Part shown: one piece after another, positions 1 to 18,214 of the stretch
How the letters are laid out: every line of letters begins with the position of its first letter
How positions within the stretch are numbered: the first letter of the stretch is position 1
Source: a virus
Direction: 5' to 3' (one strand)
IMG/VR virus record: IMGVR_UViG_3300045988_120007
Span: 1-18,214 of that record
Length of the DNA: 18,214 nucleotides
The notes under the pieces: model-generated
What the model was told of the DNA's origin: nothing
Databases searched by the model: none
What the model saw: the letters and a program-made list of their open reading frames with translations, nothing else
Program-made: the position numbers and the translations under genes

Positions 1-57
1 ACGTGAAACAATGACACGCTTGGGTCCGTAGTGGATTATGTGAAATTATAAAAGGGG

Positions 58-85
58 TTGTATTCTAGAATATGTATGCTATACT
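58..85 (+). promoter_or_regulatory. Left early promoter inside the ITR (sigma-A type, extended -10)
   Basis: TTGTAT (58-63), 16-nt spacer, TGc TATACT (78-85). It is followed by SD GAGGG (102-106) and ATG at 114. Confidence 0.6.
61..72. promoter_or_regulatory. Perfect 12-bp palindrome TATTCTAGAATA in the promoter spacer (candidate operator)
   Basis: 61-72 reads tattctagaata, which is its own reverse complement. It overlaps the 3' half of the -35 and the spacer. Confidence 0.35.
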
Positions 86-113
86 ATGAGTGTAAAGAAA
101 AGAGGGAAACAAG

Positions 114-356
114 ATGACAAAACAAAAGTATGATGATTTAATCCGTAAGCAACGTGATGATGTACTGGCTAAAATTTATGGATGGCATGAATTAGCCAAT
201 GTTTTACAAGCTGTTAGTGACTATACGAATATTTGTATTCGTATGTGTGAGGATATTTATAACGATCTAGATATTGATTATCTTGATTATGTTGAATTAA
301 ATGAAAGTATTTCGAACTGCTTAAAAGAAGTTTGTAGGATTGTGAAGAAGGGCTAG
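114..356 (+). CDS. Early protein, unknown function (80 aa, acidic)
   Basis: The ORF's ATG and first two codons (ATG ACA) lie inside the ITR. SD GAGGG is 7 nt upstream. No recognisable motif. Confidence 0.7.
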   Translation: MTKQKYDDLIRKQRDDVLAKIYGWHELANVLQAVSDYTNICIRMCEDIYNDLDIDYLDYVELNESISNCLKEVCRIVKKG

Positions 357-359
357 AGT

Positions 360-569
360 ATGAGTAATTACACTAACCTCAATCGCTTGTGTTCTGAATT
401 AAATAGAACACTTGGTGTTACAAGCGACATTGAAAGAGAGAACTTAATACGATCCTATTATAATCAAGGTTTGATTAGTTACAGGCAATATTATTTATTA
501 CTTGTAAGTGTTAGAAGGCATGAGTATATTAATAATGTGTTCGTATCCATGTATAGTGAGAATTGGTAG
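360..569 (+). CDS. Early protein, unknown function (69 aa)
   Basis: ATG at 360 lies 4 nt after the previous stop, preceded by GAAGGG. Tightly packed in the left early operon. Confidence 0.65.
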   Translation: MSNYTNLNRLCSELNRTLGVTSDIERENLIRSYYNQGLISYRQYYLLLVSVRRHEYINNVFVSMYSENW

Positions 570-578
570 GTGGTAGTT

Positions 579-875
579 ATGTTAAGTTGTGGTAAATACG
601 GTAAAGTTGTATTTTTACTTTATGATGATATTAAAGTCGCTAAATACGAAATTTTACAAAATGATGGTGATACTTGCAATATTGATTTAAATTTGTATCT
701 TCCATTTAATAGACGTAGAGCTATATTAGAAGATATTAAAGTCAATGATGTTGATCATGCTGTTTTAGATTATATGACTATGCAAGCTTATAATGATACA
801 GAAGATTGTAATAAAATGCTTGCATTTGCAATTGTGGCTTATTTTACTAAGCAAACTAATAAGGAGGTTAAATAA
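579..875 (+). CDS. Early protein, unknown function (about 98 aa)
   Basis: The ORF track opens at GTG 570. ATG 579 is preceded by AGGTGG (568-573) with a 5-nt spacer, so 579 is the more likely start. Confidence 0.65.
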   Translation: MLSCGKYGKVVFLLYDDIKVAKYEILQNDGDTCNIDLNLYLPFNRRRAILEDIKVNDVDHAVLDYMTMQAYNDTEDCNKMLAFAIVAYFTKQTNKEVK

Positions 876-928
876 TGATGTTATTAGTGTTATTATTTAT
901 TTGCTTAGCTGTTAACTGTAAAAGTTAA
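875..928 (+). CDS. Candidate 17-aa hydrophobic micropeptide (MMLLVLLFICLAVNCKS)
   Basis: ATG 875 overlaps the upstream stop (TAATG). A strong SD AAGGAGG (861-867) lies 7 nt upstream. The ORF is too short for the ORF track. Confidence 0.3.
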   Translation: MMLLVLLFICLAVNCKS

Positions 929-940
929 GAAGGATGGTAT

Positions 941-1135
941 ATGATGAACAAACATATTAAAATTGAATTAGAATTCTATTTTGTGTATGATGGTTTAATT
1001 GTAGCGCATTCTACAGATTATAGTATTATTTGGGAGACATATATTAGGTATTATGAAAAATATGGATATAACCACGATTATAGTTTATACACAGTAAATA
1101 AATATAATTTTAAAGATTTGGGCTTAAAGATTTGA
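941..1135 (+). CDS. Early protein, unknown function (64 aa)
   Basis: ATG 941 is preceded by GAAGGA with a 6-nt spacer. It is the last gene of the left operon, followed by a terminator hairpin. Confidence 0.65.
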   Translation: MMNKHIKIELEFYFVYDGLIVAHSTDYSIIWETYIRYYEKYGYNHDYSLYTVNKYNFKDLGLKI

Positions 1136-1140
1136 AAGAT

Positions 1141-1167
1141 AAAGAGTGATAATTAATATCACTCTTT
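1141..1167. terminator. Bidirectional intrinsic terminator between convergent left early operon and packaging ATPase gene
   Basis: Stem aaagagtgata (1141-1151) pairs with tatcactcttt (1157-1167), with loop attaa. The A-tract and T-tract flanks make it usable on both strands. Confidence 0.7.
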
Positions 1168-2183
1168 TAATATTTACTCAATATATAGCTTAATAAACGT
1201 TTTGTTTCTTGGTTATTGTAATAAACGCATCCATCTCGATATGATCTCACTAGTAAATTTAGCCGTTGGTCCTTACGCCATAATTTCGCAATCATCATAT
1301 TTTCACGGTTATTATTACCAATCGAATAACAATATCCATATTCCTTATTAATCTGTTGGTTGATATAAACATAACCTGTGTTCATATCTATCCATACACC
1401 ATAATAGCTATCATCATAGTATAGTGTACATAAATAATCACAAACATTTGTTTTCTTCTTAATAAAGTCGTTTGTATCATATGCAAACTTACCAGCGTTA
1501 TAATCACCGTATGTTGTTCCCGATATTAACTTATGAAATTTCGATTTTTCTTGATTTCCTTTTCTATATTCATTATGACAAATTTGTACAACGATCTGCT
1601 CCACGGATTCATTACCTTTGAATGTATTAAATTCTTTGTTCGGGTCGGGTGTGATACCAAAATAACTAAAGTATGGGTTGACGATACTCGCGTTATTGGC
1701 TAATAGGTATACATGTCCTTCTCTTTGCCTAAATATTGAGTCAATAATATTTAATAGTATTTCTACTTCATTCGGGATGTAGGCATTAAAACCAGCCTTT
1801 TCCGGTATAAATTCATCCACAATAATTGTGTCGATATCTACATAACTTGTTGATTTTAAACTCGCGAATGCTGTTAAAGATGTTGCGTAACCCATTTCAC
1901 AACCATTTATATAAAAGGTGGTAAAATTGCTACCACCTGTAATTTTAAACTCATCATCTTTAAAATTTTCAAATTGATCGTTTAGAAATGTTTTTATTTT
2001 TTTAAGGTCCGTTTTATAGCGTCTCAAGTAAAGAAATTGTTTTCCTATTTTCTTATATCGACTAATACAGTCTTTTTTAAATCCATATGTTTTACCAATC
2101 CCACGACCTCCGATGATGAAATTTAGAAATTTATTGTATGACTTTATATTAGACGGAGTATACCAATCTATTGCTTGTGTCAT
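1167..2183 (-). CDS. DNA encapsidation (packaging) ATPase, phi29 gp16-like
   Basis: Walker A is GGRGIGKT near the N-terminus and Walker B is IIVDEF. It is 338 aa and the last gene of the late block, as in phi29. Its ATG overlaps the endolysin stop (ATGA). Confidence 0.9.
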   Translation of the reverse strand: MTQAIDWYTPSNIKSYNKFLNFIIGGRGIGKTYGFKKDCISRYKKIGKQFLYLRRYKTDLKKIKTFLNDQFENFKDDEFKITGGSNFTTFYINGCEMGYATSLTAFASLKSTSYVDIDTIIVDEFIPEKAGFNAYIPNEVEILLNIIDSIFRQREGHVYLLANNASIVNPYFSYFGITPDPNKEFNTFKGNESVEQIVVQICHNEYRKGNQEKSKFHKLISGTTYGDYNAGKFAYDTNDFIKKKTNVCDYLCTLYYDDSYYGVWIDMNTGYVYINQQINKEYGYCYSIGNNNRENMMIAKLWRKDQRLNLLVRSYRDGCVYYNNQETKRLLSYILSKY

Positions 2184-2905
2184 TTAAACACTCCATATGG
2201 CAAGTAATTAATACCCTTTGAATTTAATTCACCGCCTGCCATCCAACGCCTTGATCCACTTGAACCAATCCAGCTAATCCACACATAGCCATCACGCTTA
2301 ACATAACCGTCATATCGTACACTCATACCATTTGTATAATATAAACCTGTATCATTACCCTTTTGGCTCGGTGCTTCTCTGATTTTAATTGTACAATTTG
2401 GGTAGAAAGTACCATATTCTTTAATAAAATCACTTGGAATTTCATTTAATACCTTTTCAGTTTTTTCATCATTTAAAATCATAGCTTTAGGCATAAAAGC
2501 CGTATCAAATGTTGCTGAATATGGTAGTGTAACGATATTAACTAGACCGTTCTTGTCTCCTTGGTTAGCGCCTAAAAAGCGACCGTATACACCGTTTACA
2601 TCACTGTCAAAAATAGCAACATGACTCCAAGGCGTAATATTTGGCACTTCTTTAAAAACAACGATTGCACCGGGCTGTAGTTCTGTGATTTCAACACAAT
2701 TGTATGTCATTCCATTTGTTTCTCTGTTTAGCCAAATATCTTTAACATATCCGCTAGATGTACAATTAGCACCTTTAAATCCGTTCTTTTCGCACCAATC
2801 AAAATATAAATCCCAACATTGAGAACCGTAAGCACCATCACGATCTACATATGTACCTAAAACTTTTCTCCTATAATCATAATATTTATTTACATTAATA
2901 TTCAT
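2180..2905 (-). CDS. Endolysin: N-terminal CHAP peptidase/amidase plus C-terminal SH3b-type wall-binding domain
   Basis: A CHAP-like catalytic Cys context (YGSQCWDL) and His context (WSHVAIF) are present. The C-terminal DGYVWISWIGSSGSRRWMAGGE is typical of SH3_5. Strong SD TAGGAGGTA. No signal peptide seen. Confidence 0.8.
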   Translation of the reverse strand: MNINVNKYYDYRRKVLGTYVDRDGAYGSQCWDLYFDWCEKNGFKGANCTSSGYVKDIWLNRETNGMTYNCVEITELQPGAIVVFKEVPNITPWSHVAIFDSDVNGVYGRFLGANQGDKNGLVNIVTLPYSATFDTAFMPKAMILNDEKTEKVLNEIPSDFIKEYGTFYPNCTIKIREAPSQKGNDTGLYYTNGMSVRYDGYVKRDGYVWISWIGSSGSRRWMAGGELNSKGINYLPYGVFK

Positions 2906-2916
2906 ATTTCTACCTC

Positions 2917-3636
2917 CTAAAAAATATTAAAGAATAATCCATATTCCTGTAATTCTGTATATAAGTCATTTTCAATTGTAATAACCGCACGCCTTGAACC
3001 TTGTAACACTTCCGCTAATGTCTGAATACCGATATTACCTTTACGCTTAAAGCTGTATTCTTCATGCCCTGTCGTATCATTGGCACTTTTAGGCTTAGTG
3101 ATAGTCTTAGCAATATTATTAACATAGTCGTTTGTTTCAATGTCAACACGTCCCTCGGGAGTTACAGACTGTAAAGCGATAGATGTATCTTCTCCACTTG
3201 CTTGTGTGTTTCCTTTACTATCTCGTGTGTAAGTTTCTGTGTAGTTTGTGTTCGCTGTTGGGTCGTCTTGATCTTGAAATGGGATAGTTTTAAATAACGT
3301 ATAATATCTATCCATGTTGATTTCAAACCAATGTTGAAGTTCAAATTTCCAATATGCATAAGTTTCTTGTCCAATTTCATCAAACCAAAAATGCTTTAAA
3401 ATTCCCGTTTCTAACGCCTTACGTCTTTCGGGGTCGTCATAAAAAGGATAATTAAAATCAAAAATCTTTTTTCGAGCGATCTCTAACACTTCCATATCAC
3501 TTAGTTCATATTGAGCGTCAATTAACTCTGTAAATGCTAGGTTGTGACAGACTCCGCAAATAGTCTCGGTGTTTTCAGCAAGCACCGGACTTTGTAAAGT
3601 TAACAAATAATTAGGTACTTTTAATTTTTTAAACAT
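2917..3636 (-). CDS. Lower collar protein (phi29 gp11 positional analogue)
   Basis: Lies immediately downstream of the portal gene. The track start is GTG 3645, but ATG 3636 is preceded by GAAGGTGA with a 5-nt spacer. The assignment is by position and size only. Confidence 0.55.
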   Translation of the reverse strand: MFKKLKVPNYLLTLQSPVLAENTETICGVCHNLAFTELIDAQYELSDMEVLEIARKKIFDFNYPFYDDPERRKALETGILKHFWFDEIGQETYAYWKFELQHWFEINMDRYYTLFKTIPFQDQDDPTANTNYTETYTRDSKGNTQASGEDTSIALQSVTPEGRVDIETNDYVNNIAKTITKPKSANDTTGHEEYSFKRKGNIGIQTLAEVLQGSRRAVITIENDLYTELQEYGLFFNIF

Positions 3637-3637
3637 A

Positions 3638-4579
3638 TTAATCACCTTCTTTTTTAATTGTTAGATCATCTTTAAAATCTGTAAGGCTTGTGTTACCGTC
3701 TAACTCAATCAATTTTAAGATTTCTTCAAAGTCCTCGTAAGGTGCAAACTCAACACTAGCGTTCAAATTAAATTTCTTATTTAATTCTTCAATCGCTTTT
3801 TTACGTTCACTTAGCCAAATGTTACGGGAAGCAATAACCTGTTGATTGTTTGCGTTGACCTCATCCGCAACTAATCTTTCTTTTTTATCCATGTTCGCAT
3901 TTTCAATTCCTAATAGAGTCATGCATTCACGTAAAATCGCTTGTTTCATACCGTGCAATTCATCCGCTATAAAAGGTGCGTTTGTCTGTAACACGTTCAC
4001 GTCTTCCATTCTAAAACCTTTTGAGGTAAAGATCGTTTGCACGCCTTGCAAAATCTTTTTCATAAATACTTTAAATTGTTGTAACATTCGCCTATCACCC
4101 GTAATAATATACGGCGTCCATTGCATTGTTAAGTTTTGGTCCATAGTCCGACTTGTTAAAGCTAATTTTTTAGCATAAAAATTTAAGTATGGGAAGATAC
4201 CCACATACAAAGGACTGTTTTTCATAACAACACACTCCTCACTTGTTAGATTCTTTTTAATAAGTGGGCTTGTGGATACTGTATGATAATCTGTAGGCAT
4301 TTGATAGTGGTTTAACCGACCGCCTAATGTGATTTCACTACAAATTAAGCCTAATCTTTCATCATCATAAAAACCAATATAACCACGTGTTTGTAAGATA
4401 TATTCTAGATAGAATGTATTAATGGACTCTGGCAAACCTTTATATTTAAACATATTCAAACTCAACATTTGTAAATATGTGTAATAAATAAAGTCAGCCT
4501 CCCCATTGTTCATAGTAGCAACATCTACAGCATTCCTACAATAATCTGTAAACGAACTCGTGTCATTCAATAAATCCAT
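3638..4579 (-). CDS. Portal / upper collar connector protein, phi29 gp10-like
   Basis: 313 aa. The segment LLGIENANMDKKERLVADEVNANNQQV matches the conserved LGIxNANxxKKERxVxDEV block of phi29 gp10 as I remember it. SD AAAGGAGA. Confidence 0.9.
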   Translation of the reverse strand: MDLLNDTSSFTDYCRNAVDVATMNNGEADFIYYTYLQMLSLNMFKYKGLPESINTFYLEYILQTRGYIGFYDDERLGLICSEITLGGRLNHYQMPTDYHTVSTSPLIKKNLTSEECVVMKNSPLYVGIFPYLNFYAKKLALTSRTMDQNLTMQWTPYIITGDRRMLQQFKVFMKKILQGVQTIFTSKGFRMEDVNVLQTNAPFIADELHGMKQAILRECMTLLGIENANMDKKERLVADEVNANNQQVIASRNIWLSERKKAIEELNKKFNLNASVEFAPYEDFEEILKLIELDGNTSLTDFKDDLTIKKEGD

Positions 4580-4614
4580 TTTAAATCATCTCCTTTTAAT
4601 TATATGTTAAATAA

Positions 4615-4638
4615 AAAAGGTTGAACCGTCAACCTTTT
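4615..4638 (-). terminator. Intrinsic terminator after the tail knob gene
   Basis: Stem aaaaggttga (4615-4624) pairs with tcaacctttt (4629-4638), with loop accg. On the minus strand it is followed by a T-run. It shares the GTTGA-N4-TCAAC core with the hairpins at 6861 and 9395. Confidence 0.65.
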
Positions 4639-4641
4639 CTA

Positions 4642-6828
4642 TTAATGTACTTTTCTTTCTTTATAATTTCCGTATTTATCACATTGCGTATACGAATATC
4701 TTTCACCATTATTTTGCGAATAATCACCAACATTTTTAGTGTGCCATAGTGTTATACCATTATTAAATACACGTTTGATTTTTTCCAAGTCGTTCGGGTC
4801 GATGTTTGTACCTTTGATATTACATTTTACAGTTTGAATATAGTTCCATGATACTTTAGATCGTAAATTAGGGTAGTCAACTGTATTTGTAGCATATCCG
4901 CGCATGTTCCATATTTTTTCTAGCTTCTGTTTATATTCGTCTGTAGGTCGATAAACATATAATACGAATGTATTCAAATCTAATGCGATTTGTCGCATTA
5001 AATCATTCGAACCGGTTACAATACTGTCGGCGGTAGCTTGTGCGTCGTGAATACGAGCGTTATAACTATCCATAGCGTTCTGGATATTTGTTTGATTTTG
5101 ATAGTGTGTTGTTAACTGTCTTAATTGATTTCCGATTGCGGTGGATTGGCTGTTAGCACTTGCCTGTGCATTTGCATTTGCAAGAGCGTTTGCATTTTGT
5201 AAGTTAGTCTGTTTTGTATTGATTTGGTTTTGCATTGCGGTTTGCCCAATACCTAAACCAGCTCCAACTAAACTACCTACCGCACCACCAATATTACCGG
5301 TTAGCGCGCTGGCAATACCACCACTTAACCCACCAATAGCGCTTATACTCGCATTGATCATATTCGATTTGTTTTGTAGATCATTCAAATTACTAGCTAG
5401 ATTCGCATTTCTTCCGGTCACACTTAAATTCAAGTTATTCTGTAAACTTGTTTGTGCGCTTAGCGCATTACCGGTTGCGCTTGCTATAGCTGAATTTGTT
5501 TCGTTTGACCGTCTAATGTTTGATAATCCAACGTTCATAGAGTTACGTGAGGATTGTAACATTAAAGCGGTGGTATCACTAATAATAGGTAAGCTAGTCT
5601 CATACTGAGATTCAAACGAATTCTCTAAATTAATTAAACTTGAATAAGAATCATTTGATTTTGTTACTTTATAATTTAATGGCATAATATTCATTTTTGA
5701 ACTGTTTGGTGACCCCACACAAATAAATTGAGCGTTTTTCATATCCTGCCATAATTCATTTTTAAAAGCTTTTGTTGTTCCATTATTATCGCTAATGACT
5801 AAATAACTGTAAGGATACGTGTATATTTTAGTAAATTCGCTAAATCCAATAAAAGCCGGTATATTATATACCTGTGTTTTTGGGAATGCGTTTAAATCAT
5901 TTTCTAGCATGTCATTCATGGTCTTAGCTTTATAAGTTAATATTTGATAATCTCCTTGCTGCTCACCGCTAAAGCAGTCGCGTTTAATCACAACTTGGCC
6001 ACTTTCAACAACTAAGCCCGGTATTGAATTGGTTACAATAATGGATACACATTTACCGACTAATTTTTCATTTTTTCGTAACGCGTCTAAAACGGCTGAT
6101 AATCCCGAGATTGTTACAGTTGCACCGCTTACGCTGCCAATTTTTAAAGATTTTATATCATTTCCCGTATATCTATTAAAAGGGAATATATAATAGTTAA
6201 CTTGACTTGGCGCGCCTAGCTGTGCGTTAGTGTAGCTATCTTTTCCGGACATATCACATGTCATACCTATAACGGCAAAACTAGTATTTTGGTTAGGGTC
6301 TATTAAATACTGTTTATCTGAAATTAAATCTGTACCAACTTCTATATTTTCGGGTTGAGTATTAATACATGGTCGTTGTACACCATCACCATTATCATAA
6401 TATTGCGGTCTATGCTCATAAGCTATATATGACTCCATAAAGTTACTTTCAATCTCAAAACGCCATGTTTGTATTACATCCGTTTCAAAACTAATACTTG
6501 TTGCGTTATCATTTAGATATCCTAAACTAGTAATAAAACAGTAAATCCATTTTGCTTTATTACCTGTATCTCCATTTTGATAAATTAAATAATTGTATAA
6601 ACGTAGATCATCATATAAACCGGGTACTACTACCGTACCATCTTTTCTTTGATACGTGTAATTTTCAAAAACGATGTGATCATAATTATTAATAAAAAAA
6701 TTAAATTGTTTATCGGGGGTATCGAATGCACCCCAAAACGTATTATTCATTGCGTCAATTTCTAACCCTTTTAATAGGTAAATTTTACTTTGCGGAGTAA
6801 ATTGACTGTTAACGACTCCTATACTCAT
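4642..6828 (-). CDS. Tail knob / distal tube protein (phi29 gp9 analogue) with long Gly/Ala/Asn/Gln-rich internal loop
   Basis: A large ORF directly upstream of portal and collar, matching the phi29 9-10-11 order. The track start 6837 abuts the SD. ATG 6828 lies 9 nt after AAGGAG. An internal hydrophobic Gly-rich segment resembles the pore-forming loop of gp9. Confidence 0.7.
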   Translation of the reverse strand: MSIGVVNSQFTPQSKIYLLKGLEIDAMNNTFWGAFDTPDKQFNFFINNYDHIVFENYTYQRKDGTVVVPGLYDDLRLYNYLIYQNGDTGNKAKWIYCFITSLGYLNDNATSISFETDVIQTWRFEIESNFMESYIAYEHRPQYYDNGDGVQRPCINTQPENIEVGTDLISDKQYLIDPNQNTSFAVIGMTCDMSGKDSYTNAQLGAPSQVNYYIFPFNRYTGNDIKSLKIGSVSGATVTISGLSAVLDALRKNEKLVGKCVSIIVTNSIPGLVVESGQVVIKRDCFSGEQQGDYQILTYKAKTMNDMLENDLNAFPKTQVYNIPAFIGFSEFTKIYTYPYSYLVISDNNGTTKAFKNELWQDMKNAQFICVGSPNSSKMNIMPLNYKVTKSNDSYSSLINLENSFESQYETSLPIISDTTALMLQSSRNSMNVGLSNIRRSNETNSAIASATGNALSAQTSLQNNLNLSVTGRNANLASNLNDLQNKSNMINASISAIGGLSGGIASALTGNIGGAVGSLVGAGLGIGQTAMQNQINTKQTNLQNANALANANAQASANSQSTAIGNQLRQLTTHYQNQTNIQNAMDSYNARIHDAQATADSIVTGSNDLMRQIALDLNTFVLYVYRPTDEYKQKLEKIWNMRGYATNTVDYPNLRSKVSWNYIQTVKCNIKGTNIDPNDLEKIKRVFNNGITLWHTKNVGDYSQNNGERYSYTQCDKYGNYKERKVH

Positions 6829-6860
6829 CTTAATCATCTCCTTTTATTTTATATTAGTAA

Positions 6861-6886
6861 AAAATAGTTGAATGTTCAACTATTTT
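6861..6886 (-). terminator. Intrinsic terminator after the tail lysin gene (copy 1 of a 28-nt exact repeat)
   Basis: Stem aaaatagttg (6861-6870) pairs with caactatttt (6877-6886). The 28-nt string at 6859-6886 is identical to 9394-9421. Confidence 0.65.
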
Positions 6887-8087
6887 ATTTGTCTTTTATG
6901 TAGTCATATATTTCACGTGCCTTAGTTCCTCTTTGTGGTTGGTTCGGGTCGGCTGGTCTTTCATAGTTTGCTAAAAATTCTATAGCTAGTGTGTACGGGT
7001 CGGCTGTTGACTTTGAAAAGCTCGCAAAACTTTCGGGGTAGGCTGCTGTAGCTATCCATTGCTGATTGTTTTCCATTTCCCATTGAATTCTTTCACATTC
7101 ACCTAAACCAAACTTAGAAACATCTGGGTAATACCCTTTTTCTTTTAGCCAGTCAATTATCTTTGTCCACGGCGTCCATTGAACTAAACCATAACCACGA
7201 CTAGCAACCGGTTGTGCAAAAGGTACATCACCTTCCCATCGGTTCGGGTTGACTGTACTTTCAAAATAGGAGTTACCTAATATACCAGCAACTGCATTTG
7301 CGGTCCAACCTTTCGCTTTAAAAAACTGCCAAAATGCTAACCAATTTTGTTTGGACTCATCTTCTGTAAGTGGTCGCGTATTATTAATATCACCGGGTAT
7401 AAACCACTCACTTGTTGGTGTTGGCGGTTCGGGTTTGATCTCTTCTTTTGTTTTATAAAATCCAAAATCAATTCCTAGGCCATCTAACATAAAATAATGT
7501 TTAGTGTATTTGTAAGTGGGTTCGGGTGTTGGAGGTTGTCCACCTTCAAACGTTTTCCACTCTTGCCCATATCCATTCACAATATTTGTGTCATTCACAT
7601 AAAATACATTATTCGGTAACTCTGAACCGCTTAAAGCATAACATTGATTCCCATACCTACATGTAACACCATAATAGACGAGTCCGGCATTTTGTGTAAA
7701 CGTTTGGTCGATATGACAGTGGTCACCCGTAGCCATTCCAGCCGTTCCCGTATGATAAATTAGGTCACCTTGTTTATATTGTGTTGCGGTTGGTGGGTTC
7801 GGGTCATGCGTAAAACTTACCGTAACATAGCTTAATCCGTTTGGTGTTAATACGGGATTGTCTGAACTGTAGGCGCGCGTATTACCTTCATTATCGCTAT
7901 AACATAAATGACAAGAAAAAGGGGCATACACGGGCACGCGAACCTGTCCACTAATTGCATTATCGAATGGATGCCCACAGCAATGTGAGTCGGCTGCTGG
8001 ACTTGACCATTGCGTGATGTTCATTGTTTCCATTGGAAACAAACAAACCTCATGACCATCATGTACTAGTTTTTGGCCGGGTTTCAT
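6885..8087 (-). CDS. Tail-associated peptidoglycan hydrolase: N-terminal M23 endopeptidase plus C-terminal phage tail lysozyme domain (phi29 gp13-like, domain order reversed)
   Basis: The M23 signature GDLIYHTGTAGMATGDHCHID (HxH) is in the N-terminal half. GILGNSYFESTVNP, GYGLVQWTP and FLANYERPADPNQPQRG in the C-terminal half match the gp13 lysozyme domain as I remember it. Pro-rich linkers PPTPEPT and PEPPTPT lie between them. Confidence 0.85.
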   Translation of the reverse strand: MKPGQKLVHDGHEVCLFPMETMNITQWSSPAADSHCCGHPFDNAISGQVRVPVYAPFSCHLCYSDNEGNTRAYSSDNPVLTPNGLSYVTVSFTHDPNPPTATQYKQGDLIYHTGTAGMATGDHCHIDQTFTQNAGLVYYGVTCRYGNQCYALSGSELPNNVFYVNDTNIVNGYGQEWKTFEGGQPPTPEPTYKYTKHYFMLDGLGIDFGFYKTKEEIKPEPPTPTSEWFIPGDINNTRPLTEDESKQNWLAFWQFFKAKGWTANAVAGILGNSYFESTVNPNRWEGDVPFAQPVASRGYGLVQWTPWTKIIDWLKEKGYYPDVSKFGLGECERIQWEMENNQQWIATAAYPESFASFSKSTADPYTLAIEFLANYERPADPNQPQRGTKAREIYDYIKDK

Positions 8088-8299
8088 AAATTTAATTCCT
8101 CCTCTATTATTGTTAATTCTTGTAGTTTCTGTTTACAGATATTATAGCGCTCATAATCTACATTTTTCAGTATGTGCATAGCTTGCATATAAAACTCGAT
8201 ATAAAAATAAACGCTTAGACCTTCCGGTAAATTATATGGAATATCTTCCGGTTTTTTCATCTTATATATACTTGATAATTCACATTCTTTTTTATCCAT
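8084..8299 (-). CDS. Hypothetical protein (71 aa)
   Basis: Excellent SD GTAGGAGGT upstream of ATG 8299. Its stop overlaps the tail lysin start (ATGA). No motif recognised. Confidence 0.6.
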   Translation of the reverse strand: MDKKECELSSIYKMKKPEDIPYNLPEGLSVYFYIEFYMQAMHILKNVDYERYNICKQKLQELTIIEEELNL

Positions 8300-8328
8300 A
8301 ATTAATACCTCCTACTATATAATAAAAT

Positions 8329-8352
8329 AAAACTAGCTTATGAGCTAGTTTT
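8329..8352 (-). terminator. Intrinsic terminator hairpin enclosing the stop codon of ORF 8338..8598
   Basis: Stem aaaactagct (8329-8338) pairs with agctagtttt (8343-8352), with loop tatg. T-rich on both sides. Confidence 0.55.
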
Positions 8353-8598
8353 TTCTAAAATAATTGAAATACACATGTTAACATGTAATTGCCCAGCAAC
8401 TGGTGTGTCTGTTTTAAGTTTAGCGAAATACGGTAAATATTTAATTGCTATTGTAGTATATGTAAGTTGTGGATCATCTTTTGAGGTTGTAACTGTTACA
8501 TTATCATCTAGAATAAGATAAACATAATCTATTAATTCACCTGTACTTTTGTTTTTTAAATTCGGCGTCTGTTGTGTCCTGTGCCAATTTAATAACAA
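8338..8598 (-). CDS. Probable C-terminal part of fibre paralogue 2, in the +1 frame relative to 8537..9025 (frameshift, fusion or pseudogene fragment)
   Basis: There is no ATG; the track start is TTG 8598 without a good SD. It overlaps the upstream ORF by 62 nt across an A6 run and ends inside a terminator hairpin. Confidence 0.4.
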   Translation of the reverse strand: MLLNWHRTQQTPNLKNKSTGELIDYVYLILDDNVTVTTSKDDPQLTYTTIAIKYLPYFAKLKTDTPVAGQLHVNMCISIILEKTSS

Positions 8599-9025
8599 CC
8601 GGTTTTAAGTCTTCCCATGCCTTATTAAAAGTCTCAATTGTTAAGTTTGTCACAAGCTCAATAACTTGAGGTTTTAAGATTGACCATTTATAGTCAAATT
8701 CCTCGTCTGTCCATTCTTTTGTGGCTTGTTCCAATAATGGCACTACCGTATTCCATGCCTCAATTGTTTCATTCATTGCTGTTACTAATGTATAAACGTA
8801 TCCTTGCAAATAGTTTAAACATTGGTAAACATTCATACCCGTATTGAATGCACTTACATATTGCTGAGCTAAATTCTTACCGCTTAACTTTAAAGGCTCG
8901 AACTCCGGTAAAAAATTATTGATCTCAAATTCTTCATGGAGTTCTGAACCGGAAATACTTTCGCTTTCGCTCGTAGATGTTTCACTAGAATTTAAAATAT
9001 TTTGCTTTATTTTATCAAAATCCAT
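8537..9025 (-). CDS. Fibre/appendage protein paralogue 2 (N-terminal anchor domain plus two degenerate 23-aa repeats)
   Basis: FLPEFEPLKLSGKNLAQQYVSAFNTGMNVYQCLNYLQGYV aligns with FLPKFDEVKLSGKNLAQNYVSEFNTGMNIYQCLNYLQGHI of ORF 10140..10961. ATG 9025 is preceded by GAAGGTGA; the track start is GTG 9034. Confidence 0.7.
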   Translation of the reverse strand: MDFDKIKQNILNSSETSTSESESISGSELHEEFEINNFLPEFEPLKLSGKNLAQQYVSAFNTGMNVYQCLNYLQGYVYTLVTAMNETIEAWNTVVPLLEQATKEWTDEEFDYKWSILKPQVIELVTNLTIETFNKAWEDLKPVVIKLAQDTTDAEFKKQKYR

Positions 9026-9026
9026 A

Positions 9027-9362
9027 TTATTCACCTTCTTTGTATCCGATTAGGGCTTTTAGTTTATCCGGTAGAATATCACTGTTGATTTTAGAAATGT
9101 TTTCGATGATACTAACCACCTCTGTGATAATTGCGTATGTACAAATTACCGGAACTAAATCAACCCCAAAAGGCAAAGTTAAATAAGTTTCCGCATAATT
9201 AATAGCAATACCCAATGTGTAACAAAAGATAAAACCAACCTTTTTAAAAAGTCCGTCTCTTAATTTATTAGATTTAATCTGTTCACCTTCACGTAACGCT
9301 CCAACGATACCCGTAACTAAATCCAAACCATTAAAAACCAATGCCACTAGAATAATTTTCAT
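9027..9362 (-). CDS. Holin (phage_holin_4_1-like, about 111 aa)
   Basis: Multiple hydrophobic helices are visible (IILVALVFNGLDLVTGIVGAL, VGFIFCYTLGIAINYA, LVPVICTYAIITEVVSIIENI) with a charged C-terminus. The ITEVVSIIEN motif resembles this holin family. ATG 9362 has SD AGAGGTGA. An upstream in-frame ATG at 9380 lacks an SD. Confidence 0.75.
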   Translation of the reverse strand: MKIILVALVFNGLDLVTGIVGALREGEQIKSNKLRDGLFKKVGFIFCYTLGIAINYAETYLTLPFGVDLVPVICTYAIITEVVSIIENISKINSDILPDKLKALIGYKEGE

Positions 9363-9394
9363 ATTAATCACCTCTTTCATTTTCTATAATATAA

Positions 9395-9422
9395 AAAAAT
9401 AGTTGAATGTTCAACTATTTTT
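9395..9422 (-). terminator. Intrinsic terminator after the receptor-binding candidate (copy 2 of the 28-nt repeat)
   Basis: Stem aaaaatagttg (9395-9405) pairs with caactattttt (9412-9422). 9394-9421 is identical to 6859-6886. Confidence 0.65.
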
Positions 9423-10140
9423 AATTTCCTATTTTTCCTTGTCCTAACCATTTTCCATTTTTTCGTATTCGACTTGTCCCTTGATTTTCCTTACCTACTT
9501 TATCATAACTATATTTTGCTATGTCCTTCCATGAGTTTGATTTTCTTATTTTTAAAAATCCACTGTCTTTATTCAATGATTTTAACACACCGCTTTTACG
9601 AATGCCCCACGGCCTAAAATCCGGAATAACCTGCTGAATAGAATAAATGTTTGAATGTGGAAAAGTTACATCCTCACCTTGTAGTTCAATTTTAACATGT
9701 GTTGTATCATTAGATAATTGGATAAACTTAGACCACTGGCTCGCTCTTGCTGTGCCATCCCATCCTTGTAGATAATTTAATGGCATTTGGCCCGTATGTG
9801 TAAATATCTTTTCTCTTAATAATTGAGTCCATGAGGCTTGATTGTCTGTTGACTTTGATATGATAATAAAATAATTATACGGCGTAGAAGTATCACCAAC
9901 ATAATATCCATCTGCCTCATACTGTCCAGCGTCTGTTATAGCATAACCGACTAAATCTAAAATAAACGTTACACCATAATTTCCATTGTCTGTAAAATTA
10001 ATACCACGACCATATCCGGACGCATGGGCGGTTGCTAATGGTGCTCCAAAAGGTCCGGTGTTGTCCGGTGAGCCACCTAAAACAACATTCGCATATGGTC
10101 CGGTGTTGTCATATGCACCATAAAAATATTGCCATGCCAT
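9421..10140 (-). CDS. Putative receptor-binding / fibre-tip protein (239 aa)
   Basis: Translationally coupled to the upstream fibre gene (TAATG at 10138-10142). The N-terminus is Gly/Tyr/Asn-rich with a DNTGPY/DNTGPF duplication. The basic C-terminus has three IRK(S/N)xxW-like motifs. Function is inferred from context only. Confidence 0.45.
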   Translation of the reverse strand: MAWQYFYGAYDNTGPYANVVLGGSPDNTGPFGAPLATAHASGYGRGINFTDNGNYGVTFILDLVGYAITDAGQYEADGYYVGDTSTPYNYFIIISKSTDNQASWTQLLREKIFTHTGQMPLNYLQGWDGTARASQWSKFIQLSNDTTHVKIELQGEDVTFPHSNIYSIQQVIPDFRPWGIRKSGVLKSLNKDSGFLKIRKSNSWKDIAKYSYDKVGKENQGTSRIRKNGKWLGQGKIGN

Positions 10141-10961
10141 TATACACCACCAGCCAAATCGTTCTCGGTACTTCCGCTATTTGTACGGATATAAGAACCG
10201 CCGTCAACACTTCCACCAAAGATGTTAATATTACCGGTTGCGATGTTTCTACCGTCTGTCATATGACCATCGAAAATAGTTGCACCCGTTTGTGTCCAAG
10301 CGCCACTGTTTTTCAAGTTGGTTAACAAGATTGATAAATCATCATACATTTTACCAATTTTAGAATCTTGATTATCAATATATTGATTGATAGTATTATT
10401 CACATATTGCGTTAACTCCGGTTTTAATTCTTCCCATGACTGATTAAATTGATTAATTGTTGTCTGTTTTGTTAATTCAATCACTTGAGGCTTTAATTCT
10501 TCCCATGATTCATTGAATTGATTAATTGTTGTCTGTTTTGTTAATTCAATCACTTGAGGCTTTAACTCTTCCCATTTTTCATTAAATTGATTAATTGTTG
10601 TCTGTTTTGTTAATTCAATAACTTGAGGTTTTAACTCTGCCCAATGTTTATCAAATTCACTTTTTGACAATTCAATGCAATATTTAATCATATCCTCAAT
10701 ATTTTTATTCCATTTTTTAACAACATCGTTCACAGCTTTTACAAGCCATCCGATATGACCCTGTAAATAATTTAAGCATTGGTAAATATTCATACCCGTG
10801 TTAAACTCACTCACATAGTTTTGAGCAAGGTTTTTACCGCTTAACTTTACCTCATCAAACTTAGGCAAAAAATTATCAATATCTATTTTGATCTCTTGGT
10901 TTTGCTCAAACTGTTCTTTAATTGTTTGGCTTGCTGATTTCTTTTTAATTTTTCTTAACAT
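10140..10961 (-). CDS. Fibre/appendage protein paralogue 1 with three tandem 23-aa repeats (head-fibre or tail-appendage stalk)
   Basis: It follows the capsid gene, the position of phi29 gp8.5. The N-terminal domain is shared with 8537..9025. The unit ELKPQVIELTKQTTINQFNExWE occurs three times plus partial copies. The C-terminus is Gly-rich. Confidence 0.7.
   Translation of the reverse strand: MLRKIKKKSASQTIKEQFEQNQEIKIDIDNFLPKFDEVKLSGKNLAQNYVSEFNTGMNIYQCLNYLQGHIGWLVKAVNDVVKKWNKNIEDMIKYCIELSKSEFDKHWAELKPQVIELTKQTTINQFNEKWEELKPQVIELTKQTTINQFNESWEELKPQVIELTKQTTINQFNQSWEELKPELTQYVNNTINQYIDNQDSKIGKMYDDLSILLTNLKNSGAWTQTGATIFDGHMTDGRNIATGNINIFGGSVDGGSYIRTNSGSTENDLAGGV
10423..10629 (-). repeat. Three tandem 69-bp in-frame repeats inside the fibre gene
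   Basis: The units 10423-10491, 10492-10560 and 10561-10629 are near-identical and are flanked by degenerate partial units. Confidence 0.95.
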
Positions 10962-11012
10962 GATCTCACCACCTTCAAATACATACTAATACAAAACAAA
11001 TAAAAATAAAAG

Positions 11013-11040
11013 AAAAAGAGTTAAATTAATAACTCTTTTT
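11013..11040 (-). terminator. Intrinsic terminator after the major capsid gene
   Basis: Stem aaaaagagtt (11013-11022) pairs with aactcttttt (11031-11040). On the minus strand it is followed by a T-rich tract, within the 130-nt gap after the capsid stop. Confidence 0.65.
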
Positions 11041-11091
11041 CCTAAGTTGCAATTCACCTAAATAATAGAAAGGAGGGGTGTCATGTCCTAC

Positions 11092-12456
11092 TCATGCCGC
11101 TTGCCCATAAACATTATATACAACCTTAATGTCACAAGTTACGTTAGAAAATGTATCTTTGATTGTTACAGTTGCTAGGCCTTCACCGTCGATACCCTCT
11201 AAACCTTCAATCTTAACGTGTCTCAAATCGCTTTCGATTATAGCTCTAACTTTATCCTCATCACTAGATGTAACAGTCAATCTATACTCAGCATTTAAAC
11301 CGCTTGTTTGTACTGTAAACGGTACGGTAATCGTTTCACCGTCACAAACTCTTACAACTTGTGGATTTGAGTAAATAGCTGTAACTTCTTCCTCGACATT
11401 TCCGGAAACGAACGCAATTGCGTTTGCGAATCGGCTCGTTGCAATTCCTTCCCAATGGTGAAGGAAATAATTCCAATATAGACCTTTAGCATTATAAGCA
11501 ACACCAACGCTATACTTCTGATCAAATACACGGTAAATTTCTGAATCACATACAATAGCTTCAATTGTTCCTTGTGTTGTGCTTGGTAAAGTTGGCAATA
11601 CTAATACATGCGTTTTGAATTGCGCAAATTCTAGCTGGAATGTTTGAGCTAACCAATCAATATTTAAGTAGCTATTTGTTTTACCATTTAGAATAACGTA
11701 AATATCGTCGTATTCGTTCTGTTTGGTAACTGCCATAGCGTTATACTCGTTAGTTGGTTCAGTTAAATAAGATACGTATTCTGTAATTTTACGCGCTAAT
11801 TCTTTAGCTGTATCCGTATCTGTAACAGCGTTCGTATTTACAATTTTCATGTGTCCATTTTCATAGTGAGTAACTAAAGCGGATTTCATATAGTTATAAT
11901 CATCTTTATTGTCACCATTATACATAGAATCAACAATACGCGCGATCAAACTGTTTACACCATCCCAAGTCACAAAATATTTACGTAAATCATCGTCTGT
12001 AATTGTTGCTGGGTAGTATGACTTTCTGTTTACTACGTAAAAAGCTGTTTTAATATCCGGTAAACATCTTCTAAATAAAGTGTACTCCGCGTCCGCTTGA
12101 TTGTATTCGTGCTCTTTTGCGCACTCAACGAAATATTCTTCCATAGTATAGCCCAAAGGCATATTTTCCATTTTAAATGGTGCTAATTTGTTTGTTAAAA
12201 TATTCCTATGCGCAATTACTTTACCAATACGTGTTGCTAAATTCATAAACTCAACACCTAAAGTATCCGGATATTCTAGTAAACCGCTCATGAACTCTAA
12301 AGAACTCACTTCGTTAGGGTCACCAATCGTACTCCTAAAATTGCTAGAACTCATTGCATACATAGCACTAGCGACTTCTTGCCCTGTTGGTTCATGGTCC
12401 ATCCCTAAATCATTCTGTAACGTTTTAGTTACGTCTTTTCCTGTTGTTTTTGACAT
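11092..12456 (-). CDS. Major capsid protein, phi29 gp8-like, with C-terminal Ig-like (BIG2-type) domain
   Basis: KGLYWNYFLHHWEGIATSRFANAIAFVSGNVEE matches the [31 protein letters not shown] block of phi29 gp8 as I remember it. It is 454 aa with a C-terminal beta-rich tail of about 90 aa. SD AGAGGTGA. Confidence 0.92.
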   Translation of the reverse strand: MSKTTGKDVTKTLQNDLGMDHEPTGQEVASAMYAMSSSNFRSTIGDPNEVSSLEFMSGLLEYPDTLGVEFMNLATRIGKVIAHRNILTNKLAPFKMENMPLGYTMEEYFVECAKEHEYNQADAEYTLFRRCLPDIKTAFYVVNRKSYYPATITDDDLRKYFVTWDGVNSLIARIVDSMYNGDNKDDYNYMKSALVTHYENGHMKIVNTNAVTDTDTAKELARKITEYVSYLTEPTNEYNAMAVTKQNEYDDIYVILNGKTNSYLNIDWLAQTFQLEFAQFKTHVLVLPTLPSTTQGTIEAIVCDSEIYRVFDQKYSVGVAYNAKGLYWNYFLHHWEGIATSRFANAIAFVSGNVEEEVTAIYSNPQVVRVCDGETITVPFTVQTSGLNAEYRLTVTSSDEDKVRAIIESDLRHVKIEGLEGIDGEGLATVTIKDTFSNVTCDIKVVYNVYGQAA

Positions 12457-12473
12457 CTAAATCACCTCTTTCA

Positions 12474-12749
12474 TTAAATACCTAATTTTCTTAAATCCAT
12501 TGGCGCCTCATGTTTTGGCTTTTCTCCGCCCGATTTTTCAACACCAATCTGCATAAATAGTTTAGAATTCGCTTCTGTTAAAGAAGTATTCTTTTCAACT
12601 AATTTTGTGTTTTCGGCTTTCAAATTGTCTAATTCTGTATAAGTTTTTTCGACTTCCGCGCGCATATCATTCAGCATAGTTGAACGTTCCGCTTGATCTT
12701 CAACCGTTAACACTTCCGTAAACTTGTTTCTAAGTTCATCACGTTCCAT
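12474..12749 (-). CDS. Scaffolding protein (phi29 gp7 analogue)
   Basis: 91 aa, acidic and predicted helical/coiled-coil (EVEKTYTELDNLKAENTKLVEKNTSLTEANSKL). It lies immediately upstream of the capsid gene and is the first gene after the late promoter. Confidence 0.7.
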   Translation of the reverse strand: MERDELRNKFTEVLTVEDQAERSTMLNDMRAEVEKTYTELDNLKAENTKLVEKNTSLTEANSKLFMQIGVEKSGGEKPKHEAPMDLRKLGI

Positions 12750-12773
12750 TTTTACACATCCCTTCTATTTATT

Positions 12774-12802
12774 AATATATGCTAATAATATTTTAAAGTC
12801 AA
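12774..12802 (-). promoter_or_regulatory. Late (morphogenesis) promoter
   Basis: On the minus strand TTGACT (12802-12797), 17-nt spacer, TATATT (12779-12774). It sits directly after the RNA-gene terminator and about 25 nt upstream of the scaffold ATG. Confidence 0.6.
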
Positions 12803-12958
12803 TAAAAAATAAAACCCTCTTTTATGAGGGTTTCATAAATATAGATTGTAAAGTTTAAAGTGTTACCAGCTAGATTACTATTCCTAATTATGTTGTTAGC
12901 ACGTTTCACCGCGAGTAAACCTAACATACATGTCTGATTTCCGTTCTTTATTCCTTAC
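12803..12958 (-). ncRNA. Candidate ~155-nt structured non-coding RNA (prohead/packaging RNA analogue)
   Basis: It has its own promoter (12965-12993) and its own terminator (stem 12812-12819/12826-12833 plus U-run), with no ORF. A hand fold gives a paired 5'/3' helix, a long hairpin and a short hairpin meeting at a three-way junction, followed by a 3' terminator domain. Confidence 0.45.
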
Positions 12959-12964
12959 GGTCAT

Positions 12965-12993
12965 ATATTACCATGCTATTCACTCTTTGACAA
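12965..12993 (-). promoter_or_regulatory. Promoter of the candidate ncRNA (extended -10)
   Basis: On the minus strand TTGTCA (12993-12988), 17-nt spacer, TGg TAATAT (12973-12965). The -35 is embedded in the last codons of ORF 12976..13158. Confidence 0.6.
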
Positions 12994-13158
12994 ATCTTCT
13001 TTAATTTTATCTTTAACATATTTACTAAACTTTTTCTTTTTCAATAAATCTTCAATGTATCCAACAACTTCAACTTCATCTTTATTTACACATATGCAAT
13101 ATTTATTTACATGATCTCGATACCATTGGTTTCTATGCTCTTTCGATTTTTCGCTCAT
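12976..13158 (-). CDS. Small basic protein, possible ribbon-helix-helix (CopG/Arc-like) DNA-binding regulator (about 60 aa)
   Basis: The track start is ATG 13185, overlapping the upstream ORF by 53 nt. ATG 13158 (MSEKSKEH...) follows AAGGTG by 9 nt. The pattern of a basic N-terminus, a short beta-like stretch (KYCICVNKD) and helices resembles RHH proteins. Weak call. Confidence 0.5.
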   Translation of the reverse strand: MSEKSKEHRNQWYRDHVNKYCICVNKDEVEVVGYIEDLLKKKKFSKYVKDKIKEDLSKSE

Positions 13159-13585
13159 CATCCTCATCACCTTCTTTTTCTTCATACCATGCCAACGGTT
13201 TACCTAATATATATGTGTGAACAAATTCATTCGTTTCATGGTTCACAATACTCCAGCCGTTTTCTAAATATTGGTTTAACATATCAATATCTTTTCGATA
13301 GGCTGAATAATCATAATCTTTTATAGATCGGACAACTACAACTTTATTTTTAAGTGGAGGACTTCCGAACATGATTTCATTAAATTCTTTTAGAGTCTTA
13401 TCACACTTTTTAAATATTGCGTTATCACGATGATAAACTTCATAACTTAAACTATCAAGCTCATTATTCAAATATTTATAATTATCAATTAATGACTCAT
13501 ATTTACAAAACATAACCAAACTAAAAATTACTAATACAATAATACAAATAATACAAATTAAAACCATTAAATTTATAAAATCCAT
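13133..13585 (-). CDS. Membrane-anchored early protein (N-terminal TM helix, coiled-coil, acidic tail; 150 aa)
   Basis: The N-terminal FINLMVLICIICIIVLVIFSLVMF is a clear TM segment. SD AAAGGAG is 7 nt upstream of ATG 13585. It lies downstream of the polymerase in the replication block. Confidence 0.7.
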   Translation of the reverse strand: MDFINLMVLICIICIIVLVIFSLVMFCKYESLIDNYKYLNNELDSLSYEVYHRDNAIFKKCDKTLKEFNEIMFGSPPLKNKVVVVRSIKDYDYSAYRKDIDMLNQYLENGWSIVNHETNEFVHTYILGKPLAWYEEKEGDEDDERKIERA

Positions 13586-13722
13586 TTTTCTACTCCTTTA
13601 TAATCCAAATAATCATTAGCCCCATCCCTATAATATATACAGTAAATAGAAATGTGACGCTTAAACAGCAAAATGCCATAAATAAATAATACAATATACT
13701 TGTTAAAACACTTATCACTTTA

Positions 13723-15549
13723 TCACCTACTCTTTATGCTGAATTGTCTATCGACTAATACAATACCACCGGGAACATGTGTTTTCTTTAAACAATCATT
13801 AATTACATTTCCAACTCTAAAGTTATCATATGTTACATTCTGTTTCGCCTTCTCTGTCATACCGGCGCATTTCACGTTCAAGTAATAACAGACACCACCA
13901 CGAATATAATACAAATTGTCTTTACAGTCATTCTCATCAATATACTCTTGCTGGTGCTCTACATATTCTTTATAACTGATTTCAATTTCTTCCACGTAAC
14001 TTTTAGCACCAATGAAATAAGATCTATTAAATATGGATTCTAAACCCCAATAGCCTAATTCTTTATCATCAATAATATCTTTAATTGCGTCCGGAACTTG
14101 TGTACCTACTAAATGTATAGAGTCCGTGTCAATATAAGCAACTCGATGGATACCTACCTTTTGTGCGGTAGTAATTGTATACTTACGTGCATAGGCTGTT
14201 ACAAATTCTCCGTAGGGCAAATAAATAGGGTCTCTGAATTGTTCGTCAATAACCTCTTTCACTTCTCCATCTTCAAAAGTTGTAAACATAGGATCATGAA
14301 GTCTTAATATACCATCATCCTCATCAATAAAAGGTATTTTAGGTGTAACATTTGGGTTCGTTGCGAATTTTCCATAAACAGAGTTCATTTTTCTTTTAGC
14401 GATAAATCGCTGTGCACCTTTGGAATTTTTCTTAACTTCCATCTGCTCATCAATAAACTGCCTTGCAATGCCTACACAACCTCTAAATTTATACCCATTA
14501 TGAAACTCCACATCATAAATATCATATTGTTCATTAAATAACTCCCAATCCACACTCGTGACAGTCATTCGTACAACGTCACCGTTTGAACTATCCACAT
14601 ATTTTTTACTTCCAAAAAATCGACTAAACTTGTCTAATGAAATACAAGGAATATGATCTTTTTTAATATCAAACGCAAAACTAATCACGCCTACCCACAA
14701 CGGATACTCATTATCATGCTGGTATTCCCCTTCAAAATAAATAGGTGTCTCGTACGGCAAATTTTCGTAGTACATACGTGAGGGAAAAAGTGAGTTTACA
14801 TCAAATACAATACCTTGTGATATTTCCTGTTCTTTTAGTTCCGGATTAGCCCAAACAAAGCCGCCAGCGTAAGCCGGTCTTAAATCTCTGTCAACATTCA
14901 TTTCTAATATTGGGAATATCTTTTCAAACGCCATAGGTAAGGTTTTCTTAAACGATTCAAAACTACAGCTTGTTGCCGTCATTTTGTTAAATCCTAACTT
15001 AAAACATTCGTTAAGAGCCATTCCCTCAATATCAATGTCGTTAAACAAATAATCTATTTCGTGTGGTGTTAACTCGTGTCCTTTTTCTCTTTTAGCCGTA
15101 TAATCTAACTTTAATTTACGAATTGGTAAATTAAAGTCATGTGCGATCTTTTTAATACTAAATGGAATTAATTTAAACGAGTCCCATATAGTTGTTTTCG
15201 TTGATCTATATATGGAATATTTCCACCAGATTTCAATTGAATACCATAAACCCGTATTAGAGATAATTGTTTTAAAACATCCGGTTTTAGGCTTTTCCGA
15301 ATATTCATAGCCATTATTTAAAAGCCAACTTACAATAAACTCACCATCAAACGCAAGATTATGGAAATACAATTTTCGCGTTTTTTCTTTACACCATTCA
15401 ATAAACCCGTCTATACTATTTCCATATTCTTTTATGGTCGAATCTTCAACAAAACTCGCACCCCATGCCCACACTCTACAGTCTAAAGGGTCGGTTGTAG
15501 TTTCAAAATCGCACGCCCAAATTTCTTTCGGACCTTTTTTCTTTGCCAT
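13723..15549 (-). CDS. Protein-primed family-B DNA polymerase (phi29 gp2-like)
   Basis: Motifs read directly: ExoI CDFETTT, ExoII HNLAFDGEFI, ExoIII YLFNDIDI, motif A FDVNSLFPS, motif B KMNSVYGKF, motif C YIDTDSIH, KxY AKSYVEE. 608 aa. Confidence 0.96.
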   Translation of the reverse strand: MAKKKGPKEIWACDFETTTDPLDCRVWAWGASFVEDSTIKEYGNSIDGFIEWCKEKTRKLYFHNLAFDGEFIVSWLLNNGYEYSEKPKTGCFKTIISNTGLWYSIEIWWKYSIYRSTKTTIWDSFKLIPFSIKKIAHDFNLPIRKLKLDYTAKREKGHELTPHEIDYLFNDIDIEGMALNECFKLGFNKMTATSCSFESFKKTLPMAFEKIFPILEMNVDRDLRPAYAGGFVWANPELKEQEISQGIVFDVNSLFPSRMYYENLPYETPIYFEGEYQHDNEYPLWVGVISFAFDIKKDHIPCISLDKFSRFFGSKKYVDSSNGDVVRMTVTSVDWELFNEQYDIYDVEFHNGYKFRGCVGIARQFIDEQMEVKKNSKGAQRFIAKRKMNSVYGKFATNPNVTPKIPFIDEDDGILRLHDPMFTTFEDGEVKEVIDEQFRDPIYLPYGEFVTAYARKYTITTAQKVGIHRVAYIDTDSIHLVGTQVPDAIKDIIDDKELGYWGLESIFNRSYFIGAKSYVEEIEISYKEYVEHQQEYIDENDCKDNLYYIRGGVCYYLNVKCAGMTEKAKQNVTYDNFRVGNVINDCLKKTHVPGGIVLVDRQFSIKSR

Positions 15550-15567
15550 ACTACAACCCCCTTTACA

Positions 15568-16410
15568 TTATTTATACTTAACAACACCATTTTTAACATA
15601 AGCGCGTCCGGTAAATACGGCTAAACTTTCTCTTACATCTGCCATATCAGATTTTAACGCTCGACTAAGCTGCTCATTAACAAACATTTGGTTTTCTGTA
15701 TACTCACGGCTTAAATCTAAATATTTAAACGTGTTCAATGCTTTTCTTTCTTGATAAAACCATTTTATAAAATCTTTATCTGATAATGATTTTATATCTT
15801 TTAAAATTTCTTTCGCTTCTTCTTCTGTAATTATATTGCCTCTAACATGTTTCCCTAAAGCTGTTTCATAATTCAATCTTAAATTCGTAATTTTTTTATT
15901 TTTCTTTTTAGTATTTTCCTCTAAACTTTCAATTCGATTAGCTAATTGTTTAGGATATCTATAACTCTGAATATTAACATGGTGGACGGGTTCAAAAAAT
16001 CCGCCTCTGTCATCTTTTAAAACAGATAAAGCGTTTCTAACACTAACACCCGTTGCAATACCGCCTTTTGTTTCTTTTAATTTCGTTAGACCGACACTTT
16101 TAGCTAGTTTTTTTCTTTGCTTATTCTGTTTATCCACTAGCTTATTAGCCTTTTCGATGTCATTTCGATTGAAAACAACACCGTACCTATTTTCAATGTA
16201 ACGATTCTCTTTATTAAATTTATCGATATCTCTCAAATACTTATTAAATTCTTTACGATCATTAAAATCTTTTATAGAACGAATGTCATTAAATACAACG
16301 TCTTGCCCTAGGTTTTGCGCCCTCGTTGCGGTTCTCTTGGCGCTTGCTATTGCATTTCTAAGACGCTTAACGTCTTTCGTACTTTTTCTCATTTTAGCCA
16401 ATTTAAACAC
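15568..16410 (-). CDS. Terminal protein (phi29 gp3 positional analogue)
   Basis: About 275-280 aa, very basic, immediately upstream of the polymerase as in phi29. The start is ambiguous: the track uses GTG 16410, TTG 16401 lies 8 nt after GGGGG, and ATG 16392 is also in frame. No sequence motif was recognised, so the call rests on context. Confidence 0.6.
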   Translation of the reverse strand: MFKLAKMRKSTKDVKRLRNAIASAKRTATRAQNLGQDVVFNDIRSIKDFNDRKEFNKYLRDIDKFNKENRYIENRYGVVFNRNDIEKANKLVDKQNKQRKKLAKSVGLTKLKETKGGIATGVSVRNALSVLKDDRGGFFEPVHHVNIQSYRYPKQLANRIESLEENTKKKNKKITNLRLNYETALGKHVRGNIITEEEAKEILKDIKSLSDKDFIKWFYQERKALNTFKYLDLSREYTENQMFVNEQLSRALKSDMADVRESLAVFTGRAYVKNGVVKYK

Positions 16411-16431
16411 CCCCTTTTAAGTCAAAAATAA

Positions 16432-16454
16432 AAGGGTGTTTGGCTAACACCCTT
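16432..16454 (-). terminator. Intrinsic terminator after the SSB-like gene
   Basis: Stem aagggtgtt (16432-16440) pairs with aacaccctt (16446-16454), with loop tggct. On the minus strand it is followed by TTATTTTT. Confidence 0.65.
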
Positions 16455-16465
16455 AATTAACTAGG

Positions 16466-16876
16466 CTATTTTACAGCCATTGACAAATATTTATTTGAGC
16501 TTGCGTTTGATTTTTTCTGAATAATCACAACGTGAATTGGTTGTTTTGTCCAATCATAGTTAAACACTTGTTTAAGCTGCTTTAATGATTGCAAGAAAGG
16601 TTTACTATTTGTAGCGTATGCCTTACCTTCTTTATCAATTACAGTAATTAACTTGCTACAGATAATCTCACCTGTTTTCTCATTTTCCTTTTCTACATCT
16701 TGAACGATAAAGCCTGTTAAAAATAAATCTTTTCCAACTTGATCGCTCAATCCCTCAGCGTTGTTAACAGCGTTGAACAAGTTGACACGCTGTTCATAAC
16801 TCATGTCATCCGTTACTACTAAACCATTTAAACCACTATTTTCCATTGTCATTACTTCATTTCCTAAATTTTCCAT
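16466..16876 (-). CDS. Putative single-stranded DNA-binding protein (phi29 gp5 positional analogue)
   Basis: The track start ATG 16906 has no SD. ATG 16876 follows AAAGGAG. It is about 136 aa and lies upstream of terminal protein and polymerase. The strand-rich pattern resembles small phage OB-fold SSBs. Tentative. Confidence 0.45.
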   Translation of the reverse strand: MENLGNEVMTMENSGLNGLVVTDDMSYEQRVNLFNAVNNAEGLSDQVGKDLFLTGFIVQDVEKENEKTGEIICSKLITVIDKEGKAYATNSKPFLQSLKQLKQVFNYDWTKQPIHVVIIQKKSNASSNKYLSMAVK

Positions 16877-16999
16877 ATTAATTTTTTCTCCTTTTAATTT
16901 TAACATTGCTTTTTCGATTTGTTTATTTTACGTTGTCAATCCTGTTTAAGCATAAAACCCTTTTACAACTTGCACGCTTTTTAGTGAAGTCATAACACT

Positions 17000-17221
17000 T
17001 TAATATCTTACATGACACACCTCCATTAATTCATCATATTTCATATTTATTAGAACAAACCACATAACCAACATTACAATCAACAATACAATAAAATTAA
17101 CATAACGACTAGATATTTTATAATATTTAAAGTTGCCTTTACAATGGTTATAAACTTGATACAGAGATAATAACACCCAAATAACCCAACTTGCAAGCAT
17201 TAAATTATTGTAAATACTCAT
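17000..17221 (-). CDS. Small early membrane protein (two predicted TM helices)
   Basis: The hydrophobic segments LMLASWVIWVLLSLY and FIVLLIVMLVMWFVLI are clear. The track start is GTG 17227 and ATG 17221 is more likely. It overlaps the upstream gene end. Confidence 0.6.
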   Translation of the reverse strand: MSIYNNLMLASWVIWVLLSLYQVYNHCKGNFKYYKISSRYVNFIVLLIVMLVMWFVLINMKYDELMEVCHVRY

Positions 17222-17507
17222 ACCCACGTCTCTCGTTCTCTTTAATCATATCCTCAAGTGATACAGCGCCCTGTAGAACCTTACGTTTAAATAACGTCAT
17301 AGTACTATAGCGAAACGAATATGTAGCTATAACACTTTTCGAGTTCAGCTTACGAATATCCATCCGAATTAAATGCCTACGCTGGTATACTAGATGAAAG
17401 CCAAGTTTATAATCACATAAGTAAGTTTCAATGATATCCACAATTTGATTCACATTATCCATAGTTAATTCACTTGGATTATGTGAATGTTTGTAAATTC
17501 TACTCAT
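17205..17507 (-). CDS. Early protein, unknown function (100 aa)
   Basis: ATG 17507 overlaps the upstream stop region. It is tightly packed in the right early operon. No motif recognised. Confidence 0.6.
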   Translation of the reverse strand: MSRIYKHSHNPSELTMDNVNQIVDIIETYLCDYKLGFHLVYQRRHLIRMDIRKLNSKSVIATYSFRYSTMTLFKRKVLQGAVSLEDMIKENERRGYEYLQ

Positions 17508-17778
17508 AACAATACCATCCCAAATCCTCAGCTAATTCATATAATACATCAACATAATCACAAAATGGAGGAATATAAACAACAGGTTGCCACCAGTCAT
17601 AGTGCCAATAAACACGCACTTTAATATTATGTTTTTCCATGTCGTCCAACATAGGTTTGCTTATTTGTCCATAAATGAAATTATATACAACTTTTTTCAA
17701 TTTATTTTTAGAAATATATCGCTCATTTGTAATACCATCATAATCAATACAAATGTTTCTAATACTATAATGTTTCAT
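17500..17778 (-). CDS. Early protein, unknown function (92 aa, Trp/Tyr-rich)
   Basis: SD AAGAGGTA lies 6 nt upstream of ATG 17778. No motif recognised. Confidence 0.6.
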   Translation of the reverse strand: MKHYSIRNICIDYDGITNERYISKNKLKKVVYNFIYGQISKPMLDDMEKHNIKVRVYWHYDWWQPVVYIPPFCDYVDVLYELAEDLGWYCYE

Positions 17779-17783
17779 AATTG

Positions 17784-18101
17784 CTACCTCTTTACAATAA
17801 AATCTGAAAGACTAATATAATCTTTATTTTCTTCGAAACAAATATGTAATAACATATCGCATAATTTGTTATACGTTCCTTTTTTAGAACCACCATAAAC
17901 AACGAAGTTACTCATATGACTACACCAAAAATAAACAGCCGTACCATGATCTACAACTTCGACTCTATTAATTTTTTGTTGCCATCCACTTCTCTTTGCT
18001 TTAAAGTTAGCATTGTTAAATCTTTCTTTAACCATGTTAGCCTTCCACAATAAATTCTTTTTTGTACATGTTCCATAAAATCTTTGTTCAATATGTGTCA
18101 T
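17784..18101 (-). CDS. Early protein, unknown function (105 aa, basic)
   Basis: Its ATG and first two codons lie inside the right ITR and use the ITR-borne SD. No motif recognised. Confidence 0.7.
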   Translation of the reverse strand: MTHIEQRFYGTCTKKNLLWKANMVKERFNNANFKAKRSGWQQKINRVEVVDHGTAVYFWCSHMSNFVVYGGSKKGTYNKLCDMLLHICFEENKDYISLSDFIVKR

Positions 18102-18129
18102 CTTGTTTCCCTCTTTTCTTTACACTCAT

Positions 18130-18157
18130 AGTATAGCATACATATTCTAGAATACAA
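18130..18157 (-). promoter_or_regulatory. Right early promoter inside the ITR (identical copy)
   Basis: Mirror copy of 58-85. On the minus strand TTGTAT is 18157-18152 and TATACT is 18135-18130. It drives the ORF starting at 18101. Confidence 0.6.
18143..18154. promoter_or_regulatory. Second copy of the 12-bp palindrome (right ITR)
   Basis: 18143-18154 reads tattctagaata, in the same position relative to the right early promoter. Confidence 0.35.
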
Positions 18158-18214
18158 CCCCTTTTATAATTTCACATAATCCACTACGGACCCAAGCGTG
18201 TCATTGTTTCACGT

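Follow-up and report, generated by a model that had tools for sequence, protein, structure and literature searches.

A probable packaging RNA gene between the early and late genes of an uncultured phi29-like phage

The window, i.e., the whole stretch that was analysed, represents a complete linear phage genome (18,214 bp) with exact inverted terminal repeats of 119 bp at its ends. Nearly all genes are carried by the minus strand. The early block contains a type-B DNA polymerase gene (13723-15549) and an SSB gene, both identified with PHROGs, and a putative terminal protein which was assigned by gene position and is without a family match. The late block comprises the scaffold gene (12474-12749, minus strand) and the major capsid gene (11092-12456, minus strand), again identified with PHROGs, together with tail genes. 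Also in the late block, a Gp16-type packaging ATPase is encoded at 1167-2183 (PF05894, 1.1e-72) and a GP10-type connector at 3638-4579 (PF05352, 1.9e-56), in agreement with the original prediction, which had recognized relatives of both proteins. The connector N-terminus does not possess the basic MARKR motif present in phi29 and B103; GA-1 also is without it. The phage is known from metagenomes only and belongs to an uncultured phi29-like clade. When the region and its flanks were compared with INPHARED phages at the nucleotide level, no similar phage was found, and the nearest cultured phages have a capsid identity of about 30-34%.

The ORF at 12976-13185 terminates with its stop at 12976, the scaffold gene starts at 12749, and the ORF coordinates confirm the gap of 226 nt which had been read between them. 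The RNA gene described here is located in this gap at 12.8-13.0 kb of the 18.2-kb genome, flanked by the early block on one side and the scaffold gene on the other. A central rather than terminal position had been claimed and is correct. The gap had further been described as free of ORFs. This holds for ORFs of at least 60 aa, but a frame of 42 codons is present, starting from an AUG at n32 of the RNA (numbered with n1 = G12958, minus strand). According to a search with R1, a covariance model built from the window clade only, there is one copy of the RNA per genome.

Three regulatory elements on the minus strand delimit the RNA gene and its downstream neighbours, all of them listed in the original prediction and all present. 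The first is a promoter which consists of a -35-like hexamer TTGTCA (12988-12993), overlapping the end of the upstream ORF, a spacing of 17 nt, and an extended -10 element TGgTAATAT (12965-12973) in which TG precedes the hexamer. In 80 sequences the TG is nearly invariant and the pattern T-A-.-T-A-T is invariant; the identity of the extended -10 to the window is 83%. The -35 hexamer is moderately conserved, with TTGGCA, TTGGAA or TTG-AA in relatives. Motifs resembling promoters show no enrichment as such (6 versus 4.9 expected from shuffles), and it is the pattern of conservation, not the match to the motif, which supports this promoter. In the 6-nt spacer from the -10 element to the proposed +1, identity to the window is 23.4%. 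Conservation then begins abruptly at G12958, the pattern expected of a transcription start which is followed by a constrained RNA.

The second element is an intrinsic terminator which makes up the 3' domain of the RNA (12803-12836, minus strand). Its hairpin (n123-150; 12836-12809) has 11 pairs and a 6-nt loop and is followed by a U tract. It is the sole terminator-like site in 12400-13400, where 0.3 are expected; the identity to the window is 93%, and two stem pairs show compensatory change. The third element is the late promoter, TTGACT-17-TATATT (12774-12802, minus strand), with 10 of 12 matches; all 80 sequences retain TTGAC and TATATT unchanged. This promoter drives the scaffold and capsid genes and adjoins the RNA gene from outside, with the RNA terminator abutting the late -35.

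The interval 12803-12958 (minus strand, 156 nt) has a minimum free energy (MFE) fold of -34 kcal/mol with z = -3.0, and none of 200 shuffles folds as well. The MFE fold recovers the three-way-junction helices which had been drawn by hand. Domain I (n1-111; 12848-12958, minus strand) is composed of an A helix and a three-way junction from which the C/E arm and the D arm extend, as indicated by the MFE fold, covariation and model matches. The 5' strand of the A helix (n1-6, 9-13 and 21-25; 12934-12958, minus strand) pairs with n106-111, 99-103 and 90-94, identical to the closing helices predicted. These 16 pairs form helices 1-3, which are 99.7-100% paired in the alignment, with compensatory change in five pairs. 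The C/E arm (12890-12931, minus strand; MFE and covariation) contains the C helix, the CE bulge and the E stem-loop. The C helix is formed by n28-31/66-69 and n33-38/60-65, which reproduces the predicted long arm 28-38/60-69 with A32 bulged. Covariation is seen at four of the six pairs of n33-38/60-65, each time in 11-30 distinct sequences, and the variants include GUUAG/CUAAC, AUCAG/CUGAU, ACCGG/CCGGU and AUUGG/CCAAU.

Beyond the C helix the 5' strand has a CE-type bulge of 7 nt, GUUUACU (n39-45; 12914-12920, minus strand), without a 3' counterpart. The E stem-loop (12900-12913, minus strand) follows, in which CGCG pairs with CGUG (n46-49/56-59) around the loop GUGAAA (n50-55). Two of the four stem pairs covary, with CG replaced by UA in 5 and 9 sequences. 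In this part the hand-drawn fold has to be corrected. It had paired 39-44 with 50-56 below an apical loop UCGCG, and the self-complementary CGCG was thought to mediate loop-loop contacts between protomers. MFE, RNAalifold and covariation uniformly yield the bulge 39-45 and the stem 46-49/56-59. Thus, CGCG is the 5' half of a covarying stem and cannot be a kissing element, and contacts via CGCG were rejected. The D hairpin (n72-89; 12870-12887, minus strand) has a stem core UAG/CUA (n73-75/86-88), and the MFE fold reproduces the short hairpin predicted at 72-76/85-89. Its loop contains AGUAA (n80-84; 12875-12879). The D stem is absent from the RNAalifold prediction; because its core is invariant, covariation speaks neither for nor against it. 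A linker (12837-12847, minus strand), single-stranded in the MFE fold and 84% conserved, connects domain I with the 3' hairpin.

A capsid-anchored scan of IMG/VR produced 80 related loci with a capsid identity of 82-95%. The homologous interval is present in 79 of these, i.e., in all loci which include the region. All relatives returned by a capsid protein search had at least 84% identity, and this search therefore did not lead to distant clades. Across 77-79 IMG/VR relatives the identity of domain I to the window is 92.4%, whereas capsid third codon positions are 60.2% identical. When the structure is applied to 62 distinct sequences, pairing holds in 99.1% of the cells, and at 15 pairs both partners change in a compensatory manner. 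The observed covariation was reached by 0 of 500 shuffles, and pairing dropped to 27-40% when the partners were slid by 1-3 columns as a control. Pairing in helices A, C and E amounts to 95-100%, and 12 of the compensatory pairs belong to them; RNAalifold independently finds the same three helices. Substitutions in related phages preserve these helices rather than break them. One might argue that AT-rich spacers fold by chance, and the promoter-like motifs are indeed no commoner than in shuffles. Given the z value, the 92% conservation versus 60% at neutral sites, the 15 covarying pairs and model E-values of 2e-5 and 5e-11 in comparisons with known pRNAs, a chance fold is refuted and has next to no probability.

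The alignments also bear on a small protein as the product of the gap, encoded either by the 42-codon frame from the AUG at n32 or by a frame of 22 codons. The 42-codon frame is uninterrupted in the window and of equal length in 55 of 80 relatives. However, its start codon exists in 35 of the 80 sequences and is ATA in 43, and the 22-codon frame likewise lacks a conserved start. The substitutions are pair-preserving doublets and not changes at synonymous sites; further, neither a protein family nor an RBS is evident. Consequently, with a start in 35 of 80 sequences and with pair-preserving changes, the coding reading of the 42-codon frame was rejected, and a small protein from either frame is hardly conceivable.

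The original prediction had suggested a scan with a covariance model of the pRNA family, and the outcome depends on the model. Rfam RF00044 (Phage_pRNA) reports no match at its gathering score, nor any with E<=10 on 12700-13050. In the positive control phi29 scores 145 bits. At gathering score RF00044 misses the established pRNAs of GA-1 and B103 as well; therefore, its failure in the window is not an exclusion. RF00044 defines the phi29 subgroup and not the whole pRNA family. A different picture emerges with a model derived from phi29, B103 and GA-1 pRNAs only (R3). It matches the window at 12846-12958 (minus strand) end to end with 48.0 bits and E 4.7e-11, whereby its structure line is partly dependent because its alignment was fitted to R2, a model which included window-clade sequences; the sequences themselves are independent. 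The next-best match of R3 in the window has 11.9 bits. R3 also finds the divergent L020-type RNA of the clade with 29.4 bits and the probable pRNA of phage PumA1 with 19.5 bits.

The reciprocal comparison used R1, which was run unfiltered on four Bacillus phage genomes. On the window RNA R1 scores 137 bits. It detects the annotated GA-1 pRNA at full length (1765-1880, minus strand; 34.8 bits, E ~2e-5), within 1 nt of the annotated 5' end (misc_RNA 1719..1879, NC_002649). In B103 the left-end pRNA locus is the top match of the genome with 16.5 bits, and in phi29 the pRNA is the top match in the first 1.2 kb with 6.9 bits. Background matches reach at most 17 bits with R1 and at most 13 bits with R3. 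The E stem-loop motif GGUGAAAC is common to the window RNA and to the matches in PumA1 and Hungatella phage CH17P1.

Other Rfam families, leaders and small RNAs such as rseX, the rimP leader and the Phe leader, match with 14-24 bits at thresholds of 37-88. These sub-threshold matches (E 0.3-5.7) are driven by the terminator hairpin only. Nevertheless they may be taken, along with the fact that the late operon is immediately preceded by a promoter, a structured region and a terminator, to suggest a cis-acting leader or attenuator which controls read-through into the scaffold and capsid genes, be it of early transcription or of transcripts from the promoter of the RNA itself. Such a function is quite unlikely. 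The strong, invariant late promoter is located 3' of the terminator, and read-through is therefore unneeded for late gene expression. No alternative antiterminator pairing is conserved, and reciprocal matches between pRNA models are not expected of a leader. Moreover, the homologue in CH17P1 is positioned upstream of another gene, that of the ATPase.

The pRNA of phi29 has 174 nt, of which about 120 nt constitute domain I; domain II is dispensable. When the Rfam consensus of phi29 and the window RNA are compared, the elements match in order and in kind. Both have ends which are paired in an A helix. The junction after A has 1 nt in phi29 and 2 nt in the window RNA. The C helix consists of 5 bp, a 1-nt bulge and 4 bp in phi29, and of 4 bp, a 1-nt bulge and 6 bp in the window RNA, and the bulge restricted to the 5' strand has 9 and 7 nt, respectively. 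An E stem of 4 bp and an E loop of 6 nt are identical in size. The junction before D has 3 nt in phi29 and 2-3 nt in the window RNA, and in both the D hairpin returns directly into the A helix. A separate 3' domain and genes for the gp10 and gp16 partners also are common to both phages. On the other hand, the A helix of the window RNA is shorter and more interrupted (16 pairs versus ~22 in phi29), and its D stem is weaker, with a loop of 8 nt versus 5 nt. Unlike in phi29, the 3' domain itself is the terminator, and the gene has a central position and shares its strand with both the early and the late genes. A pRNA gene near the left genome end is typical of phi29 and B103, yet this is not strictly defining. 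An 8-mer, UGUAUGUU, is common to phi29 and the window RNA; it is out of structural register and variable in the clade and was not used as evidence.

Further details are shared with the GA-1 pRNA, the best cross-match of R1. The C helix has 4 bp, a 1-nt bulge and 6 bp in both RNAs, followed by a 5'-strand bulge, a 4-bp E stem and an A-rich E loop of 6 nt (GUAAAA in GA-1, GUGAAA in the window RNA). The GA-1 ends, AUAAGG...UUUUAUAA, are similar to those of the window RNA, and 44% of the aligned positions are identical. The GA-1 pRNA shares the trait of having its own promoter, off the extreme genome end, with an operon to its left, and the connectors of both phages lack an N-terminal RKR. The two differ in that the GA-1 pRNA gene resides in the left early region and that of the window at the early/late boundary. 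GA-1 has a Bacillus host.

Neighbouring molecules of the phi29 pRNA are linked by base pairing between AACC, the final four bases of the CE bulge, and GGUU of the D loop. The window RNA has a corresponding complementarity: UUACU of the CE bulge (n41-45) is complementary to AGUAA of the D loop (n80-84), at nearly equal positions (45-48/82-85 in phi29). This AU-rich helix is 97.4% paired in the clade, and in the loci L020 and L023 three of the five pairs are changed in a compensatory manner (UUUUC/GAAAA). Only two haplotypes exist among 59 distinct IMG/VR RNAs, which accordingly represent a single evolutionary event. Further variants were sought by targeted IMG/VR scans and one metagenome scan using exact patterns. 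The L020 type alone was found; three metagenome contigs carry the UUUUC/GAAAA variant, the other 37 of 40 matches in the metagenome scan being chance pattern matches. Complementary bulge/D-loop pairs are also seen in CH17P1 (GCUA/UAGC), in Clostridium perfringens phage phiCPV4 (GCCA/UGGC) and in B103 (UAUC/GAUA), whereas GA-1 has a Watson-Crick match of only 2 bp as compared with 5 bp in the window RNA. Each single match is modestly unlikely by loop shuffling (P ~0.04-0.14). The weight comes from the recurrence at homologous positions and from the compensatory variant. By analogy with the CE-bulge/D-loop arrangement of phi29, UUACU and AGUAA are the likely kissing elements.

The gene is placed precisely where the early block gives way to the late promoter, with the terminator abutting the late -35, and this could also point to a regulatory small RNA acting in trans or to a structured 'insulator' transcript at the early/late boundary, which has pRNA ancestry or shape, has lost its role in packaging and serves, e.g., the timing of the late switch. 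Against this stands the nature of the conserved parts: paired ends, CE bulge, E loop, D loop and loop-loop covariation are features of pRNA assembly, and they explain the conservation without invoking complementarity to any target. The gp16 and gp10 partners, in addition, are encoded in the same genome. We consider a regulatory RNA of this kind improbable, although somewhat less so than a leader.

Topology, covariation, reciprocal model matches and the presence of the gp10 and gp16 genes all support the packaging-RNA reading put forward in the original prediction. From these sequence comparisons we conclude that the segment 12803-12958 (minus strand) is very probably a functional packaging RNA gene which is homologous to the pRNAs of phi29, B103 and GA-1. 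Judging from the DNA, transcription would proceed from the extended -10 promoter of the gene, starting at or next to G12958, and end at the intrinsic terminator, to produce an RNA of about 150-156 nt. The first 111 nt, as MFE and covariation show, adopt the three-way junction with paired ends. The subsequent steps are modelled on phi29. Copies of the RNA may join head to tail when the bulge UUACU of one molecule pairs with AGUAA of the next. The ring so formed would be seated at the portal vertex of the prohead, on the gp10-type connector, and the protruding A helices would scaffold a ring of the gp16-type ATPase, which in turn would drive the genome, capped by terminal protein, into the head. 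The dispensable domain II may have its counterpart in the 3' terminator hairpin.

Matches outside the window clade suggest that this RNA has relatives in further phages. R1 identifies a candidate in Hungatella phage CH17P1 (27.4 bits, E ~1e-3) within an unannotated gap of 235 nt between the polymerase and packaging-ATPase genes. A marginal match of R2 (18.6 bits, E 0.12) in phiCPV4 is positioned between a SpoVG-like gene and a scaffold-like gene upstream of the capsid gene, a synteny as in the window. The phiCPV4 region by itself has a pRNA-like MFE fold. Its conservation in 17 records of C. perfringens phages is 90-100%, and phiZP2 and CPS2 carry compensatory changes in helices C and A. Thus, the site of the RNA gene is the early/late boundary in the window clade and in the C. 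perfringens phages, and the polymerase/ATPase gap in CH17P1. It is likely that CH17P1 and the C. perfringens phages possess relatives of the window RNA. The human-faecal contig MT836152 has a marginal, partial match (E 0.17). No significant model match was obtained in Lactococcus phage asccphi28, Staphylococcus phage 44AHJD, Enterococcus phage CUB-FM and Clostridium phage CS229P2.

Streptococcus phage Cp-1 is a non-Bacillus phi29-like phage in which, as in the window, the early genes are followed by scaffold and capsid genes on one strand. A pRNA has been proposed for it (Martin et al., 1996, as cited in PMC6266182) and was never confirmed; a published covariance model missed it (PMC6266182). 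Our best match in Cp-1, 1057-1135 (plus strand), is non-significant with 16.7 and 14.6 bits, and the annotation of NC_001825 contains no pRNA. The fold of this segment is not convincingly pRNA-like and the candidate was rejected.

According to reviews, pRNA is known solely from phi29 and related Bacillus phages (PMC5066667; PMC11476376), which agrees with the statement in the original prediction. asccphi28 has been described as being without evidence for a pRNA, and the apparent absence of pRNA has been used to select 'simpler' model motors such as that of asccphi28 (PMC7823558). In the papers which we searched, no report of pRNAs in Clostridium or metagenomic phages was found. Taken together, we think it probable that pRNA is an ancestral part of the phi29-type motor and not a peculiarity of Bacillus Salasmaviridae, that it is widespread in phi29-like phages of Clostridia, and that each lineage maintains its own matched kissing pair. 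A pRNA homologue in a clade as distant as that of the window would speak for an old RNA and against a novelty of Bacillus phages, and the only known DNA-packaging motor which contains RNA would have a wider range of hosts and sequences; cultured Hungatella and C. perfringens phages also offer candidate pRNAs. The Rfam model would then be too narrow for annotating the pRNA family, and 'hypothetical protein' calls over such intergenic regions, e.g., CPS2_5, would deserve to be rechecked. RNA nanotechnology might gain new AU-rich kissing pairs of 5 bp, and dozens of natural variants would become available for it as well as for studies of structure and covariation. The window clade itself is abundant, with about 120 IMG/VR contigs and a single capsid cluster of 1151 member sequences.

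The covariance model built from the window clade only (R1) leads to an unannotated pRNA-like RNA in Hungatella phage CH17P1 (27.4 bits, E about 1e-3). It is located at 2121-2232 on the minus strand of the comparison sequence L089, i.e., at about 13684-13795 on the plus strand of OP172758.1, and is housed in a 235-nt gap that separates the gene for the DNA polymerase from the one for the packaging ATPase. The E loop of this RNA is GUGAAA, and the CE bulge and the D loop form a matched pair, GCUA/UAGC. As CH17P1 is a cultured phage, the pRNA-like RNA is open to testing there.

The Clostridium perfringens phages carry a pRNA-like region as well, recognized in phiCPV4 by its own fold and by a marginal model match (18.6 bits, E 0.12). 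In that phage (L176, NC_018083) it occupies 16181-16291 on the minus strand, flanked by a SpoVG-like and a scaffold-like gene; it is also present in the phage sequences L177 and L178. The region is GC-rich (56%) and, when folded alone, adopts a three-way junction that resembles a pRNA, with GCCA/UGGC as the kissing pair. Across 17 C. perfringens phage records it is 90-100% conserved, with compensatory changes in the versions of phiZP2 and CPS2. The CPS2 annotation lists the region as a hypothetical protein, CPS2_5.

A model derived exclusively from the phi29, B103, and GA-1 pRNAs (R3) matches the left end of Bacillus phage PumA1 (NC_049971; L086 84-203, minus strand) with 19.5 bits and an E of 0.018. 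This is probably an unannotated pRNA; the E stem-loop reads CACGGUGAAACGUG there and nearly the same, CGCGGUGAAACGUG, in the window. At its gathering threshold of 100 bits the Rfam model RF00044 detects phi29 and misses the established pRNAs of GA-1 (L085) and B103 (L084). Genome annotation which relies on RF00044 will overlook most of the pRNA family.

For Streptococcus phage Cp-1 a pRNA was reportedly proposed in 1996. The top Cp-1 match of R1 and of R2, a model trained with window-clade sequences included, is identical, L081 1057-1135 on the plus strand, and non-significant (16.7 and 14.6 bits, respectively). It is positioned inside a 145-nt untranslated stretch from the mapped early start PE3 (1005/1007) to orf3, and may or may not be the RNA proposed then.

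In the window a 42-codon open frame (12803-12928, minus strand), with its AUG at RNA position 32, extends through the RNA and the terminator. Automatic annotators would probably call it a gene; its start codon is absent in 45 of 80 related loci.

In phi29 and B103 the connector has a basic N-terminus, MARKR, which has been reported to contact the pRNA. The window connector (3638-4579, minus strand) begins with MDLLNDTSS and lacks this motif, as does the GA-1 connector (MLEDGFSYK), whereas the N-termini of the CH17P1 and phiCPV4 connectors are basic.

Judged by its termini, the window represents a linear protein-primed genome in its entirety because both ends, 1-119 and 18096-18214, constitute an exact 119-bp inverted repeat. 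Elsewhere, the minus-strand ORFs 10140-10961 and 8537-9034 resemble each other in an N-terminal module of about 60 aa (NFLP.F...KLSGKNLAQ.YVS.FNTGMN.YQCLNYLQG) and may be paralogues that encode fibre or decoration proteins; in the 273-aa ORF of this pair a unit of about 21 aa occurs as three tandem copies (WEELKPQVIELTKQTTINQFN).
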